Assembly: GCA_041737595.1 (NCBI GenBank)
Contig: JBGSRK010000010.1
Coordinates: forward strand, 126,244-190,243
DNA from: Patescibacteria group bacterium
Lineage (GTDB): Bacteria; Patescibacteriota; CPR2; UBA1875
Direction: 5' to 3'
Length of the DNA stretch: 64,000 nucleotides
Shown here: piece by piece, positions 1-64,000 of the stretch
Layout of the letters: each line of letters starts with the position of its first letter
Position numbering within the stretch: position 1 is the stretch's first letter
The notes under the pieces: model-generated
What the model was told of the DNA's origin: nothing
Databases searched by the model: none
What the model saw: the letters and a program-made list of their open reading frames with translations, nothing else
Translations under genes and position numbers: made by a program

Positions 1-1
1 A

Positions 2-709
2 AAAACTATTAAAGATCTTTCTGATAAGAATAGCCAGTTAAAGTTATATGTAGTCGGTGGCAAAAACCCGTTTGTGAAGGATGAACAATTTATTAAGAAA
101 TATAAGGATACAGTTAACCTAGCTAAGAAGATGGGTCTTTTGGATAAAAACATATTTTTTAAGGATTGGATTTCTTACGAAGATAGAGAGTCCTGGTATA
201 ACACGGCCGATATAATAATTAATTTACATAATCCTGGCAGTGAGTCAATGTATGCATGGAGAACAAGGGTAGTCGACTTCATTTGGGCTGGAAGACCAAT
301 AATATCTAGCGGAGGAGACGAACTAAGCTCTATGATGGAGAAAAAAGATGCTGCTTATATCCTCAAAAGTAACACAGAAGAAGAGATTTCAAAAGCTATA
401 TTAAAGGTTAAAGATGACAAGAAATATAGAGAGAAAATAATAAATAACCTGAAAGAAATGCAAAAAAGCTTGTACTGGGAAAATACAACAAAAGAGTTGT
501 CTAGATTTATAAATAATCCTCAAATTGCAAAGGATCGTGACTTCTTTTTAAAGAACCATATAAATTTTAGTCCCCTAGAAAAAACTCATCACAATTCCAA
601 AGAAAATAGGAAATATAACCAGCTTTCCAGGGCTGTTTTTATCTATAAATCTGAGGGCTTAAAGTCTTTATTGAAAAGAACCAGAAATTATCTAGGAAAG
701 TTTTTTTAA
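2..709 (+). CDS. Glycosyltransferase (GT-B/GT4-like), 5'-truncated by the window edge
   Basis: Frame is open from position 2; C-terminal GT-B lobe features (ADIIINLH...RTRVVDFIWAGRPIISSGG); polysaccharide-locus context. Confidence 0.75.
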   Translation, partial: KTIKDLSDKNSQLKLYVVGGKNPFVKDEQFIKKYKDTVNLAKKMGLLDKNIFFKDWISYEDRESWYNTADIIINLHNPGSESMYAWRTRVVDFIWAGRPIISSGGDELSSMMEKKDAAYILKSNTEEEISKAILKVKDDKKYREKIINNLKEMQKSLYWENTTKELSRFINNPQIAKDRDFFLKNHINFSPLEKTHHNSKENRKYNQLSRAVFIYKSEGLKSLLKRTRNYLGKFF

Positions 710-2071
710 ATAAAGATTCTCAATTTGGCTTGAGTATTCTTTTATAGATTTTGGAGGTTTTATTCTTCTCTGAAATTTGTTAATATTCTCTGGATCATTT
801 GAGAAATATGACATAGCCCTCTCTAAATCCCCCGTCTTATCAGGGTTAAAGATTAAGCCATCTACATTATTTTTGACCCTTTCGGGCATTCCACCTCTAT
901 TAGAAATAATTACAGGTTTACCAAATGTATGAGCTTCATCTACAACTAACCCATAAATCTCATTCCATAACGATGGGACTACTACTACGTCTATCTTGTT
1001 CATTATTTTTGCTATATCAGTCGGTTTATATATACCACCATATTCAATTGAACTGATTTTACTTACTTCACTTAATGCCTCTCTAATTTTATTGTCTTTT
1101 TCGTCATATGAGCCATATATCTTTAAAGCGACATCTTTGTTTTTGTCTGATAAACTCTTAAATTCATTTAATAACAGGTAAAAACCCTTATCTTTTGTTA
1201 TGTGAGAGATAAAACCAAAGTTAACTTTTTCTCCTTTATGAATTTTTATTGCATTATCATTTAACTTAATCCCATGTTCTATATATTGTATCTTTTTAAA
1301 ATTTATACCAAAATTAGTAGCTTCATTTTTTAAGTAATTTGAAGGAGATATTATTACATCGGCCATATTATAATATTCTTTAAATAAATTATTCCTTACT
1401 GATATCTCTTTTGGATCAATGTGCTTTTCAAGATCTCCGGCAATACTTTTTTTCTTTAATAGGTCAAAATTCCTTAAAAACCTAATAAATGCATCAGAAA
1501 TTGGCTTAATTATTGGTAATCTTCTAAATACTACATATGTTTTATATGCTAATGATTTTAATCTATACTTAAAACTTTTATCTCTAGGTTGCATAAGTCT
1601 CATACAATCTTCACAATCGTGTAGTATATTTTTGTTTTTAAAATTACAGTTTTTATCATGTTTGTAACCACGTATATACGGACATTTAAACCACATATCA
1701 TGTAATGTTAAGAATAGAGGGATATTTTTTCCCTTTACTATAGAAATAAAATCTAGGGAAAAGTTGATAAGATGTTGAATATGTATAATATCTGGCTTAA
1801 CTTCATCGATTACTTTTTTAAATTCATTATTAAAATAATCATTTTTATAAGTTTCTTGTGGGATTAATTTTTCGCGAGAATCAAAAACCTTAATAATATT
1901 TATTCCATCCTCTTTGTATGTTATTCTTTGCCTTTCTTCTTTGCTCTTAGCTTTTGTAAAAATATATAATTCATGTTTTTTTGCTAATTCAAAAGCTAAA
2001 TCATGGGTATGATTTTCAACTCCAGCCCTATGTTCTGGCCAATAATCATGTATAACAAATAATATTTTCAT
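692..2071 (-). CDS. Glycosyltransferase family 4
   Basis: MKILFVIHDYWP..AGVE, PDIIHIQH, TLHD, DVVVVPSLWNEIYGLVVDEA..GKPVI (E-x7-E motif). Confidence 0.9.
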   Translation of the reverse strand: MKILFVIHDYWPEHRAGVENHTHDLAFELAKKHELYIFTKAKSKEERQRITYKEDGINIIKVFDSREKLIPQETYKNDYFNNEFKKVIDEVKPDIIHIQHLINFSLDFISIVKGKNIPLFLTLHDMWFKCPYIRGYKHDKNCNFKNKNILHDCEDCMRLMQPRDKSFKYRLKSLAYKTYVVFRRLPIIKPISDAFIRFLRNFDLLKKKSIAGDLEKHIDPKEISVRNNLFKEYYNMADVIISPSNYLKNEATNFGINFKKIQYIEHGIKLNDNAIKIHKGEKVNFGFISHITKDKGFYLLLNEFKSLSDKNKDVALKIYGSYDEKDNKIREALSEVSKISSIEYGGIYKPTDIAKIMNKIDVVVVPSLWNEIYGLVVDEAHTFGKPVIISNRGGMPERVKNNVDGLIFNPDKTGDLERAMSYFSNDPENINKFQRRIKPPKSIKEYSSQIENLYLKKLS

Positions 2072-2072
2072 T

Positions 2073-3245
2073 TTAAAATATTTTTTTTAATTTTTCCGTT
2101 AATAACTCAAAAAAACATTTTTTTTTCTTCATTTGAATTATTAGATCTCTTGAAGATTGTAATTCTTTATGAGCGACTTCCAATGATTTTTCAAGATTTT
2201 TTATATGTTTATCTTCTTCTATTAATTTAGAAAAATTATTTTCATATTTTTTAGTAATATTCAATAAATATTGGAATTCACATAATAACTCTCCGGATGA
2301 TATTTTTGATTTTTTAAATCCATCTTTTATCACTGATCCATATAAATTAATTAATTTATTAATATTGTTATCTAAACCATGATCTTGATGAATTGATTTA
2401 TAAATAAGTTTTGGATTGTTATTATTATATTTTTTTATTTCTTTAATTAAATCATTTTCTGTATATTTAAGCCTATATTTACGACCAGAAAAATTATTAT
2501 ATCTAATTTTATTGAAATTATTAATTGTAACCAAACCATCAGCTCCAAAAATATCATATACTATTACATTTCTATTACATGCGAGTGATTCTAATACCCC
2601 CCTACCCAAAGTTATTATTATATCTGAATTATTAATTTGCTCAACTATATTTTCTTTAACATTATTAGGTAGACCAACATGTTGGTATTTAATATTAATT
2701 TTTTTACATGCTGCTTTAATAACTTTTTCAACATTTAAATCTAGATGATTACTTAAAACTAAAACTTTTTTTGGAATTTTATTCCCAATTGAGGTTGGTT
2801 TAAATCTTTTAAGATCCACTGAATTATAGATTTTTATTATATTACTTTTTGGAATTTTATATTTATTTTTATAATGATTTTCTATTTCATCACTTGTAAC
2901 AATATATTTAGAAATACCAAGATTAACTGAAGGAGGTTGTTCTATTTCAGGGATAAAGCCGTGTGACATAAATACCATTGGAGTATTTGGAAAATAAGAT
3001 CGTGCCATAATTGCTGTAATATTATGTTGAGAATGAATTATATCTATTTTTACTTTTTTAAAATTATCTAAATTATCTGTAATTTCAATATTATATTTTT
3101 TTAAACTATAACTTAAATCACCTATAATTGGTGAATATATAAAAACATTATTCCCCTTTTTACTTAGATTAATTGCTAAATCTCTTGTAAAAATTTCACT
3201 TCCAGAAAGAGTGGAAAATTTTTGCACTGTAATTAATATATTCAT
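2073..3245 (-). CDS. Glycosyltransferase (GT4-like) with C-terminal coiled-coil-like tail
   Basis: MNILIT..SGSEIF, DIIHSQH, NSVDLKRF, GRGVLESLAC; heptad-like tail KHIKNLEKSLEVAHKELQSSRDL. Confidence 0.75.
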   Translation of the reverse strand: MNILITVQKFSTLSGSEIFTRDLAINLSKKGNNVFIYSPIIGDLSYSLKKYNIEITDNLDNFKKVKIDIIHSQHNITAIMARSYFPNTPMVFMSHGFIPEIEQPPSVNLGISKYIVTSDEIENHYKNKYKIPKSNIIKIYNSVDLKRFKPTSIGNKIPKKVLVLSNHLDLNVEKVIKAACKKINIKYQHVGLPNNVKENIVEQINNSDIIITLGRGVLESLACNRNVIVYDIFGADGLVTINNFNKIRYNNFSGRKYRLKYTENDLIKEIKKYNNNNPKLIYKSIHQDHGLDNNINKLINLYGSVIKDGFKKSKISSGELLCEFQYLLNITKKYENNFSKLIEEDKHIKNLEKSLEVAHKELQSSRDLIIQMKKKKCFFELLTEKLKKIF

Positions 3246-5221
3246 TTCTTCGGATGTATTTTAATTGAATTATCTATTGCTGATTCCCAAGGATATAATG
3301 TTCTATTAAAATCTGATTTAAGATGGACTGCCTTACCTTTTCTATTCAACCATTTAGTAGAATACATGGGGAAATTATTGGCATAATAATCACAAGTATC
3401 TTCCCATTGTTTAATAGATATTGATTTGCCATAATGTTGTGAGAAAAATTTTGTAATAATTTTACCATCAACAAAAGGTTCCCTTGCATCAATACCGGAA
3501 AATTTTACGCTTGGGTTATTCCGCCAAATCATTAGAATATCTCTTCTTTCTGGGCCAAAATATTGTCTAAAATTTAATAGTTTTCCATTTCTATATGGGG
3601 ATTTATCGTTGGTTGTTATATAAGCATCAAATAGACTAATACGAATACCATTAATATCTAAAGACTCTTTACTTAATAAATATTTTTTTATATCACCAAT
3701 AAAACGCTCATCTGCATCAAAATAAAAGAACCATTTTGGGTTGTATTTTCTACCTGCTTCTAATAATAATTGACGGCTTTCTGTTTCTTCTACTGCTCTA
3801 TCCTTTTTCCATATTTTATTATTTATCACTTCTATAACTTTTGGATGAGAATAAACTTTATCTAGGGTATCATCCGTACTAGCATCATTTAATACAATAA
3901 TTTTATCTACAAATTTACTAACATGATCAATTGTATCCTGTATTATTAAACTTTCATTCCTAACTCTAGTTAGCCCAATTATTTCAATATTATCATGCCA
4001 AAAACTACCTGACGAAATTATAGCTGGAGTTTTTGTAATGTTCTGTATATAAAATTTATGAGATTTAAACTTTTCAAAATATACTTCATCACTTTTCAAA
4101 TCTCTAATACTAATTGATATTTGATAAATTCCAGTTTTAATGCTCGGTATCGAAATTTTAAAATAAAATTTTTTAGTGTCAAATAATTCATCAATCATTC
4201 TTATAGAATCAGCAATAATAAGATTATTCTTTTCGTCGTAAAGTCCAACTCCTAATAACAATCTTGATCGGATATTAACATCTGATTCCCCATAATCAAC
4301 CTTTCCGCTTGCAATAATATCATCTCCAACAAGAAATTCCTGAGTTTTTTCATTTTTGCTATTTTTAAATTCTAAATTATTAACGCTTACGGTTGATTTT
4401 TTATCATTTTTATTTTTTTCAGGTAAAATATTTAAAATGTTATATTTATGCACAGCTTCCTTAGGACTTCCAATAAATGAAATTTTACCTTTATCAAGCA
4501 ATAAAACACGATCACAAAATTCTTCAATATTACCCATTGAGTGACTAACAAAAACAACTGTTTTACCATTTTGTTTTAATTCTCTAAATTTATCAAAACA
4601 TTTTTGTTGAAAATTATAATCACCAACAGCTAAAACCTCATCTATTAATACTATATCTGCATGAGCCTGAACAGCAACAGAAAAAGCTAATCTAACTTGC
4701 ATACCTGAAGAAAAGTTCTTTAATTTATGATCAACAAATTCTTCTAACTCAGCAAATTCAATTATCTCATTAAATTTTGTATCAATTTCTTTTCTAGTAA
4801 GGCCAAGTATTGTACCATTTAAATAAACATTATCATGTGCCGAAAGTTCGGGATTAAAACCAACACCTAGTTCTAAAAATGGAGATAATCGACCCTTAAT
4901 GCTTATCTTACCGCTATTAGGTTGGTATATTTTTGCTAACATCTTTAACATTGTAGATTTACCAGAACCATTTCTCCCAATAATTCCAAAGAACTCCCCC
5001 TCATTAATATTAAAAGAAATATCTTCAGCAACCTTTAATTCTGTATACTTATTGCGTTTAAATAAGTTAAAAATAAATGATTTTAATGTTTTTCTTTGTT
5101 CATGTGGAATCTTAAAAATTTTAGATACATGGGAAACACTAATCGAAAGATTTTTATTATTAACATCTTTTTTAACTATGTCCTCTTTTTTTTGTTTATA
5201 ACTAAAAATATTAAAAAACAT
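3242..5221 (-). CDS. wzt: Polysaccharide ABC exporter ATPase (Wzt) with Wzt_C-like domain and fused C-terminal GT2-like glycosyltransferase
   Basis: Walker A GRNGSGKST, FSSGMQVRLAF, DEVLAVGD, VSHS; C-terminal RVRNE..DASTD..FDADE GT-A motifs. Confidence 0.9.
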   Translation of the reverse strand: MFFNIFSYKQKKEDIVKKDVNNKNLSISVSHVSKIFKIPHEQRKTLKSFIFNLFKRNKYTELKVAEDISFNINEGEFFGIIGRNGSGKSTMLKMLAKIYQPNSGKISIKGRLSPFLELGVGFNPELSAHDNVYLNGTILGLTRKEIDTKFNEIIEFAELEEFVDHKLKNFSSGMQVRLAFSVAVQAHADIVLIDEVLAVGDYNFQQKCFDKFRELKQNGKTVVFVSHSMGNIEEFCDRVLLLDKGKISFIGSPKEAVHKYNILNILPEKNKNDKKSTVSVNNLEFKNSKNEKTQEFLVGDDIIASGKVDYGESDVNIRSRLLLGVGLYDEKNNLIIADSIRMIDELFDTKKFYFKISIPSIKTGIYQISISIRDLKSDEVYFEKFKSHKFYIQNITKTPAIISSGSFWHDNIEIIGLTRVRNESLIIQDTIDHVSKFVDKIIVLNDASTDDTLDKVYSHPKVIEVINNKIWKKDRAVEETESRQLLLEAGRKYNPKWFFYFDADERFIGDIKKYLLSKESLDINGIRISLFDAYITTNDKSPYRNGKLLNFRQYFGPERRDILMIWRNNPSVKFSGIDAREPFVDGKIITKFFSQHYGKSISIKQWEDTCDYYANNFPMYSTKWLNRKGKAVHLKSDFNRTLYPWESAIDNSIKIHPKK

Positions 5222-6024
5222 TAAACATCCTCTGCAAAACTATTAGACATTTTATTAAAAATAATATAACCAATAATAAATGTTATTAAAACTATAATCA
5301 TAGGCAACCAGCTAAAGCACCAAAAATCGTTTGTAGTTAAAGTAGCGCCCTCCCCAATTAATATTATTCTCATATCAGAAATTACCTGTGCTAAAGGTGA
5401 AAGCATTTGAAATTTAGCATATTTAATTGGCACTAAACTAAGTGGATAAATAATTGGAGTAGCATAAAATAATATTTGATTTAATACTTCCCAAATATGG
5501 CCCAAGTCTCTAAATTTAACAAAAATAGAAGAAAGTGCCAAACCAACACCTAAAATAAATAAATATAACTCGAAAATATATAAAAGAATAAATAATACAC
5601 CAAAGTTGAAATTAACACCGTTAATAATTGCAAAAACAAAAACAGCAAACATATTTAAAACAAAAGTAAGTAATGCTGTAAAAGTTGATGAAATAACTAA
5701 AATTATTCTAGGGAAATATACTTTTCTAATTAAATCACCTTTTGAAGTAATGGACTGCATAGCTGCAGATGTTGCTTCGGCCCAAAACCCAAATGTTACA
5801 ACACCTAATAATAAATATATTGGGTAATGGGGGATTGAATCCCCTAATTTAAAAACACTAGTAAATACAACATATAAAACCATGAAATATGCCAAAGGTT
5901 TGCCTAGTGACCAAAAATAACCAAGGATTGATCTCTCATACTTTAGTTTAAAGTCTGTAAAAGAAAGTTCTTTAATTAGTTCCCAATAATTATGGTTAGT
6001 ATTAAATTTATTATTATTTTTCAT
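5221..6024 (-). CDS. wzm: Polysaccharide ABC exporter permease (Wzm); ORF could start upstream at 6063
   Basis: DFKLKYERSILGYFWS, LIRKVYFPR, FRDLGHIW, FYATPIIYP; about 6 TM helices; stop overlaps the wzt start. Confidence 0.92.
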   Translation of the reverse strand: MKNNNKFNTNHNYWELIKELSFTDFKLKYERSILGYFWSLGKPLAYFMVLYVVFTSVFKLGDSIPHYPIYLLLGVVTFGFWAEATSAAMQSITSKGDLIRKVYFPRIILVISSTFTALLTFVLNMFAVFVFAIINGVNFNFGVLFILLYIFELYLFILGVGLALSSIFVKFRDLGHIWEVLNQILFYATPIIYPLSLVPIKYAKFQMLSPLAQVISDMRIILIGEGATLTTNDFWCFSWLPMIIVLITFIIGYIIFNKMSNSFAEDV

Positions 6025-6063
6025 TAACTTCAATATACTATCAAATTTGATTATAAAAATCAA

Positions 6064-8223
6064 TTAATAGATTATAGGTCCAAGAAAAAGAGAATTAAGT
6101 GCATTATTAGAAATTGGAACTATATTACCCCATTTATATAATGGATCATAAACACTATGTTCATTAAAAGTTTGTGCACTAAAAACTGGCATTTTAGAAC
6201 CTGACCCAATAACATAAACTGAACCATTATTTGAACCAAGTCTAGTTAGACGATTTGGAGAAGGATAATTTAAAAGAAAGGTATTATTTTTAGTATAAAA
6301 AATATTTATCCATGCAAACCCCCAATTATAAAAAGTATCTACATCAACGATTGGCCTTTTACCATCATCATCCATAAAATAAACCGAACCGCCATACGAA
6401 TAGGTTACCAAACGTGGAAAAGTAATAAGTGCTCCTTTTGTCATTAAATTATAGGTATTTGCTGAAATTTTTTTAATATCACCCCATCCTAAACCCCAAT
6501 TATCTTTAAATATATTAAAAGTGTCTGAGTCATTAATTGGTCTTAATTTACCTTCTTGGGCCAAATAAACACTCCCAGTGTACAAAGCTAATTGAGTTAG
6601 TGGTTCTCCAGTTGGATATGTGTTAATAGTTGATAATGGTGCCCAATATACATTATCCCAATTAAAACCCCAATTATTGAATATACTACTATTTATAATT
6701 GGTCTCTTGTAGCCATTTTCAATATAAAAAACACCACCAAGATTATATGATCCAATAAGATAGTCTTCAAAATTAACATTAAAAGTAACTGAATTTGCGT
6801 CGTGGCTATTTTGGGTAATTCTTATTTTATTCGCAGAATCATAAAACTCTCCTCCATCAGTAAGGGCAATATCTGACCAATTATTTGCTGGAGTCATATC
6901 TAAAAGATATGTGTCAAAAGGAACAGGCGGATTATAATAAGGAGTATTAAAATAATCGGTATAAATTCTCCCAATAAGTCCCCTCGTAACCCCGGTGGGA
7001 AGATTAATGTCAAACCCTGTCGGTTGGCGATATTCAAACCAATAATAATCACTGGTGTTTGGTTTGGCGATTTTTAAAGCATGGTATCCCATTGTCGAGC
7101 TTTCCAAATCATCAATCGTATATGTCCCCGACGTAGTAATGGTTCTCACCTTACCGTCCGGGACCCAACCTGCTTTATTTTTCCAGGCTGCATTCATATG
7201 AAAAACATTTGTCCAGCTACCGTTGCCACCCATAACATCATATGCATCCTCATATCCTGTTGCCCCAGGCGTGCAAGAGGCATAAGCAACGATTGTTGAT
7301 GCTCCGCAGTCTAAATTGCTTGAATGACCAGCACCGAAATTGTGCCCTAATTCATGAGAATAAACAAACCGGTCATTGTTTCCATTGTACCAAGTTTCGT
7401 CCCCGGAGACTTCTCCTAAACCTGCCCAACTACACGACAAATTGTATGGGAAAATATACATAAATTTGGCATAGCTTGCTAAATTATATCCAGCATCTGT
7501 TGCGGCAGTGCGAGCAGCAACAGTCCATTGATCTAATAGATTCCCAACTCCATAATATGAACATCCGACACCACTACTAAAAGGAATCGTGAGCCAACTT
7601 GACGTAACATTAGTAACGGTGCCATTTATTGATACTTCTCCATTAGAAGCTTGTTTATAATAACTATTTGCCGAATCGGCATTTGAAAAAATCTGACCAG
7701 TAATTAGTGCCTGAGTAAAAGGCGCTGCTGATGGGTCATTTTCCCAATTAAAAGTAATTGCAAGAACATCTTGCTGGCCGGTAATTTCTCTAACTGGTGG
7801 AATTAGAGTTTTGACTGTTTCAGCAACAAATAAACCATCTATTTGATAACCTTCAACATTAACAGTTGAACCTGATTCTGCCATTTTCGTATCTTTTAAA
7901 CCATAAAGATCAAATTTATTATTATCAGTTTCTAAAATAGTTATTTCAGTACTAGTATTCTCAGATGAAGCAATTAATCTTTTCACTTCTCCTTTTATAC
8001 TTATCTTGGGAATATCTTTAAAATCATCTTTTATGAGCGCTTTTGAATCTGTTTGTATTTTTTTAATTAAACTTTTTTTATCAGAAATATGGGTGTACGT
8101 TTTTTGTTTATCTGGATTATTTATTTTAAATTGTAATTGATTATTAACATCAATAGAATTTGGACTACCCCAAAACAAGACTAAAGCAAAAACAAACAAT
8201 AGAAGATGTAATATTTTCTTCAT
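6064..8223 (-). CDS. Secreted zinc metalloprotease (M11 gametolysin/M6-like) with 4 C-terminal aromatic surface repeats
   Basis: Signal peptide; metzincin motif HELGHNFGAGH; YEDAYDVMG Met-turn; repeats GxVYx4GxKRPIx5FxxWGFxW. Confidence 0.8.
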   Translation of the reverse strand: MKKILHLLLFVFALVLFWGSPNSIDVNNQLQFKINNPDKQKTYTHISDKKSLIKKIQTDSKALIKDDFKDIPKISIKGEVKRLIASSENTSTEITILETDNNKFDLYGLKDTKMAESGSTVNVEGYQIDGLFVAETVKTLIPPVREITGQQDVLAITFNWENDPSAAPFTQALITGQIFSNADSANSYYKQASNGEVSINGTVTNVTSSWLTIPFSSGVGCSYYGVGNLLDQWTVAARTAATDAGYNLASYAKFMYIFPYNLSCSWAGLGEVSGDETWYNGNNDRFVYSHELGHNFGAGHSSNLDCGASTIVAYASCTPGATGYEDAYDVMGGNGSWTNVFHMNAAWKNKAGWVPDGKVRTITTSGTYTIDDLESSTMGYHALKIAKPNTSDYYWFEYRQPTGFDINLPTGVTRGLIGRIYTDYFNTPYYNPPVPFDTYLLDMTPANNWSDIALTDGGEFYDSANKIRITQNSHDANSVTFNVNFEDYLIGSYNLGGVFYIENGYKRPIINSSIFNNWGFNWDNVYWAPLSTINTYPTGEPLTQLALYTGSVYLAQEGKLRPINDSDTFNIFKDNWGLGWGDIKKISANTYNLMTKGALITFPRLVTYSYGGSVYFMDDDGKRPIVDVDTFYNWGFAWINIFYTKNNTFLLNYPSPNRLTRLGSNNGSVYVIGSGSKMPVFSAQTFNEHSVYDPLYKWGNIVPISNNALNSLFLGPIIY
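6464..6640. repeat. 177-bp direct repeat, copy 1 (copy 2 at 8673..8849; 2 mismatches)
   Basis: Aligned by eye from GAAATTTTTTTAATATCACCCCATCC to GTGTTAATAGTTGATAATGGT. Confidence 0.92.
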
Positions 8224-8244
8224 TGTATTTATTATAACAAAATA

Positions 8245-8277
8245 ATTAGTATTTTATTTTAAAAATAAAATACTAAT
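8245..8277. repeat. Perfect AT-rich inverted repeat (16-bp arms, 1-nt spacer) between two surface-protein genes
   Basis: ATTAGTATTTTATTTT-A-AAAATAAAATACTAAT. Confidence 0.7.
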
Positions 8278-10336
8278 AAATAATTTCTCCCAATTGTAAT
8301 AAAGAGAGTGGATAATCAGAAATTGGTACAACATCTTCCCAGCGATATAATGGATCAAATGTACTGTGGTTAATAAACGATTGAGCACTTGAAATTGGTC
8401 TTTTTGTTTTATTTTCAATGAGATAAATTGACCCACGGTTAGAAACTAATCTAGTTAAGCGATTAGGGGAGGGGTAATTTAAAAGAAAGTTATTATTTTT
8501 AGTATAAAAAATATTATTCCAAATAAACCCAAAATTATTAAAAGTATCAATACTGTTAATTGGTCTTTTGCCATCGATATCCATAAAAAAAACTGAACCA
8601 CCATATGAATAGGTAACTATTCTAGGAAAATATATTTTCACACCGACATTATAATAATTAAATAGATCAGTAGAAATTTTTTTAATATCACCCCATCCTA
8701 AGCCCCAATTATCTTTAAATATATTAAAAGTGTCTGAGTCATTAATTGGTCTTAATTTACCTTCTTGGGCCAAATAAACACTCCCAGAGTACAAAGCTAA
8801 TTGAGTTAGTGGTTCTCCAGTTGGATATGTGTTAATAGTTGATAATGGTAAATTTGTATAATTATTTGGATACCCCCATGAATTATTTATTTCAATTTTA
8901 TTTGCGGGTCTTTTTTCTCCACCATCAATCAAATAGTAACCATTTAGACCTTTTGTAGATACCCAAGGATTAACATTTGACCCTATAGATAAAAAATTAA
9001 TAGAACTATCATCTAATATTGTAATATTATAATCTTCAAGTTTTAATATAGCTATTAGTTGGTCGGAAATTAATTTTTTATTTCCATCATCAATAATATA
9101 TTTTAAACCACTACTACCCTTAACTATAAATGAAGAAAAATTATTCCCTAATATAAAATTAATATCACTTGAAATATCAGTAATTTTTATTTTAGGATAA
9201 CCTAATTGTGAAATTAATTCTGGGTTTGTGATATATCTCAATATCCCGTTATCCATAAAATAAAATTTACCGCTTTCTGGCTTTCTTATTATTTGTGATA
9301 ATGACCCAATATCGTTTAACGTATATGAATTAATTGTATTAAGAATAATAATATCATCCCAATTAAACCCCCATAAATTAAATTGTTCTGGACTTACTAT
9401 ACCAAGTCTTGACCCTCTATCTATAAAATAAACATGACCATTAATATTTATTAGCTTTGTTAAATTAACTAAACTTGTTGTATAACTATTAAAACTTTCT
9501 TCTGTAATATAATAAATTTTTCTTGTATTAAATCCCCAACTATTAAAAATATTTGCTGGAATTGGATATTTTTTATTATTATCGACTAGATATACTCCCG
9601 TAGGGTTGTTTTCATTAACAATCAAATATGGGCCATCAGAATTAACAGTGCTAAAAAAATTTGTAAAAATTAGATAAAACGATGTTTGGATATGTGGCGT
9701 ATATCTATACAAGGCTGCGGTTGGTCCATTTTTAATAATAAATGTTTGGCCATCAATTGTTATCGGATAATCAACCCAGTATTTAGTAGTACCAAAATCA
9801 TTATATTCACTATGAGAAATTGCATAATCAGACCACTTTTTTAGTCCAAAAGAACCCCATGCGACCTGCATTGAAAACCCCTTATAAACAGATAAAGTAA
9901 TGCCACTTTCTAAATAGCCATAACCCATAGCTCCGTCTAATGAACTTTGCCCATTAAGTAACACTGAATTAGTAATTAAACTTTGTTCTTTTTGAAGTGT
10001 TACAAGAATTACTTTTGGGCTAAGACCATTCCAAATTGCACAATTATATATAATTTTTGATGCAGACCAACCCTTAACATTAACCGAGGGGCCTATATAT
10101 ACATCATTCGGCTCAGTATAATTTTTAAGATAACTATTTTTTTCAACTAAAAATGACTGAATTTCAGCTTCATTCATAGAATATCTATTATAATATACCC
10201 CTTCATCAATAACTAAACTATTATCAAGGGCTGCCAATACTTCACTGGGGTTAAAAATAAGAAACAAACATGAAACAAAAAACATTAACCCTAGGATAAT
10301 TAGTTTTGAATTAAATTTAAAGATAGTTAATTTCAT
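8273..10336 (-). CDS. Secreted surface protein: N-terminal putative lysozyme-like domain plus about 8 aromatic surface repeats
   Basis: Signal/TM segment; SPKVILVTLQKEQSLIT, AMGYG, TAALYRYTPH motifs; same repeat family as 6064..8223. Confidence 0.6.
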   Translation of the reverse strand: MKLTIFKFNSKLIILGLMFFVSCLFLIFNPSEVLAALDNSLVIDEGVYYNRYSMNEAEIQSFLVEKNSYLKNYTEPNDVYIGPSVNVKGWSASKIIYNCAIWNGLSPKVILVTLQKEQSLITNSVLLNGQSSLDGAMGYGYLESGITLSVYKGFSMQVAWGSFGLKKWSDYAISHSEYNDFGTTKYWVDYPITIDGQTFIIKNGPTAALYRYTPHIQTSFYLIFTNFFSTVNSDGPYLIVNENNPTGVYLVDNNKKYPIPANIFNSWGFNTRKIYYITEESFNSYTTSLVNLTKLININGHVYFIDRGSRLGIVSPEQFNLWGFNWDDIIILNTINSYTLNDIGSLSQIIRKPESGKFYFMDNGILRYITNPELISQLGYPKIKITDISSDINFILGNNFSSFIVKGSSGLKYIIDDGNKKLISDQLIAILKLEDYNITILDDSSINFLSIGSNVNPWVSTKGLNGYYLIDGGEKRPANKIEINNSWGYPNNYTNLPLSTINTYPTGEPLTQLALYSGSVYLAQEGKLRPINDSDTFNIFKDNWGLGWGDIKKISTDLFNYYNVGVKIYFPRIVTYSYGGSVFFMDIDGKRPINSIDTFNNFGFIWNNIFYTKNNNFLLNYPSPNRLTRLVSNRGSIYLIENKTKRPISSAQSFINHSTFDPLYRWEDVVPISDYPLSLLQLGEIIY
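8673..8849. repeat. 177-bp direct repeat, copy 2
   Basis: Matches 6464..6640 except at 2 positions. Confidence 0.92.
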
Positions 10337-10383
10337 AATATTTTACGATATGAATTATATCATAATGAAATGTTTTTTCTAAG

Positions 10384-11274
10384 TTAATTTAAATATAAAT
10401 TTAATGATTCTTCCCAATCCGCAATATAAATTCCACCCTCTTTTGCTTTTGTAAGATCTAGCGCTGAATAAGCAGGACGATTGGCAATTTTACTCGTATC
10501 TTTCCCGGCATAATATTCTTCAGTGGTAACATATTTAACGTTTGAATTTTTGCCGGCAATTTCAAATATTTTCTTTGCAAAATCAGCCCAGGAAATAATT
10601 GGTCCATCACCAGTTACATGATAAATACCAGGGGGGATAGGAGTGGAAGAAGGAGATTGCCGCGTCGCAAGCTCCTCGCAATGACGGAGGGTCGAGAGAG
10701 AAATATCATACATTGCGCGAGCAAGATCGAGTGCATAGGTTGGTCGACCAACTTGATCTGAAACTACAGTTAATTCTGGATATTTTTCAGAAAGATCAAT
10801 CATTGTTTTTACAAAGTTTTTACCATCACCATAAACCCACGACGTTCGAAGAACATAACCACCTACTGCAAGTGTATGTTTTTCACCGGCTAGTTTTGTG
10901 GCACCATAAACACTTATTGGGTTAGGGGTTGCGTCTGGCTTGATTGGGCTAGTTGCGGTTCCATCAAAAACATAATCAGTTGAAATATAAATCATTTTAA
11001 CGCCATGTTTTTGGCATGAAATTGCCAGATTTTCTGTCCCCCTATCATTAACAAGTGTACAAATATCTTTATTTTCTTCACATCCATCTACATTTGTATA
11101 TGCAGCACAATGGAATAACCATTCTGGTTTAAATTTAATAAATGTTTTTTCTATTGCCTCTAAATCTGTAATATCCATATCATCAGAATCAGTAAAAAGA
11201 GTTACTTCATCTTTTAATACTTCTGAGAGTGCATGACCAAGCTGACCATGACCGCCAGTAACTAATACTTTCAT
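10384..11274 (-). CDS. rfbD: dTDP-4-dehydrorhamnose reductase (carries an in-frame palindromic insertion)
   Basis: VTGGHGQLG, HCAAYTNVD, ISTDYVFDG, YGATKLAGE, RTSWVYG, DQVGRPT, RPAYSALD. Confidence 0.95.
   Translation of the reverse strand: MKVLVTGGHGQLGHALSEVLKDEVTLFTDSDDMDITDLEAIEKTFIKFKPEWLFHCAAYTNVDGCEENKDICTLVNDRGTENLAISCQKHGVKMIYISTDYVFDGTATSPIKPDATPNPISVYGATKLAGEKHTLAVGGYVLRTSWVYGDGKNFVKTMIDLSEKYPELTVVSDQVGRPTYALDLARAMYDISLSTLRHCEELATRQSPSSTPIPPGIYHVTGDGPIISWADFAKKIFEIAGKNSNVKYVTTEEYYAGKDTSKIANRPAYSALDLTKAKEGGIYIADWEESLNLYLN
10653..10686 (-). repeat. REP/RPE-like palindromic element inside rfbD
   Basis: Minus strand CGTCATTGCGAGGAGCTTGCGACGCGGCAATCTC (ATTGC...GCAAT arms), translated as RHCEELATRQS; GC-rich relative to flanks. 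Confidence 0.75.
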
Positions 11275-11324
11275 ATATTCTCCTTTCTTCGTTATTCAAA
11301 TATAGACTGTAATGAAGAAATATT

Positions 11325-11900
11325 TTAGGTTAATTCTTTTAAAAGAGAATGGGATTTGTCCTTATCGGATATAATAGCCTCCGAAAGAGGAATGGGCCAA
11401 TCTATGGCAAGGTCTGGGTCTGCAAGGTTTATTAGAGTGTATTTTGCTTCTGGCGACCAGTGGGCATCTACTAAATAAGTATATAAAACATCTGGCGTTA
11501 GGGTTTGAAATGAGTTGGCACAGCCTTTGGGCACAAACAGTGCCTTTTGGGGATTCATCTCAAAAGTCTCTACCATCCCATAAGTATCTCCCTCTCGCAA
11601 ATCAACTATCGCCGTAAATGCTCTTCCGGTTTGGATACTAATAAACTTGCTCCATGGTTCTGCATGGATACCCCTAGTGACACCTCTTTCTTTATTCGCA
11701 GATACGCTTAATTGTACTGGGACAAAATCTTCTGGAAGTCCGGCTATTCTCAGTTTTTCTAATTGGAAACTTTCCTTGAACCAACCTCTTTCATCACCGT
11801 TTAAAACCAAATCAAAAAATAATAGTCCAGGTATGCGGGTTTTATGGGACCTAATTTCTTTGTTTTCATACAGCGACTTATCGTAGTTGTCGTTTTTCAT
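11325..11900 (-). CDS. rfbC: dTDP-4-dehydrorhamnose 3,5-epimerase
   Basis: GDERGWFKE, RGVTRGIHAEPW, VDLREG, VPKGCANSFQTL, SDKD. Confidence 0.95.
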   Translation of the reverse strand: MKNDNYDKSLYENKEIRSHKTRIPGLLFFDLVLNGDERGWFKESFQLEKLRIAGLPEDFVPVQLSVSANKERGVTRGIHAEPWSKFISIQTGRAFTAIVDLREGDTYGMVETFEMNPQKALFVPKGCANSFQTLTPDVLYTYLVDAHWSPEAKYTLINLADPDLAIDWPIPLSEAIISDKDKSHSLLKELT

Positions 11901-11905
11901 AATAA

Positions 11906-13629
<1,724 letters not shown>

Positions 13630-13697
13630 AAAATCTCCTTTTTAATAGTAGATATATTTTAACCTATAGGATTTTTTTGTCAAAAGAGTTACTAAGA

Positions 13698-14561
13698 TTA
13701 GCTAATCTCTTTTTCTAAATATTTTTTTAGTTCATCTTTGAAACCATCGTGTTTTAATGCCATTGAGATGGTTGCCTTTAAAAAACCAAGCTTATCACCT
13801 GTATCATAAACTGTCCCTTTGTAATTTTTACCCATTAAACCTTCTTTTTTTGCCATTTCAAGCATCGCGTCAGTAAGTTCTATCTCCCCTCTTTCAGAAA
13901 AACCAACATCTTCAAGATATTTAAATATTACAGGGTCAAATACATATCGCCCAAGGATAGAATAATTTGATGGAGCATCTTTTAGTTTTGGTTTTTCAAC
14001 TACACCTTTTATCATAAATTCTTCACCTTTTTCTTTAGGATCAATAATCCCATATAGATGAACCTTTTCATCGGGGACTTCAGATGCTGTTATTGTTGAA
14101 ATCCCTGTTTTTTCATAATTATCAATTAGGTCTTTTAAACAATCCGGCCCATTTGCGACTAAAACATCTGGGAGTAACACTGCAAATGGTTCATCTCCGA
14201 TAATGTCCTTTGCTCTAAGAACTGCGTGCCCAAGGCCAAGTGGTTCTTTTTGACGAATATAAATAATATTTGCCATCTCTGAGATTGCTTCCATTTCATG
14301 AAGTAGTTCTAATTTATTTTTTTTCTTTAATGCATCTTCGAGTTCATATGAATGATCAAAATAGTCTTCAATTGCAGATTTACCGCGCCCAGTAATAAAG
14401 ATGATATCAGTAATACCCGCTTTAACTGCTTCTTCTACTGCATAATGAATCGCCGGCTTATCAATGATTGGGACCATCTCTTTTGGCATTGATTTTGTGG
14501 CTGGTAAAAATCTTGTCCCAAACCCCGCTGCGGGGATTACTGCTTTTCTAACTTTTTTCAT
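13698..14561 (-). CDS. galU: UTP-glucose-1-phosphate uridylyltransferase
   Basis: KAVIPAAGFGTRFLPATKSMPKEM, RQKEPLGLGHAV, VEKP, GEIELTDA. Confidence 0.96.
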   Translation of the reverse strand: MKKVRKAVIPAAGFGTRFLPATKSMPKEMVPIIDKPAIHYAVEEAVKAGITDIIFITGRGKSAIEDYFDHSYELEDALKKKNKLELLHEMEAISEMANIIYIRQKEPLGLGHAVLRAKDIIGDEPFAVLLPDVLVANGPDCLKDLIDNYEKTGISTITASEVPDEKVHLYGIIDPKEKGEEFMIKGVVEKPKLKDAPSNYSILGRYVFDPVIFKYLEDVGFSERGEIELTDAMLEMAKKEGLMGKNYKGTVYDTGDKLGFLKATISMALKHDGFKDELKKYLEKEIS

Positions 14562-14636
14562 ATCAGTATTTTATATTTAAAACACCCCTCCGTCAAATAC
14601 CCATATTAATCTCTTTTTATTATATTATTTATAGTA

Positions 14637-14668
14637 CTTATGCTTTAGTAATGTACATTAGTAAAGTG
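14637..14668. repeat. 32-bp direct repeat containing a 28-bp palindrome, downstream of TrpR-like gene A
   Basis: CTTATGCTTTAGTAATGTACATTAGTAAAGTG, identical to 15101..15132. Confidence 0.95.
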
Positions 14669-14704
14669 ATATCTAGGTGGTTTAATATTGTAAATTATAG
14701 CTGT

Positions 14705-15085
14705 TTATCTTTTAGATATCGGTATTATGCCTGGAATACCCTTGTATTTTACTTTATGACTTTTTGAATAATTAATAATTACATCTTTTATATTATCAAT
14801 ATTTTTTCTAGTATTTCTAGAAGGATTTCTGCGAAAACCATACCCAATATGGTTACTAAGTCTAGCAATAATAGTTGAGCTAACCTTAACTTCTTGTTGA
14901 ATCATTGAATATGAATATCCTGCATTAAGCATTTCGAGTATTTTAAGTCTTCTTGCCATATCATTAATTTCACGAGGAGTTAAAATTCTTTCAAAAAGTA
15001 ACTCAACATCTTTTGTTGTATTTGTAGAGGCAACTATTTTAATTAAATCTTTAATTTCTTTTTCAAACCAGATATCAATTGACAT
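14705..15085 (-). CDS. TrpR/YerC-YecD-like helix-turn-helix protein A
   Basis: LFERILTPREINDMARRL..ML..G.SY..I....VSSTIIARLS matches the TrpR/YerC pattern; AGGAG RBS. Confidence 0.88.
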   Translation of the reverse strand: MSIDIWFEKEIKDLIKIVASTNTTKDVELLFERILTPREINDMARRLKILEMLNAGYSYSMIQQEVKVSSTIIARLSNHIGYGFRRNPSRNTRKNIDNIKDVIINYSKSHKVKYKGIPGIIPISKR

Positions 15086-15100
15086 GAGTTCTCCTTTATC

Positions 15101-15132
15101 CTTATGCTTTAGTAATGTACATTAGTAAAGTG
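15101..15132. repeat. 32-bp direct repeat containing a 28-bp palindrome, upstream of TrpR-like gene A (candidate operator or recombination site)
   Basis: Identical to 14637..14668; starts 16 bp upstream of the start codon. Confidence 0.95.
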
Positions 15133-15162
15133 TTTATATATTTATTATTTCAAAGTATTTTT

Positions 15163-16914
15163 TTATAAATAGACTAAATAAATATCAAGCTTGGGGACTG
15201 TTGTTTTTTCGCCAGAATCAAAAACTAGAATATTGCCCGAGATATCAATACGAGGTAAATAATAAATTGGGAAATCAATTATTGTTTCCGTGGATGAGCT
15301 AATGTCATAGATATGGATGTAATAATAACCACTTTCAAATTTTGTATAAACAATACGCCCTGAATCTATTCGAATCGCGCCAGAAACACCTCCGTCTGTA
15401 ATCAATTTTTCTTCTCTGGTCTTAATATTTATTGAATATAATTTTTTATCCTTTTCCCAAATAATATAATCTTCTGAAATATCTATTGTCCCCGTTGACC
15501 CAATATTTGTTTTTATCAACTCTTCAGCGCCCCCAATTTCTTTAAGGTATAAATCGGTCCGGTTCCCAATTCTTGTATCTTTCCAAATAACATTATCTTC
15601 TGAAATTTTTGGTTGATATTGACTCCCGGTCCCAGTTACAAAAGGAATTTCTCCGTTTGACTTATTTAAATCAAGATAATAAATATCAGAATCCTTACCA
15701 TTCCGCATATCACTCCAAACAACAATCCCGCTATCATTTAAAACTGGGCTTAATTGATCTTTTGGCGCATTTGTGACCAAAAAAGGCGAGTTTGATATAA
15801 AACTATAACAATAAATATTCGTTGCAGTTGAACTAAAATGTGAATCTTGGGCTGTATAACATGCATAATCTCCACCAACTTGTGGCTCTTGGGCAATACT
15901 TACACCTTCTATTGCAATATTTACACCCTTAATTTCACCATCTGAAATATCATAATAAAATAACTTTTTGGGGCTATTGCCGTTTTCGTTTTTCTTCCAA
16001 TCCTGCCAAACAATTATTTTCCCATTCGTAGTCGGATATCTTTGACTTTCGGGATCGTTTGTAACATTAATAACTTCTCTTTTCAGTTCAATTGATTTTT
16101 CTTCAGATTCAGCCGTTAGACCATTATTAAAGTAAGTAATGACTCGATAATAATAATTTTTACCTGTTAATAGATTTTTATCTTCATAATTTAATTTATT
16201 AACATCATTGGTTTCGAAAATTGGTGAAAACCCAGCCCCAGATTCGAGGGAACGCTCTAAAACATACTTATTAAAATCTGAGTCTTCTGATTTAGCCCAA
16301 GAAATATTAATCGAGTTACTTTGAGAATTAAGTACAATTTCTGAACCTTTTTGTGGTCGATGAGAATCTATAAAATCAGTAGGTGAATAATAAAAATCTT
16401 TAATATTTTCTTTATCTAACCCGCTCGGCCAATAATTCGCCTTTAGATTATTTTTTCTAATTTCAAAATGTAAATGTGATGCCCATCTCCCATCGGCATT
16501 TCCTATTTTTCCAATACAATCACCTTTTTTTAATAATTGACCTTCATTTACATTAATTTCAGAAAGATGTGCATATTGTGACCAAACTGTTATTGGGTTA
16601 TCATGTTTTATTAAAACTATTTTTCCCCAACCACTACCATAATCTTTTGCACTTATAATAGTTCCGTCTGAGATGGAATATACAGGGTCCCCATAATCAT
16701 CTTCACCACTTCCCCTGTTCCAATCTTCTCCTGGATGCCAAATTGTTCCGTTCCATTCAAGATAACCCCATCCATCATTCCCACCAAATATTTCACCTCT
16801 TTTATAATTATCTCCATCGGGTTTGCCCGCAGGATAATCAAAACCAGCATTACTTGCAAAAGTAATATTTGGTAATAATAACATAAGAATTATAAGGTAA
16901 AAAAAATTAAACAT
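15163..16914 (-). CDS. Secreted M23 peptidoglycan endopeptidase + FN3 + beta-propeller repeats
   Basis: HPGED (HxxxD), YAHL, HLHFE; FN3 ISW..YVLERS..YYYRV; repeated IVWQD/VVWSDMRNG..DIY/VIWKDTR blades. Confidence 0.85.
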   Translation of the reverse strand: MFNFFYLIILMLLLPNITFASNAGFDYPAGKPDGDNYKRGEIFGGNDGWGYLEWNGTIWHPGEDWNRGSGEDDYGDPVYSISDGTIISAKDYGSGWGKIVLIKHDNPITVWSQYAHLSEINVNEGQLLKKGDCIGKIGNADGRWASHLHFEIRKNNLKANYWPSGLDKENIKDFYYSPTDFIDSHRPQKGSEIVLNSQSNSINISWAKSEDSDFNKYVLERSLESGAGFSPIFETNDVNKLNYEDKNLLTGKNYYYRVITYFNNGLTAESEEKSIELKREVINVTNDPESQRYPTTNGKIIVWQDWKKNENGNSPKKLFYYDISDGEIKGVNIAIEGVSIAQEPQVGGDYACYTAQDSHFSSTATNIYCYSFISNSPFLVTNAPKDQLSPVLNDSGIVVWSDMRNGKDSDIYYLDLNKSNGEIPFVTGTGSQYQPKISEDNVIWKDTRIGNRTDLYLKEIGGAEELIKTNIGSTGTIDISEDYIIWEKDKKLYSINIKTREEKLITDGGVSGAIRIDSGRIVYTKFESGYYYIHIYDISSSTETIIDFPIYYLPRIDISGNILVFDSGEKTTVPKLDIYLVYL

Positions 16915-16921
16915 AGCTTTA

Positions 16922-17704
16922 TTAATCAGTCATATTAAAAATAATTTGTTCCGCTATATTGATTAAATCACCGTTATTTGATCCTAAAATATTTAGATCA
17001 AATATTTTATTATTAAAAATATATACATAATTTCTAGTTTCACCCATCGAAAGCCAATCAAAGTAGACACCTTTTTTAGATGCTATTTTAAAATCTTTTC
17101 TATCTAAAAAACCTTCCACATTAAATGTTTCCTGATCACCTATAAATAAATACTTATTTTCATCTACCCATTTTGATATATCTGTTTCTTTTTCTAAATT
17201 ATTATAAACAGAAATCGAAATCCCAGGGAATTCAGATTCACTATCTTTATATACTGAAGAAATAATATTAATATGATTACTATTATTGTTAACAATAAAG
17301 TCTTCTGGGTATTTTAGCTCAAATCCTAATTCTTCATTTTTATAAGTCTTCCAATCTTTAAAATTACTCGAATTTGTATTATCAAAATTATTAGAATTAG
17401 TAAAAGAATCATTATTTTTATATGTAAAGGCGGCATTATAAAAAGGGTTTCCTACTGCCGGGATTACGGCCGCAAGTGGTTTTGCGATGTCATTTTTAAT
17501 TCCTTCTCTAATTGACCCTCTGGTTTCTTTTGGTATAAAATCTGGTTTATCTTTAGTATAAATAGCCATAAAAAAACAAATTATCGTTCCAATTATTAAT
17601 ATTGTAATAACAATTATTGAAATTAATAATAGAGTTTTTCGATCCATTAATTTAAAAATATTTTTTGAATTTCGCCACTTAATATATTTTTCTTTAAGTC
17701 TCAT
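16922..17704 (-). CDS. Membrane-anchored protein with PsbP/Mog1-like extracellular domain
   Basis: One TM helix; WKTYKNEELGFELKYP motif; start taken at MRLKEK because the longer ORF runs into a terminator hairpin. Confidence 0.55.
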   Translation of the reverse strand: MRLKEKYIKWRNSKNIFKLMDRKTLLLISIIVITILIIGTIICFFMAIYTKDKPDFIPKETRGSIREGIKNDIAKPLAAVIPAVGNPFYNAAFTYKNNDSFTNSNNFDNTNSSNFKDWKTYKNEELGFELKYPEDFIVNNNSNHINIISSVYKDSESEFPGISISVYNNLEKETDISKWVDENKYLFIGDQETFNVEGFLDRKDFKIASKKGVYFDWLSMGETRNYVYIFNNKIFDLNILGSNNGDLINIAEQIIFNMTD

Positions 17705-17767
17705 ATATTTATCATAAGCATAATGAATAATACGGTCAAGTATTTTATCTATACAGAAAATGAAACA

Positions 17768-17786
17768 CCCCTGCATATAGCAGGGG
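17768..17786 (-). terminator. Intrinsic terminator of the 17808..18155 ORF
   Basis: CCCCTGC-ATATA-GCAGGGG, followed by a U-rich run on the minus strand. Confidence 0.65.
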
Positions 17787-17807
17787 CTTTGTGCGACACA
17801 ATGGTCG

Positions 17808-18155
17808 CTAGTTCGGGTTCAACACCGGGTTGGCTTCGAGGATATTCCCAATAATGCGATCGAAAACAATCGGGAGACCATCGATACCCTGAAGGGTACC
17901 ACAACGCCGGCTGACACCATCAACGTTGCCGAGGTCAGGAGTTGATATGAAAGTGATGTCATCGTTTGGTGCACGATGAACCACAAACATGCCCTCAGGG
18001 CCCTGATATGACACGCAGTGACCTTCCTTCAGAGTTACAGCAACACGACGATCTTCACCAATTCCGTAGGTAGTATCAAACTGACCTGCGTAGGCTGGGA
18101 ATGTCTCGAGAAATTGCTCAAGACGTGTCCGGACCTTACATGTACTTGCCTTCAT
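17808..18155 (-). CDS. Hypothetical protein (GC-rich ORFan)
   Basis: 115-aa ORF with GAGGAG RBS, consensus promoter and terminator; no recognisable motif. Confidence 0.7.
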   Translation of the reverse strand: MKASTCKVRTRLEQFLETFPAYAGQFDTTYGIGEDRRVAVTLKEGHCVSYQGPEGMFVVHRAPNDDITFISTPDLGNVDGVSRRCGTLQGIDGLPIVFDRIIGNILEANPVLNPN

Positions 18156-18192
18156 CTACACTCCTCTTTTCGAGATGAACACACAAGCAGAA

Positions 18193-18221
18193 ATTATATC
18201 AAACTTTAGGCTTTATGTCAA
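18193..18221 (-). promoter_or_regulatory. Perfect sigma70 promoter
   Basis: Minus strand TTGACA-TAAAGCCTAAAGTTTGA (17 bp)-TATAAT. Confidence 0.85.
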
Positions 18222-18223
18222 AG

Positions 18224-18251
18224 AAAAGTCCACTCTTTCGAGTGGACTTTT
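18224..18251 (-). terminator. Intrinsic terminator after hsp20
   Basis: AAAAGTCCACTC-GAAA-GAGTGGACTTTT on the minus strand. Confidence 0.85.
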
Positions 18252-18273
18252 ATAATAAACACCCTCCGCAAAT

Positions 18274-18714
18274 TTATTGAGAAATCTTTAATTTCACAGA
18301 TTGATTCTTTTTAGATCTTGGGACTCGAACTGTTAAAATACCATTTTTAAAAGTAGCTCTTGCACCCTCTGGATCACCTTCAACTGGGAAAGTTACAGTT
18401 CTTGAAAAAGTACCCCAATAACATTCTCTTGTATGATAATTATCTTCAGCTACTTCTTTTTCCTCTTTTCTTTCGCCTCTAATAGAAATTTGTTCTGGTT
18501 GGACTGTTATATCTATATCAGTTTCATTAACACCTGCAACAGGAGCCTTAACAACAATATCATTTTGAGTTTGATAGATATCTACTGCAAGATTTCCTTC
18601 TGTTTGTGCTTGACTTAACCAATCTTGAGCAACTGAATCAGAAAAAGCATCCCCAAGGAGAAATTCCTCTTCTGAAAGCTGACTATTAAGATTTGCGATC
18701 GCTTTTTTTACCAC
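18274..18714 (-). CDS. Small heat-shock protein (Hsp20/alpha-crystallin)
   Basis: LAVDIYQT, APVAGV, IRGER, ECYWGTFSRTV, ATFKNGILTVRVP; GGAGG RBS with GTG start. Confidence 0.93.
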   Translation of the reverse strand: MVKKAIANLNSQLSEEEFLLGDAFSDSVAQDWLSQAQTEGNLAVDIYQTQNDIVVKAPVAGVNETDIDITVQPEQISIRGERKEEKEVAEDNYHTRECYWGTFSRTVTFPVEGDPEGARATFKNGILTVRVPRSKKNQSVKLKISQ

Positions 18715-18858
18715 AATTACCCTCCTTAAATTTTATTGAGTATTATAAAATATAATTCTCATGAGGAACGAACTGCATTCATATTAAATAAAGAGTACGC
18801 CCTCCGTAACTTTACTTATTTTATTTTATTGATATTTTTTGATAAAATCAATAGCAAT

Positions 18859-19548
18859 ATGCAAAAGCTTAAGAATTATATTACAGATTTATTTTTCCCG
18901 GCTAAGTGCCTTATATGTAATAAAATTAGCCAAAATATTTGTATTGATTGTATTAATAAGATACAGGAAGTTATAAATCAAACTTGTCCTAATTGTAATA
19001 AATTATCAAAATATGGTGCTTATTGTAATCGGTGTAAGAAAAATAAATATATATCAGGTATTATTGCATTTGGTTATTTTAGAAACCCAATCCTAAAGAA
19101 AGTTATTTATGAACTCAAATATGAAGGGGTATTTTCGGTTAGTGATCAACTCGCAGGCATGTTAACTAAAACAATTCTTAAGGAAGATATAATTTTTGAT
19201 ATAATTTCATTTGTGCCTATTTCTAAAAAAAGTTTAAGGCATCGAGGGTATAACCAATCTGAATTAATTGCAAATAGCCTATCAGAGTATTTTAAAAAAC
19301 CTGTTTTCTCCTTATTAACAAAGACTAAAGAAACAAAAAGTCAAGTTGGTCTTTCTGGGAAAGAAAGACGTAATAATTTATTTGACGCATTTATAATTAA
19401 TGAAAAAAATAGTAATAAACTAATTGGAAAAAAAATACTAATTATCGATGATGTTTGCACCACAGGGTCAACACTTAATGAATGTGCAAAAATATTAAAA
19501 AATGGTGGAGCAAAAAAAATCCATGGAGCAGTTATCGCAAAAGAATAA
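18859..19548 (+). CDS. comF: ComF family competence protein (double zinc ribbon + PRTase)
   Basis: LFFPAKCLIC..CIDC..CPNC..CNRC, RGYNQSELIA, ILIIDDVCTTGSTL. Confidence 0.92.
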   Translation: MQKLKNYITDLFFPAKCLICNKISQNICIDCINKIQEVINQTCPNCNKLSKYGAYCNRCKKNKYISGIIAFGYFRNPILKKVIYELKYEGVFSVSDQLAGMLTKTILKEDIIFDIISFVPISKKSLRHRGYNQSELIANSLSEYFKKPVFSLLTKTKETKSQVGLSGKERRNNLFDAFIINEKNSNKLIGKKILIIDDVCTTGSTLNECAKILKNGGAKKIHGAVIAKE

Positions 19549-19601
19549 TTGGACTACTTGCTTCTTTTTGCTAAATTCTTTATTCTATTTATGGAGGGTT
19601 T

Positions 19602-20162
19602 ATGGACGTTGATACTATTGTAAAAAATAAAAAAGAAGATAAAAAAGACTTAAAAAAAGAGATTGAGAAGCCAAAAGAAAAAGTCGAGGTTCCAAAAAGA
19701 AAAGCTATACTTTCTTGGGAGTCTTCAGATAATTTATCTGTTCAAATTAATCCTTTTGTAATAACTTTATTTGTCATATTCAATTTAACAGCAATTGCTT
19801 ATTTTGTATGGAAAAAGGATTGGTTTCCTATACCTGTTATTGTAATAATTTCAGGTATTTTTATTTGGTATAAAATTTCTATTAAAGAAGAATTAAAAAA
19901 ATATTCCATTGAAAGAATGGGTGTTAGAATTAATGATTATTTTTATCCATATTCTGAAATACATTCATTTTGGATTATTTATAACGATAAAGTAAAAAAT
20001 CTTTATATAACCTTTGTAAAAAGATATTTACCATCAATTGTAATTGATCTTAGTAACGCAAACCCACACAATGTAAAAATTGCTTTAAGCCGACGCATAC
20101 CCGAACAAACTCAAAAATCTGAAAATCTTTTAGATAAATTAGTAAGATTACTTAACCTTTAG
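19602..20162 (+). CDS. Hypothetical membrane protein (2 TM + soluble domain)
   Basis: Two hydrophobic helices; YPYSEIHSFWI motif; GGAGG RBS. Confidence 0.65.
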   Translation: MDVDTIVKNKKEDKKDLKKEIEKPKEKVEVPKRKAILSWESSDNLSVQINPFVITLFVIFNLTAIAYFVWKKDWFPIPVIVIISGIFIWYKISIKEELKKYSIERMGVRINDYFYPYSEIHSFWIIYNDKVKNLYITFVKRYLPSIVIDLSNANPHNVKIALSRRIPEQTQKSENLLDKLVRLLNL

Positions 20163-20907
20163 ATAGGGTTAATAATTCGCGACCCTGTGACATTATTTTA
20201 GTTTGAGCATCTATCGCAGAAAAAAGTACTTCCCATGTGTAGTGATAATCTTTACCATCTTTAATCCCTGCATCATTTGTTATTACTCCAAGTGAATCAT
20301 ACCCTTTTATAAGCAGAATGTGATAAGTATTATCTCGACCATAATGTGGATTTTCTAAAGAATGAGTCATAACTGGCACAAGAACGGGACTGCCTTGTGA
20401 AATTAATTCTTTAATATTTTCTTTTGTACCATTATTAACTATTGAATATTTATATTTATAATAATCATTTGCAAACTTCCCAAGCTTAATTATAGATAGA
20501 TCAGGTTCTTCTCCATAATTATTTTTTTGCCACGTTTTCATTGCCCTTATATCTTTATCTACTTCTAATTGATCAAGATTTGATGAACTATTTTCTATAA
20601 GGTATTGATGATACATTAAAATTGCTGCCTCCTCGCAAGATTCTTCATGAACAGTCCAATTTGCAAATGGGGCTTGGACTGTGAATGGAACTGATAATAA
20701 ATTATTTTCTTTAATTATTAATTTTGGTTCTATTTCTTTTGGAGTTTCTTGCTCGGATTCTTCATTTATAATTTCAGGCTTAATTAGATTATTATTCTTT
20801 TTTGCTAAAAACCCCAACACTCCAAATGTAATAAATAATAAAGAAAGAGCCATAAATAAATAGGCCCTTTTTTGATAGAATTCTGAAATTCGATTATTTT
20901 TCTTCAT
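20152..20907 (-). CDS. Membrane-anchored C39-like cysteine peptidase
   Basis: VPFTVQAP..ESCEEAA (catalytic Cys), YHILLIKGYD (His), TNDAG (Asp). Confidence 0.8.
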   Translation of the reverse strand: MKKNNRISEFYQKRAYLFMALSLLFITFGVLGFLAKKNNNLIKPEIINEESEQETPKEIEPKLIIKENNLLSVPFTVQAPFANWTVHEESCEEAAILMYHQYLIENSSSNLDQLEVDKDIRAMKTWQKNNYGEEPDLSIIKLGKFANDYYKYKYSIVNNGTKENIKELISQGSPVLVPVMTHSLENPHYGRDNTYHILLIKGYDSLGVITNDAGIKDGKDYHYTWEVLFSAIDAQTKIMSQGRELLTLSKG

Positions 20908-20957
20908 GTTATTTGATTGATTTTATTTCTCTGAAACTCTGAAATTTTTTTCGACAT

Positions 20958-21050
20958 TGGCGGTGAGGGAGAGATTCGAACTCTCGCGCCGGATTACTCC
21001 GACCTACAGGTTTAGCAAACCCGCCCCTTCAGCCTCTTGGGTACCTCACC
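20958..21050 (-). tRNA. tRNA-Ser(GCT)
   Basis: GGTGAGGTACCCAAGAGGCTGAAGGGGCGGGTTTGCTAAACCTG..long variable arm..GTTCGAATCTCTCCCTCACCGCCA. Confidence 0.96.
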
Positions 21051-21192
21051 TCGTCAGCGTAAGCTGACGAGCTTCAAAATCTTTTTATAAAAAATTTCTA
21101 TGCTCTTTCGCTACGCTTCCTCTGCAGTTGAAATCGACAGATTTCAACTGGAAAGAAACAGCTTAAGCCATTTAAATCTCTTCCTTTAACTA

Positions 21193-21300
21193 ATATGGCG
21201 GGGTAAAGATTCCCCTTCGCTCCAACTCAGGGTCCGGGTCACTGCACACCGAAAGCTCCAGGTTTTCGCTTTCTCTCGCTCCCTTCGAATCCCCTTTATC
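21193..21300 (-). repeat. tRNA-3'-end-like structured element between the two tRNA-Ser genes
   Basis: Minus strand GGGGATTCGAAGGGAGCGAG...GAGCGAAGGGGAATCTTTACCCCGCCATAT; its end mimics the tRNA-Ser(TGA) end GAATCCCTCCCTCTCCGCCATAT. Confidence 0.55.
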
Positions 21301-21343
21301 TACAATTATTTTTACGTTCTAGACAAGCTAGATCGTAAAAATA

Positions 21344-21433
21344 TGGCGGAGAGGGAGGGATTCGAACCCCCGGTACCCTTGCGGGTACAACAGTTTTCAA
21401 GACTGCCGCAATCGACCACTCTGCCACCTCTCC
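21344..21433 (-). tRNA. tRNA-Ser(TGA)
   Basis: GGAGAGGTGGCAGAGTGGTCGATTGCGGCAGTCTTGAAAACTG..GTTCGAATCCCTCCCTCTCCGCCA. Confidence 0.96.
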
Positions 21434-21490
21434 AGGTCTAAAACTACAAAAGAGCTTGCTATCGCTCCTTTACTGATTAATCTGTTTTTC

Positions 21491-21566
21491 TGGTGAGCCC
21501 GGTGCGACTCGAACGCACGACCAATTGCTTAAAAGGCAACTGCTCTACCAACTGAGCTACGGGCCC
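21491..21566 (-). tRNA. tRNA-Lys(TTT)
   Basis: GGGCCCGTAGCTCAGTTGGTAGAGCAGTTGCCTTTTAAGCAATTGGTCGTGCGTTCGAGTCGCACCGGGCTCACCA. Confidence 0.96.
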
Positions 21567-21637
21567 GTAAAAAGCTTTTAGATTTTACATCAAAATGAAC
21601 CATTTTTCAAGACTACTATTTGTAGTATGATTGTAAT

Positions 21638-23251
21638 ATGCAGGAGGGTACACAAAAAGATATACGGTCAGTTGTTTCTTCATATAACCGAGATGAAATA
21701 GAGAAAGCGACTGAAGAACAAGCAAAGGAATTGAAGATTCCTTATTATGATGTTAGAAAATCTGAAATCGCAACCGATATTCTTTCATTAATAAATAAAG
21801 AAGAAGCTCAAAGAGGAGTTATTCCGATTATGTTGAAGAATAAATCTTTGAGTCTTGGAGTTACTGATGTTCGCGAAGATAAGATCCAAGATATTATTAG
21901 TTATTTAAAAAATAGTTTTAATATTAATAAAGTATTAATTTCTTGGGCATCTGTTAAAGATATTCTCCCAAGATACGATGGGTTAATAAAAAGAAATCTT
22001 GAAGAAAAAGAAGATTATGAGATCACCGCAACTGAAGGAATATTAACTTTTTCTGAATTAGAAAGCCAAATAAATTCTGCACCACTCCAAAATATTTTAA
22101 GCTTTATTGTTTCTTCGGCTATTTCTTCTAATGCCTCTGATATACACCTAGAACCTCAAAAAGAGGGGGCAAGAATTAGATTCCGAGTTGATGGAGTACT
22201 ACATGTTGTTGGTACTATGGGTGAGGAGAGATTTAAATATATTTTATCTCAAATAGAACTTTCTGGTGGGATGAAGCTTAATGTAGATGAAGCTCAAGAA
22301 GGAAGAATTGAGATAAAAATGGCTAAAAAAAATATCAGTGTTCGTATTGAAACAATGCCAACACTTTATGGCGATGATATTTCTTTGCGTATTTTTAATA
22401 CAGAGTCAACTTTGCTGAATCTTTCAGATTTAGGGTTATATGATTATAATTTAAAATTAATTAATAATTCACTAGCCAGACCCCAAGGAATGATTTTGGT
22501 TGTTGGACCAACTGGAGCAGGAAAAACCTCGACAATTTATGCGGTATTAAATGTACTAAATAAACCAGAAGTAAAAATTATTACCCTCGAAGACCCAATT
22601 GAATATGCTCTAACTGGAATTACTCAAAGTCAAATACATGAAGATGAGAGCTTTAATATAAGGCTTAAAGCTGTTTTAAGGGAAGACCCAGATATTGTTA
22701 TGGTTGGAGAAATTAGAGATGCTGAAACAGCCGATGTAGCACTCCACGCAGCATTAACTGGCCATGTTATGATATCAACCTTTCACGCCTACAACGCCGC
22801 AACAGCGGTTACATTACTCAGGGAGATTGCAACTAATGGAACATTACTAGCTTCTGCAATAAATTTAATAATTGCTCAGAGATTAGTTAGAAGAATTTGT
22901 GAAAAATGTAAAATAGAAAAAAAATTGACTGAAAAAGAATACCAATATGCTGCAGATTTGTTTGATGAAATACCTGATGAAATAAAAGGTGAAAGAAAAT
23001 TATCATTCTTTGAGGGCAAAGGTTGTGAAGAATGTAAGGGGATCGGATATAAAGGTAGAATTGCTATTCATGAAATGCTACAAATGAATGTTGAATTTCA
23101 AAAAGTTGTCGCAAGAGAAGATATAACTGTTAGTGAAATCCAAGAAGCGGCAAAAAAATCTGGAATGGTTACTATGGAACAAGATGGGCTCTTAAAAGCA
23201 ATTGATGGGATTACATCACTTTCAGAAGTAATGAAGGCAATAAAAGAATAA
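21638..23251 (+). CDS. pilB: Type IV pilus/T2SS assembly ATPase (PilB/GspE family)
   Basis: ASDIHLEP, RFRVDGVL, GPTGAGKTST, TLEDPIEY, LREDPDIVMVGEIRD, AALTGH, tetracysteine CEKC/CEEC. Confidence 0.92.
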   Translation: MQEGTQKDIRSVVSSYNRDEIEKATEEQAKELKIPYYDVRKSEIATDILSLINKEEAQRGVIPIMLKNKSLSLGVTDVREDKIQDIISYLKNSFNINKVLISWASVKDILPRYDGLIKRNLEEKEDYEITATEGILTFSELESQINSAPLQNILSFIVSSAISSNASDIHLEPQKEGARIRFRVDGVLHVVGTMGEERFKYILSQIELSGGMKLNVDEAQEGRIEIKMAKKNISVRIETMPTLYGDDISLRIFNTESTLLNLSDLGLYDYNLKLINNSLARPQGMILVVGPTGAGKTSTIYAVLNVLNKPEVKIITLEDPIEYALTGITQSQIHEDESFNIRLKAVLREDPDIVMVGEIRDAETADVALHAALTGHVMISTFHAYNAATAVTLLREIATNGTLLASAINLIIAQRLVRRICEKCKIEKKLTEKEYQYAADLFDEIPDEIKGERKLSFFEGKGCEECKGIGYKGRIAIHEMLQMNVEFQKVVAREDITVSEIQEAAKKSGMVTMEQDGLLKAIDGITSLSEVMKAIKE

Positions 23252-23252
23252 G

Positions 23253-24362
23253 TTAAAACCAACTTTTGTCTGATTCAAATTCCTCAAGAAGTTTTTTCTG
23301 TTTCCCGGAAAGTTTTGAGGGAGTTTCTACAATAACAGTTACAAAATGATCTCCCTTTCTTGATGAATGGAGCTTTGGAAGCCCTCTTTCTGTTAATTTA
23401 AATACTTTCCCAGATTGTGTCCCCGAAGGGATCTTTAGCGATATATCGCCATGGACAGTCTCTACCTCTATAGTTGTCCCAAGAGCTGCTTGGGGGAAAG
23501 ATATTTTACTTTCTGAAAAGATATTTGAACCATCTCTGTGAAATTTATGATCAGATTTAATATGTATTGAAAGGTAAAGATCGCCTGAAGGGACACCAGA
23601 AGGTCCTGCTTCACCATAACCCTCCATTCTTATTGTTTGACCGTCATCTATCCCTGCAGGAATTTTTACTTTGATAGATTTTCTGTCTTTAATTCGTCCC
23701 TCTCCACTACATTTACTACACGGTTTTTCAGGAACTTTCCCTGTTCCATTACAAGTTTCACAAATAGAAGCCTGGGCAAAAGTCCCAAACATAGTGTGTT
23801 GTTCACGTCTTACCTGTCCGGATCCATTACATGTTGAACAAGTTTTTTTACTCGTACCCGGTTCTGCACCACTCCCATTACATTTGTCGCAGGTATTATA
23901 TTTATCAAGAGTTATTTCACGTTCAACCCCATTTACAACATCAGAGAATTCAATTGAAATAGTTGCCTCAATGTCTGACCCCTTTTTAGGTTTTCTACTT
24001 TTTGATGATCCTCCAGTAAACATTTCAAAAATATCACCTATACCCCCAAGGTCATCAAAATTTACATTAAACCCTTGTTGATTAAACCCTTGTTGATATT
24101 GTCCGTAATCAAAACCACCTTGACCACCGCCACCCATCCTTGAACCGGCATGACCAAATTGATCATACATTTTCTTTTTTTCTGGGTCAGAAAGTGTTTG
24201 ATATGCTTCATTAACTTCTTTAAATTTTGTCTCGTCTTCTTTACTACCACCTTTATCTGGATGATATTTTAATGCAAGCTTGCGATAAGCTTTTTTTATT
24301 TCATCTGTAGTGGCACTTTTAGAAAGACCCAACAGTTCGTAGTAATCTTTTTTTTCTGACAT
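23253..24362 (-). CDS. dnaJ: Chaperone DnaJ
   Basis: J-domain with HPD, G/F-rich region, four CxxCxGxG repeats. Confidence 0.98.
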
Positions 24363-24373
24363 TTTTTCTTTCA

Positions 24374-24412
24374 AAGGGTTGGGCCATTAATTAGATTAAT
24401 AACCCAACCCTT
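24374..24412 (-). terminator. Stem-loop between dnaK and dnaJ (attenuator or mRNA stabiliser)
   Basis: AAGGGTTGGG...CCCAACCCTT, 10-bp arms. Confidence 0.6.
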
Positions 24413-24422
24413 ATTTTAAGTT

Positions 24423-26815
<2,393 letters not shown>

Positions 26816-26823
<8 letters not shown>

Positions 26824-27520
26824 TAATTTCCTCCAAAATTTTTCTTAATTCTTTTACTGCTGCAATTGTTCTTGGATAACTCATTCTCATTGGTCCAATT
26901 ACTCCTAAATAACCATTATTCCCAAAAGGTGTTCTAAATTGAGAAACTACGAGTGAACATTCTGCTGATTTCCCTATTGGTGATTCTGAACCAATATATA
27001 TTTGGGTGTCAAAATTACCGGGCAGTTCTTCTATTAAGTGATCCAGGTTATCAATAATCTCTGCCGCACCTAAGACTTTATCAGAAGTTAAAAATTCTTT
27101 TTGCGAAAATAAATTACCAAGCCCATGAGAGAATATTTCGCCCTGAAAACCAACAAATGCTGTATTTTCGGTTAAATTTGAAAGAATTTGAGAGGCTACT
27201 TCAAGCTGTTTTTCATATCTGTCACCTCTAGAAAAAATCCCTTTTCTAGAAACGGTGCTTTCTGGAGCTAAAAGTGCTTTTTCTTCTTCTATCATGTTTA
27301 CAAAGTACCGATAGCCAGTTTCGGTTGGGATTCTTCCCGCCGAAGTGTGGGGGTGCATAAGATATCCCATTCTTTCTAGCTCAGCCATTTCTGCTCTTAC
27401 TGTTGCTGCTGAAAAAGGGAATTGATATTTATCAACAACAATCGTCGACCCTACAGGAATACTTGTATCTGTATATTCCCTTACTATGGCATCTAATATT
27501 GCTTCCTTTCGACTATCCAT
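26816..27520 (-). CDS. hrcA: Heat-inducible repressor HrcA (short form)
   Basis: ILDAIVREY..PVGS, SAATVRAEMAELE..GYL..PHTSAGRIPT..GYRYFV, GVIGPMRMSY. Confidence 0.95.
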
Positions 27521-27529
27521 TTGTTCTCC

Positions 27530-27556
27530 TTAGCACTCTTGATGTTTGAGTGCTAA
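27530..27556. promoter_or_regulatory. CIRCE element (HrcA operator)
   Basis: Perfect TTAGCACTC-N9-GAGTGCTAA just upstream of hrcA. Confidence 0.98.
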
Positions 27557-27559
27557 TAT

Positions 27560-27589
27560 AATATATCAAATCTTTAATATAGCTGTCAA
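27560..27589 (-). promoter_or_regulatory. sigma70 promoter of the hrcA operon
   Basis: Minus strand TTGACA-N18-TATATT directly upstream of CIRCE. Confidence 0.7.
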
Positions 27590-27673
27590 TAACTTTTTTT
27601 AATGTTTCCAATTGTATTTTTCTTCATTTAAACTTAAAATTTATATAGAACTGTATAGTAAGGGAGGGTCAAA

Positions 27674-28036
27674 TTGTCAAAAGCACTTATTATCTCCTCT
27701 GATGAAGGGGCCAGATATCTTTATCAAGTTGTAATTTCTTATCAAAAAATATCTGTTATAACAGCTGATTCTATTGCAAAAGGGATTAAAACAGTAGAAA
27801 AAGATGTTCCAGATATTATTATTTTAGATATTATGGTTTCAGATTTTAAAGATGTGGGACTATTAAAAGATTTAAAAGAAAAATTAGGGTCAATGCCACT
27901 AGTTATCATGGCTGATATTAAAAGTTCATCAAGTAAAAAGGAAGTTTCAATTCTTGGTGCGATAAAATATATGGTTAAAGGAGAAAGTTCACTTAGTGAT
28001 CTAATTAAAACCGTTAGAAAAGTAGTTAATAAATAG
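27674..28036 (+). CDS. Single-domain response regulator (atypical receiver)
   Basis: PDIIILDIM phospho-Asp and GA..Y.VK present; acidic pocket is SSD and the beta4 Thr/Ser is replaced by Ala. Confidence 0.8.
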   Translation: MSKALIISSDEGARYLYQVVISYQKISVITADSIAKGIKTVEKDVPDIIILDIMVSDFKDVGLLKDLKEKLGSMPLVIMADIKSSSSKKEVSILGAIKYMVKGESSLSDLIKTVRKVVNK

Positions 28037-28051
28037 TTATATGGAGGGGTT

Positions 28052-29677
28052 TTGGAACGTAAAGGGTTTTTAACTGACTATAAAAGAATCCAAGTAATAT
28101 CTGGGCTTGCTGCTCTTTCTGGGGCAATTATGACTCTTATTATTCTGTTTTTTTTACCAATAAATTATATTGATAAAAGAAATATTATTATTATTGTTGT
28201 CTCAGTAATAATTTTTGTAGCAATATTTTATACAATTCCAGCTTTATATTTAAATAAAAAACTTTCTATGGTTTCTGATCTTTTTTATATTTTAGCTATT
28301 ACTTTAGTCATGAAAAATATTGGCGATTATGGATATATATATTTTACTTTTTATATGATATTGGCCGCGGTGGATGCATTTATTTTCCCTGCTTATCAAT
28401 ACGCTATTTTAATATCTGCAATGTGTGTTGGAATACTTGTAGCAAATATTAGCCCTGATTTCATTATTCAAAATCAAATTATTTATCAAATATACGGAGT
28501 TTTAACTCTTTCTATTATATTAAGATTAATTGCTCGGGATGCATTACTCATAAAAGAAAGAAAAGAAGTACTTGAAACAGATATTACCGAGCTTGAAAAT
28601 GACAAAAGAGAAATAAGAATATTACTCGGATCTTTAGCAGAAGGGATGTTTATTGTCGATGAAAAAAATAAGATTACTTTTTTTAATAAATCAGCTTTGG
28701 AAATATTAAATGTAATTGCTCCAGAAGATAAAATTATTAGTAGAGATATTAATGATATTTTAAAAACAGTTGGACCAAATGGTCCAGAATCTGTAACAAA
28801 AGACCCTTTTGGAAAACTTGAGCCATCAAGAAGAAATGATTTTAGAATTATATTTCCAGATAGAGTTGTGAAGCTCCATACAAATGTCAGCCCAGTTATT
28901 GGAGAAAGGGGTGAAGTTTCCGGAGCAATAATATTTTTTAGAGACATAACGAAAGAAAAAAACCTCGAAGAGCAACGTGCAGAATTTAACGCCATTGCTT
29001 CACACGAGTTAAGGTCTCCACTTTCTGTAATTGAAGGTTATTTATTCTTCTTATTAGACCCTGCATCAAAAGCAAAATATGACAATGTTACTCGTGGCTA
29101 TATTGAAAAAGCTCATGATGCCTCTAGAGAATTGATTCAATTAATTACTGATGTTTTAACGGTGGTTAAGGCAGAAAATAATGAACTTGAATTAAATATT
29201 TCAGACGTAGATGTAAAAAAAATAATAGAAAAATCAAAAAAAGAATACGAGAAACAAGCAGAAATAAAAAAAATAAAATTAGAACTAGTTTTAGCGGTTA
29301 AAAATATCCCAATAATAAAATCAGATGATATAAAGATAAAAGAAATAGCCAATAATTTAATTGGAAATGCTCTTAAGTTTACAGAAAAAGGATCTGTTAC
29401 TATTGAGATTGGCATGTTGGAAAATGAAATAATTATTTCTGTTACAGATACTGGCCCCGGTATTTCAAAAGAAGATCAAGCGCTTGTTTTTAAAAAGTTT
29501 TTCCGATCAGAAGACTGGAAAACAAGAAAAACTGGTGGAACTGGGCTTGGTTTATACATTGTAAAGACACTCACTGAAAGATTGGGAGGACGAGCTGGAC
29601 TTCAATCTGTTGTAGATAAGGGTTCAAAGTTTTATTTTACTTTACCCCTTGAATTAAATAATAAAGAGAAGAAATAA
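28052..29677 (+). CDS. Membrane-bound PAS sensor histidine kinase
   Basis: About 5-6 TM helices, PAS (LAEGMFIVDE..FFN), H-box ASHELRSPL, N-box NLIGNALKFT, G1 DTGPGI, G2 GGTGLGL. Confidence 0.93.
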   Translation: MERKGFLTDYKRIQVISGLAALSGAIMTLIILFFLPINYIDKRNIIIIVVSVIIFVAIFYTIPALYLNKKLSMVSDLFYILAITLVMKNIGDYGYIYFTFYMILAAVDAFIFPAYQYAILISAMCVGILVANISPDFIIQNQIIYQIYGVLTLSIILRLIARDALLIKERKEVLETDITELENDKREIRILLGSLAEGMFIVDEKNKITFFNKSALEILNVIAPEDKIISRDINDILKTVGPNGPESVTKDPFGKLEPSRRNDFRIIFPDRVVKLHTNVSPVIGERGEVSGAIIFFRDITKEKNLEEQRAEFNAIASHELRSPLSVIEGYLFFLLDPASKAKYDNVTRGYIEKAHDASRELIQLITDVLTVVKAENNELELNISDVDVKKIIEKSKKEYEKQAEIKKIKLELVLAVKNIPIIKSDDIKIKEIANNLIGNALKFTEKGSVTIEIGMLENEIIISVTDTGPGISKEDQALVFKKFFRSEDWKTRKTGGTGLGLYIVKTLTERLGGRAGLQSVVDKGSKFYFTLPLELNNKEKK

Positions 29678-29731
29678 ATTTATTTTAGATATGTATTCGC
29701 TTTGCTATACTAATATGACAAGGGAGGGAAG

Positions 29732-30100
29732 ATGAAACCAACAATTTTAGTAGTCGATGATGACACAAATCTTACCGGGTTATATGAAGCTGCTCTTTCG
29801 GCTAGAGGTTACCGAGTAGTAGTTTGTAATAATGGGGAAACCGCCCTTGATTTAGCTGAAAAAGAAAATCCAGATTTAATTCTCTTAGATATTATGATGC
29901 CCGCTATTCATGGTTTACATGTACTTGATATATTAAAAGCAACTCCTCAAACCGAGGATTCAAAAGTAATTATGTTAACTGCACTTGGAGACGAAGCAAC
30001 AAAAGAAAAAGCACTTGCAACGGGGGCCATTGATTATATTGTAAAATCAGACAGCAGTATGGCAGATATTTTAAATAGAATTCAAAAGGCGTTAGATTAA
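29732..30100 (+). CDS. Single-domain (CheY-like) response regulator
   Basis: ILVVDDD, PDLILLDIMMP, VIMLTA, GAIDYIVK. Confidence 0.93.
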   Translation: MKPTILVVDDDTNLTGLYEAALSARGYRVVVCNNGETALDLAEKENPDLILLDIMMPAIHGLHVLDILKATPQTEDSKVIMLTALGDEATKEKALATGAIDYIVKSDSSMADILNRIQKALD

Positions 30101-31083
30101 TGGCAAAAGTAATTTTTGAAAATAATTTGAAAGAGCTAGCACTCTCACTTAGTAAAGATGCTAAGGTTTTTGCTCCTGTTAAGACTCATCCAAATTCCAC
30201 TTATAGCCAATATTCTTTTGTTGAATTCTCAAAAGAGATGGAACTTGTAATTGATTATCCAACAACTAATTTGCCTCCCAAAGAATTTTTGCTGCCCCCA
30301 AAAGATATCTTATTTACATATAGCAATGGGCAATCACAATCTCCAGTAATAGAAAAAAAAGTTATTTTTGGCCTTTCATATGAAGATCTTTATGGAGTAG
30401 AAAAGCTAACAAAGTTATTTTCATCTCCAATAAAAGATGATCATTTTCTAGAAATCAAAGATTCTACATTAATTATTGGAGCCGATCATTTTTCGCCTCC
30501 AAAAAGTCTTAATTTTGACCTTTATCTCCAAAAAATTAACTCAGAGATATATGTTGGACATGCTGGAACAAAAAAAGGTAGCCAAATATTAAAAAATTCT
30601 TTGTTTAAAAATCAAGAAATTAAAATTCCAAAAGTTTCAAAGAAAAAAGACTTACTTCTTTCAAACCCAGATCTCCCAAAAATTATCATGAAATCTAAGG
30701 ATCATCCAGTTTGGAATGATTTAGCAAAAATATGTTTGGGCTGTGGAATTTGTAGTTATGTTTGTCCTCTTTGTTACTGTTTTGAGATTGATGACGAAAT
30801 TGATATAACCAAAGATGATATTTGTTCTACAAAATGTAGAACTTGGGATTCGTGTATGTTAAATTCTTTTGCAGAAACAAATGCTGGTAATTTTCGAGGA
30901 GAACTTTCTGAACGAATTTATAATTGGTATTTTCATAAATTTGTAAGAATGCCAAAAGAATATGGGTTTAGCGGTTGTGTTGATTGTAACCGATGTGTTA
31001 TTTTTTGCCCTGCAAAAATAAATTATAGAAACACGCTTATGAGACTCGTTAAAGATTGGGAATCAAAAAATGAAAGATCATAA
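30100..31083 (+). CDS. hydB: Group 3b hydrogenase/sulfhydrogenase beta subunit (4Fe-4S dicluster, AsrA-like)
   Basis: PPKEFLLP, CLGCGICSYVCPLCYCF, RTWDSC, GCVDCNRCVIFCP. Confidence 0.88.
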   Translation: MAKVIFENNLKELALSLSKDAKVFAPVKTHPNSTYSQYSFVEFSKEMELVIDYPTTNLPPKEFLLPPKDILFTYSNGQSQSPVIEKKVIFGLSYEDLYGVEKLTKLFSSPIKDDHFLEIKDSTLIIGADHFSPPKSLNFDLYLQKINSEIYVGHAGTKKGSQILKNSLFKNQEIKIPKVSKKKDLLLSNPDLPKIIMKSKDHPVWNDLAKICLGCGICSYVCPLCYCFEIDDEIDITKDDICSTKCRTWDSCMLNSFAETNAGNFRGELSERIYNWYFHKFVRMPKEYGFSGCVDCNRCVIFCPAKINYRNTLMRLVKDWESKNERS

Positions 31084-31882
31084 TTATATCCCTCAAAAAG
31101 CAAAGGTTGTTGAGAGAGAAAGTCTTTCACCTGATTGTTTAGGATTAAAAATTAGATTCCCAAAAAATTATCAATTTAACTTCCACCCGGGCCAATTTGT
31201 AATGGTTTCTGTTCCCGGTTTTTCTGAAGTTCCAATAGGCATTACTACGGCCCCAGATAAAAATGATTTTGAAATCGGTGTAAGATCAGCTGGGACGGTT
31301 ACTAAAAAGATTGTATCTCTTATGGTTGGAGATGATATATATATTAATGGCCCTTTTGGGAATGGATTTCCATTACAAAAAATGAAGGGTAAAAATATTG
31401 TAATTATTGCAGCGGGCATTGGTATATTCCCACTTAGATCGCTAATCAGATATTTAGGTAATAATAAAAAAATATTCAAATCTTTAACTATATTTGTTGG
31501 TTCAAAATGTCCAGAAAGTCTAATATATAAAAAAGAATATAAAGAATGGGAAAAATTTGCAAAAGTTTATACTACCGTTGATAGTTGTGGCCCAACATGG
31601 GACGGCTGTATTGGAAATATTACTACACTCTTTGATAAAAATAAGATTAATAAAGGTTCATTAATGATTGCGTGTGGTCCTCCTATTATTTATAAATCAA
31701 TTATTAATCGTTATGTTGGTAAATCTATTGCAGAAAATGATTTATATTTCATGCTTGAGCGTAAAATGAAATGTGGAGTTGGGAAATGCCAACACTGTAC
31801 CTGTGGAGAATTATATGTTTGTACAGACGGCCCAGTTTTTTCTTATGACCAAATCAAATATAATACCGAGGCATTATCATGA
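31070..31882 (+). CDS. hydG: Hydrogenase gamma subunit (FAD/NAD(P)-binding, 2Fe-2S; AsrB-like)
   Basis: PGQFVM, GPFGNGF, AAGIGIFPLRS, CGPP, LERKMKCGVGKCQHC..VCTDGPVF. Confidence 0.9.
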   Translation: MKDHNYIPQKAKVVERESLSPDCLGLKIRFPKNYQFNFHPGQFVMVSVPGFSEVPIGITTAPDKNDFEIGVRSAGTVTKKIVSLMVGDDIYINGPFGNGFPLQKMKGKNIVIIAAGIGIFPLRSLIRYLGNNKKIFKSLTIFVGSKCPESLIYKKEYKEWEKFAKVYTTVDSCGPTWDGCIGNITTLFDKNKINKGSLMIACGPPIIYKSIINRYVGKSIAENDLYFMLERKMKCGVGKCQHCTCGELYVCTDGPVFSYDQIKYNTEALS

Positions 31883-32655
31883 ATAAAGTAAAAATAGCAA
31901 TATTTGATTTAACAGACTGTGAAGGATGTGAATTACAGTTTATCGCGCTAAGAGAAAAATTGTTAAAAAGAGGTAATGATTTTGAGATAACAAACTGGAG
32001 ATTGGCAAATGAAATTAATTCTAATGGTCCATTTGATGTTACTTTTATTGAGGGTTCCCCGATAGCAGAAACAGACATTGAGACATTAAAACAAGCAAGA
32101 AAAATGTCAAAGATTATTATTACTCTGGGAGCTTGCGCCGATCTTGGTGGTATGCAATCAGCTCTTCTAGAAAAAAAGAGAGAAAGAGACCTATTAGAAG
32201 TTTATGGTCCTAAATATAAAACAAATTCACTCCCTCCAAAGCCTGTTTCTTATTATGTTGATGTGGATTTACATTTGCCCGGTTGCCCTGTCAACGAAGA
32301 AGAGCTTGAAAGGCTTCTTTCTTCACTTTTTATTGGCAAAAAGTTTTCGCCTAAAAATCATTCGGTTTGTCTCGACTGTAAGGTTGCTGGTAACCCTTGT
32401 TTATTTTTAGATGAAGGTTTTTGTTTGGGCCCCGTCACTCGAGGTGGATGCAAAGCTCCTTGCCCAGCCAATGGAATTCGTTGCTTTGGTTGTTTTGGTC
32501 CAATAGAGGCTGCTAATTTACCTGCTCTAAAAAGTGCGGGCGAAAAACATAATTCGGTTGAAAATATAGATAATACTTTAAGTTTGTTTTTTTCAAAGCA
32601 AGATGTGTATAAAGAATATAAAATATCACAGAAAAAGGGGAAAAATGTCTCATAA
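31879..32655 (+). CDS. hydD: [NiFe]-hydrogenase small (delta) subunit
   Basis: LTDCEGC, FIEGS, LGACADLGG, LPGCP, VCLDC, CLGPVTRGGCKAPCP..CFGCFG. Confidence 0.92.
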   Translation: MNKVKIAIFDLTDCEGCELQFIALREKLLKRGNDFEITNWRLANEINSNGPFDVTFIEGSPIAETDIETLKQARKMSKIIITLGACADLGGMQSALLEKKRERDLLEVYGPKYKTNSLPPKPVSYYVDVDLHLPGCPVNEEELERLLSSLFIGKKFSPKNHSVCLDCKVAGNPCLFLDEGFCLGPVTRGGCKAPCPANGIRCFGCFGPIEAANLPALKSAGEKHNSVENIDNTLSLFFSKQDVYKEYKISQKKGKNVS

Positions 32656-33901
32656 TACATTAAGCCAATTCATTTCAAAAATTGAAGGGCATGGTAAATT
32701 AAAATATAATATCGCTGAATCATGTGTGAGTGTCAACATTGATGAAGGGGAGAGGCTCTTTGAACGACTAGTAATTGGTAGGAGTTATACTGAGCTTGCA
32801 TTTATTACTGCAAGAATTTGCGGAGTTTGCCCAACAGCACATGCTATTGCCGCCACAAGAGCCATAGAAGATGCTTTTGGAGTTGATCTTAATGATAAAA
32901 TAAATAGTTTAAGGTATGCAATTGAGGCAGGACAAATTATACAGTCTCATGCTCTACATTTATTTTTTCTTGCTCTCCCTGATTATATTAAAGTCCAGAA
33001 TGGTCTAGAATTACATGAAAAAGATCCTGGATTATTCAAAATCGCAAGCGAACTAAAGTCTGCAGGAGATGAGGTTATAAAAGTAATTGGAGGAAGAGCT
33101 ATCCATCCATTAACACCTACTGTTGGGGGATTTACAAAAGTCCCAACCAAAAAAGAAATTGAAAAACTTATTATTAAAATAAGATCCGCCCAAAGACTTG
33201 CAATAGAAACTCTTGAAATTTTTGCCGGGCTAAAATATCCACATTTAAATAAAAAGGAAGAATATTTTTCTTTAACAAAAAATGGTTTTGTAGATATTTT
33301 AGGAGACAAATTAATGTCTACAGAGGGAGTAGAATCTGATGTTAAAAGTTATCAATATGTAATTAAAGAAATAGTTAAAAAGAACTGTACTGCAAAACAT
33401 GCGCTTCATGACGGACATGGGTTTATTGTGGGAGCAACTGCCCGCGTTAATCTTATGAGCGAAGATGATTTCAACCCAAAAACTCAAAAAGCCCTAAAGA
33501 TGTTGAAAATCAAACTTCCTATCACAAACAGCTTTAAAAATAACCTAGCTCAAGCAATCGAAATCTTACATTTTTGCGAAGAAATAGAAAAACAACTGAC
33601 AAGCTTTATTTGGAGTAAAGATGAAAGAACTAAAGTTGGGTATAAGATTAAGGCTGGGGTTGGAGTTGGAGCAACTGAAGCCCCTAGAGGGACTTTATTC
33701 CATATGTATGAATTTGATGAAAAAGGGATTGTTATTAATTGCGATATTATCACTCCTACAGTCCAAAACCTTACCAGCCTGGAAGATGATGCTAATGAGT
33801 ATTTGAAACAAAATAAATCTGTCTCTATCCCAAGACGACAAAAAGAACTTGAAATGCTAATTCGGGCATATGACCCCTGTATTACTTGTAGTGTCCATTA
33901 A
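32645..33901 (+). CDS. hydA: [NiFe]-hydrogenase large (alpha) subunit, group 3b-like
   Basis: KIEGHG, L1 RICGVCPTAH, EAPRGTLFH, L2 RAYDPCITCSVH followed directly by stop. Confidence 0.94.
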   Translation: MSHNTLSQFISKIEGHGKLKYNIAESCVSVNIDEGERLFERLVIGRSYTELAFITARICGVCPTAHAIAATRAIEDAFGVDLNDKINSLRYAIEAGQIIQSHALHLFFLALPDYIKVQNGLELHEKDPGLFKIASELKSAGDEVIKVIGGRAIHPLTPTVGGFTKVPTKKEIEKLIIKIRSAQRLAIETLEIFAGLKYPHLNKKEEYFSLTKNGFVDILGDKLMSTEGVESDVKSYQYVIKEIVKKNCTAKHALHDGHGFIVGATARVNLMSEDDFNPKTQKALKMLKIKLPITNSFKNNLAQAIEILHFCEEIEKQLTSFIWSKDERTKVGYKIKAGVGVGATEAPRGTLFHMYEFDEKGIVINCDIITPTVQNLTSLEDDANEYLKQNKSVSIPRRQKELEMLIRAYDPCITCSVH

Positions 33902-33909
33902 AAAGGCAA

Positions 33910-33933
33910 AGTCTCCGTCAGTTGACAGAGACT
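33910..33933. terminator. Hairpin between convergent genes
   Basis: AGTCTC-C-GTCA-GT-TGAC-A-GAGACT. Confidence 0.55.
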
Positions 33934-33934
33934 C

Positions 33935-34555
33935 TTAGAGCCCTAGTGCCTCTTTAGCACGCTTTGTAGCTCTTTGTAGCTGGGTTCCTTCGTAGTTTAG
34001 TGTCCCGACCCTGTCAACAGCTTTCATGAACTCCATGTCGCTTGCTTGTTCGAATAGTAGTTGTTCTATTTCTTTCTTTGTGCATCTAGAAGAAAAAACT
34101 CCTCCAAGATGAGCAACAAGGTTCCCTCTCTGAGAACCAAGCGGAATAAGCCCTTCAAAAGAGATTATCCGCCCTTCATTTTGGTAAATCCCATTTGTTA
34201 GCGGTAACAAGGTGTGGGCAACTGCTCGAATTTCTGGCTCAATCTCTCTTGCAACAGACAAAACCCCCAGCTGAGCCTCTTCGTTCATATCTCGATAATG
34301 GTCAGGGAGACCATACCTGTGTAGAACGGAGTTTGCCGTAATCACGCCATTGATGCCCTGTTCTTTCAATTTCTGTATGGAGTTCTCGGCAATTGGCATA
34401 AGATCAGCCGGAATCATACCCTCAAGGTTCTCGAGGGCTGATTTGTTTAATGCTGTAGCCACGATAAACATTGGGCCAACGTCTCCTCCACAAGTAGCAA
34501 GAGAAGAGACCAATACTTTAAGCGCTTGGCTTGTAATAAGTGTCACTTCTCTCAC
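33935..34555 (-). CDS. Hypothetical protein directly downstream of hypC (tentative distant DUF6390-like)
   Basis: AGGAGG RBS overlaps the hypC stop (likely start GTG at 34546); ATCGG and NLVAHLGG motifs. Confidence 0.6.
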   Translation of the reverse strand: MREVTLITSQALKVLVSSLATCGGDVGPMFIVATALNKSALENLEGMIPADLMPIAENSIQKLKEQGINGVITANSVLHRYGLPDHYRDMNEEAQLGVLSVAREIEPEIRAVAHTLLPLTNGIYQNEGRIISFEGLIPLGSQRGNLVAHLGGVFSSRCTKKEIEQLLFEQASDMEFMKAVDRVGTLNYEGTQLQRATKRAKEALGL

Positions 34556-34558
34556 CTC

Positions 34559-34777
34559 CTATGCGGTTTCGTTTGATCTACGAATCAAATCTAGTATATC
34601 ATGGGCATCTTTTTCGGGTAAAATTGAAATACCAATTTCCCCGTGTGCCATTATCCAGTCTCCTACTTTTGCCTTTGGGATTAATTGTAATGAAACATTA
34701 AAGGTTTTACTATCATGTTCAACAGTAGCTATTTCTTTATCTATTTTTTTTATTTGTATCGGGGTTGCAAGGCACAT
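34559..34777 (-). CDS. hypC: Hydrogenase maturation chaperone HypC/HupF
   Basis: N-terminal MCLATP; VGDWIMAHGEIGI. Confidence 0.93.
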   Translation of the reverse strand: MCLATPIQIKKIDKEIATVEHDSKTFNVSLQLIPKAKVGDWIMAHGEIGISILPEKDAHDILDLIRRSNETA

Positions 34778-34791
34778 ATATTCCTTTTATT

Positions 34792-34867
34792 TGGTGGGCC
34801 CGGTAGGATTCGAACCTACGACCAATCAGTTATGAGCCGACTGCTCTAACCACTGAGCTACGGGCCC
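34792..34867 (-). tRNA. tRNA with CAT anticodon, most likely tRNA-Ile2 (lysidine)
   Basis: GGGCCCGTAGCTCAGTGGTTAGAGCAGTCGGCTCATAACTGATTGGTCGTAGGTTCGAATCCTACCGGGCCCACCA; G1-C72 paired and no initiator GGG/CCC anticodon stem. Confidence 0.9.
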
Positions 34868-34918
34868 GCGATTTTTAGATTTTAACTTATTTTGTGCTTA
34901 TTTTCAATAATTTATTGA

Positions 34919-35362
34919 TTATTTATTTACAACAATGTGTCTATTATAACCTTCTCCATAGCTCTCAGACTTGTACCCAGATTCAGTTAAAAAGCTATGA
35001 GCAATTCTTCGTTCATATGAACTCATCGGTGGTAACTCCTGTGATTTGCCTGTTTTCTCAAGTAATGTAATTGCTTTCCCGGCCATATCTTTAATTCTGT
35101 CTTCTTTTCGTGCCAAGTAACCCGCAACATCAACTGATATTATTAAATCTTGTCCAAGCTCTTTTTTTAATACAATAGAAAGAATATGTCTTAATGATCT
35201 TAAATTATCACCATGAAATCCTATTAACAAAGGAGAGTCTTCTCCTTCTATTTCAATTTTTAAATATTCCTCAACTGTAAATACTTTAGAAACAGCTTTT
35301 ACATCAAGCTTATCTAAAAAATCATTAACAATTTCTTGGGCTTTATTTTCTTTTTTTACCAT
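34919..35362 (-). CDS. jag: Jag/EloR/KhpB RNA-binding protein (KH + R3H)
   Basis: LLIGFHGDNL KH loop; LPPMSSYERRIAH R3H; follows yidC. Confidence 0.9.
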   Translation of the reverse strand: MVKKENKAQEIVNDFLDKLDVKAVSKVFTVEEYLKIEIEGEDSPLLIGFHGDNLRSLRHILSIVLKKELGQDLIISVDVAGYLARKEDRIKDMAGKAITLLEKTGKSQELPPMSSYERRIAHSFLTESGYKSESYGEGYNRHIVVNK

Positions 35363-36128
35363 TTTTATTCTCTTCTAGTGTTTCTACTTCTTTATTCATT
35401 ATTAAATATTGCTGGCCCACTGCAAACAAAGTTGAAGTTGCCCAATAAAGTGCTAGTGCGCCCGGTAATATATATGCAAACCAAACTGTCATAAGTGGCA
35501 TAAGATAGGTCATTTGTGACGTAATAGCACTAGCTTTATCATTTTCTTGTTTCTTTGGCATTAACATTTTTGATTGTATAAATTGTAATACACCTGCAAG
35601 AGCACCTAAAAAGAGATTAACAGGGGCCTTAACTGCAGCCAAATCTAGTAACCCAAACATTGAGGTGTTTAGTGTTGTAATTGAATTAGTAAAATTAGTA
35701 ACTAAGCTTGTGTTTTTTAAAAAGGGATAGATTTGGGTCATTATTCCTGAGTCAGCTGAAATTTTAATAAATTCAGGATCTACAAATTTTCTAAAAACTG
35801 CAAAAAGTGCGAACAAAAAAGGAAGCTGTATTAGGGTTGTTAAACAAGAAGAAAAAGGGTTAACCTCTTTTTCTTTATATAATTCCATTACTGCGGCATT
35901 TAATTTTTGTGAATCTCCTTTATATTTTTCTTTAAGCTTGTTCATTTCAGGTTGAATTGCAGTTATTGCTCTTTGAGAATGAAGTTGTTTAGAAACAATG
36001 GGCCAAAGTACAATTCTGACAAGAATTGTAATTAATATTACTGCGACCCCAAAATCGTGGCCAGGAACAACTGACGAAAAGAAAAACAGTATATTTAGAA
36101 GTGGTTTTACAAAAATTGTATCAAACAT
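35343..36128 (-). CDS. yidC: Membrane protein insertase YidC
   Basis: FGVAVILITILVRIVLWP, IQPEM..LKEKYK, LYKEKEVNPFSSCL..LIQLP, ALALYW. Confidence 0.96.
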   Translation of the reverse strand: MFDTIFVKPLLNILFFFSSVVPGHDFGVAVILITILVRIVLWPIVSKQLHSQRAITAIQPEMNKLKEKYKGDSQKLNAAVMELYKEKEVNPFSSCLTTLIQLPFLFALFAVFRKFVDPEFIKISADSGIMTQIYPFLKNTSLVTNFTNSITTLNTSMFGLLDLAAVKAPVNLFLGALAGVLQFIQSKMLMPKKQENDKASAITSQMTYLMPLMTVWFAYILPGALALYWATSTLFAVGQQYLIMNKEVETLEENKNGKKRK

Positions 36129-36149
36129 ATCGAATCCTTTCTTTAATCT

Positions 36150-36380
36150 CTATTTAATGGGGTCAAATCCACCCTTATTCCAAGGGTTACATCTTAATAA
36201 TCGCCTAAACCCCTTTGCCATACCACCCAAACTCCCATATTTATCAATAGCATCTATAGTATATTGGCTACAAGTGGGCTGAAATCTACAAACATGCTGT
36301 ACCCCACCTGAAAACCATCCATGGTCTGGGGATAGGGTTTTTTGGTATATTTTTATAATATAAATTAATATTTTTTTCAT
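36150..36380 (-). CDS. yidD: Membrane protein insertion efficiency factor YidD
   Basis: YQKTLSP, CRFQPTCSQY, RLLRCNPW..GGFDP. Confidence 0.96.
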   Translation of the reverse strand: MKKILIYIIKIYQKTLSPDHGWFSGGVQHVCRFQPTCSQYTIDAIDKYGSLGGMAKGFRRLLRCNPWNKGGFDPIK

Positions 36381-36381
36381 T

Positions 36382-36714
36382 TTATTTAATATTTTTAATA
36401 CCTTCTATTATGGTTCTTTCTATTTCGGCAAAATCCACAATTTTTGACTTTTCCTTAATAACTATAATAACATCAAAACCGGTTGGTATATCAAGATATA
36501 TTTTTCTAATAATTTCTCTGTATTTTCTTTTAATACTGTTTCTTTCTGTTGCTTTTGTTGATATTTTTTTACCAACAACAACCCCAACGCGCGTATTTCT
36601 GGTTTTGTTTATAAGCCAATTTAAAGAAAATAGAGGCGCCGAAAAAAAGGATCCTTTTTGATAGACCCTTTTGAAATCACGACCATTTACTAGTCTTTGG
36701 TGTTTTGGAAGCAT
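36382..36714 (-). CDS. rnpA: Ribonuclease P protein component
   Basis: RL...DFKRVYQKG, RVGVVVGKK..KATERNSIKRK. Confidence 0.95.
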   Translation of the reverse strand: MLPKHQRLVNGRDFKRVYQKGSFFSAPLFSLNWLINKTRNTRVGVVVGKKISTKATERNSIKRKYREIIRKIYLDIPTGFDVIIVIKEKSKIVDFAEIERTIIEGIKNIK

Positions 36715-36860
36715 TAAACCCCCGCTTTAGGCGTGAGCTTTTTTCTTCCTTTTAATCTACGAGCGGCTATTACGTTGCGCCCACCCTTTGTTGCCATACG
36801 AACAAGGAAGCCATGTACTTTACCAACTCTTGCTTTTTTGGGTTGAAATGTTCTTTTCAT
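36714..36860 (-). CDS. rpmH: 50S ribosomal protein L34 (below the ORF-track cutoff)
   Basis: Translated by hand: [48 protein letters not shown]; stop overlaps the rnpA ATG. Confidence 0.96.
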
Positions 36861-36934
36861 GTGACCTATATTAACTTAAATTTAACAATATTTCAAGTAC
36901 ACTTAACGGCAGATTAGTGTATATTTATTTATAC

Positions 36935-36972
36935 TGTGGAAAATCGATCTTAAAAAATACTCTTGTGGAAAA
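36935..36972. promoter_or_regulatory. Two DnaA-box-like sites upstream of dnaA
   Basis: TGTGGAAAA at 36935 and 36964 (reverse complement TTTTCCACA). Confidence 0.75.
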
Positions 36973-37019
36973 CTATTTATTTGCTCTATAATAGTACTAC
37001 TAAAGTATAGGGCTTTTAT

Positions 37020-38369
37020 ATGGTAGATAAATCCAGCGCATGGCAGGCTGTATTAGGGGAACTGGAGGTCGGCTTATCGCGGGCTAATTTTACGACGTGG
37101 TTTAAAAACACCAGCCTTTCTGATTATCAAGATGGTATTGTAATAGTTTCTGTTCCAAATATTTTTACCAAAGAATGGCTTGAGAACAAATACCATAAAC
37201 AAATAGCGGATGCCCTTAGAAAGATTATTCCAGAAATTAAATCTGTAACATATCAAGTTGGCGGAAATATTGTAAAAAGTGAATCTATCACGCCTACTAT
37301 CGAAGAGGTAGTAAAAATTGAAGAAAAAACCCTTCCTGAATCTTTTGGTGATCTAAACCAAAAATATACTTTTGAAAGCTTTGTCCCTGGGGATAATTCT
37401 AAGCTTGCATTTGCAGCAGCTCAATCTGTTGCAAACAATCCAGGAGAAGAATATAATCCTCTCTTTATTTATGGTGGAGTTGGTCTTGGAAAAACACATT
37501 TAATGCAAGCAATAGCACATGCCATATTAAAAAAAGATCCTAAGAAAAAAATTGAATATGTCTCGAGTGAAAAATTTACCTCTGATTTTGTTAATTCTTT
37601 AATGAATAAAAGTACAAATCGTTTTAAAGATAAATATAGAAAAATTGATGTTTTATTAGTTGATGATTTACAGTTTTTAGGTGGTAAAGAACAAACTCAA
37701 GTTGAATTTTTTCATACGTTTAATGAATTACATCAAGCAAAAAAACAGATTATTTTAGCATCTGATAGACCACCAAGATCTATCCCTACTCTTGAGGATA
37801 GGTTGCGCTCTCGTTTTGAGTGGGGATTGATTGTTGATATACAACCTCCTGATCTTGAAACAAGAATTGCAATTTTACAAAGAAAGGCACAATTAAGAGG
37901 AATAAATATTCCTTTAGAGGCCTTGGATTATATTGCTAAACAAATTCAAAATAATATTCGAGAATTAGAGGGTGCTTTAAATAGAATTTTTGCTTATTGT
38001 GAATTAAATAATACTCAACCTGATTTACCAACTATTACAAACATTTTAGGAGGCTTACTTGCTGGTTCAAAAAGAAGAGGTGTGACTCCAAAACAAATTT
38101 TAGATAAAACAGCAGATTTTTATGATATAAGTATTGAAGAAATTACTGGTCCTAAAAGAGATAAAGATATCGTTTTACCACGTCAAGTTGCTATGTATTT
38201 AATGAGAGAAGAACTTCATTTATCATATCCTAAAATAGCAGCAGAGGTAGGTAAAAAAGACCATACAACAATTATGCACGGGGTTATTAAAATTGAAAAA
38301 GAAATTGATGCAAATGAAAGATTAAGACAAGAAATTGGTTTAGTTAGAGAAAGGTTATATATGAGGTAA
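37020..38369 (+). CDS. dnaA: Chromosomal replication initiator DnaA
   Basis: YTFESFV, YNPLFIYGGVGLGKTHL, LLVDDLQF, RLRSRFEWGL, KDHTTIMH. Confidence 0.99.
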   Translation: MVDKSSAWQAVLGELEVGLSRANFTTWFKNTSLSDYQDGIVIVSVPNIFTKEWLENKYHKQIADALRKIIPEIKSVTYQVGGNIVKSESITPTIEEVVKIEEKTLPESFGDLNQKYTFESFVPGDNSKLAFAAAQSVANNPGEEYNPLFIYGGVGLGKTHLMQAIAHAILKKDPKKKIEYVSSEKFTSDFVNSLMNKSTNRFKDKYRKIDVLLVDDLQFLGGKEQTQVEFFHTFNELHQAKKQIILASDRPPRSIPTLEDRLRSRFEWGLIVDIQPPDLETRIAILQRKAQLRGINIPLEALDYIAKQIQNNIRELEGALNRIFAYCELNNTQPDLPTITNILGGLLAGSKRRGVTPKQILDKTADFYDISIEEITGPKRDKDIVLPRQVAMYLMREELHLSYPKIAAEVGKKDHTTIMHGVIKIEKEIDANERLRQEIGLVRERLYMR

Positions 38370-38637
38370 TTAGTTAAAACTGTGTAAAAGTAGTTATTTT
38401 CTGTGGATAAAACCGATATACTGGGTACAACTTATATAATATATAATATATAAAGAATATTATACACAGATAATAATTAATAAATCAGACTAAAAATCAC
38501 AAGTAACACACATTATTAAAAACCAATTTTTTACTATTATATAAGGTAAAAATACACTTATAACCAATATCCACAAAGTATATAGTAATAATAATTAATT
38601 TAATAAAAGAAATATATTATTAAAAGAAGGAGATTAA
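38370..38637. other. Replication origin oriC (dnaA-dnaN intergenic)
   Basis: DnaA boxes TGTGGATAA (38402), TTATACACA (38460) and ATATCCACA (38567), followed by DnaA-trio-like TAGTAATAATAA and an AT-rich stretch. Confidence 0.85.
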
Positions 38638-39738
38638 ATGAAAATATCTTGTTTACAAGAAAATCTAAATAAAGGGGTAACAACTGTTTCTAGGCTTGTT
38701 TCTATTAAAGGAACATTAGAAATACTTTCACATATTTTAATATCTACAGAGAATGGAAGATTAAAATTATCAGCTACTAATTTAGAAATGGGAATAAATT
38801 ATAAAGTTGGTGCAAAAATTGAAAAAGAAGGTTCAATAACCGTACCAGCAAAACTTTTTTCTGAATTAATTTCACAATTACCATTAGGAAAAATTGATTT
38901 AGAAGAAAAAGATGAAACTTTATATGCAAAAATTGATGGATTTAACTCTCAAATAAAAGGTTTATCTTCAGAAGAATTTCCTTTGATTCCAAAAATTAAA
39001 GAGAAAAAAATCATTTCAGTAACAGCTGGTGAACTTAAAGATGCAATCCAGATGGTTTTCTTTTCTGCTGCACCTGATGAAACAAGGCCAGTGCTTTCTG
39101 GTATTTATTTTAAAGTTGAAAAATTAAAAATTTATTTAGCTTCTACAGATTCTTATAGATTATCTGAAAAAATAATTAATTTAAAAGAAAAAGAAACTTC
39201 TATAAAAGAAATTATTATTCCTGCAAAAACAATGATTGAATTATCACGTGTTTTAGATGACCCTGAAAAAATAGTTAATATATATATAAATGAAACACAA
39301 ATAATGTTTGAAACAGATGATTTTGAAATAACATCAAGATTAATAGAAGGTAAATTCCCGGATTATAAACAAATTATACCGACCGGAGCAGAAACAAAAG
39401 CAGTTTTAGATAAAGATAAATTTTTAAGTGTTATAAAAGTAGCATCACTTTTTTCTAGAGATACTGCTGGTAGTATTACTTTAAATTTTTCAACAAAAGG
39501 AAAAATAGAAGTAATTGCTTCTGGTTCTCAATATGGTGAAACAGATTCAACTTGTGATGCCGAAGTAACTGGAAAAGATTCTGACATTATATTTAATAGT
39601 AAATATATATTAGATGTCTTAAATAATTTACCATCAGGGAATATTACACTTGAAATATCAGGTAAATTAAACCCGGGTGTACTAAAAAAAGAAGGCGACA
39701 AAGATTACACATATGTGATTATGCCTCTAAGGGCTTAA
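38638..39738 (+). CDS. dnaN: DNA polymerase III beta clamp
   Basis: ATNLE, GSITVPAK, RPVLSG, STDSYRL, SRLIEGKFPDY, YVIMPLR. Confidence 0.98.
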   Translation: MKISCLQENLNKGVTTVSRLVSIKGTLEILSHILISTENGRLKLSATNLEMGINYKVGAKIEKEGSITVPAKLFSELISQLPLGKIDLEEKDETLYAKIDGFNSQIKGLSSEEFPLIPKIKEKKIISVTAGELKDAIQMVFFSAAPDETRPVLSGIYFKVEKLKIYLASTDSYRLSEKIINLKEKETSIKEIIIPAKTMIELSRVLDDPEKIVNIYINETQIMFETDDFEITSRLIEGKFPDYKQIIPTGAETKAVLDKDKFLSVIKVASLFSRDTAGSITLNFSTKGKIEVIASGSQYGETDSTCDAEVTGKDSDIIFNSKYILDVLNNLPSGNITLEISGKLNPGVLKKEGDKDYTYVIMPLRA

Positions 39739-39739
39739 A

Positions 39740-40819
39740 TTGAAAATTAAAGAAATTAAACTTACTAATTTTCGTAATTGGGAAGAAGATTCTTTTAATT
39801 TTTCTGATAGAGTTTTAATTTATGGTCCAAATGCACAAGGGAAAACAAATATACTAGAAGCACTCTATTTAATTGCAACAACCAGTTCTTTTAGAGGCAG
39901 GGATGCAGAAGTTATTACAAAAGATAAAGACTTTATGCGTCTTTGCGCTAAAATTGAAAAAGAAAAGGAAATAGAAGTTAGTGCGGTTTACCAAAAAATC
40001 GAAAATGGAATACAAAAAGAATTTGTAATAAATAATAAAAAGAGGCCTTCTATAGATTTTGTTGGAGAATTTTCAGCAATTATTTTTTCACCAGAAGATA
40101 TTGCCTTAATTTCTGGAACCCCGGAAATTAAAAGAAGATATCTTTCTTTTACAATAGGACAAAAGGATAGAGAATACCTTTATGATCTTTTGAATTATAA
40201 AAAAGTATTAAGACAACGGAACGATTTATTAAAACGCTGGGACATAGGAATAATAAGAGCAGAAATAGATATTTGGGATATAAAACTTGCTGAATATGGC
40301 CAAAATATAATTATAAAAAGAAAAGAATTAGAAGAATTCATTAATACAAAAATAAGTTATTATTATCGTGAAATATCCAGAGAAGATAAAGAAATAAAAT
40401 TTATTTATGAACCATCACTAGAAAAAGATGATCTACTCAAATCATTAACAGAGAATAGAGAACGGGACATAAGAGAAAAATCCACCACAAACGGTCCACA
40501 CCGCGACAGCTGGACGATTACCATCAATGGAGTATCATCGGCCAAATTTGCATCTAGAGGTGAAGCCAGGACCGTTATACTGGCTCTTAAATTATGTGAA
40601 AGAGATTGGTTCTTAGAAAAAGGCGGGGATGAGCCGGTTATACTCTTGGACGATGTTTTTTCTGAGCTTGATGAAGATCGTAGAAAATATCTGGTTGATG
40701 CTTTCTTGGGTTCACAACTTATTATCACAACAACAGACCTAGAACATTTAGATAAAGAATTTATTTCAGAAACTCAATTAATTAATATTAAAAAAGAAGA
40801 ACCCTTTATTATTTCTTAA
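39740..40819 (+). CDS. recF: DNA replication/repair protein RecF
   Basis: LTNFRN, GPNAQGKTNILEA, RQRN, GPHRD, ASRGE, LLDDVFSELD. Confidence 0.96.
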   Translation: MKIKEIKLTNFRNWEEDSFNFSDRVLIYGPNAQGKTNILEALYLIATTSSFRGRDAEVITKDKDFMRLCAKIEKEKEIEVSAVYQKIENGIQKEFVINNKKRPSIDFVGEFSAIIFSPEDIALISGTPEIKRRYLSFTIGQKDREYLYDLLNYKKVLRQRNDLLKRWDIGIIRAEIDIWDIKLAEYGQNIIIKRKELEEFINTKISYYYREISREDKEIKFIYEPSLEKDDLLKSLTENRERDIREKSTTNGPHRDSWTITINGVSSAKFASRGEARTVILALKLCERDWFLEKGGDEPVILLDDVFSELDEDRRKYLVDAFLGSQLIITTTDLEHLDKEFISETQLINIKKEEPFIIS

Positions 40820-40839
40820 TAATTATATATTCTAATGTT

Positions 40840-41106
40840 ATGGGTAATTTAGGAAATATATTAAAAAACAAAATAGAAGAACTTGGAATTTCAAAACAAG
40901 TTGAAGCGGTTGATATTGTAGAGCGCGCAACTAAAGAAATTGCAAAATTTATTCCAGCAGAAGACTTTGAAGTTGTTAGTTTTAATAAGGGAATAATAAA
41001 AATAGCAGTAAAATCATCTTCAGTAGCCAATGAAATATTATTTTTAAAACCAAAAATTATTATTTTAAAAACTAATAAGCTTAAAATAAATCAAATAAAC
41101 CATTAA
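40840..41106 (+). CDS. DciA/DUF721-like protein, possibly truncated at the C-terminus
   Basis: Follows recF; GIIKIAVKSSSVANEI pattern. Confidence 0.65.
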   Translation: MGNLGNILKNKIEELGISKQVEAVDIVERATKEIAKFIPAEDFEVVSFNKGIIKIAVKSSSVANEILFLKPKIIILKTNKLKINQINH

Positions 41107-41792
41107 ACTGGTACTTCACTGATAATTACATTTTCTGGATTAGCCCCAACAGATGTGAGCCAGTCTTTTATTAGTTCATTTATTACAGAAATAGGTTTTT
41201 TGTTTGAATATTGGACCTGAATCTCGGTTGTACCATTACGATTTTCAAATGCATGTACGATAGTAAAAAAATCTTTTTCTATTGGAATATCTTTAACAAA
41301 TTCGAACCCTTCCACATAGCCTTCTTCGAATTGGTCAGTTCTTTCTGTGTCTAACCTTTCTAGATAGGGGCTTATTTCATCTAAATTATTTAACTCTCTT
41401 GTTATAAATAATATTTCTAGACCCCTCCCCTTTATACCAGTAATACCAATCGGGAATATTAGTAATTTGTATTCCGTATTAGGAAAAAGTTTTTGGCCCT
41501 CTTTACTCTTAATTTTTAATATTTTCCCATCAGAAAAGCCAATAAGTTCATTTTTAACACCAATTTTATCTGAAAATAATTGAATATTATTAATTTGATT
41601 AGAGTTTATTTTTTTACTAAAAGTTAGATTAATATTGGGCTCAAGTGAAACATTCTTACTCCCATTTTCTGGTTCGACAGCCACGATTTTTGGCGGAGAA
41701 ATATATACAACAACTCCAACAATAATAACCCAAAACAATAAAGCCAAAACCGCTATAAGTATAAATTTATTATTTTTATAAGAATCATTCAT
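41103..41792 (-). CDS. Membrane-anchored Ig-like (Big_5-type) domain protein
   Basis: TM helix, then PPKIVAVEPENGSKNVSLEPNINLTFSK..LFPNTEYKL. Confidence 0.7.
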   Translation of the reverse strand: MNDSYKNNKFILIAVLALLFWVIIVGVVVYISPPKIVAVEPENGSKNVSLEPNINLTFSKKINSNQINNIQLFSDKIGVKNELIGFSDGKILKIKSKEGQKLFPNTEYKLLIFPIGITGIKGRGLEILFITRELNNLDEISPYLERLDTERTDQFEEGYVEGFEFVKDIPIEKDFFTIVHAFENRNGTTEIQVQYSNKKPISVINELIKDWLTSVGANPENVIISEVPV

Positions 41793-42899
41793 TTAATACC
41801 TCGTTAAACTGCCGACATTTGTCCACCTGCTGCGTCCATAGTCTCTATAACTATTTTTTTCTACACATGTTCCAGAATTTCCCTCTATAGTATAAAGGGT
41901 TGTCCCAACAATTTTCCAAACAATTCCCACATGACCCGTTCCACCGCTTCTTGGAGCATAAACAATATCTCCTGCCTGCGGGACTACAACATCTATATCA
42001 TATTCATATGGCATTGATTTATAAGAAAGAAGTGCACCACAAGTTTTGGGAATATTAGAGCCAGCTTTATTATACACCCAACTGACAAAGGCAGCACACC
42101 AAGGTGCTCCACAGGCGCAACCTGCATATAATTGATATTTACATACTGGGCCATAATTTTGTTGACTGCCAGTACCGCAAACCGGTAAATTTGCCTCTAC
42201 CAGTGCAATATCAACAATCATCCCCTTTACGCCACTTGGACTGCCCGGAGTAGTTGGCGGCGCCACAACAGTTGGCGGCGCGGTTCCCCCTCCTACACCA
42301 GTCGGGACTGGACTCCCAATAAATCCAATAATTCCCGAGACAACAAACCCGACTAAAATTAAAACAAGAATAATCGCGATAACTACTAAAATCGCCCAAC
42401 CAATGGGATTACTAACTAAAAAAGCAATAGCGCCTCCACCCTCTGTTGCAGCTGTAGCTGTTTCTGCCGCTTCAACAGCAACTTCTGTTGCTTCTAGGGC
42501 TGCTTCTGCTGCTTCGGCAGCTTCTGCTATCTCACCAGCCTCACCCCCTAATTCACCAAGCTCACCAGCCTCACCTAACTCTCCTGTTTCTCCTAGTTCA
42601 CCGCCCTCAGCTCCTTCACCGCCCTCAGGTCCTTCATTAGTTTCATTAGATTCAGAATTTTTTTCTTTATCATTTTCGGTTTCATTTTTTTCTTTATCTT
42701 CTTTATCTTCTTTTTTGTCTTCCTTGTTGTCCTCTTTTTCTTTTTTCTCTCTTTCGTTGTCATTGTCCCGATCATCATCATCATCTTCTTCATCATCATC
42801 ATCAAATTCATCATCAAATTCATCATCCTCAAAATCATCTAAATAATCTTTATCTGGGTCAAAGTCTGGATCATAAAAATTTGGGCTAGCCTGTGCCAT
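41793..42899 (-). CDS. CHAP-domain cell-wall hydrolase (VirB1-like role) with long acidic N-terminus
   Basis: PWCAAFVSW (Cys), PQAGDIV, GHVGIV (His), TIEGNS; D/E-rich N-terminus, TM helix, Pro/Thr linker. Confidence 0.85.
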   Translation of the reverse strand: MAQASPNFYDPDFDPDKDYLDDFEDDEFDDEFDDDDEEDDDDDRDNDNEREKKEKEDNKEDKKEDKEDKEKNETENDKEKNSESNETNEGPEGGEGAEGGELGETGELGEAGELGELGGEAGEIAEAAEAAEAALEATEVAVEAAETATAATEGGGAIAFLVSNPIGWAILVVIAIILVLILVGFVVSGIIGFIGSPVPTGVGGGTAPPTVVAPPTTPGSPSGVKGMIVDIALVEANLPVCGTGSQQNYGPVCKYQLYAGCACGAPWCAAFVSWVYNKAGSNIPKTCGALLSYKSMPYEYDIDVVVPQAGDIVYAPRSGGTGHVGIVWKIVGTTLYTIEGNSGTCVEKNSYRDYGRSRWTNVGSLTRY

Positions 42900-44667
42900 T
42901 ATTGCTTTCCTCTAATCTGTTTAATTGTTCAGGGTTTGTTGTAATTAATATATCCTCTGCATAAGACGGAGTTATTTCAATCGCAGCATGATCTTGTCCT
43001 GCAAAAAACAATCCTTCGCCGACTTCACAATTAAGTAAGAAAAATTTTTCTGCTTGAGTTAAGTTAAAAGCCTCTACAACCATGTCAACTGCAGACGGAT
43101 GTTGTTTTAATAAAATACTCATTGATGAATTACTAATAATAGCTTTGCCATAATTAGAACCCAAAAAATCTTCTACATCTTGGACTATAGTTGTTATTCC
43201 TAAATAATACTTTCTTGCTCTTTTTGCCATAGAAAAAAGAAATTGAGCTGAATCTCGATATTTCATTAATATCCAAGCTTCATCAACCGCTAAAATCCTT
43301 TTTTTACGAGAACCTTTTATTCTATTCCAAATAAAGTTTAAAACCATATACATTACCATTGGCCTTAGTTCGTCCTCAAGGTCTCGTATAGAGAAAACAA
43401 TAAATCTATTATCAAGGCTTATATTTGATCTTCTATTAAAAATACCAGCAAAAGTTCCACTAACAAATTTACTTAAAGATGAGTTTAGTGTTTCAGCTCC
43501 TTTTAAGGATGAAAGTATTTTTATTAAATCATCCATAATAGGGGGTTCTAGCCCGTGGGTAGATGGGTCTTTTGTGATACCCCTTGATGCATAACATTGA
43601 ACTAGGGCTTGATCTAGCAGATTATCTTCAACGGGCGATATTTTCCCTCCAGCCATTATTCTTAACAATCCATGTAAAAGAATAATATTTGATCTTAAGC
43701 TATTACCTGCATCTTCTGGATCATCTGGGTCTACCACCGGTAAATCAAATGGGTTAATAACATATTCAGAATTAATATTTAAGTTTAGATATGAACCTCC
43801 CACTGCCTTACAAAGCCGTTCATATTCGTTTTCTGGATCTATTACAAGTACTTCTGTCCCGGTTATCAAATATCTTAAGAGTTCTAGTTTTACCGAATAA
43901 CTTTTCCCAGAGCCAGACTTTGCGAGTATTACAGAATTTGCATTTTCCAAACCAAAACGATCAAAGAATATAAGCCCATTTGTGTGCTTATTTAAGCCAT
44001 AAAGTATCCCATCATTTCTAGACATATTACTTGAAGCAAATGGGAAAAATGTTGAAAGTGCACCAGTATCAAGATTTTTTGAAACCATTAAGTCATCTTT
44101 ACCATAAGGGAAAGAGACATTTAGCCCTTGTTCTTGTTGGAAAATAGCAGGCTTCATCATAATTAAGGACCCACCTAAAAGATTTTCTAGTACCTTTGTT
44201 AATGATTCTAGCTCTTCTTTAGATGAAGCAAAAATTGTGAAGTACAAAGATGCTTTAAATAATTTTGCTTCACCTCTTTGGAGTGAATCTCTAAGATCTT
44301 CTACATCAAAATGAGCCGTTTCTAAAAGAGGATCACGAACCTTACCTTTTACCTGATTCTCATAAACTTGAGATTCGATTTGAGCAGATTTGTTTCTTAA
44401 TTTTTTTAAAGTATCTTGTGTTTCAACAGGATAAATAAACAAAGAAGTATTAAGTGAAAAATCTATATTAACAACAGGTGAAAGCCAATCGGTGTATAGA
44501 ACTCTTGGGTAAGCATAAACAAAAAAAGTTCTTACATAATATGTTCCAAGTTGGATATAACTTGATTCAACCGAAATTGCTGAAGGGGAAATAATATCTA
44601 TTATTGATGTTCCTCCTTCACTTATTATTTTTTGATCATTGTTTTTATTATTATTAAAAATGTTCAT
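42886..44667 (-). CDS. virB4: VirB4-like T4SS ATPase
   Basis: GILYGLN, FDRF..ENANSVILAKSGSGKS, VIDPENEY, INPFDL, AVDEAW, KRARKY. Confidence 0.9.
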   Translation of the reverse strand: MNIFNNNKNNDQKIISEGGTSIIDIISPSAISVESSYIQLGTYYVRTFFVYAYPRVLYTDWLSPVVNIDFSLNTSLFIYPVETQDTLKKLRNKSAQIESQVYENQVKGKVRDPLLETAHFDVEDLRDSLQRGEAKLFKASLYFTIFASSKEELESLTKVLENLLGGSLIMMKPAIFQQEQGLNVSFPYGKDDLMVSKNLDTGALSTFFPFASSNMSRNDGILYGLNKHTNGLIFFDRFGLENANSVILAKSGSGKSYSVKLELLRYLITGTEVLVIDPENEYERLCKAVGGSYLNLNINSEYVINPFDLPVVDPDDPEDAGNSLRSNIILLHGLLRIMAGGKISPVEDNLLDQALVQCYASRGITKDPSTHGLEPPIMDDLIKILSSLKGAETLNSSLSKFVSGTFAGIFNRRSNISLDNRFIVFSIRDLEDELRPMVMYMVLNFIWNRIKGSRKKRILAVDEAWILMKYRDSAQFLFSMAKRARKYYLGITTIVQDVEDFLGSNYGKAIISNSSMSILLKQHPSAVDMVVEAFNLTQAEKFFLLNCEVGEGLFFAGQDHAAIEITPSYAEDILITTNPEQLNRLEESNNGTG

Positions 44668-44670
44668 TTT

Positions 44671-45327
44671 TTATTTTCCTGTAACCATGTCACCGCTTAT
44701 GGAATTTATGGCATTCCCAATCTTAATATTTGTTGCAATATCGGGGTTGTAAAGAATATAAATTAAATCTGCAATTTGTTCAGTATTTAATACTTTTCCC
44801 GTAAGTCCCATAGACGTTACTCCATTAACAATTTGTTCTATTCTGGCCATTAAACCTTTTTTATTTTCCTCAAATTCAGACATGGGGTTTGTTTTTGAAC
44901 CAAAAAACCCACCTTTATTTAAATTAACAGGGTAAAAAGACACAACTATATAAAACTCCTTATCCATAATATTTGCCTGTGTAAGTAACATTTCTATAAA
45001 TGTTTTATATTCTTCTGCCTGGATTTTTATAAAGGGGCTTTGCTCAGCTCCAATTATTGTTTCTAACTTAGTTAAATAATCAGTTAAATCTAATTTTCTT
45101 GAAACAGAAAGTATTTGAATTGGGAATTCTATTGAATTTAAAAAGGATTGGTATGCATAAGAAACAGATTCTTTTTCCGTTTCACTTTTTAAAGATAAAT
45201 TAATCGAAGAAATAGAAACAATAGAACGGAGACTTCCGTCCTTCATAATTATTACACCCTCCTTAATATCCTTTATTGGGACAATATTTTGGCTAGGTGC
45301 AGAAGATTTTTTATTCCCCTGTGACAT
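44671..45327 (-). CDS. T4SS-associated protein (VirB4 N-terminal-like/TraC-like)
   Basis: IKEGVIIMKDGS, INLSLKSETE, SFLNSIEFPIQI, FYIVV; lies between prgI and virB4. Confidence 0.7.
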   Translation of the reverse strand: MSQGNKKSSAPSQNIVPIKDIKEGVIIMKDGSLRSIVSISSINLSLKSETEKESVSYAYQSFLNSIEFPIQILSVSRKLDLTDYLTKLETIIGAEQSPFIKIQAEEYKTFIEMLLTQANIMDKEFYIVVSFYPVNLNKGGFFGSKTNPMSEFEENKKGLMARIEQIVNGVTSMGLTGKVLNTEQIADLIYILYNPDIATNIKIGNAINSISGDMVTGK

Positions 45328-45365
45328 ATAATAAGTTTAACAGATTATCGCACTTGTTTTAATAT

Positions 45366-45959
45366 CTAATTTCTTCGTCTTCTTTTAATTTCAATTTGAG
45401 GATTGTCAAAATTTTGTTTTGGAGATACGCTAGCAAGCTGCGAAAGAAGGGGTTCGGCATCTTTTTTTGAATTAACAGTACTGTTAATTGTACTATCTAA
45501 AAAACTATTTTTTTCCATTATTGGGTCCGGGGCTCCCGGATAATCAAAATTAGATTTATCAGAAACCCTAGCTGCGTTTTTTAATTTCTCCTGTATTTGT
45601 TCTAGACTTTCTCGTTTAACGGCTCGAGGAGTTTCTTCTCTTTTGTTCGGTTCTGTTTGTTCTATTTTTTCAGCCTCTCTTTTCCAAACCATTTTACGAG
45701 GATTAATGTATGAACCAATAGCATCAATAATAATTTTTTCTAGGTGTTGACCGCCATAATCAAAAAAAGCTAATCCAAGTGCTCCTGCAATAATTATCAT
45801 AGAAAAAAGATAAAAGAAAAATCTAATGGGCCCGTATAGTGCAAAATTTAATACAATAATTAGTCCAACCCCAATTAAGATTATAATAAATTGCCTAAGC
45901 GTTAATGGCCCGACAACCTTATCTTCTATATCTATATTTTGTGGGACTTTGTATTCCAT
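45366..45959 (-). CDS. prgI: PrgI family protein (VirB3-like)
   Basis: YKVPQNIDIEDKVVGPLTLRQF, 2 TM helices, PRKMVW. Confidence 0.88.
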   Translation of the reverse strand: MEYKVPQNIDIEDKVVGPLTLRQFIIILIGVGLIIVLNFALYGPIRFFFYLFSMIIIAGALGLAFFDYGGQHLEKIIIDAIGSYINPRKMVWKREAEKIEQTEPNKREETPRAVKRESLEQIQEKLKNAARVSDKSNFDYPGAPDPIMEKNSFLDSTINSTVNSKKDAEPLLSQLASVSPKQNFDNPQIEIKRRRRN

Positions 45960-45971
45960 AATATTAAAATA

Positions 45972-47882
45972 TTATTTAAACTTAGGGTCATTAATTGTGT
46001 CTTGACTAGTACCGGGTCCCATTGAGGCTGCCATTTTAGACCTTGCTTCTCTGCTATCATTTGTAGCACGTTCACTCCAATTGCGCGCATTCTTTGGATC
46101 TGCAAAATAATCTACATAATGGTTTTGAGCTTCTGCGGCCCATTGTTGTTCACCATCCCAATTGCCCGCAGCATCAATAACGTCTGCCATTTTGCCAGAC
46201 ATATTAATAGGGTTAACCTTGTCAATCTCTGCCTTAGCCATTTTGCGGGCATTTCTAATGGTTTTTGCTTGAGCTGCAACTGTTCCACCTTCGCCCTCCA
46301 TTGCAGTTAATTGAGCTTCTGACATATTTATTCTTGCACTTTGATCAGTGTCTTTGGCAATATCAAGTGCATAATCTTTTACCATAGAAGATAGCCCTGC
46401 ACTGTGGCCGTTTTTTAATAACATATTCCTTAAATCGCCATTTTCTGGTCCTTTTAATGCGGCCGGGTTATCTTTGTGAACTAATCTTAATAGTGCTATT
46501 TCTTCATTCTCACTTAAATTACCCTTCCTAAGAAGTTCAACCATTTCCTCATAACCCTTACCTTCATGTATTTCTGAAAATGCACCTTGCTGTTGCTGAT
46601 TAAATCTATTTTGAGCGCTCTTATCTTCTTCTGTCCCAATAAGTTTATCAAGCCCCAATAATCTTCTCCCAAGTGGATTATTTTCATTGGCAAGCATTCT
46701 ACCGGTCTTGGCGCGTCGAAGCGTTCTATTGCGAGCTGCTTTATCTTTCCATCCTTGAGACATCAATCCTAGTCCGGATTTATCAGATGCGTAACCAAGC
46801 GCCGCCCCCTTGGCCACCCCACCTATTTTTGAAAGAACTCCCCCAATTCCAGCCGTAACTGCCCCTCCGTTTTTTATTGGAATAGCAAATGCCATAAAAA
46901 ATGCAACACAAAGCATCAAAGAAGCCATTATAAAGTCATTTATCCCAGAAAATGCCATTATCGCCGAACCAATAAATAAAATAGCCATAATTTGGATTCC
47001 CATAAGACCCCACTTAAAAAATTCAGACCACCACTTTTTGTATAAACTTTCAGTGAAAGGCAAAAGATTTGCAAGAGCCGCTAACGGTGAAATTACAATT
47101 AATAGATAAAGCATAAAAACTCTTACTCCCAGAAGAATCCAAAGCCCAATTGCAGGGAAAAGTATGATTATAGAAACGATTACGGCTAGCACAAGATTAA
47201 TAACTGCCGTCGCAGTCCCAATTCCGGAAGTTGCAGCTACCCCCATATCTCTAAATGGTTTATACCAATCCCCGCCAGGGATAACAACATTATATATATT
47301 ATCCACTAACATGTTTTCTATAGCACTAAAAAAACCAAGCAAGAAATCCGCAATAGCATAACTGAAAAGAGCTAAAAATAGAGTAACGACTAATTTTGGT
47401 ATAATCTTCCCTAGCCCATATTTATCTCTTTGAAGGTTTAAGATATTCATTACGGCAATAATGATTATTGCTACTGAAAGTAGCCCTAATCCCAAATCTC
47501 TAAAATGAGTCCAAACTCGCTCCATGCTTCCACTGTAAGTTGGGCTATAGGTAAGATTATTTCCCCAATCAAGAGCAGTTTTTATTGCAAAAATACAAAA
47601 ACTAGAAACCCCGCCAAGTATCGCCCTACCAATATCGGTAATAAAATTATTAATCAGCCCTGTGATACATAGTGACCATTGCCAAGGGAGAAGACTACCG
47701 CATTCTGGTGGGGTTGTGGTTGGGATTGGGGTGGGTGGAGTATATGTTGGGACGGTGTATGTTGGTGAAGCTCCTCCTCCAGGGCCAACAGAAGCAGCTC
47801 TCAAACTAACAGGAATAAATAAGCTCTGGGACATAAATAGCGCCAGAGTCAAACTGATAATTATTTTTTTAAACACCCTCAT
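45972..47882 (-). CDS. VirB6/TrbL-like polytopic membrane protein
   Basis: Several TM helices; W..FRDLG, IPKLVV, RVFMLYLLIVISPLA..LP....KKWW; G-rich linker and soluble tail. Confidence 0.75.
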   Translation of the reverse strand: MRVFKKIIISLTLALFMSQSLFIPVSLRAASVGPGGGASPTYTVPTYTPPTPIPTTTPPECGSLLPWQWSLCITGLINNFITDIGRAILGGVSSFCIFAIKTALDWGNNLTYSPTYSGSMERVWTHFRDLGLGLLSVAIIIIAVMNILNLQRDKYGLGKIIPKLVVTLFLALFSYAIADFLLGFFSAIENMLVDNIYNVVIPGGDWYKPFRDMGVAATSGIGTATAVINLVLAVIVSIIILFPAIGLWILLGVRVFMLYLLIVISPLAALANLLPFTESLYKKWWSEFFKWGLMGIQIMAILFIGSAIMAFSGINDFIMASLMLCVAFFMAFAIPIKNGGAVTAGIGGVLSKIGGVAKGAALGYASDKSGLGLMSQGWKDKAARNRTLRRAKTGRMLANENNPLGRRLLGLDKLIGTEEDKSAQNRFNQQQQGAFSEIHEGKGYEEMVELLRKGNLSENEEIALLRLVHKDNPAALKGPENGDLRNMLLKNGHSAGLSSMVKDYALDIAKDTDQSARINMSEAQLTAMEGEGGTVAAQAKTIRNARKMAKAEIDKVNPINMSGKMADVIDAAGNWDGEQQWAAEAQNHYVDYFADPKNARNWSERATNDSREARSKMAASMGPGTSQDTINDPKFK

Positions 47883-47916
47883 AACTCTATTATATATTTA
47901 AGTTGTTATTACGCAA

Positions 47917-47950
47917 TAAAAAAAATACCAAATAACTTTAGTATTTTTTT
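47917..47950 (-). terminator. AT-rich hairpin after the pilin array
   Basis: AAAAAAATAC...GTATTTTTTT. Confidence 0.4.
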
Positions 47951-47962
47951 ATTTTTTAAAAT

Positions 47963-48274
47963 TTACGCAGTGGCGATTGTTTTTGCCCAGTTTAAGATAA
48001 CAAGAGCCAAAACAACAACAATTACACCGATGACTGCATTTAAGATAGCTGTTCTTGCTTCAGACGCTTTTCCAGAATCTCCTTGAGCTAAAATATATTT
48101 AACACCTGCATATACTATATATGCAACTGCAATAGCTCCAACAAACCAAAGAATATATTCAAATATTCTTATAATTGTTGCCTTTGGGTCTCCTGCACCA
48201 CTGGCTAGAGTGATGTTTAAGTCACCTGAACTGATTGCAATCTTAGTCCCCATGGCTAATAATTTTTCGTTCAT
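47963..48274 (-). CDS. VirB2/TrbC-like pilin
   Basis: GAIAVAYIVYAGVKYILAQGD..KASEARTAILNAVIG; AGGAGG RBS. Confidence 0.85.
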   Translation of the reverse strand: MNEKLLAMGTKIAISSGDLNITLASGAGDPKATIIRIFEYILWFVGAIAVAYIVYAGVKYILAQGDSGKASEARTAILNAVIGVIVVVLALVILNWAKTIATA

Positions 48275-48325
48275 AATTCCTCCTTCTTAATAAATGATAT
48301 TAATTTTATCTGAATAAGTCAACTT

Positions 48326-48640
48326 TTATATTAATACTTCTCCCCAAAAACTAGATACCCAGTTTATAATTACAGCAGATATGCCGATTAAAACAACTCC
48401 AATTACAGATATTAAAATAATTTTTCTTGCTTCGGCAGCTTTCCCCGCGTCTCCTTCGGCCATAATATATTTAACCCCCCCATATATAATTGAACCAAGC
48501 CCAACCCCAACTAAAATAGGCACTAATAGGTTGTTTAAATATTTAAAAACCAAATCTTGAATACTACTACCTCCATACACGGCCGAACCTGGGAGAGTGA
48601 CTGTAGCAAAATTAGTTATATTTTTTACATATTTTTTCAT
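48326..48640 (-). CDS. VirB2/TrbC-like pilin
   Basis: IIYGGVKYIMAEGD..KAAEARKIILISVIG. Confidence 0.82.
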   Translation of the reverse strand: MKKYVKNITNFATVTLPGSAVYGGSSIQDLVFKYLNNLLVPILVGVGLGSIIYGGVKYIMAEGDAGKAAEARKIILISVIGVVLIGISAVIINWVSSFWGEVLI

Positions 48641-48644
48641 AATA

Positions 48645-48977
48645 TTAACTCGTGATACTTATAAATGTGCTAATAATAAATCCCGACGCAATAATTATTG
48701 AAAGTCCGACAAGAGAGGCGATTATTATTTTTCTCGCTTCAGTAACCTTATTTTGATCACCACCAGACATAAATAATTTGAATATACCCCAGAAAAACAT
48801 TGAGACTGCTATTGCCCCAACAGCTCCAATTGCTATATTTTTTACTATGTTAACAAAAATAATTAAATCACTCGCGGTAGCGGGGTTTGGACCATTTAAC
48901 CAACTAAAAATACCAGCTGCATTTACTGCTTTTGGTGTTATTAAATAATGAATTATTTCTATTAATGCCATATACAT
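48645..48977 (-). CDS. VirB2/TrbC-like pilin
   Basis: GAIAVSMFFWGIFKLFMSGGD..KVTEARKIIIASLVG. Confidence 0.82.
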   Translation of the reverse strand: MYMALIEIIHYLITPKAVNAAGIFSWLNGPNPATASDLIIFVNIVKNIAIGAVGAIAVSMFFWGIFKLFMSGGDQNKVTEARKIIIASLVGLSIIIASGFIISTFISITS

Positions 48978-49324
48978 GATGCCAGGGTATTTATCCCTAA
49001 AAAATTATAGATTAAAAAATAAGAAAATAAAAGCAACCCAAGGCCTGAAAGTACACCATAAATATACTCTTTTGCTTTGTCTATTTTATTTGTGTCACCA
49101 GCAGAAGTCATCCATAGATATCCAGCAAAAATAAGTACAAGAGTAGCAACGGGGATTAAAAGTCCAGATATCCATTGCCAGACACTACAAATCCAACAAT
49201 CATAATCCATAGAACCCGAAATACCACTACGACATGATTCCCAGGGATCTCCCGGCGCAGCGAAAGCAATCTTTGCATAAAGGTTTAATAAGAAAGAGTA
49301 TAATAATATTTTTTTCAATTTCAT
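48962..49324 (-). CDS. VirB2/TrbC-like pilin
   Basis: LIFAGYLWMTSAGD..KIDKAKEYIYGVLSG; signal peptide ending AFA. Confidence 0.82.
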   Translation of the reverse strand: MKLKKILLYSFLLNLYAKIAFAAPGDPWESCRSGISGSMDYDCWICSVWQWISGLLIPVATLVLIFAGYLWMTSAGDTNKIDKAKEYIYGVLSGLGLLLFSYFLIYNFLGINTLASCIWH

Positions 49325-49387
49325 CTCTTTTATAATATATAAGAAAAAATCTTTTCTCAAGTTCTTTTTATCTAGTATAATAAATAC

Positions 49388-49873
49388 ATGACACTTTCAT
49401 GGGACCTATTTGTACTTCTTTTTACCGGAATTATTGTTGTATATTCTATTCTTTTAGGTAGAAATAGAATAGTCGGTATTCTTATAAATATATATATTTC
49501 TCTTGCTGTAACATTAGTTGTTGGTGATGCGGTTTATAATTTAGTTTCTAATTTTACAATTATCTCGAATAGATTTTCCGTAACTGAATTTGCCGTAAAA
49601 ACAATATTCCTAGTAACCGTCACGGCTCTACTTTCAATTAAAAGTGAAATCGCTGGACTTGATAGTGGAGGATCAGTATCAAAAATTCAAGCAGGCATTT
49701 ATGGGTTTTTGACTTCTGGTTTTATTCTTTCTACAATCTTTTCATTTATGGCTGATTCGCAAATAATTGCCCTTGATTCAAATTTTGTAAATTTAATAGT
49801 AAGTTTTTATATGGTACTTGTTGTTGCCCCAATATTATTTATGATTGGAACTGCATTTACTAAAAAGTTCTAA
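49388..49873 (+). CDS. Hypothetical 4-5 TM membrane protein (CvpA-like topology)
   Basis: SWDLF N-terminus; hydrophobic helices; GIYGFLTSG. Confidence 0.6.
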   Translation: MTLSWDLFVLLFTGIIVVYSILLGRNRIVGILINIYISLAVTLVVGDAVYNLVSNFTIISNRFSVTEFAVKTIFLVTVTALLSIKSEIAGLDSGGSVSKIQAGIYGFLTSGFILSTIFSFMADSQIIALDSNFVNLIVSFYMVLVVAPILFMIGTAFTKKF

Positions 49874-49927
49874 AAAATATTTAACTTTAACAATTTTAGT
49901 TTATAAATTATCTTTTATATTATTTAT

Positions 49928-49955
49928 CACTACACTACTACGTAGTAAGACAGTG
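49928..49955. repeat. 28-bp palindromic direct repeat, downstream of TrpR-like gene B
   Basis: CACTACACTACTACGTAGTAAGACAGTG; 23/28 identical to 50395..50422, with a 19-bp exact core. Confidence 0.9.
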
Positions 49956-49975
49956 GTAAAAAAATATTTTAAGAT

Positions 49976-50332
49976 TTAATTAGGAATAATTCTTTTAATA
50001 ACAGCAGGAGAACCTTTATAACCACGAGGAGAATATTTATGAATAGGTTTCTTATTATTTATTGCAATCTTTTTAGAAGTTCTTCTAAAACCAAAACCAA
50101 TTTGATTGGCAACCCTTCCTATGGTGGTTGGGCTTACACGAAGTATATCTTGTATCTCTAAATATGAAGTACCCATATCTAATAATCTGACAATTTCTAA
50201 TCTTTTAGCCATATCATTTATTTCACGAGGTGTTAATATTCTATCAAAAAGTACACGAACTTCTTTGTCGCTATTTGTCTTTGCAATAACTTGAATCAAT
50301 TTATTGATTTCTTTTTCTCTCCAGTAATCCAT
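49976..50332 (-). CDS. TrpR/YerC-YecD-like helix-turn-helix protein B (paralog of 14705..15085)
   Basis: LFDRILTPREINDMAKRL..G.SY..I....VSPTTIGRVA..IGFGFRR..YKG.P. Confidence 0.88.
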   Translation of the reverse strand: MDYWREKEINKLIQVIAKTNSDKEVRVLFDRILTPREINDMAKRLEIVRLLDMGTSYLEIQDILRVSPTTIGRVANQIGFGFRRTSKKIAINNKKPIHKYSPRGYKGSPAVIKRIIPN

Positions 50333-50394
50333 ATTATTTATTATACTTATGTTTTTAAATAATTTAAAGATTATAATAAAATCTACACCTATTT

Positions 50395-50422
50395 TGCTAC
50401 ACTACTACGTAGTAATGTAGTG
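50395..50422. repeat. 28-bp palindromic direct repeat, upstream of TrpR-like gene B
   Basis: TGCTACACTACTACGTAGTAATGTAGTG. Confidence 0.9.
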
Positions 50423-50524
50423 TTAATTACTTGTTGTTGATACTCTAAATCTATAAATTATATATTAATAAAAAATATTAGTAACGATAGCGTTAAAAAT
50501 ATAAAGAATATTAAAATCTTAATC

Positions 50525-50552
50525 AAAAGAGCCCGCTTGGGGGAGCGGACTC
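50525..50552 (-). terminator. Intrinsic terminator after recA
   Basis: Minus strand GAGTCCGCT-CCCCCA-AGCGGGCTC-TTTT. Confidence 0.8.
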
Positions 50553-50567
50553 AAAAACAGGGGAAAG

Positions 50568-51602
50568 CTATTTTGTGGGGAAAAATTTATCTCGGATACT
50601 TTTTTCAATTTCATCAAAAGATTTTGGATTATCACGAAGATATTGTTTAGCGGCTTCTCTCCCTTGGCCAATTTTTTCACCTTTATATTCATACCAAGAG
50701 CCAGCCTTAGAAACTATTTCCTCCCTTACAGCGAGATCTAACACGTCGGCTTGTCTAGAAATTCCTTCATTATACATGATGTCAAATTCAGCCGTTTTAA
50801 ATGGTGGGGCTATTTTATTTTTAACCACCTTAACCTTAATATGATTTCCAATTACATTGTCACCATCTTTAATTTGTTCTGTTCTCCGAATATCCATTCT
50901 GACTGAAGAATAAAATTTAAGGGCGTTTCCACCAGAAGTTGTTTCTGGGTTACCAAACATTACTCCAATTTTCATTCTTATTTGATTAATAAAAATAACA
51001 GTCGTGTTTGATTTAGATATAACTCCAGTTAGTTTTCTTAATGCTTGAGACATGAGTCTTGCTTGAAGCCCCATATGTGAATCACCCATCTCGCCTTCGA
51101 TTTCAGCTCTTGGGACAAGTGCTGCAACAGAATCAACAACCAAGACATCCATTGCATTTGAACGAACCAAAGTTTCTGCAATCTCTAGGGCCTGTTCACC
51201 GTTATCTGGTTGAGAGATAAGTAATTTTTCAATATTTACACCGATATTTTTTGCATATTCCGGATCAAGAGCATGCTCTGCGTCAATAAAAGCAGCGAGC
51301 CCACCTCTTTTTTGAGCTTCAGCAATAATATGATAAGCAAGTGTAGTTTTTCCTGAGGATTCAGGACCATATATTTCAACAATTCTTCCTTTTGGAACTC
51401 CTCCAGCCCCTAGGGCTATATCAAGTGACAGGGAACCGGTTGGTGTAGTTTGTACATTTAATTTTGTTGATTCGCCAAGGCGCATAATTGCACCTCGACC
51501 GAACTGTTTTTCAATTTGGTCAACAGCCATATCAACTGCAGTTATTTTACCGGCTAATTCTTTTTCTTTCGCATCTTTTACGGATTTTTTTTCCTCTGGC
51601 AT
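50568..51602 (-). CDS. recA: Recombinase RecA
   Basis: [54 protein letters not shown]. Confidence 0.99.
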
Positions 51603-51707
51603 CTTTCCCCCTTACGTCCAGCAAATCAATTATTTATTGAATAGCTATTTACGTATTAATTATTTTATAATTACAAAACTTAAAACCTTTTTAATAATAT
51701 TTTAAAC

Positions 51708-52103
51708 TTATATATGTTTAGTTCTTATGCTTACATTATAATGTTCTTTTGTCACTCTTTTGTCAAGCGAACGGATTCTCGAAACAACCATTTTATCAAG
51801 TAATGAAAGTCGATTTTCTGTTTGTTTATACGAATAATAACTTATTGAATTACCACTATATAAAAGATCGAGATAATATCTTGCTTCAAAAATTGAATTT
51901 CTTACATCTGAAAAATATCTCATTTTATCTTCATCAAAATCTCTTGCTTGTCCTTCAAAAACTGCAACAGGAATTTTAGATACAATTTGACGTAAAGAAA
52001 TAGCCGCACTTTTGTTTTTTTTAGCTCTTCCTGAGACTCTAAAAACTATCATTACAAGTTCGTGTGCTTTTTTCTTTAATTGTTGTTCTATATATTCTCT
52101 CAT
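51708..52103 (-). CDS. Four-helix-bundle protein (23S rRNA IVS protein/Avd-like family)
   Basis: KAHELV..VF.., LRQ..SKIPVAVFEG..R....MRYF...RNSIFEARYYL. Confidence 0.7.
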   Translation of the reverse strand: MREYIEQQLKKKAHELVMIVFRVSGRAKKNKSAAISLRQIVSKIPVAVFEGQARDFDEDKMRYFSDVRNSIFEARYYLDLLYSGNSISYYSYKQTENRLSLLDKMVVSRIRSLDKRVTKEHYNVSIRTKHI

Positions 52104-52124
52104 TTTAATTCCTAATTTATTAAT

Positions 52125-52751
52125 TTAACTAAAATTCTTTATTACCCCGATTACCTTACCTTGGATCATAAATGTGCCAAGTTTAGGGATGATTGATTTA
52201 TGTTCTTTATTTGATGATACTGGTTCAAATATTACTTTATTTTTATCAAGTCTTAATCTTTTTACTGTTGCTTCTGTCCCGATTAAAACAACCACTTTAT
52301 CTCCTGGCAATCCTGAACTTTGTTTTCTAAAAACGATATAATCTCCATTATCAATCCCAGCCATATTCATTGAGTCTCCTTTTGCCCGTAACATAAATAC
52401 GTCTTGAGTTTGTCCAACTAGTTTAGTTGAAATTGGGATCCATTCTTCAATCATTTCTTCTGCCCAAATTGGCATCCCACAGGCAACATTCCCAACAAGC
52501 GGGACTTGAACCATTTCGTCTGGCGCCTTACCTGTTTCATTAGAAACAACAATGATACCACGAGCTTTTCCTTCGATTTTTTTAATGAAACCTTTTGCCT
52601 CCAGAGAGCGTAAATGGGCAACAACTCCCATTGGTGCAGCACAACCTATTTTAAGTTGCAGTTCTCGTACGGTAGGTGCCTGACCAGTTAAATTAATTGA
52701 TTCTTTAATCCAGCCAAGGACTTTTTTCTGTTTTTCTGTTAATTGTTTCAT
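52125..52751 (-). CDS. lexA: SOS repressor LexA
   Basis: LTEKQ..VL, PTVREL, HL..LEAKGFI, GNVACGMP (cleavage site C-G), GDSM (Ser), ATVKRL (Lys); GGGGAG RBS. Confidence 0.95.
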   Translation of the reverse strand: MKQLTEKQKKVLGWIKESINLTGQAPTVRELQLKIGCAAPMGVVAHLRSLEAKGFIKKIEGKARGIIVVSNETGKAPDEMVQVPLVGNVACGMPIWAEEMIEEWIPISTKLVGQTQDVFMLRAKGDSMNMAGIDNGDYIVFRKQSSGLPGDKVVVLIGTEATVKRLRLDKNKVIFEPVSSNKEHKSIIPKLGTFMIQGKVIGVIKNFS

Positions 52752-52791
52752 ATAAGCACTCCCCTTGTATACCACTATTGTACACTATAAC

Positions 52792-52800
52792 TTATCCACA
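52792..52800 (+). promoter_or_regulatory. Perfect DnaA box upstream of lexA
   Basis: TTATCCACA. Confidence 0.5.
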
Positions 52801-52825
52801 GGTCAAGAATATTATAAATATATAA

Positions 52826-52871
52826 ATATAGTATACATAAAGCTAAATAGCAAATATTATGTATACTATAT
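52826..52871. promoter_or_regulatory. 15-bp inverted repeat upstream of lexA (candidate operator, or yajQ terminator)
   Basis: ATATAGTATACATAA-N16-TTATGTATACTATAT. Confidence 0.55.
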
Positions 52872-52893
52872 ATAAAAGAGACTATTTTATATA

Positions 52894-53397
52894 TTATCTA
52901 TAATTATTAAATTGAAGTGGGACTGTAATATCCTCTCGAGTTCTTAGAAGTTGCATTACTCCCTGAAGTTCATCTCTTGATGTTGAGGAGACTCGTATTG
53001 TATCACCCTGGATATTTGCTTTCACTTTTGGGTATACTTCACGAATAATTTTAGTAATTGATTTTGCTTTTTCGGAATCAAGCCCTTTTTTAAATGGAAC
53101 CTTTTTTCTTACTCTCCCACCTGATGCTTCTTCATTTGTTACTGATTTATCAAGAATTTTGAGTGAAAGATCTCTTTTCACCATTTTTGATTCTAAAATA
53201 TCTATAAGGGCGGTTAATTTATAATCAGAATCTACATTTATAATAAGACCAGATTTATTTTCATCAAAGTCAATTTGTGGGTTAGTCCCCTTAAAATCAT
53301 ATCTATTCTCGGCTTCTCTTTTTGTTTGGTCTACAGCGTTATTCATTTCCTGAATGTCAAATTCAGATACGATATCAAACGTTGATTCTTTACTCAT
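52894..53397 (-). CDS. yajQ: YajQ family c-di-GMP/nucleotide-binding protein
   Basis: TFDIVSE, NAVDQ, RYDFKG, IQGDTIRV..SRDELQ, PLQFNNYR. Confidence 0.95.
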   Translation of the reverse strand: MSKESTFDIVSEFDIQEMNNAVDQTKREAENRYDFKGTNPQIDFDENKSGLIINVDSDYKLTALIDILESKMVKRDLSLKILDKSVTNEEASGGRVRKKVPFKKGLDSEKAKSITKIIREVYPKVKANIQGDTIRVSSTSRDELQGVMQLLRTREDITVPLQFNNYR

Positions 53398-53405
53398 AAA
53401 ACCTC

Positions 53406-54383
53406 CTAAATTGAATTTTTATTATATTCTTTGTTATTTATTTTTTCACCAGGTCTACCAAGAACACCAAGATCATTTCCGTTTAAATTAACCCGAACAC
53501 TTCCACCATCAGATGCTGTAATTACGATCTTTTCTTTTGCTCTTACAGTTTGGACTGAACCTGGAAGCATAACAGCATTTTTTTCAGAAAGAGGCTTCCC
53601 ATCCACCTCAATATAAAAGGAAACTGAGTTTGGTCCAATATCAAATTTTGCAACCAAATCTTGGTCTTGTCCATTATTATTTATAATTATTGCTTGTGGT
53701 TTTGAAAGAACCGTAATTGATTTATCGGTTTGTTTCCCAAGCTTGTTTTTACTTGTTATATTTATTAAATTAACACCTTCTTGTAAACTTACTTTTTCTT
53801 TAAATTTACCATCCGGTGTTGCACTAATTTGAATATTGTTTATAAATACATCCGAGCCACTATCAGTAAAGCCATCGACAATTATCGAGTCCTCTTCAAC
53901 TTTTGTATTATCAGCAGGACTTGTTATTGTAATTTTTGGTGGCGCTGCGAGGATACTTATTTGCCAACTTATATAAAAAACTATTAATAAAGCAGAGAAT
54001 ATTGCTGAACCGATAGCTAATTTTTTTGGTGTTATAAGCACCTTTTGAGGTTTAAATTTAGTTTTTTTTGGTTCATTCTTCTCTGGGGTTGTAGCTTTTT
54101 TTATATTTTCAGAAAGACCTCTTTCTCTTAAATATAAATTAACCACTTTTACGGGGTCTAGTTTCAGAAATATCGCATAATTTTTTAAAAATCCTTTTAC
54201 ATAAACATCTGGTGGTAGTTTTGAAAAATCACCACTTTCCAATGCTTCAATATGTTTTGCTCTAATTCTTGTGGCTCTTTCTGTTTCTTTTATATCATAA
54301 CCCAAAGAAAATCGCTTTTTAGCGAGTTTTTCACCGAGTGCTTCACGCTCGGGGATTGTTTTTCTAGTAAATTTTGGGGTCAT
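53406..54383 (-). CDS. rodZ: RodZ-like protein (HTH, TM, Ig-like, DUF4115)
   Basis: LGEKL..KR, TRIR...IEALE.GD..LP..VYVKGFLKNYA..L.LD; C-terminal VNLNG..LG..G. Confidence 0.85.
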   Translation of the reverse strand: MTPKFTRKTIPEREALGEKLAKKRFSLGYDIKETERATRIRAKHIEALESGDFSKLPPDVYVKGFLKNYAIFLKLDPVKVVNLYLRERGLSENIKKATTPEKNEPKKTKFKPQKVLITPKKLAIGSAIFSALLIVFYISWQISILAAPPKITITSPADNTKVEEDSIIVDGFTDSGSDVFINNIQISATPDGKFKEKVSLQEGVNLINITSKNKLGKQTDKSITVLSKPQAIIINNNGQDQDLVAKFDIGPNSVSFYIEVDGKPLSEKNAVMLPGSVQTVRAKEKIVITASDGGSVRVNLNGNDLGVLGRPGEKINNKEYNKNSI

Positions 54384-54463
54384 GGGGGGTTGGTTAATTA
54401 TTTAAATAAAATTTTTACTTCTTGATTTTAGAATTAAATCGTAATAAAAAATAAAAATTTTAT

Positions 54464-56569
54464 TTAAATTTCTTCATCTTGTTCTTCAACTTCTTCTAAA
54501 ACCTCAGAAATATCTGAAACTAGTACATCTCTTGGTCTTGCTCCATCGGCAGGGCCGATTATATCACGTTCTTCTAGTAGGTCCAAGAGTCTTGCTGCCC
54601 TCGCGTAACCTATCCTAAGACGTCTTTGCAGAAGAGATGCAGAGGCCTTACCTGCTGCGATTACACAATCTGCAGCATCAATAAACAAGTCATCATCTGG
54701 CGCACTAAGATCACCTAAAGACCCACGAACTGGCTGTTTTAATATTTCTTCATTATACTCTGGTTCTCCCTGAGATTTTATAAAGCTAGCGATACTATTA
54801 ATCTCTTTTTCTCCAACCATCGCACCCTGAATACGTTTTGGTTTTGGAGTTTCAGCTGAAACAAACAGCATATCACCCATTCCTAGTAATTTTTCTGCTC
54901 CAGATTGATCAAGAATTGTTCTTGAATCAATTTGCGAAGCAACAGAAAAAGCAACTCTAGTTGTGACATTTGCTTTAATTAACCCTGTAATAACATCAAC
55001 AGAAGGTCTTTGAGTTGCAAGAATAAGATGGATCCCAATTGCACGAGCGAGTTGAGCAAGTCTAACAATATAGCCTTCAACCTCTTTCGCTGAGATTGCC
55101 ATAAGTTGAGCAAGTTCATCAATCACAATTACGATATAAGGCATACCTTCTTTCCCTTTTGAAGAATTATATTCTTCAATATTTCTTTTTCCGGCTGATT
55201 GCAAAATTTTATATCGATTTTCCATTTCTGCAACTGCCCATTTTAATGCAGAAATAGTTTTATCTGGTTCAACTATGACCGGTGAAAGAAGATGAGGAAT
55301 GCCATTATATGGAGAAAGTTCCACTCTTTTTGGATCAACTAAAATCATTTTTAATTGCTGAGGCGTGTTTTGATATAAAAGAGATAAAATAACAGTATTA
55401 ATACAAACAGATTTACCAGAGCCGGTTGCTCCTGCGATTAATAAATGAGGCATTTTTGTAATATCTGCAATTTGTGGATGTCCCGCGACATCAAGTCCTA
55501 AAACAACAGAAAGATTAGAACGCCTGGATTTCCATGTTTCGGTTTCTAGAATTGATCGGAGTCTAACAATCGCACTCGATTTATTTGGGATTTCTATCCC
55601 GACCAATGATTTACCAGGGATAGGAGCTTCTATTCTGATTGGATGAGCAGCAAGCGCAAGCGAAAGATCGCGGTCAAGTGTTGTTATTTTGTTTAATTTA
55701 ATTCCATCTTCTGGCTTAAGAGTATACTGAGTAACAGTTGGGCCAACATTAACATCACCCATAGAAGAATTAATATTAAAGTTTGCTAGTGTTTTTTGTA
55801 TTATTCCCGCGTTGGTTTGTATATTACCGGCATCCGGTCTTGTGCTTGTAGATTCCAATAAATCAAGAGGTGGGAATTTCCAGCCAGTTGCATCTCCAAC
55901 TGTCATTGGTTCATATTTTTCTTCTTTTTGAGGTTTTTTCGCCTCAGTTAATGTAGCTTTTCCGCCAGTTGGTTCATTAATTTTAACGTTTTGTTTTGGT
56001 TTTAATTCTTCATCTTCGTTTTTGAATGAATTAATTAAATCTCTAATTGAAGTATTTGATGCTATAAGAAAAAAAACAATTGATGATGCTATAAGAACAA
56101 AAAATGATAATGGAGCATTAAAAATATTTAGCATCACCATTTGAATATAATAACCCACAATACCACCACCACTCCCCAGCTCCGCTCTTTCTAATGCCTC
56201 ACTTGGATCAACAAATATTTGAAACATCCCAGCAAAAGAAGCTACGAACCCCAAAAGTCCAATATATGTATAAATTGAAAGTGTTAATTTTTCGGGGAAG
56301 AAAAGCGCCACAGAAAAAACCGCGATAACAATTGGTAAAATAAATATAGTCCACCCAACCAACCCTTTTAAAATTTCATTTAAATATATTCCAATACTCC
56401 CGGCCCAACCAAACAATGAAAGGAATAAAATCACTGCAATTACAAATAATATAACCCCTGTAGCTTCACGAATTACTTTAGAACTAAAGTCAGGCTTAAA
56501 AATGCCGGATTGTCCACCGCCTTTATTTTTAGAGCCTCTTGGTCTGCCTGGTTTTCTATGATTTGCCAT
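54464..56569 (-). CDS. ftsK: DNA translocase FtsK/SpoIIIE
   Basis: 4 TM helices, GPTVTQY, RIEAPIPGK, PHLLIAGATGSGKS, IDELA, ATQRPSVDVITG, SLLQRRLRIGYARAAR. Confidence 0.98.
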   Translation of the reverse strand: MANHRKPGRPRGSKNKGGGQSGIFKPDFSSKVIREATGVILFVIAVILFLSLFGWAGSIGIYLNEILKGLVGWTIFILPIVIAVFSVALFFPEKLTLSIYTYIGLLGFVASFAGMFQIFVDPSEALERAELGSGGGIVGYYIQMVMLNIFNAPLSFFVLIASSIVFFLIASNTSIRDLINSFKNEDEELKPKQNVKINEPTGGKATLTEAKKPQKEEKYEPMTVGDATGWKFPPLDLLESTSTRPDAGNIQTNAGIIQKTLANFNINSSMGDVNVGPTVTQYTLKPEDGIKLNKITTLDRDLSLALAAHPIRIEAPIPGKSLVGIEIPNKSSAIVRLRSILETETWKSRRSNLSVVLGLDVAGHPQIADITKMPHLLIAGATGSGKSVCINTVILSLLYQNTPQQLKMILVDPKRVELSPYNGIPHLLSPVIVEPDKTISALKWAVAEMENRYKILQSAGKRNIEEYNSSKGKEGMPYIVIVIDELAQLMAISAKEVEGYIVRLAQLARAIGIHLILATQRPSVDVITGLIKANVTTRVAFSVASQIDSRTILDQSGAEKLLGMGDMLFVSAETPKPKRIQGAMVGEKEINSIASFIKSQGEPEYNEEILKQPVRGSLGDLSAPDDDLFIDAADCVIAAGKASASLLQRRLRIGYARAARLLDLLEERDIIGPADGARPRDVLVSDISEVLEEVEEQDEEI

Positions 56570-56618
56570 TTCGTATTCTATTTTAACAGAACTAATATAA
56601 ATTTAATATTATCGTTTT

Positions 56619-59369
56619 TCATTTAGTGCTGCCCCAATTTTTACCCCAACCTATTGAAGTTTCAATAGGAACATTTAGTTTAGCGACATTATCCATTTTA
56701 TTTCTCACAAAATCAGAAACAATATTTGCGTCTTTTTCTGGGACTTCGAATACAAGTTCATCATGCACCTGAAGAATCATTCTTGTTTTTGGACTAATTT
56801 TTGCTAATTCATTTATAATATCTACCATAGCAAGTTTCATTAAATCAGCTGCTGTCCCTTGAATGGGCATATTTATTGCCATTCTTTCTGCTGAACCTCG
56901 AACTGCAAAATTTGATGATTTAATTTCTGGTAAATATCTTCTTCTCCCAAAAATCGTTTCAACATAGCCAAGCTCTTTTGCTTGTAAAATCATTTTATTG
57001 GAATATTCTTTAATTTCGGGGTGTAGATTAAAATATTTTTCGATTAAATCCTTACCTTCTGTATAACTAACACCAGTTTGTTGTTTTAAACCATGTGCAG
57101 AAACACCATAAATAATGCCAAAATTGATAACTTTTGCAATGCGTCGCATATTTTTAGTAACTTTTTTTTCAGAAACATTAAAAACTTTGGCGGCAGTTTC
57201 TGAATGAATATCTCTACCCTCATTAAAAATTTTTATCATTTCATTATCATTTGCTATATGAGCAACAACCCTAAGTTCAATTTGCGAGTAATCTGCAGAA
57301 AGAAGAACAAACCCCTTTGGTGCAACAAATGACTCTCTAATTTTTTTGCCAGTATCTGTTCTAATTGGTATGTTTTGGAGATTTGGGGTTGATGATGAGA
57401 GGCGCCCCGTTTGTGTTATTGCTTGGTTGAAACTCGTGTGAATTCGCCCTGTTTTTATATTAATTATTTTTGGAAGAGCATCTATATATGTATTTTTTAA
57501 TTTAGTTAACTCTCTATATTCAAAAATATAATTAATAATCGGATGGGTATTTTTTAGCTTTTCTAATTCTTGTGCCGATGTAGAGTAACCCCCACTTTTA
57601 AGTTTCTTTAAATCCTTAGGGTCATCAATTTTTTCAGCTAATTTTAGCTTTTCAAATAATAATTTTTGAAGTTGTAGCGGTGAAGAAATATTTATATCAT
57701 CATTTGCATATTTTTTGATATTTTCTTCTAATTCAATAATTTTTTTATTAGTTTCTTTTGAAATTTTCGCCAATTTATTAATATCAAGAAGGACGCCTGC
57801 GATTTCCATTTCGCCTAAAATTGAAATTAGTGGGGATTCTATTTTTTCAGAAAGAGATAATAAATCTGTTTTACTTAAATCACTTAATAAGTGCTTATAT
57901 AGACGATAAGTAATGTCAGCATCTTCACAAGCATATACTTTTGCTTTTTCTACATCTGTAAAATTAAAGGTTATTTGATCTTTACCTTTCCCAATCAATT
58001 CTTCTATTTTTATCATCTCAAGACCGAGTTCTGTGAATGCTAATTCGTCTAATCTTTGAGCTCTAGCATTTGGGTTTATTAGATAAGCTGCAACCATCGT
58101 GTCGAAAGACAGTGGTTTTATTGTGATTTTTTCATTTTTCATTACGACATAATCATATTTAATATTATGCCCGACCTTTGCTATTTTTTCATTTTCAAGA
58201 ATTGGTTTAATCATTTTTATGGCATTTTTTTTATCTAAATTTTTACCATTTTTATGGCTTATCGGGACATAATAGGCTTCACCTTCTGAAAAAGAAAATG
58301 ACATCCCTACGAGATTTGCTTCAATTTCATTAATTGAATCTGTTTCTGTATCAAAGGCAAATACTTTTTGTTTATTTAATTTTTTACACAGTGCTTCAAA
58401 ATCTTTTTCTGTATTTATTAATTTATATTTTGCCGTATTAATATGTTCACTAGTTTCTTTCTTTGTCTTTTCTTCTTGTTTGCCAAATACTTTCACTATT
58501 TCTGGGGTGCCTGGTATTTTAGATAGAAGTGATTTAAAGCCAAGCTCTTGAAAAAGTGAAAATACTTTTGTGCGATCAAATTCATGAACAACACATTTTT
58601 TTAAATCTATATTAATTGGAAGTGAAGTTTCTATTTTAGAAAGTTTTTGTGAAAGATAGGCTATTTCTTTATTATTTTTTAATTTTTCAGAAATAGCAGG
58701 CTTAATTTTATCTAAATTCTTATAAACATTACCAAGTGATCCATACGCAGAAATAAGATCTGTTGCTGTTTTTTCGCCAATTCCTGCTACTCCCGGGATG
58801 TTATCAGAGGGGTCGCCCCTAAGAGCTTTATAATCTACAAATTCAGATGGGGTTAATTTATATCTTTCTTTAACTTTTTCTTCATCGTAAATAACTATAT
58901 CTGAAAATCCGCGCTTCATTGTGTACACTTTAGTTTTTTCGTCTACCAATTGAAGTTCATCCATATCGCCAGTAACAATATAGCTTTCAATATCATCCCC
59001 AATATTTGTGACAATCGAACCGATAATATCATCTGCTTCATAACCAATCATCTCAAAAAGTGGAATATTAAATGTTTTAACGACATCACGTACTCTTACA
59101 ATTTGAGAAATTAGATCGTCAGGGGCTTTTAGGCGGTTTGCTTTATATTCTGCATAATCGTCGTGCCGTTTGGTTTTTCCCGGGAGATCAAAGGCACAAA
59201 CAACATAATCAGGTTTTAAATCTCGTAAAACTGAAAGTAATATTGTCGTAAACCCATATACTGCATTTACTATTTCGCCTGTCTTGGTTGTGAGTGGAGG
59301 GATTGCGTGATAGGCCCGATGAATTAGGGCGTGTGAATCAATAACTACTAGTTTTTTTCTTTTTGCCAT
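56619..59369 (-). CDS. polA: DNA polymerase I
   Basis: HRAYHA, EADD, GDPSDNIPGV, FDTET, TGRLSS, ADYSQIELR, NFGIIYG, QVHDEL. Confidence 0.99.
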   Translation of the reverse strand: MAKRKKLVVIDSHALIHRAYHAIPPLTTKTGEIVNAVYGFTTILLSVLRDLKPDYVVCAFDLPGKTKRHDDYAEYKANRLKAPDDLISQIVRVRDVVKTFNIPLFEMIGYEADDIIGSIVTNIGDDIESYIVTGDMDELQLVDEKTKVYTMKRGFSDIVIYDEEKVKERYKLTPSEFVDYKALRGDPSDNIPGVAGIGEKTATDLISAYGSLGNVYKNLDKIKPAISEKLKNNKEIAYLSQKLSKIETSLPINIDLKKCVVHEFDRTKVFSLFQELGFKSLLSKIPGTPEIVKVFGKQEEKTKKETSEHINTAKYKLINTEKDFEALCKKLNKQKVFAFDTETDSINEIEANLVGMSFSFSEGEAYYVPISHKNGKNLDKKNAIKMIKPILENEKIAKVGHNIKYDYVVMKNEKITIKPLSFDTMVAAYLINPNARAQRLDELAFTELGLEMIKIEELIGKGKDQITFNFTDVEKAKVYACEDADITYRLYKHLLSDLSKTDLLSLSEKIESPLISILGEMEIAGVLLDINKLAKISKETNKKIIELEENIKKYANDDINISSPLQLQKLLFEKLKLAEKIDDPKDLKKLKSGGYSTSAQELEKLKNTHPIINYIFEYRELTKLKNTYIDALPKIINIKTGRIHTSFNQAITQTGRLSSSTPNLQNIPIRTDTGKKIRESFVAPKGFVLLSADYSQIELRVVAHIANDNEMIKIFNEGRDIHSETAAKVFNVSEKKVTKNMRRIAKVINFGIIYGVSAHGLKQQTGVSYTEGKDLIEKYFNLHPEIKEYSNKMILQAKELGYVETIFGRRRYLPEIKSSNFAVRGSAERMAINMPIQGTAADLMKLAMVDIINELAKISPKTRMILQVHDELVFEVPEKDANIVSDFVRNKMDNVAKLNVPIETSIGWGKNWGSTK

Positions 59370-59577
59370 ATATCTATTTTAGCATGCAGAGACATCAATC
59401 TGAACTTGATTTGTTACTAATATTTATATTTATATTTTAATTTTGTGTTTAGATTGTAAACACACAAACAACAGTAGACAGAATCATTTTAATTAGAAAT
59501 AAGTACTTAAATATCTGGAATATTTTCTTAGCATAAAAAGACGCTTAGGTTTAATCAACTATCTGCCTTTATTACAA

Positions 59578-60459
59578 TTACAGTAGTGCTAACAACACTA
59601 CGCCGAGTAATATAATCGCAATACCTATAAGTTGAGCTTTTTGTAGCTTTTCTTTTAAAAATATTCTGGCTAATATCAAGGTTGGGATGGAGAATGTAGC
59701 GGCTAATACTGTAATAATACTGACATAGGAAGTGACCCCATAGCCCCAAGTTAATGCAACATACGCAACTGCATCCAAAATACCAACAACAACTAACCAT
59801 CTAAAAACTGTTTTATCTCTAACGATGATTACCTTTTTTGAAACCTTTAGTCCAATTAGTAACATCAATGACATAATTACCCTTAATATAATCACCAGGA
59901 CTAACCAGTTTTGTCCTCCAACTAATTTGTCCCAAAAAGGGAACCAGACCGAAAACAGGGCAACTCCCATTAGTGCCTCTGGGACTCCTTTAGCAAAATC
60001 TTCTTTTTTAAAACCACTCTTCTTTAATTCAGCAAAGTCCGTTGATGCTAAAATAATTCCTGCGATAATTAAGAATAACAAAAGACCAGTTTGTAGAGAA
60101 AGACTTTCTCCTAAAAAAATTGCGGCAATAATTACAGAAAAGGCAGAATAGGAGGCCACTATTGGTCCAATAATACTAACCTTCCCCTTTTCAAGGGCCT
60201 TATAGAATAACCAATATCCAACTGCGTCAATTAGCGCCAGAACAAAAACCCACATCAATAGATACCAGGTTATTCCAGAAAAATCTCTTTTAATTAAGAA
60301 TAAGAGGGTTAAGGGCACAATGCCTATTAGTTGCATCCAAAAAAGTGAGACTAAATCCCCAACCTTATCCACTGACTTCTTGGCAAAGAAGTCCGAGGTT
60401 CCCCAGCCAATCATTGCGATTAACCCAGCCGTTATTGCGATAATTAATCCATTTTGCAT
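59578..60459 (-). CDS. DMT/EamA family transporter
   Basis: About 10 TM helices in two EamA halves (WG..DF.AK, FYKALEKG..S, FLGE / FLKEK). Confidence 0.9.
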   Translation of the reverse strand: MQNGLIIAITAGLIAMIGWGTSDFFAKKSVDKVGDLVSLFWMQLIGIVPLTLLFLIKRDFSGITWYLLMWVFVLALIDAVGYWLFYKALEKGKVSIIGPIVASYSAFSVIIAAIFLGESLSLQTGLLLFLIIAGIILASTDFAELKKSGFKKEDFAKGVPEALMGVALFSVWFPFWDKLVGGQNWLVLVIILRVIMSLMLLIGLKVSKKVIIVRDKTVFRWLVVVGILDAVAYVALTWGYGVTSYVSIITVLAATFSIPTLILARIFLKEKLQKAQLIGIAIILLGVVLLALL

Positions 60460-60571
60460 ATTTAAATAATAACAGTTTAGTTTTAATAGTTCTAGTTTCT
60501 CTACTGGGCCATTTAATTTATTAATAAGTCAATTTTTATTTGAATTATTAAAAACTGAAAAATGTTTATAA

Positions 60572-60603
60572 ACAAAAAGAGTCGGTTGCCCAACTCCTTT
60601 TGT
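60572..60603 (-). terminator. Intrinsic terminator after rpoD
   Basis: Minus strand GAGTTGG-GCAA-CCGACTC-TTTTT. Confidence 0.75.
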
Positions 60604-60675
60604 ACCCGTGACATCCGTAGATATCACGCCCCCTTACATATACTTTAAATTGTTTTTATTTTCTTTGCAATAATT

Positions 60676-61767
60676 TTATAACAAATAATCTTTTAATTTT
60701 TTAGAATCCCTATGTTTTTTTAATTTTGCGAGGGCTTTTGCCTCAATTTGACGGATACGTTCTCGCGTTACCCCAAATTCTTGGCCTGTTTCTTCGAGTG
60801 TATGAGCTTTCCCATCATCTAGTCCAAATCTCATTCTAAGAATTTTTTGTTCACGTGGGGTTAAAAGACATAAAACTTCTTTAATATGTTCTTTTAAGAG
60901 TTCATAAGTAGCTGCTTCAACTGGTGTTACAGAATCTTGGTCTTCTATAAAGTCGGCAAGGACAGAATCTTCCTCTTCACCAACAGGAGACTCAAGTGGG
61001 ATAGTGTCTTGTTTAATTTTCATAATATAGTTAACTTTATCCACATCCATTTCCATTTCAGCGGCAATTTCTTCTGCAAGTGGTTCGCGGCCAAGTTCCA
61101 TCACAAGTTGTCTTTCAGTTCTTATCATTTTATTAATTGTTTCTACCATATGAACTGGAATACGGATTGTTCTTGATTGATCTGCAATAGCCCGGGTTAT
61201 TGCTTGTCTAATCCACCAGGTAGCATAGGTAGAGAATTTATAGCCTTTCCGCCAGTCGTATTTCTCCACAGCCCGGATGAGTCCCTGATTCCCTTCCTGA
61301 ATAAGGTCCAGGAGGCTCATGCCCCGGCCGATGTATTTTTTCGCTATCGATACGACCAACCGGAGGTTGGATTCCGTCAACTTTCTCTTGGCTTTTTTGT
61401 CGCCTTTTTCGTAGCGTTTGGCAAGATATATTTCATCTTCAAATTTGAGAAGGGGAACCCGTCCGATTTCCTTGAGGTACATGCGGACCGGATCCGATAC
61501 CGGCTCAACCCCGGACCGGGCAAGGGATTCAATCTCCTTTTCCAGTTCTTCTATGCTTTTTCCTGCTTCTTTTTCCGCTTCCTGACTGGTGGTCTCAAAC
61601 ACATCGATACCGCCCCGGATGAGTTTATCGTACAGTTTATCCAAATCTTTGATGTGGTCTTCCGGCTTGGGGTATAAAGCGAGGATATCTTCCTGGGTAA
61701 TGAATCCGTTTTCTTTCCCTTCGGATACAAGTTCTTCAGCACTGGTAATACTGCGTGTTTTTGCCAT
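60676..61767 (-). CDS. rpoD: RNA polymerase primary sigma factor RpoD
   Basis: [63 protein letters not shown]. Confidence 0.98.
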
Positions 61768-61850
61768 ATGGTTTTCCGTAAGCCCTCGTTTATCCGTCTG
61801 TTGGCGGATAAACCAGACAGCTTCGCTTTACCTTTTCATGGGAGAGTATA

Positions 61851-63614
61851 TCAGGATTGGGTCGATTTTTCCAGTAGGGAAAGCTCCCGGGTAAGCTCTG
61901 ACAACCGCTCCTGAAGCATCGGATCCTCAACAGAGCTGACGCTACTCACCTCCTGAATTTTTTTCCGGATAACCGTCCGTTGGAGTTCCCGCAGGGTCTT
62001 GGTCCACTCCTCCCGGTATTGCTCCTCGTCATCGCTTATGCCTGAGATATCCCAAAGATACGCCTGATCCAATACAGTAAGGAGTTCAGAAGGAAGTGTT
62101 TTTACGAATAAGGCAATGGAAAAATCTTTATTCCCGGCCAGATAGGTTTCCAAAAGTTCCACTATGCGTCCGACCGGTTTATAGGAAAAATCCGAAAGCG
62201 GTATGGTTTTCTGTACCTCTTCCCACAGAAGTGCAGTTTTCCCCTGCAACAGAAGCGCAAGGGTGTAGAGTTCAATTTTTTCCTGCCGCGTTAGAGGAGC
62301 TGATACTGCATCTTTATTATTTTCCCGTTCCTGTCCAAACGGAATTTTTATTTTTCTCATCTCCTCATCCACATATTCCTCCGATACGCCCAGGAGTTGG
62401 GCTGTTTTTTTGATGTAGTGACCCTGGACAATCGAGTTGGTCATCCGGAATATGACCGGCAGTAATTCCGCCCCGGCTTTTTTCTTCCCGGAGGAAGATT
62501 GTATGTCATACCGTTTCTGAACGGATGCGAGGAAAAAGTCATAAATGGGTGTGGCTTCTTCCACTGCTTTTTTAAATCCGACCGGGTCTTCGCGTACTGC
62601 TTCATCCGGATCTTTGCCTGAAGGAATGACAATTGCCTTCATCTCAAATCCTTCCTTTTCCGCTAAATCAATACCGCGCCGTGATGCTGCATCTCCGGCC
62701 GTATCGCTGTCCAGACAAAACACCAATGTTTTGGTAAACCGCTTGAGAAGATGTACATGTCCCTCAGTGAGCGCTGATCCTTTGATCGCTACCACATTGC
62801 CAATACCCTCCTGAAATGAAGAAATGAGGTCCAGTTCTCCTTCCATGCAAATTGCTTCCCCGGTTTTCGCAATTGCTCCTTTTGTGACGTCCAAGCCATA
62901 GAGGACATTGCTTTTGCTGTACACCGGCGTCTCTGACGTGTTGATATATTTGGCTTCTTTTATGGTTGGGTCAAGGACTCTCCCTGAAAATCCGACCACG
63001 TTGCCTCTATGATCCCGGAGTGTAAACATGACACGGCCTCTGAACCGGTCATACCATCCGTGATTTCCCTTTACTGTCAGTCCTGCTGCTGCAATGATTC
63101 GTTCGTCATATTTTTTCTTTTTTAAAAAAAGCGTCAGGGCATCCCAACTATTTGGGCTGTACCCGAGTCCGAACGTTTTGATGGATTTATCGGAAATACC
63201 GCGGTTTTTGAGATACAGAAGTGCCTTCTCTCCAAGTTTATGCTTGGTCAGGATGTACTGGTAATACTGCACGGCAAGTGCATTGATCTCCCAAAGCGTT
63301 TCTTTCAGTTTCTGCTCCGGGGAATCTCCAGTCCTTTTTGTCAGTTTTATGCCCGCACGCTGGGCTAACTGTTCAAGTGCTTCAATAAAGTCTATGTGCT
63401 CATACTCCATGACAAAGTCTATGACGGATCCGCCTTTTCCGCACCCGAAACAGTGAAATGTCCCCCGCTCAGGAGACACCATAAACGAAGGGGTTTTCTC
63501 GTGGTGAAACGGACAGAGTCCTTTGAAATTCCGTCCTGCTTTTTTGAGCGTCACCCGCTCTCCGACAATATCCACAATATTTAACCGCTGTTTTATTTCA
63601 TCGACATCTGACAT
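61851..63614 (-). CDS. dnaG: DNA primase
   Basis: CPFHHEKTPSF..CFGC zinc finger, DRFRGRVMF, KYINT.ET, TOPRIM EG.LD and DSD.AG, KDPDE. Confidence 0.98.
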   Translation of the reverse strand: MSDVDEIKQRLNIVDIVGERVTLKKAGRNFKGLCPFHHEKTPSFMVSPERGTFHCFGCGKGGSVIDFVMEYEHIDFIEALEQLAQRAGIKLTKRTGDSPEQKLKETLWEINALAVQYYQYILTKHKLGEKALLYLKNRGISDKSIKTFGLGYSPNSWDALTLFLKKKKYDERIIAAAGLTVKGNHGWYDRFRGRVMFTLRDHRGNVVGFSGRVLDPTIKEAKYINTSETPVYSKSNVLYGLDVTKGAIAKTGEAICMEGELDLISSFQEGIGNVVAIKGSALTEGHVHLLKRFTKTLVFCLDSDTAGDAASRRGIDLAEKEGFEMKAIVIPSGKDPDEAVREDPVGFKKAVEEATPIYDFFLASVQKRYDIQSSSGKKKAGAELLPVIFRMTNSIVQGHYIKKTAQLLGVSEEYVDEEMRKIKIPFGQERENNKDAVSAPLTRQEKIELYTLALLLQGKTALLWEEVQKTIPLSDFSYKPVGRIVELLETYLAGNKDFSIALFVKTLPSELLTVLDQAYLWDISGISDDEEQYREEWTKTLRELQRTVIRKKIQEVSSVSSVEDPMLQERLSELTRELSLLEKSTQS

Positions 63615-63799
63615 ACCAGGAAGTGAAATTTCGATCTTTGCCTTTTATGCTTTTTTTGAAATTTCAATCTCTTTATAAAAAAAATATGATATTGTCCAGG
63701 AAGCCTTATTCAATTGGCAAAGAAAAAGCATATCGAAATTCTACTTCCTGGCATACCAGGTACTGAATTTTCGACTGTCAAAACTTCACTACCTGGCAT
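63612..63799. repeat. Cluster of four ~23-bp REP-like repeats in alternating orientation
   Basis: CATACCAGGAAGTGAAATTTCGAT (63612, fwd), ATCGAAATTCTACTTCCTGGCAT (63732, rev), CATACCAGGTACTGAATTTTCGA (63752, fwd), TCAAAACTTCACTACCTGGCAT (63778, rev). Confidence 0.75.
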
Positions 63800-63875
63800 T
63801 CCGAAGAATACCATAAAACGTTTTATAAATCCCAACAAGCCATTCGGATGGTATACTTTAAGTCATACGCCATGT

Positions 63876-64000
63876 ATGAAAAAACTAAAGACGAATCAAT
63901 GGGTGCTCATGGGACTTCTCATCCTTACTATAGCGTTTCTTGACATCATCCGGGTTATCATGGGAGCATTTCAAACTCCAGACGGCCAGGAATATCTGGC
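63876..64000 (+). CDS. Hypothetical membrane protein, 3'-truncated by the window edge
   Basis: MKKLKTNQWVLMGLLILTIAFLDIIRVIMGAFQTPDGQEYL..., open to the window end. Confidence 0.5.
   Translation, partial: MKKLKTNQWVLMGLLILTIAFLDIIRVIMGAFQTPDGQEYL

Follow-up and report, generated by a model that had tools for sequence, protein, structure and literature searches.

Within the window, i.e., the whole 64,000-nucleotide stretch of DNA that was analysed, two genes encoding small TrpR-like proteins are each flanked by two copies of a 28-bp palindrome, and the two arrangements, here called cassettes A and B, are listed with their neighbours in Table 1. The two B sites form a 30-nt direct repeat (87% identity) with a spacing of 467 bp and the two A sites a perfect 32-nt direct repeat with a spacing of 464 bp, exactly at the positions and distances of the original prediction (49928 and 50395 for the B sites). 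The 18-mer core common to the B sites occurs window-wide at these two places only (the second of them also matching in reverse reading), for a chance expectation of 0.01 matches (100 shuffles of the window), and the downstream B site agrees with the B consensus at 24 of 28 positions. A symmetric pattern of 16 positions, put forward as common to the A site and the upstream B site, is found without mismatch at 14641, 15105 and 50395, for 0.14 matches expected in the window and none of 100 shuffles reaching three, but it does not hold for the downstream B site at up to two mismatches. Both A copies share the same three departures from the palindrome and the same four flanking bases, which argues for duplication or conversion and not for selection acting independently on each copy. 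Apart from the palindromes themselves, the edges of the two cassettes showed neither target-site duplications nor other repeats.

Table 1. Genes and sequence features of cassettes A and B (positions in the window)
Feature	Position	Strand	Remarks
NTP_transferase (galU/rfbA-like) gene	13698..14561	minus	After cassette A; probably controlled from the A-type site
A-type 28-bp palindrome, downstream copy	14641..14668		36 nt past gene A stop; 80 bp before NTP_transferase start
TrpR-family gene A	14705..15085	minus	126 aa; 50% identity with gene B
A-type 28-bp palindrome, upstream copy	15105..15132		20 bp before gene A ATG, AAGGAG between
T4SS-pilin gene	48962..49360		Near cassette B
161-aa membrane ORF	49388..49873	plus	Convergent with gene B; G002 orthologue abuts recA, no cassette between
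B-type 28-bp palindrome, downstream copy	49928..49955		21 nt past gene B stop; between convergent gene ends
TrpR-family gene B	49976..50332	minus	118 aa; Pfam Trp_repressor
Promoter-like match TTTAAA-17-TATAAT	50340..50368	minus	Between upstream B site and gene B ATG
B-type 28-bp palindrome, upstream copy	50395..50422		62 bp before gene B ATG; downstream of recA terminator
Terminator-like hairpin and T-run after recA	50529..50552	minus	Upstream boundary of the ~650-bp segment absent in G002
recA	50568..51602	minus	Co-directional upstream neighbour of cassette B

The surroundings agree with the original description, with an NTP_transferase gene after cassette A, a T4SS-pilin gene near cassette B, and a downstream B site lying between the converging stops of gene B and of the membrane ORF. 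In the sister genus G002, the orthologues of recA and of the membrane gene occur without the ~650 bp of cassette B, their stops being 31 bp apart with a terminator hairpin alone between them. Two DNA runs containing the stretch, both of one study and one of them possibly the source sample, carry the cassette unchanged and show no joint skipping it, all joints being inside recA and from other organisms; among the runs found to contain the stretch, none is of RNA. As regards transcription, the promoter-like match before gene B may, on weak evidence, give a nearly leaderless mRNA, the scan of the cassette B region returning five matches for 4.6 expected in shuffles; the centre of the upstream B site lies ~75 bp upstream of the predicted start, unlike that of a classical occluding operator.

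Family and predicted fold of the proteins

The view that the second palindrome-flanked gene is TrpR-like was borne out, the gene B protein scoring 62 bits on Pfam Trp_repressor (PF01371) and the gene A protein 56.9 bits (cut-off 27). Both remain below the cut-offs of the NCBIfam models yecD_yerC (TIGR02531; B 42.1 and A 38.2 bits for 42.2) and TrpR equivalog (TIGR01321; B 43.4 and A 36 bits for 67.25). A profile search against the PDB retrieved the TrpR-like entries 3frw, 3g1c and 3kor at E-values of 1e-14 to 1e-13. Comparison of the two proteins also agrees with the original description, i.e., a common RILTPREINDMA(R/K)RL and a differing second helix of the helix-turn-helix (HTH), the recognition helix. 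Besides Trp_repressor, the domain search of A and B returned weak HTH matches only, and no nuclease, transposase, recombinase or other catalytic domain was found by this search or in the AF2 model.

The AF2 model of the gene B protein (pLDDT 83.7) has five helices (residues 6-18, 22-32, 35-52, 57-64, and 68-78) and presents the all-helical TrpR fold, namely helices A-E with the HTH formed by D-E. Its top Foldseek matches are 3kor, 3frw, 3g1c and 1tro (probability 1.00, E-values 4e-3 to 4e-2). Helix F of TrpR is absent, no helix being predicted past residue 78 (residues 80-118, pLDDT 52-67), and the Pfam match of A and B ends at profile position 74-76 of 88; the C-terminus of the gene B protein is instead modelled as a low-confidence basic tail ending in a conserved YKG motif. 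About 16 clusters of the subfamily (50% identity) match the profile to a few positions from its end, YKG included; the same search returned roughly 2,400 family members. Judged from the model, the subfamily would retain TrpR helices A-E, with a basic YKG tail in place of the last helix. The homodimer model, whose interface involves residues 5-48, scored 0.70 versus 0.00 for the best of three controls. That mark was attained by 20 of 30 proteins whose solved structure is a pair and by 1 of 23 whose solved structure is a single chain; contacts agree between runs to 94% or more and the partner pLDDT is 67 or higher, but the pass may reflect memory of solved TrpR dimers. A and B are two paralogous members of the TrpR/HisR (PF01371) family, probably DNA-binding repressors, within a small subfamily of Saccharibacteria.

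Flanking copies, solo sites and paralogs

The bracketing is a feature of the subfamily. Among 34 subfamily genes from relatives and metagenomes, 29 have upstream and downstream flanks with an identical stretch longer than 14 nt, for shuffle maxima of 14 nt or less, and both copies are present in 32 once imperfect copies are allowed; homologues are thus not restricted to an upstream site. As a background, 17 of 1097 ORFs of the genome containing the window (G000) share at least 15 nt between flanks (1.5%). From an initial set of 36, L079 and L085 were excluded, one flank being shorter than 150 bp, and L022, whose frame is open to an upstream stop and offers no start codon to the ORF caller used, stands outside this set. 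Genes lacking the subfamily motif were not counted, i.e., the canonical YerC-like L010-L016 and L027, at which no flanking copies were found, and the distant TrpR-likes, with flanking copies at L021, L024 and L032 and none at L025.

Within subfamily cassettes, the two copies occur in both direct and inverted orientations, the downstream site lies 3-99 bp after the stop codon of the regulator gene and the centre-to-centre distance is 421-563 bp (24 cassettes). The Rayleigh test for helical phasing of these distances gave p ~0.04 for a repeat of 10.5 bp, 0.19 for 10.0 bp and 0.37 for 11.0 bp, and is not counted as evidence because the cassettes are not independent. After the stop codon of the orthologues L037, L046, L088 and L092, a 26-bp palindrome alone is conserved, and this island in otherwise diverged DNA shows that the downstream site is under selection.

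Scanning the whole genome (1.09 Mb, up to 6 mismatches in 28) gave only 6 A-type and 5 B-type sites, i.e., 11 sites, and the pattern is thus not at background frequency; for comparison, 47 long palindromes are found in the genome versus 2 in the shuffled genome. The same genome has exactly two TrpR-like genes by Pfam Trp_repressor matches, i.e., A and B, alongside these two recurrent AT-rich palindrome families. The scan suggested originally therefore delivered solo sites, seven in number and all intergenic, but no cassettes beyond A and B. Dispersed intergenic copies amount to 5-6 per type in this genome and to 7-19 per genome in relatives (one pattern); G002, with a single TrpR-like gene, has 8 identical sites.

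Solo sites of G000 mostly lie 49-95 bp before a start codon (release factor, GreA, BacA/Xer, DprA, and CofD). By position, the A regulon probably comprises (i) its own gene, (ii) the galU/rfbA-like gene, (iii) the release factor, (iv) GreA, (v) bacA/xer, and (vi) a membrane protein, and the B regulon probably its own gene, dprA, a cofD-like gene and one further site. The divergent xer/bacA region and the galU-like gene bear a site in both G000 and G002, with differing sequences, the site of the G002 galU/rfbA-like orthologue being ~85 bp upstream; the genomes G013, G015 and G017 have three further site-bearing targets in common. A proportion of 7 in ~25 solo sites seems to fall between convergent genes, a figure given little weight because the ORF calls are crude (minimum length 60 aa, overlaps removed greedily), at least L102 being wrongly called convergent. 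In the surroundings of the solo sites, scans for Rfam families and tRNAs returned just an L10 leader and sub-threshold matches.

Across relatives, each paralog has its own palindrome type, and unlinked solo sites match the types flanking the resident paralogs of the same genome, in line with the original idea of a cognate protein and site system that co-diversifies. The covariation check proposed with it gave a Mantel r of 0.25 for the recognition helix (reached in 19 of 2000 permutations), 0.21 for the N-terminal region (17/2000) and 0.22 for helix D (34/2000); the covariation is therefore not specific to the recognition helix and could reflect shared descent. Anecdotal cross-clade matches, no more than suggestive, associate for example SPV helices with CTAATAT half-sites (L017, L028, L076, and L090) and SK helices with C(T/A)AGACT half-sites (L030 and L096). 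In genomes with several paralogs, the most frequent solo type combines traits of two flanking types, and numerous sites join unlike half-sites into hybrids, which makes the picture of one protein for one site too simple there.

Explanations for the bracketing

The original prediction held that such units spread as ~0.5-kb entities and may be minimal selfish elements. Read this way, a site-gene-site unit duplicates or moves and seeds solo palindromes, in analogy with RAYT genes and their REP flanks, though with an HTH-only protein using host recombination. Much as in REP/RAYT, the gene is bracketed by a palindrome with further intergenic copies, though only 5-6 per type in G000, and different paralogs pair with different palindrome families. 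In addition, cassette B is absent from the G002 recA/membrane-gene interval, the galU-like gene has a solo site in G002 where G000 has site-gene-site, the A flanks are a perfect repeat down to their shared departures, and neighbouring genes differ between most cassettes. Sites inside one genome are also near-identical across 26-28 bp, an information content exceeding the needs of a 1-Mb genome, as copying would also produce. Against this, the protein bears no nuclease, transposase or recombinase domain, let alone the HUH/Y1 transposase domain of RAYT; paralogs inside one genome are just 47-67% identical, i.e., old, and bear no trace of recent copying; viral contigs and phage records yielded no relative, and plasmid records just one distant YerC match; copies number 5-19 per genome and not hundreds, i.e., tens of times fewer than in REP/RAYT; flanking copies are both direct and inverted; solo sites precede orthologous genes in different genera, as conserved targets of a regulon would; and the two DNA runs of the one study show no cassette-less joint. 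Spread as selfish units was therefore not upheld, and we consider a selfish or portable cassette quite improbable; in favour of modularity are the missing cassette at the G002 recA locus and the 32-nt repeat around gene A, which looks like a duplication or gene conversion. A related version, which we rate as unlikely, would make the site-gene-site units semi-autonomous, HTH-only protein and palindrome propagating together by duplication, conversion or palindrome recombination. Solo copies would then be seeded and homogenised, and operator sets rewritten in concert when specificity changes, i.e., a REP/RAYT-like partnership without transposase that would build regulons in minimal CPR genomes.

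Three further explanations address the palindrome itself. The downstream copy could be the operator/promoter module of the next gene, bracketing being a by-product of the adjacency of regulator and target. A co-directional ORF does start 22-121 nt past the downstream site in 12 of 26 cassettes, e.g., the galU-like gene, both A copies share the 4-nt extension after the palindrome, and convergent neighbours accompany 4/4 inverted versus 3/8 direct downstream copies (hand count). However, no co-directional gene follows in 12 of the 26, cassette B included, the four orthologues with the conserved downstream palindrome have none after it, and a terminator-looking hairpin (read by eye) comes directly after the site in L090 and L097; this explanation is accordingly doubtful. 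Much less probable is that the palindromes are RNA hairpins of 5' and 3' UTRs, i.e., terminators or stabilisers, with an incidental link to the protein. Most downstream copies would indeed form perfect 13-14-bp stems of -8 to -21 kcal/mol at the position expected of a terminator, and most subfamily genes have no other GC-rich hairpin after them. Only 1 of the 26 downstream sites is nevertheless followed by a U-tract, and mismatches in the arms are not biased towards G:U on the sense strand (downstream 5 sense/7 antisense, upstream 8/2), on which grounds the role of intrinsic terminator or RNA hairpin was rejected and the palindrome taken to act as DNA rather than RNA; moreover, the A downstream copy folds at -2.4 kcal/mol only, the central asymmetry flips between orthologues, and site type tracks the resident paralog at unlinked loci too. 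Finally, the 28-bp length and 11-6-11 layout recall dif sites, and one A-type solo site of G000 as well as one G002 site lie beside a XerC/D-like recombinase gene, as if Xer-type recombination sites bounded exchangeable modules. Xer/dif modules have one site type per recombinase, though, whereas here several site types occur per genome, each tracking a TrpR paralog and not a recombinase, the 8 identical and fully symmetric sites of G002 would scramble the chromosome if recombined, and the xer-adjacent site also precedes bacA, as fits a divergent-promoter operator, all of which leaves a dif-like function extremely improbable.

Proposed mechanism and relation to known regulators

The evidence points to a self-controlled gene switch of an undescribed but recognisable kind rather than to a selfish mobile element. 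On balance, we favour TrpR/HisR-family autorepressors with paralog-specific composite operators bracketing their own gene, acting by looping and/or roadblock and governing small regulons, as the probable explanation, held with fair though not full confidence. Each protein would bind as an intertwined dimer to its own 28-bp dyad-symmetric operator, possibly with two dimers per site since each arm has two xACT motifs 5 bp apart. In the TrpR family, binding is to a dyad-symmetric operator with an amino-acid corepressor; for A and B the indirect evidence consists of the paralog-specific palindromes and their resemblance to the HisR and TrpR consensus sequences of PMC9413887. One operator would be at its own promoter and the second is past the stop codon, so that the regulator gene is bracketed. 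Protein bound at both ends would cooperate by forming a DNA loop of ~420-560 bp or by acting as a pair of roadblocks, these two modes being the best candidates for the role of the downstream site. Such cooperation would shut down the regulator's own expression, i.e., repression rather than activation, and insulate its gene from neighbouring transcription, while the same operator before other genes would give each paralog a small regulon.

In the lambdoid immunity region, cI lies between OR and OL, which are looped by CI oligomers, and is tightly autoregulated. There likewise, a repressor gene sits between its own operators, and repressor and operators diversify into distinct specificities. The cassettes differ from lambda by their chromosomal location, single 28-bp sites instead of triple operators, a different protein family and a putative loop of ~0.45 kb versus 2.4 kb.

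The closest known relatives are found within PF01371, to which HisR (YerC) and other TrpR-related YerC/YecD repressors of Firmicutes belong as small all-helical proteins, the solved relatives 3kor, 3frw and 3g1c being the best matches by structure and by sequence. According to PMC9413887, HisR recognises a palindromic operator with a lineage-specific consensus, given as cacTTTAnnnnnnTAAAgtg, and is frequently autoregulated via a site before its own gene; in the form cacTTTAn6TAAAgtg, this consensus is similar to the A site in its outer arms (CACTTTA...TAAAGTG). The differences are nonetheless several, namely (i) an operator of 28 bp here versus 20 bp in HisR, (ii) a second copy past the stop codon in most members, (iii) a basic YKG tail replacing the last helix, (iv) putative targets among housekeeping instead of histidine genes, and (v) several paralogs in a genome, each paired with a site of its own. 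With E. coli TrpR, the cassette proteins have in common the fold and, as modelled, the intertwined dimer; TrpR is autoregulated, as proposed here, its half-sites are of the GNACT type (PMC9413887) and its binding as tandem dimers is named in the title of PDB entry 1trr. Unlike for TrpR, the predicted targets include no tryptophan genes, the gene is bracketed by the operators and the C-terminus differs. The autoregulatory sites of HisR in the passages of PMC9413887 are upstream only, and, to the extent of this source, TrpR/HisR regulators have not been described as carrying a near-universal second operator directly past their own stop codon. Literature searches turned up no publication on transcription-factor binding sites or regulons in Saccharibacteria, and nothing comparable, at title and abstract level, on flanking-operator autoregulation.

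If the bracket does act through looping or two roadblocks, orthogonal repressor/operator pairs could be designed after it. For one lineage, the findings offer a concrete and testable regulatory code, in which a TrpR-derived subfamily comes with an easily read 28-bp predicted operator per paralog, and where the predicted targets concern translation, transcription, the cell envelope and DNA processing. Should the bracket work in either of these ways, it would represent a compact means of insulating a regulator in a gene-dense genome.

Bracketing of TrpR-like genes by repeated palindromes

The presence of a palindrome copy on each side of a TrpR-like gene is a real finding, reaching well beyond the window. 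In the window itself, the two B-type sequences lie where the original prediction had quoted them (Table). With both genes on the minus strand, it is the copy at 50395 that lies upstream of gene B, 62 bp before its ATG, and the copy at 49928 that lies downstream; the latter begins 21 nt past the stop and, as predicted, is found between two convergent gene ends when the window ORFs are checked. The two A-type copies are identical to each other over 32 nt, the downstream one being 80 bp ahead of an NTP_transferase (galU/rfbA-like) gene. The 18-nt B core and the symmetric pattern originally proposed each match three times, vs 0.01 and 0.14 predicted by shuffles, respectively, i.e., far above chance.

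PF01371 is present in 18 of the 61 genomes searched, including the host genome (G000), with two to five copies in each of four same-order genomes. From those genomes, one genome-contig scan and one metagenome-contig scan, 36 distinct subfamily proteins were collected, marked in the alignment by [IV]LT[PT]REIND, by G[FY]GF and by YKG at the end of the tail; since several are orthologues, they are not independent. Where both 200-bp flanks were available, an exact segment of 17-38 nt was common to the upstream and downstream flanks in 29/34 cases, and of the remaining five, L029, L078, and L095 had imperfect copies on both sides, while the longest flank match in shuffles (50 per locus) never exceeded 14 nt. 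Among the ORFs of G000 taken as control, 17/1097 (1.5%) had at least 15 nt common to both flanks, both TrpR-like genes being among those 17. The upstream site is centred 26-180 bp ahead of the start and the downstream site 15-73 bp past the stop, with a centre-to-centre distance of 421-563 bp. Flanking copies also accompany TrpR-like genes that are less closely related and belong to other families of the phylum (L021, L024, and L032) and are absent around canonical YerC-like genes (L010-L016 and L027).

In the sister genus G002 (recA 85% identical), the TrpR-type site is also found on both sides of yraN, a gene situated between rnhB and nusA, with 413 bp between the copies; genes other than the regulator can thus be bracketed as well. 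In G000, a 294-aa gene that is not TrpR-like likewise lies between two copies of another palindrome, ATGTTCCACGTGGAACAT.

Genes and palindromic sites with their positions (window coordinates unless a contig or locus is named)
Feature	Position	Strand	Remark
Gene A	14705..15085	-	126-aa paralog, 35 kb from cassette B; 50% identical to gene B
A-type copies bracketing gene A	14641 and 15105
Gene B	49976..50332	-	118-aa ORF between B sites; Pfam Trp_repressor 62 bits (cut-off 27)
B-type copies bracketing gene B	49928-49955 and 50395-50422
recA	50568..51602	-
23S-rRNA-intervening-sequence-protein gene	51708..52103	-
lexA-like gene	52125..52775	-	LexA_DNA_bind and Peptidase_S24 domains
G000 A-type solo site			49 bp before release-factor gene
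G000 A-type solo site			95 bp before membrane-protein gene
G000 A-type solo site			divergent region between bacA and XerC/D-like gene
G000 A-type solo site			ahead of GreA-like gene
G000 B-type solo site			ahead of dprA
G000 B-type solo site			ahead of cofD-like gene
G000 B-type solo site			adjoins unexplained GC-rich stretch
G002 site			xer/bacA divergent region
G002 site			~85 bp ahead of galU-like gene
G002 site			between efp and tlyA-like gene
G002 sites	L074, 1501-1526 and 1914-1939		both sides of yraN (UPF0102)
G002 sites			both sides of TrpR-like gene
G000 palindrome TACTCTCATACATCGATGTATGAGAGTG	C54:90307-90334		between rnhB and yraN
G000 palindromes ATGTTCCACGTGGAACAT	C67:100479 and C67:101416		around 294-aa gene (100522..101406)
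G000 GC-rich 26-bp palindromes	C56:442, C71:2115, C71:18258, C71:50203, C80:5579
G000 palindrome ATGTTACCGTACATCTACGGTAACAT	C108:22700-22726		adjoins a gene
G015 palindrome ATGTTACCCTAGATGTAGGGTAACTT	L103, around 1307		beside orthologue of the C108 gene

Solo sites and their relation to the resident paralogs

The G000 assembly (1.09 Mb, 38.5% GC, 143 contigs) holds only two PF01371 genes. The genome scan for solo sites suggested by the original prediction recovered six A-type (consensus CACTTTACTAATGTACATTAGTAAAGTG) and five B-type (consensus CACTACACTACTACGTAGTAGTGTAGTG) sites with at most 6 mismatches in 28. The seven solo copies, all intergenic (7/7), are nearer to perfect palindromes than the flanking copies. 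Two recurrent AT-rich palindrome families sit alongside two TrpR-like genes in G000, and eight identical sites alongside the single TrpR-like gene of G002. In five relatives, ACTACACTA-N8-TAGTGTAGT (up to three mismatches) occurs 7-19 times and, read backwards as a control, 0 times.

When helix/site pairs are compared across loci, the palindrome is distinct for each paralog, namely (i) GTTACACTAATATGTATTAGTGTAAC with MSPTT[LI]NRLATK helices at four loci, (ii) GGTACAC(T/A)AGACTAGTCT(A/T)GTGTACC with MSKVTI helices at two loci, and (iii) CACTTCTCTACATCGATGTAGAGAAGTG with VSSG helices at two loci, around a common theme of an xACT(A) motif twice per arm, 5 bp apart, on either side of a 6-8-bp centre. 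The anticipated covariation between recognition helix and site held in part: the Mantel r of 0.25 between helix and half-site distances was reached by 19 of 2000 permutations, but the N-terminal region also gave 0.21, so the covariation is real and its specificity to the recognition helix is not demonstrated. Stronger evidence that the link acts in trans comes from solo sites at unlinked loci, whose type is the one flanking the paralogs present in that genome. Genomes with several paralogs have a network more complex than one protein-one site: many of their sites combine unlike half-sites or are arranged in tandem.

The sites behave as regulon operators are expected to. G000, too, has a site at the xer/bacA and galU positions of G002, but with the A-type sequence, which differs at about 8/28 positions, and three further targets are common to G013, G015, and G017. 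As the same targets are occupied by different sequences, sites are kept at orthologous promoters with their sequence changing along with the protein. Between rnhB and yraN, at the place of one of the two yraN-bracketing sites of G002, G000 exhibits a third palindrome type, represented by one 28-bp copy (TACTCTCATACATCGATGTATGAGAGTG) with outer ACT...AGT ends as in A and B sites; no third TrpR-like gene is present in the assembly (97% complete). At L030, L031, L033, and L096, a co-directional gene encoding an apparently secreted, cysteine-containing protein (by N-termini only) lies 46-94 nt past the downstream site, which may represent a conserved regulator-target pair.

Other palindromes occur in G000. 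The five copies of a GC-rich 26-bp family (GGACGGACCTTCCGGAAGGTCCGTCC and variants), on contigs also carrying GC-rich ORFs, may belong to a different repeat system, or to foreign or contaminant DNA, while ATGTTACCGTACATCTACGGTAACAT, similar to the palindrome beside the orthologous gene of G015, could be a site conserved for some other regulator.

Nature of the downstream copy and of the cassette

An intrinsic terminator is ruled out as the role of the downstream copy, a U-tract following only 1/26 copies, and arm mismatches compatible with G:U pairing (5 sense vs 7 antisense) give no sign of RNA-hairpin selection. Nor is it merely the operator of the next gene, since a co-directional ORF lies 22-121 nt on in 12/26, is missing in 12/26 and is undecided in 2/26. 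In four orthologues (L037, L046, L088, and L092), only the 26-bp palindrome can be aligned past the stop, and to judge from this alignment the downstream copy is under selection; one of these orthologues has the central asymmetry the other way round, as would be expected of a symmetric protein site. Upstream, the palindrome and the 12 nt just 5' of it (TGTATACTTGTT, possibly a -10 region) are in common.

That the site-gene-site unit is an active or selfish mobile element seems improbable. Modularity is favoured by the recA locus, where the proposed comparison with relatives found cassette B absent from G002, whose membrane-gene and recA orthologues are convergent, 31 bp apart with a terminator hairpin alone between them, and present in G000 within about 650 bp of extra sequence. 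Likewise, the galU-like gene has a solo site in G002 vs a complete cassette in G000, and the A flanks form a perfect 32-nt direct repeat, both copies deviating from palindromy at the same three places and carrying the same four flanking bases. However, the TrpR-like protein has no catalytic domain, paralogs of one genome are only 47-67% identical, and flanking copies are seen in both direct and inverted orientations. Moreover, a cassette-less form was not seen in the two DNA runs containing this stretch, and searches of viral contigs and phage records found no relatives, with one distant YerC match in plasmid records. The order lexA-like gene, 23S-rRNA-intervening-sequence-protein gene and recA is also found in G001, G003, and G004, with cassette B after recA only in G000.

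A probable branch of TrpR-type regulators

The AF2 model of the protein (29 sequences) exhibits five helices predicted with confidence (6-78), followed by a tail of low confidence (80-118), and Foldseek and a PDB profile search rank the TrpR-like 3kor, 3frw, 3g1c, and 1tro first. The two-copy model passes (0.70 vs 0.00 for the best control), a mark reached by 20/30 proteins solved as pairs and 1/23 solved as single chains, with contact agreement of at least 94% between runs, partner pLDDT of at least 67 and an interface at residues 5-48, matching the TrpR core, though the predictor may be reproducing TrpR dimers already solved. The two proteins fall below the NCBIfam cut-offs for yecD_yerC (42.1 and 38.2 vs 42.2) and the TrpR equivalog (43.4 and 36 vs 67.25). 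When 1.84 billion representatives were searched with the profile, 2418 members of the family were recovered at E <= 1e-3, and in only about 16 did the match extend to within a few positions of the profile end, YKG motif included. The search also returned P0015 (1112 aa) and P0021 (740 aa), HTH-repeat arrays whose 7-12 tandem stretches match many HTH families besides the TrpR-like profile.

According to PMC9413887, HisR/YerC is a repressor of the TrpR family whose palindromic operators span 20 bp, the printed consensus being cacTTTAnnnnnnTAAAgtg, and roughly half of the genomes examined there have autoregulatory sites ahead of hisR; the outer arms of the A site, CACTTTA...TAAAGTG, resemble this consensus. 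A literature search with thin coverage of subscription journals found no published description of a bracketed TrpR-like system. The most economical reading is a Saccharibacteria-specific branch of TrpR/HisR-type autorepressors, for which we infer the loop and the sign of regulation as well as binding and stoichiometry. Each regulator gene would be enclosed by 28-bp operators specific to its paralog, which would also mark out small regulons of housekeeping genes; looping and/or paired roadblocks are the most likely mode of action of the bracket.
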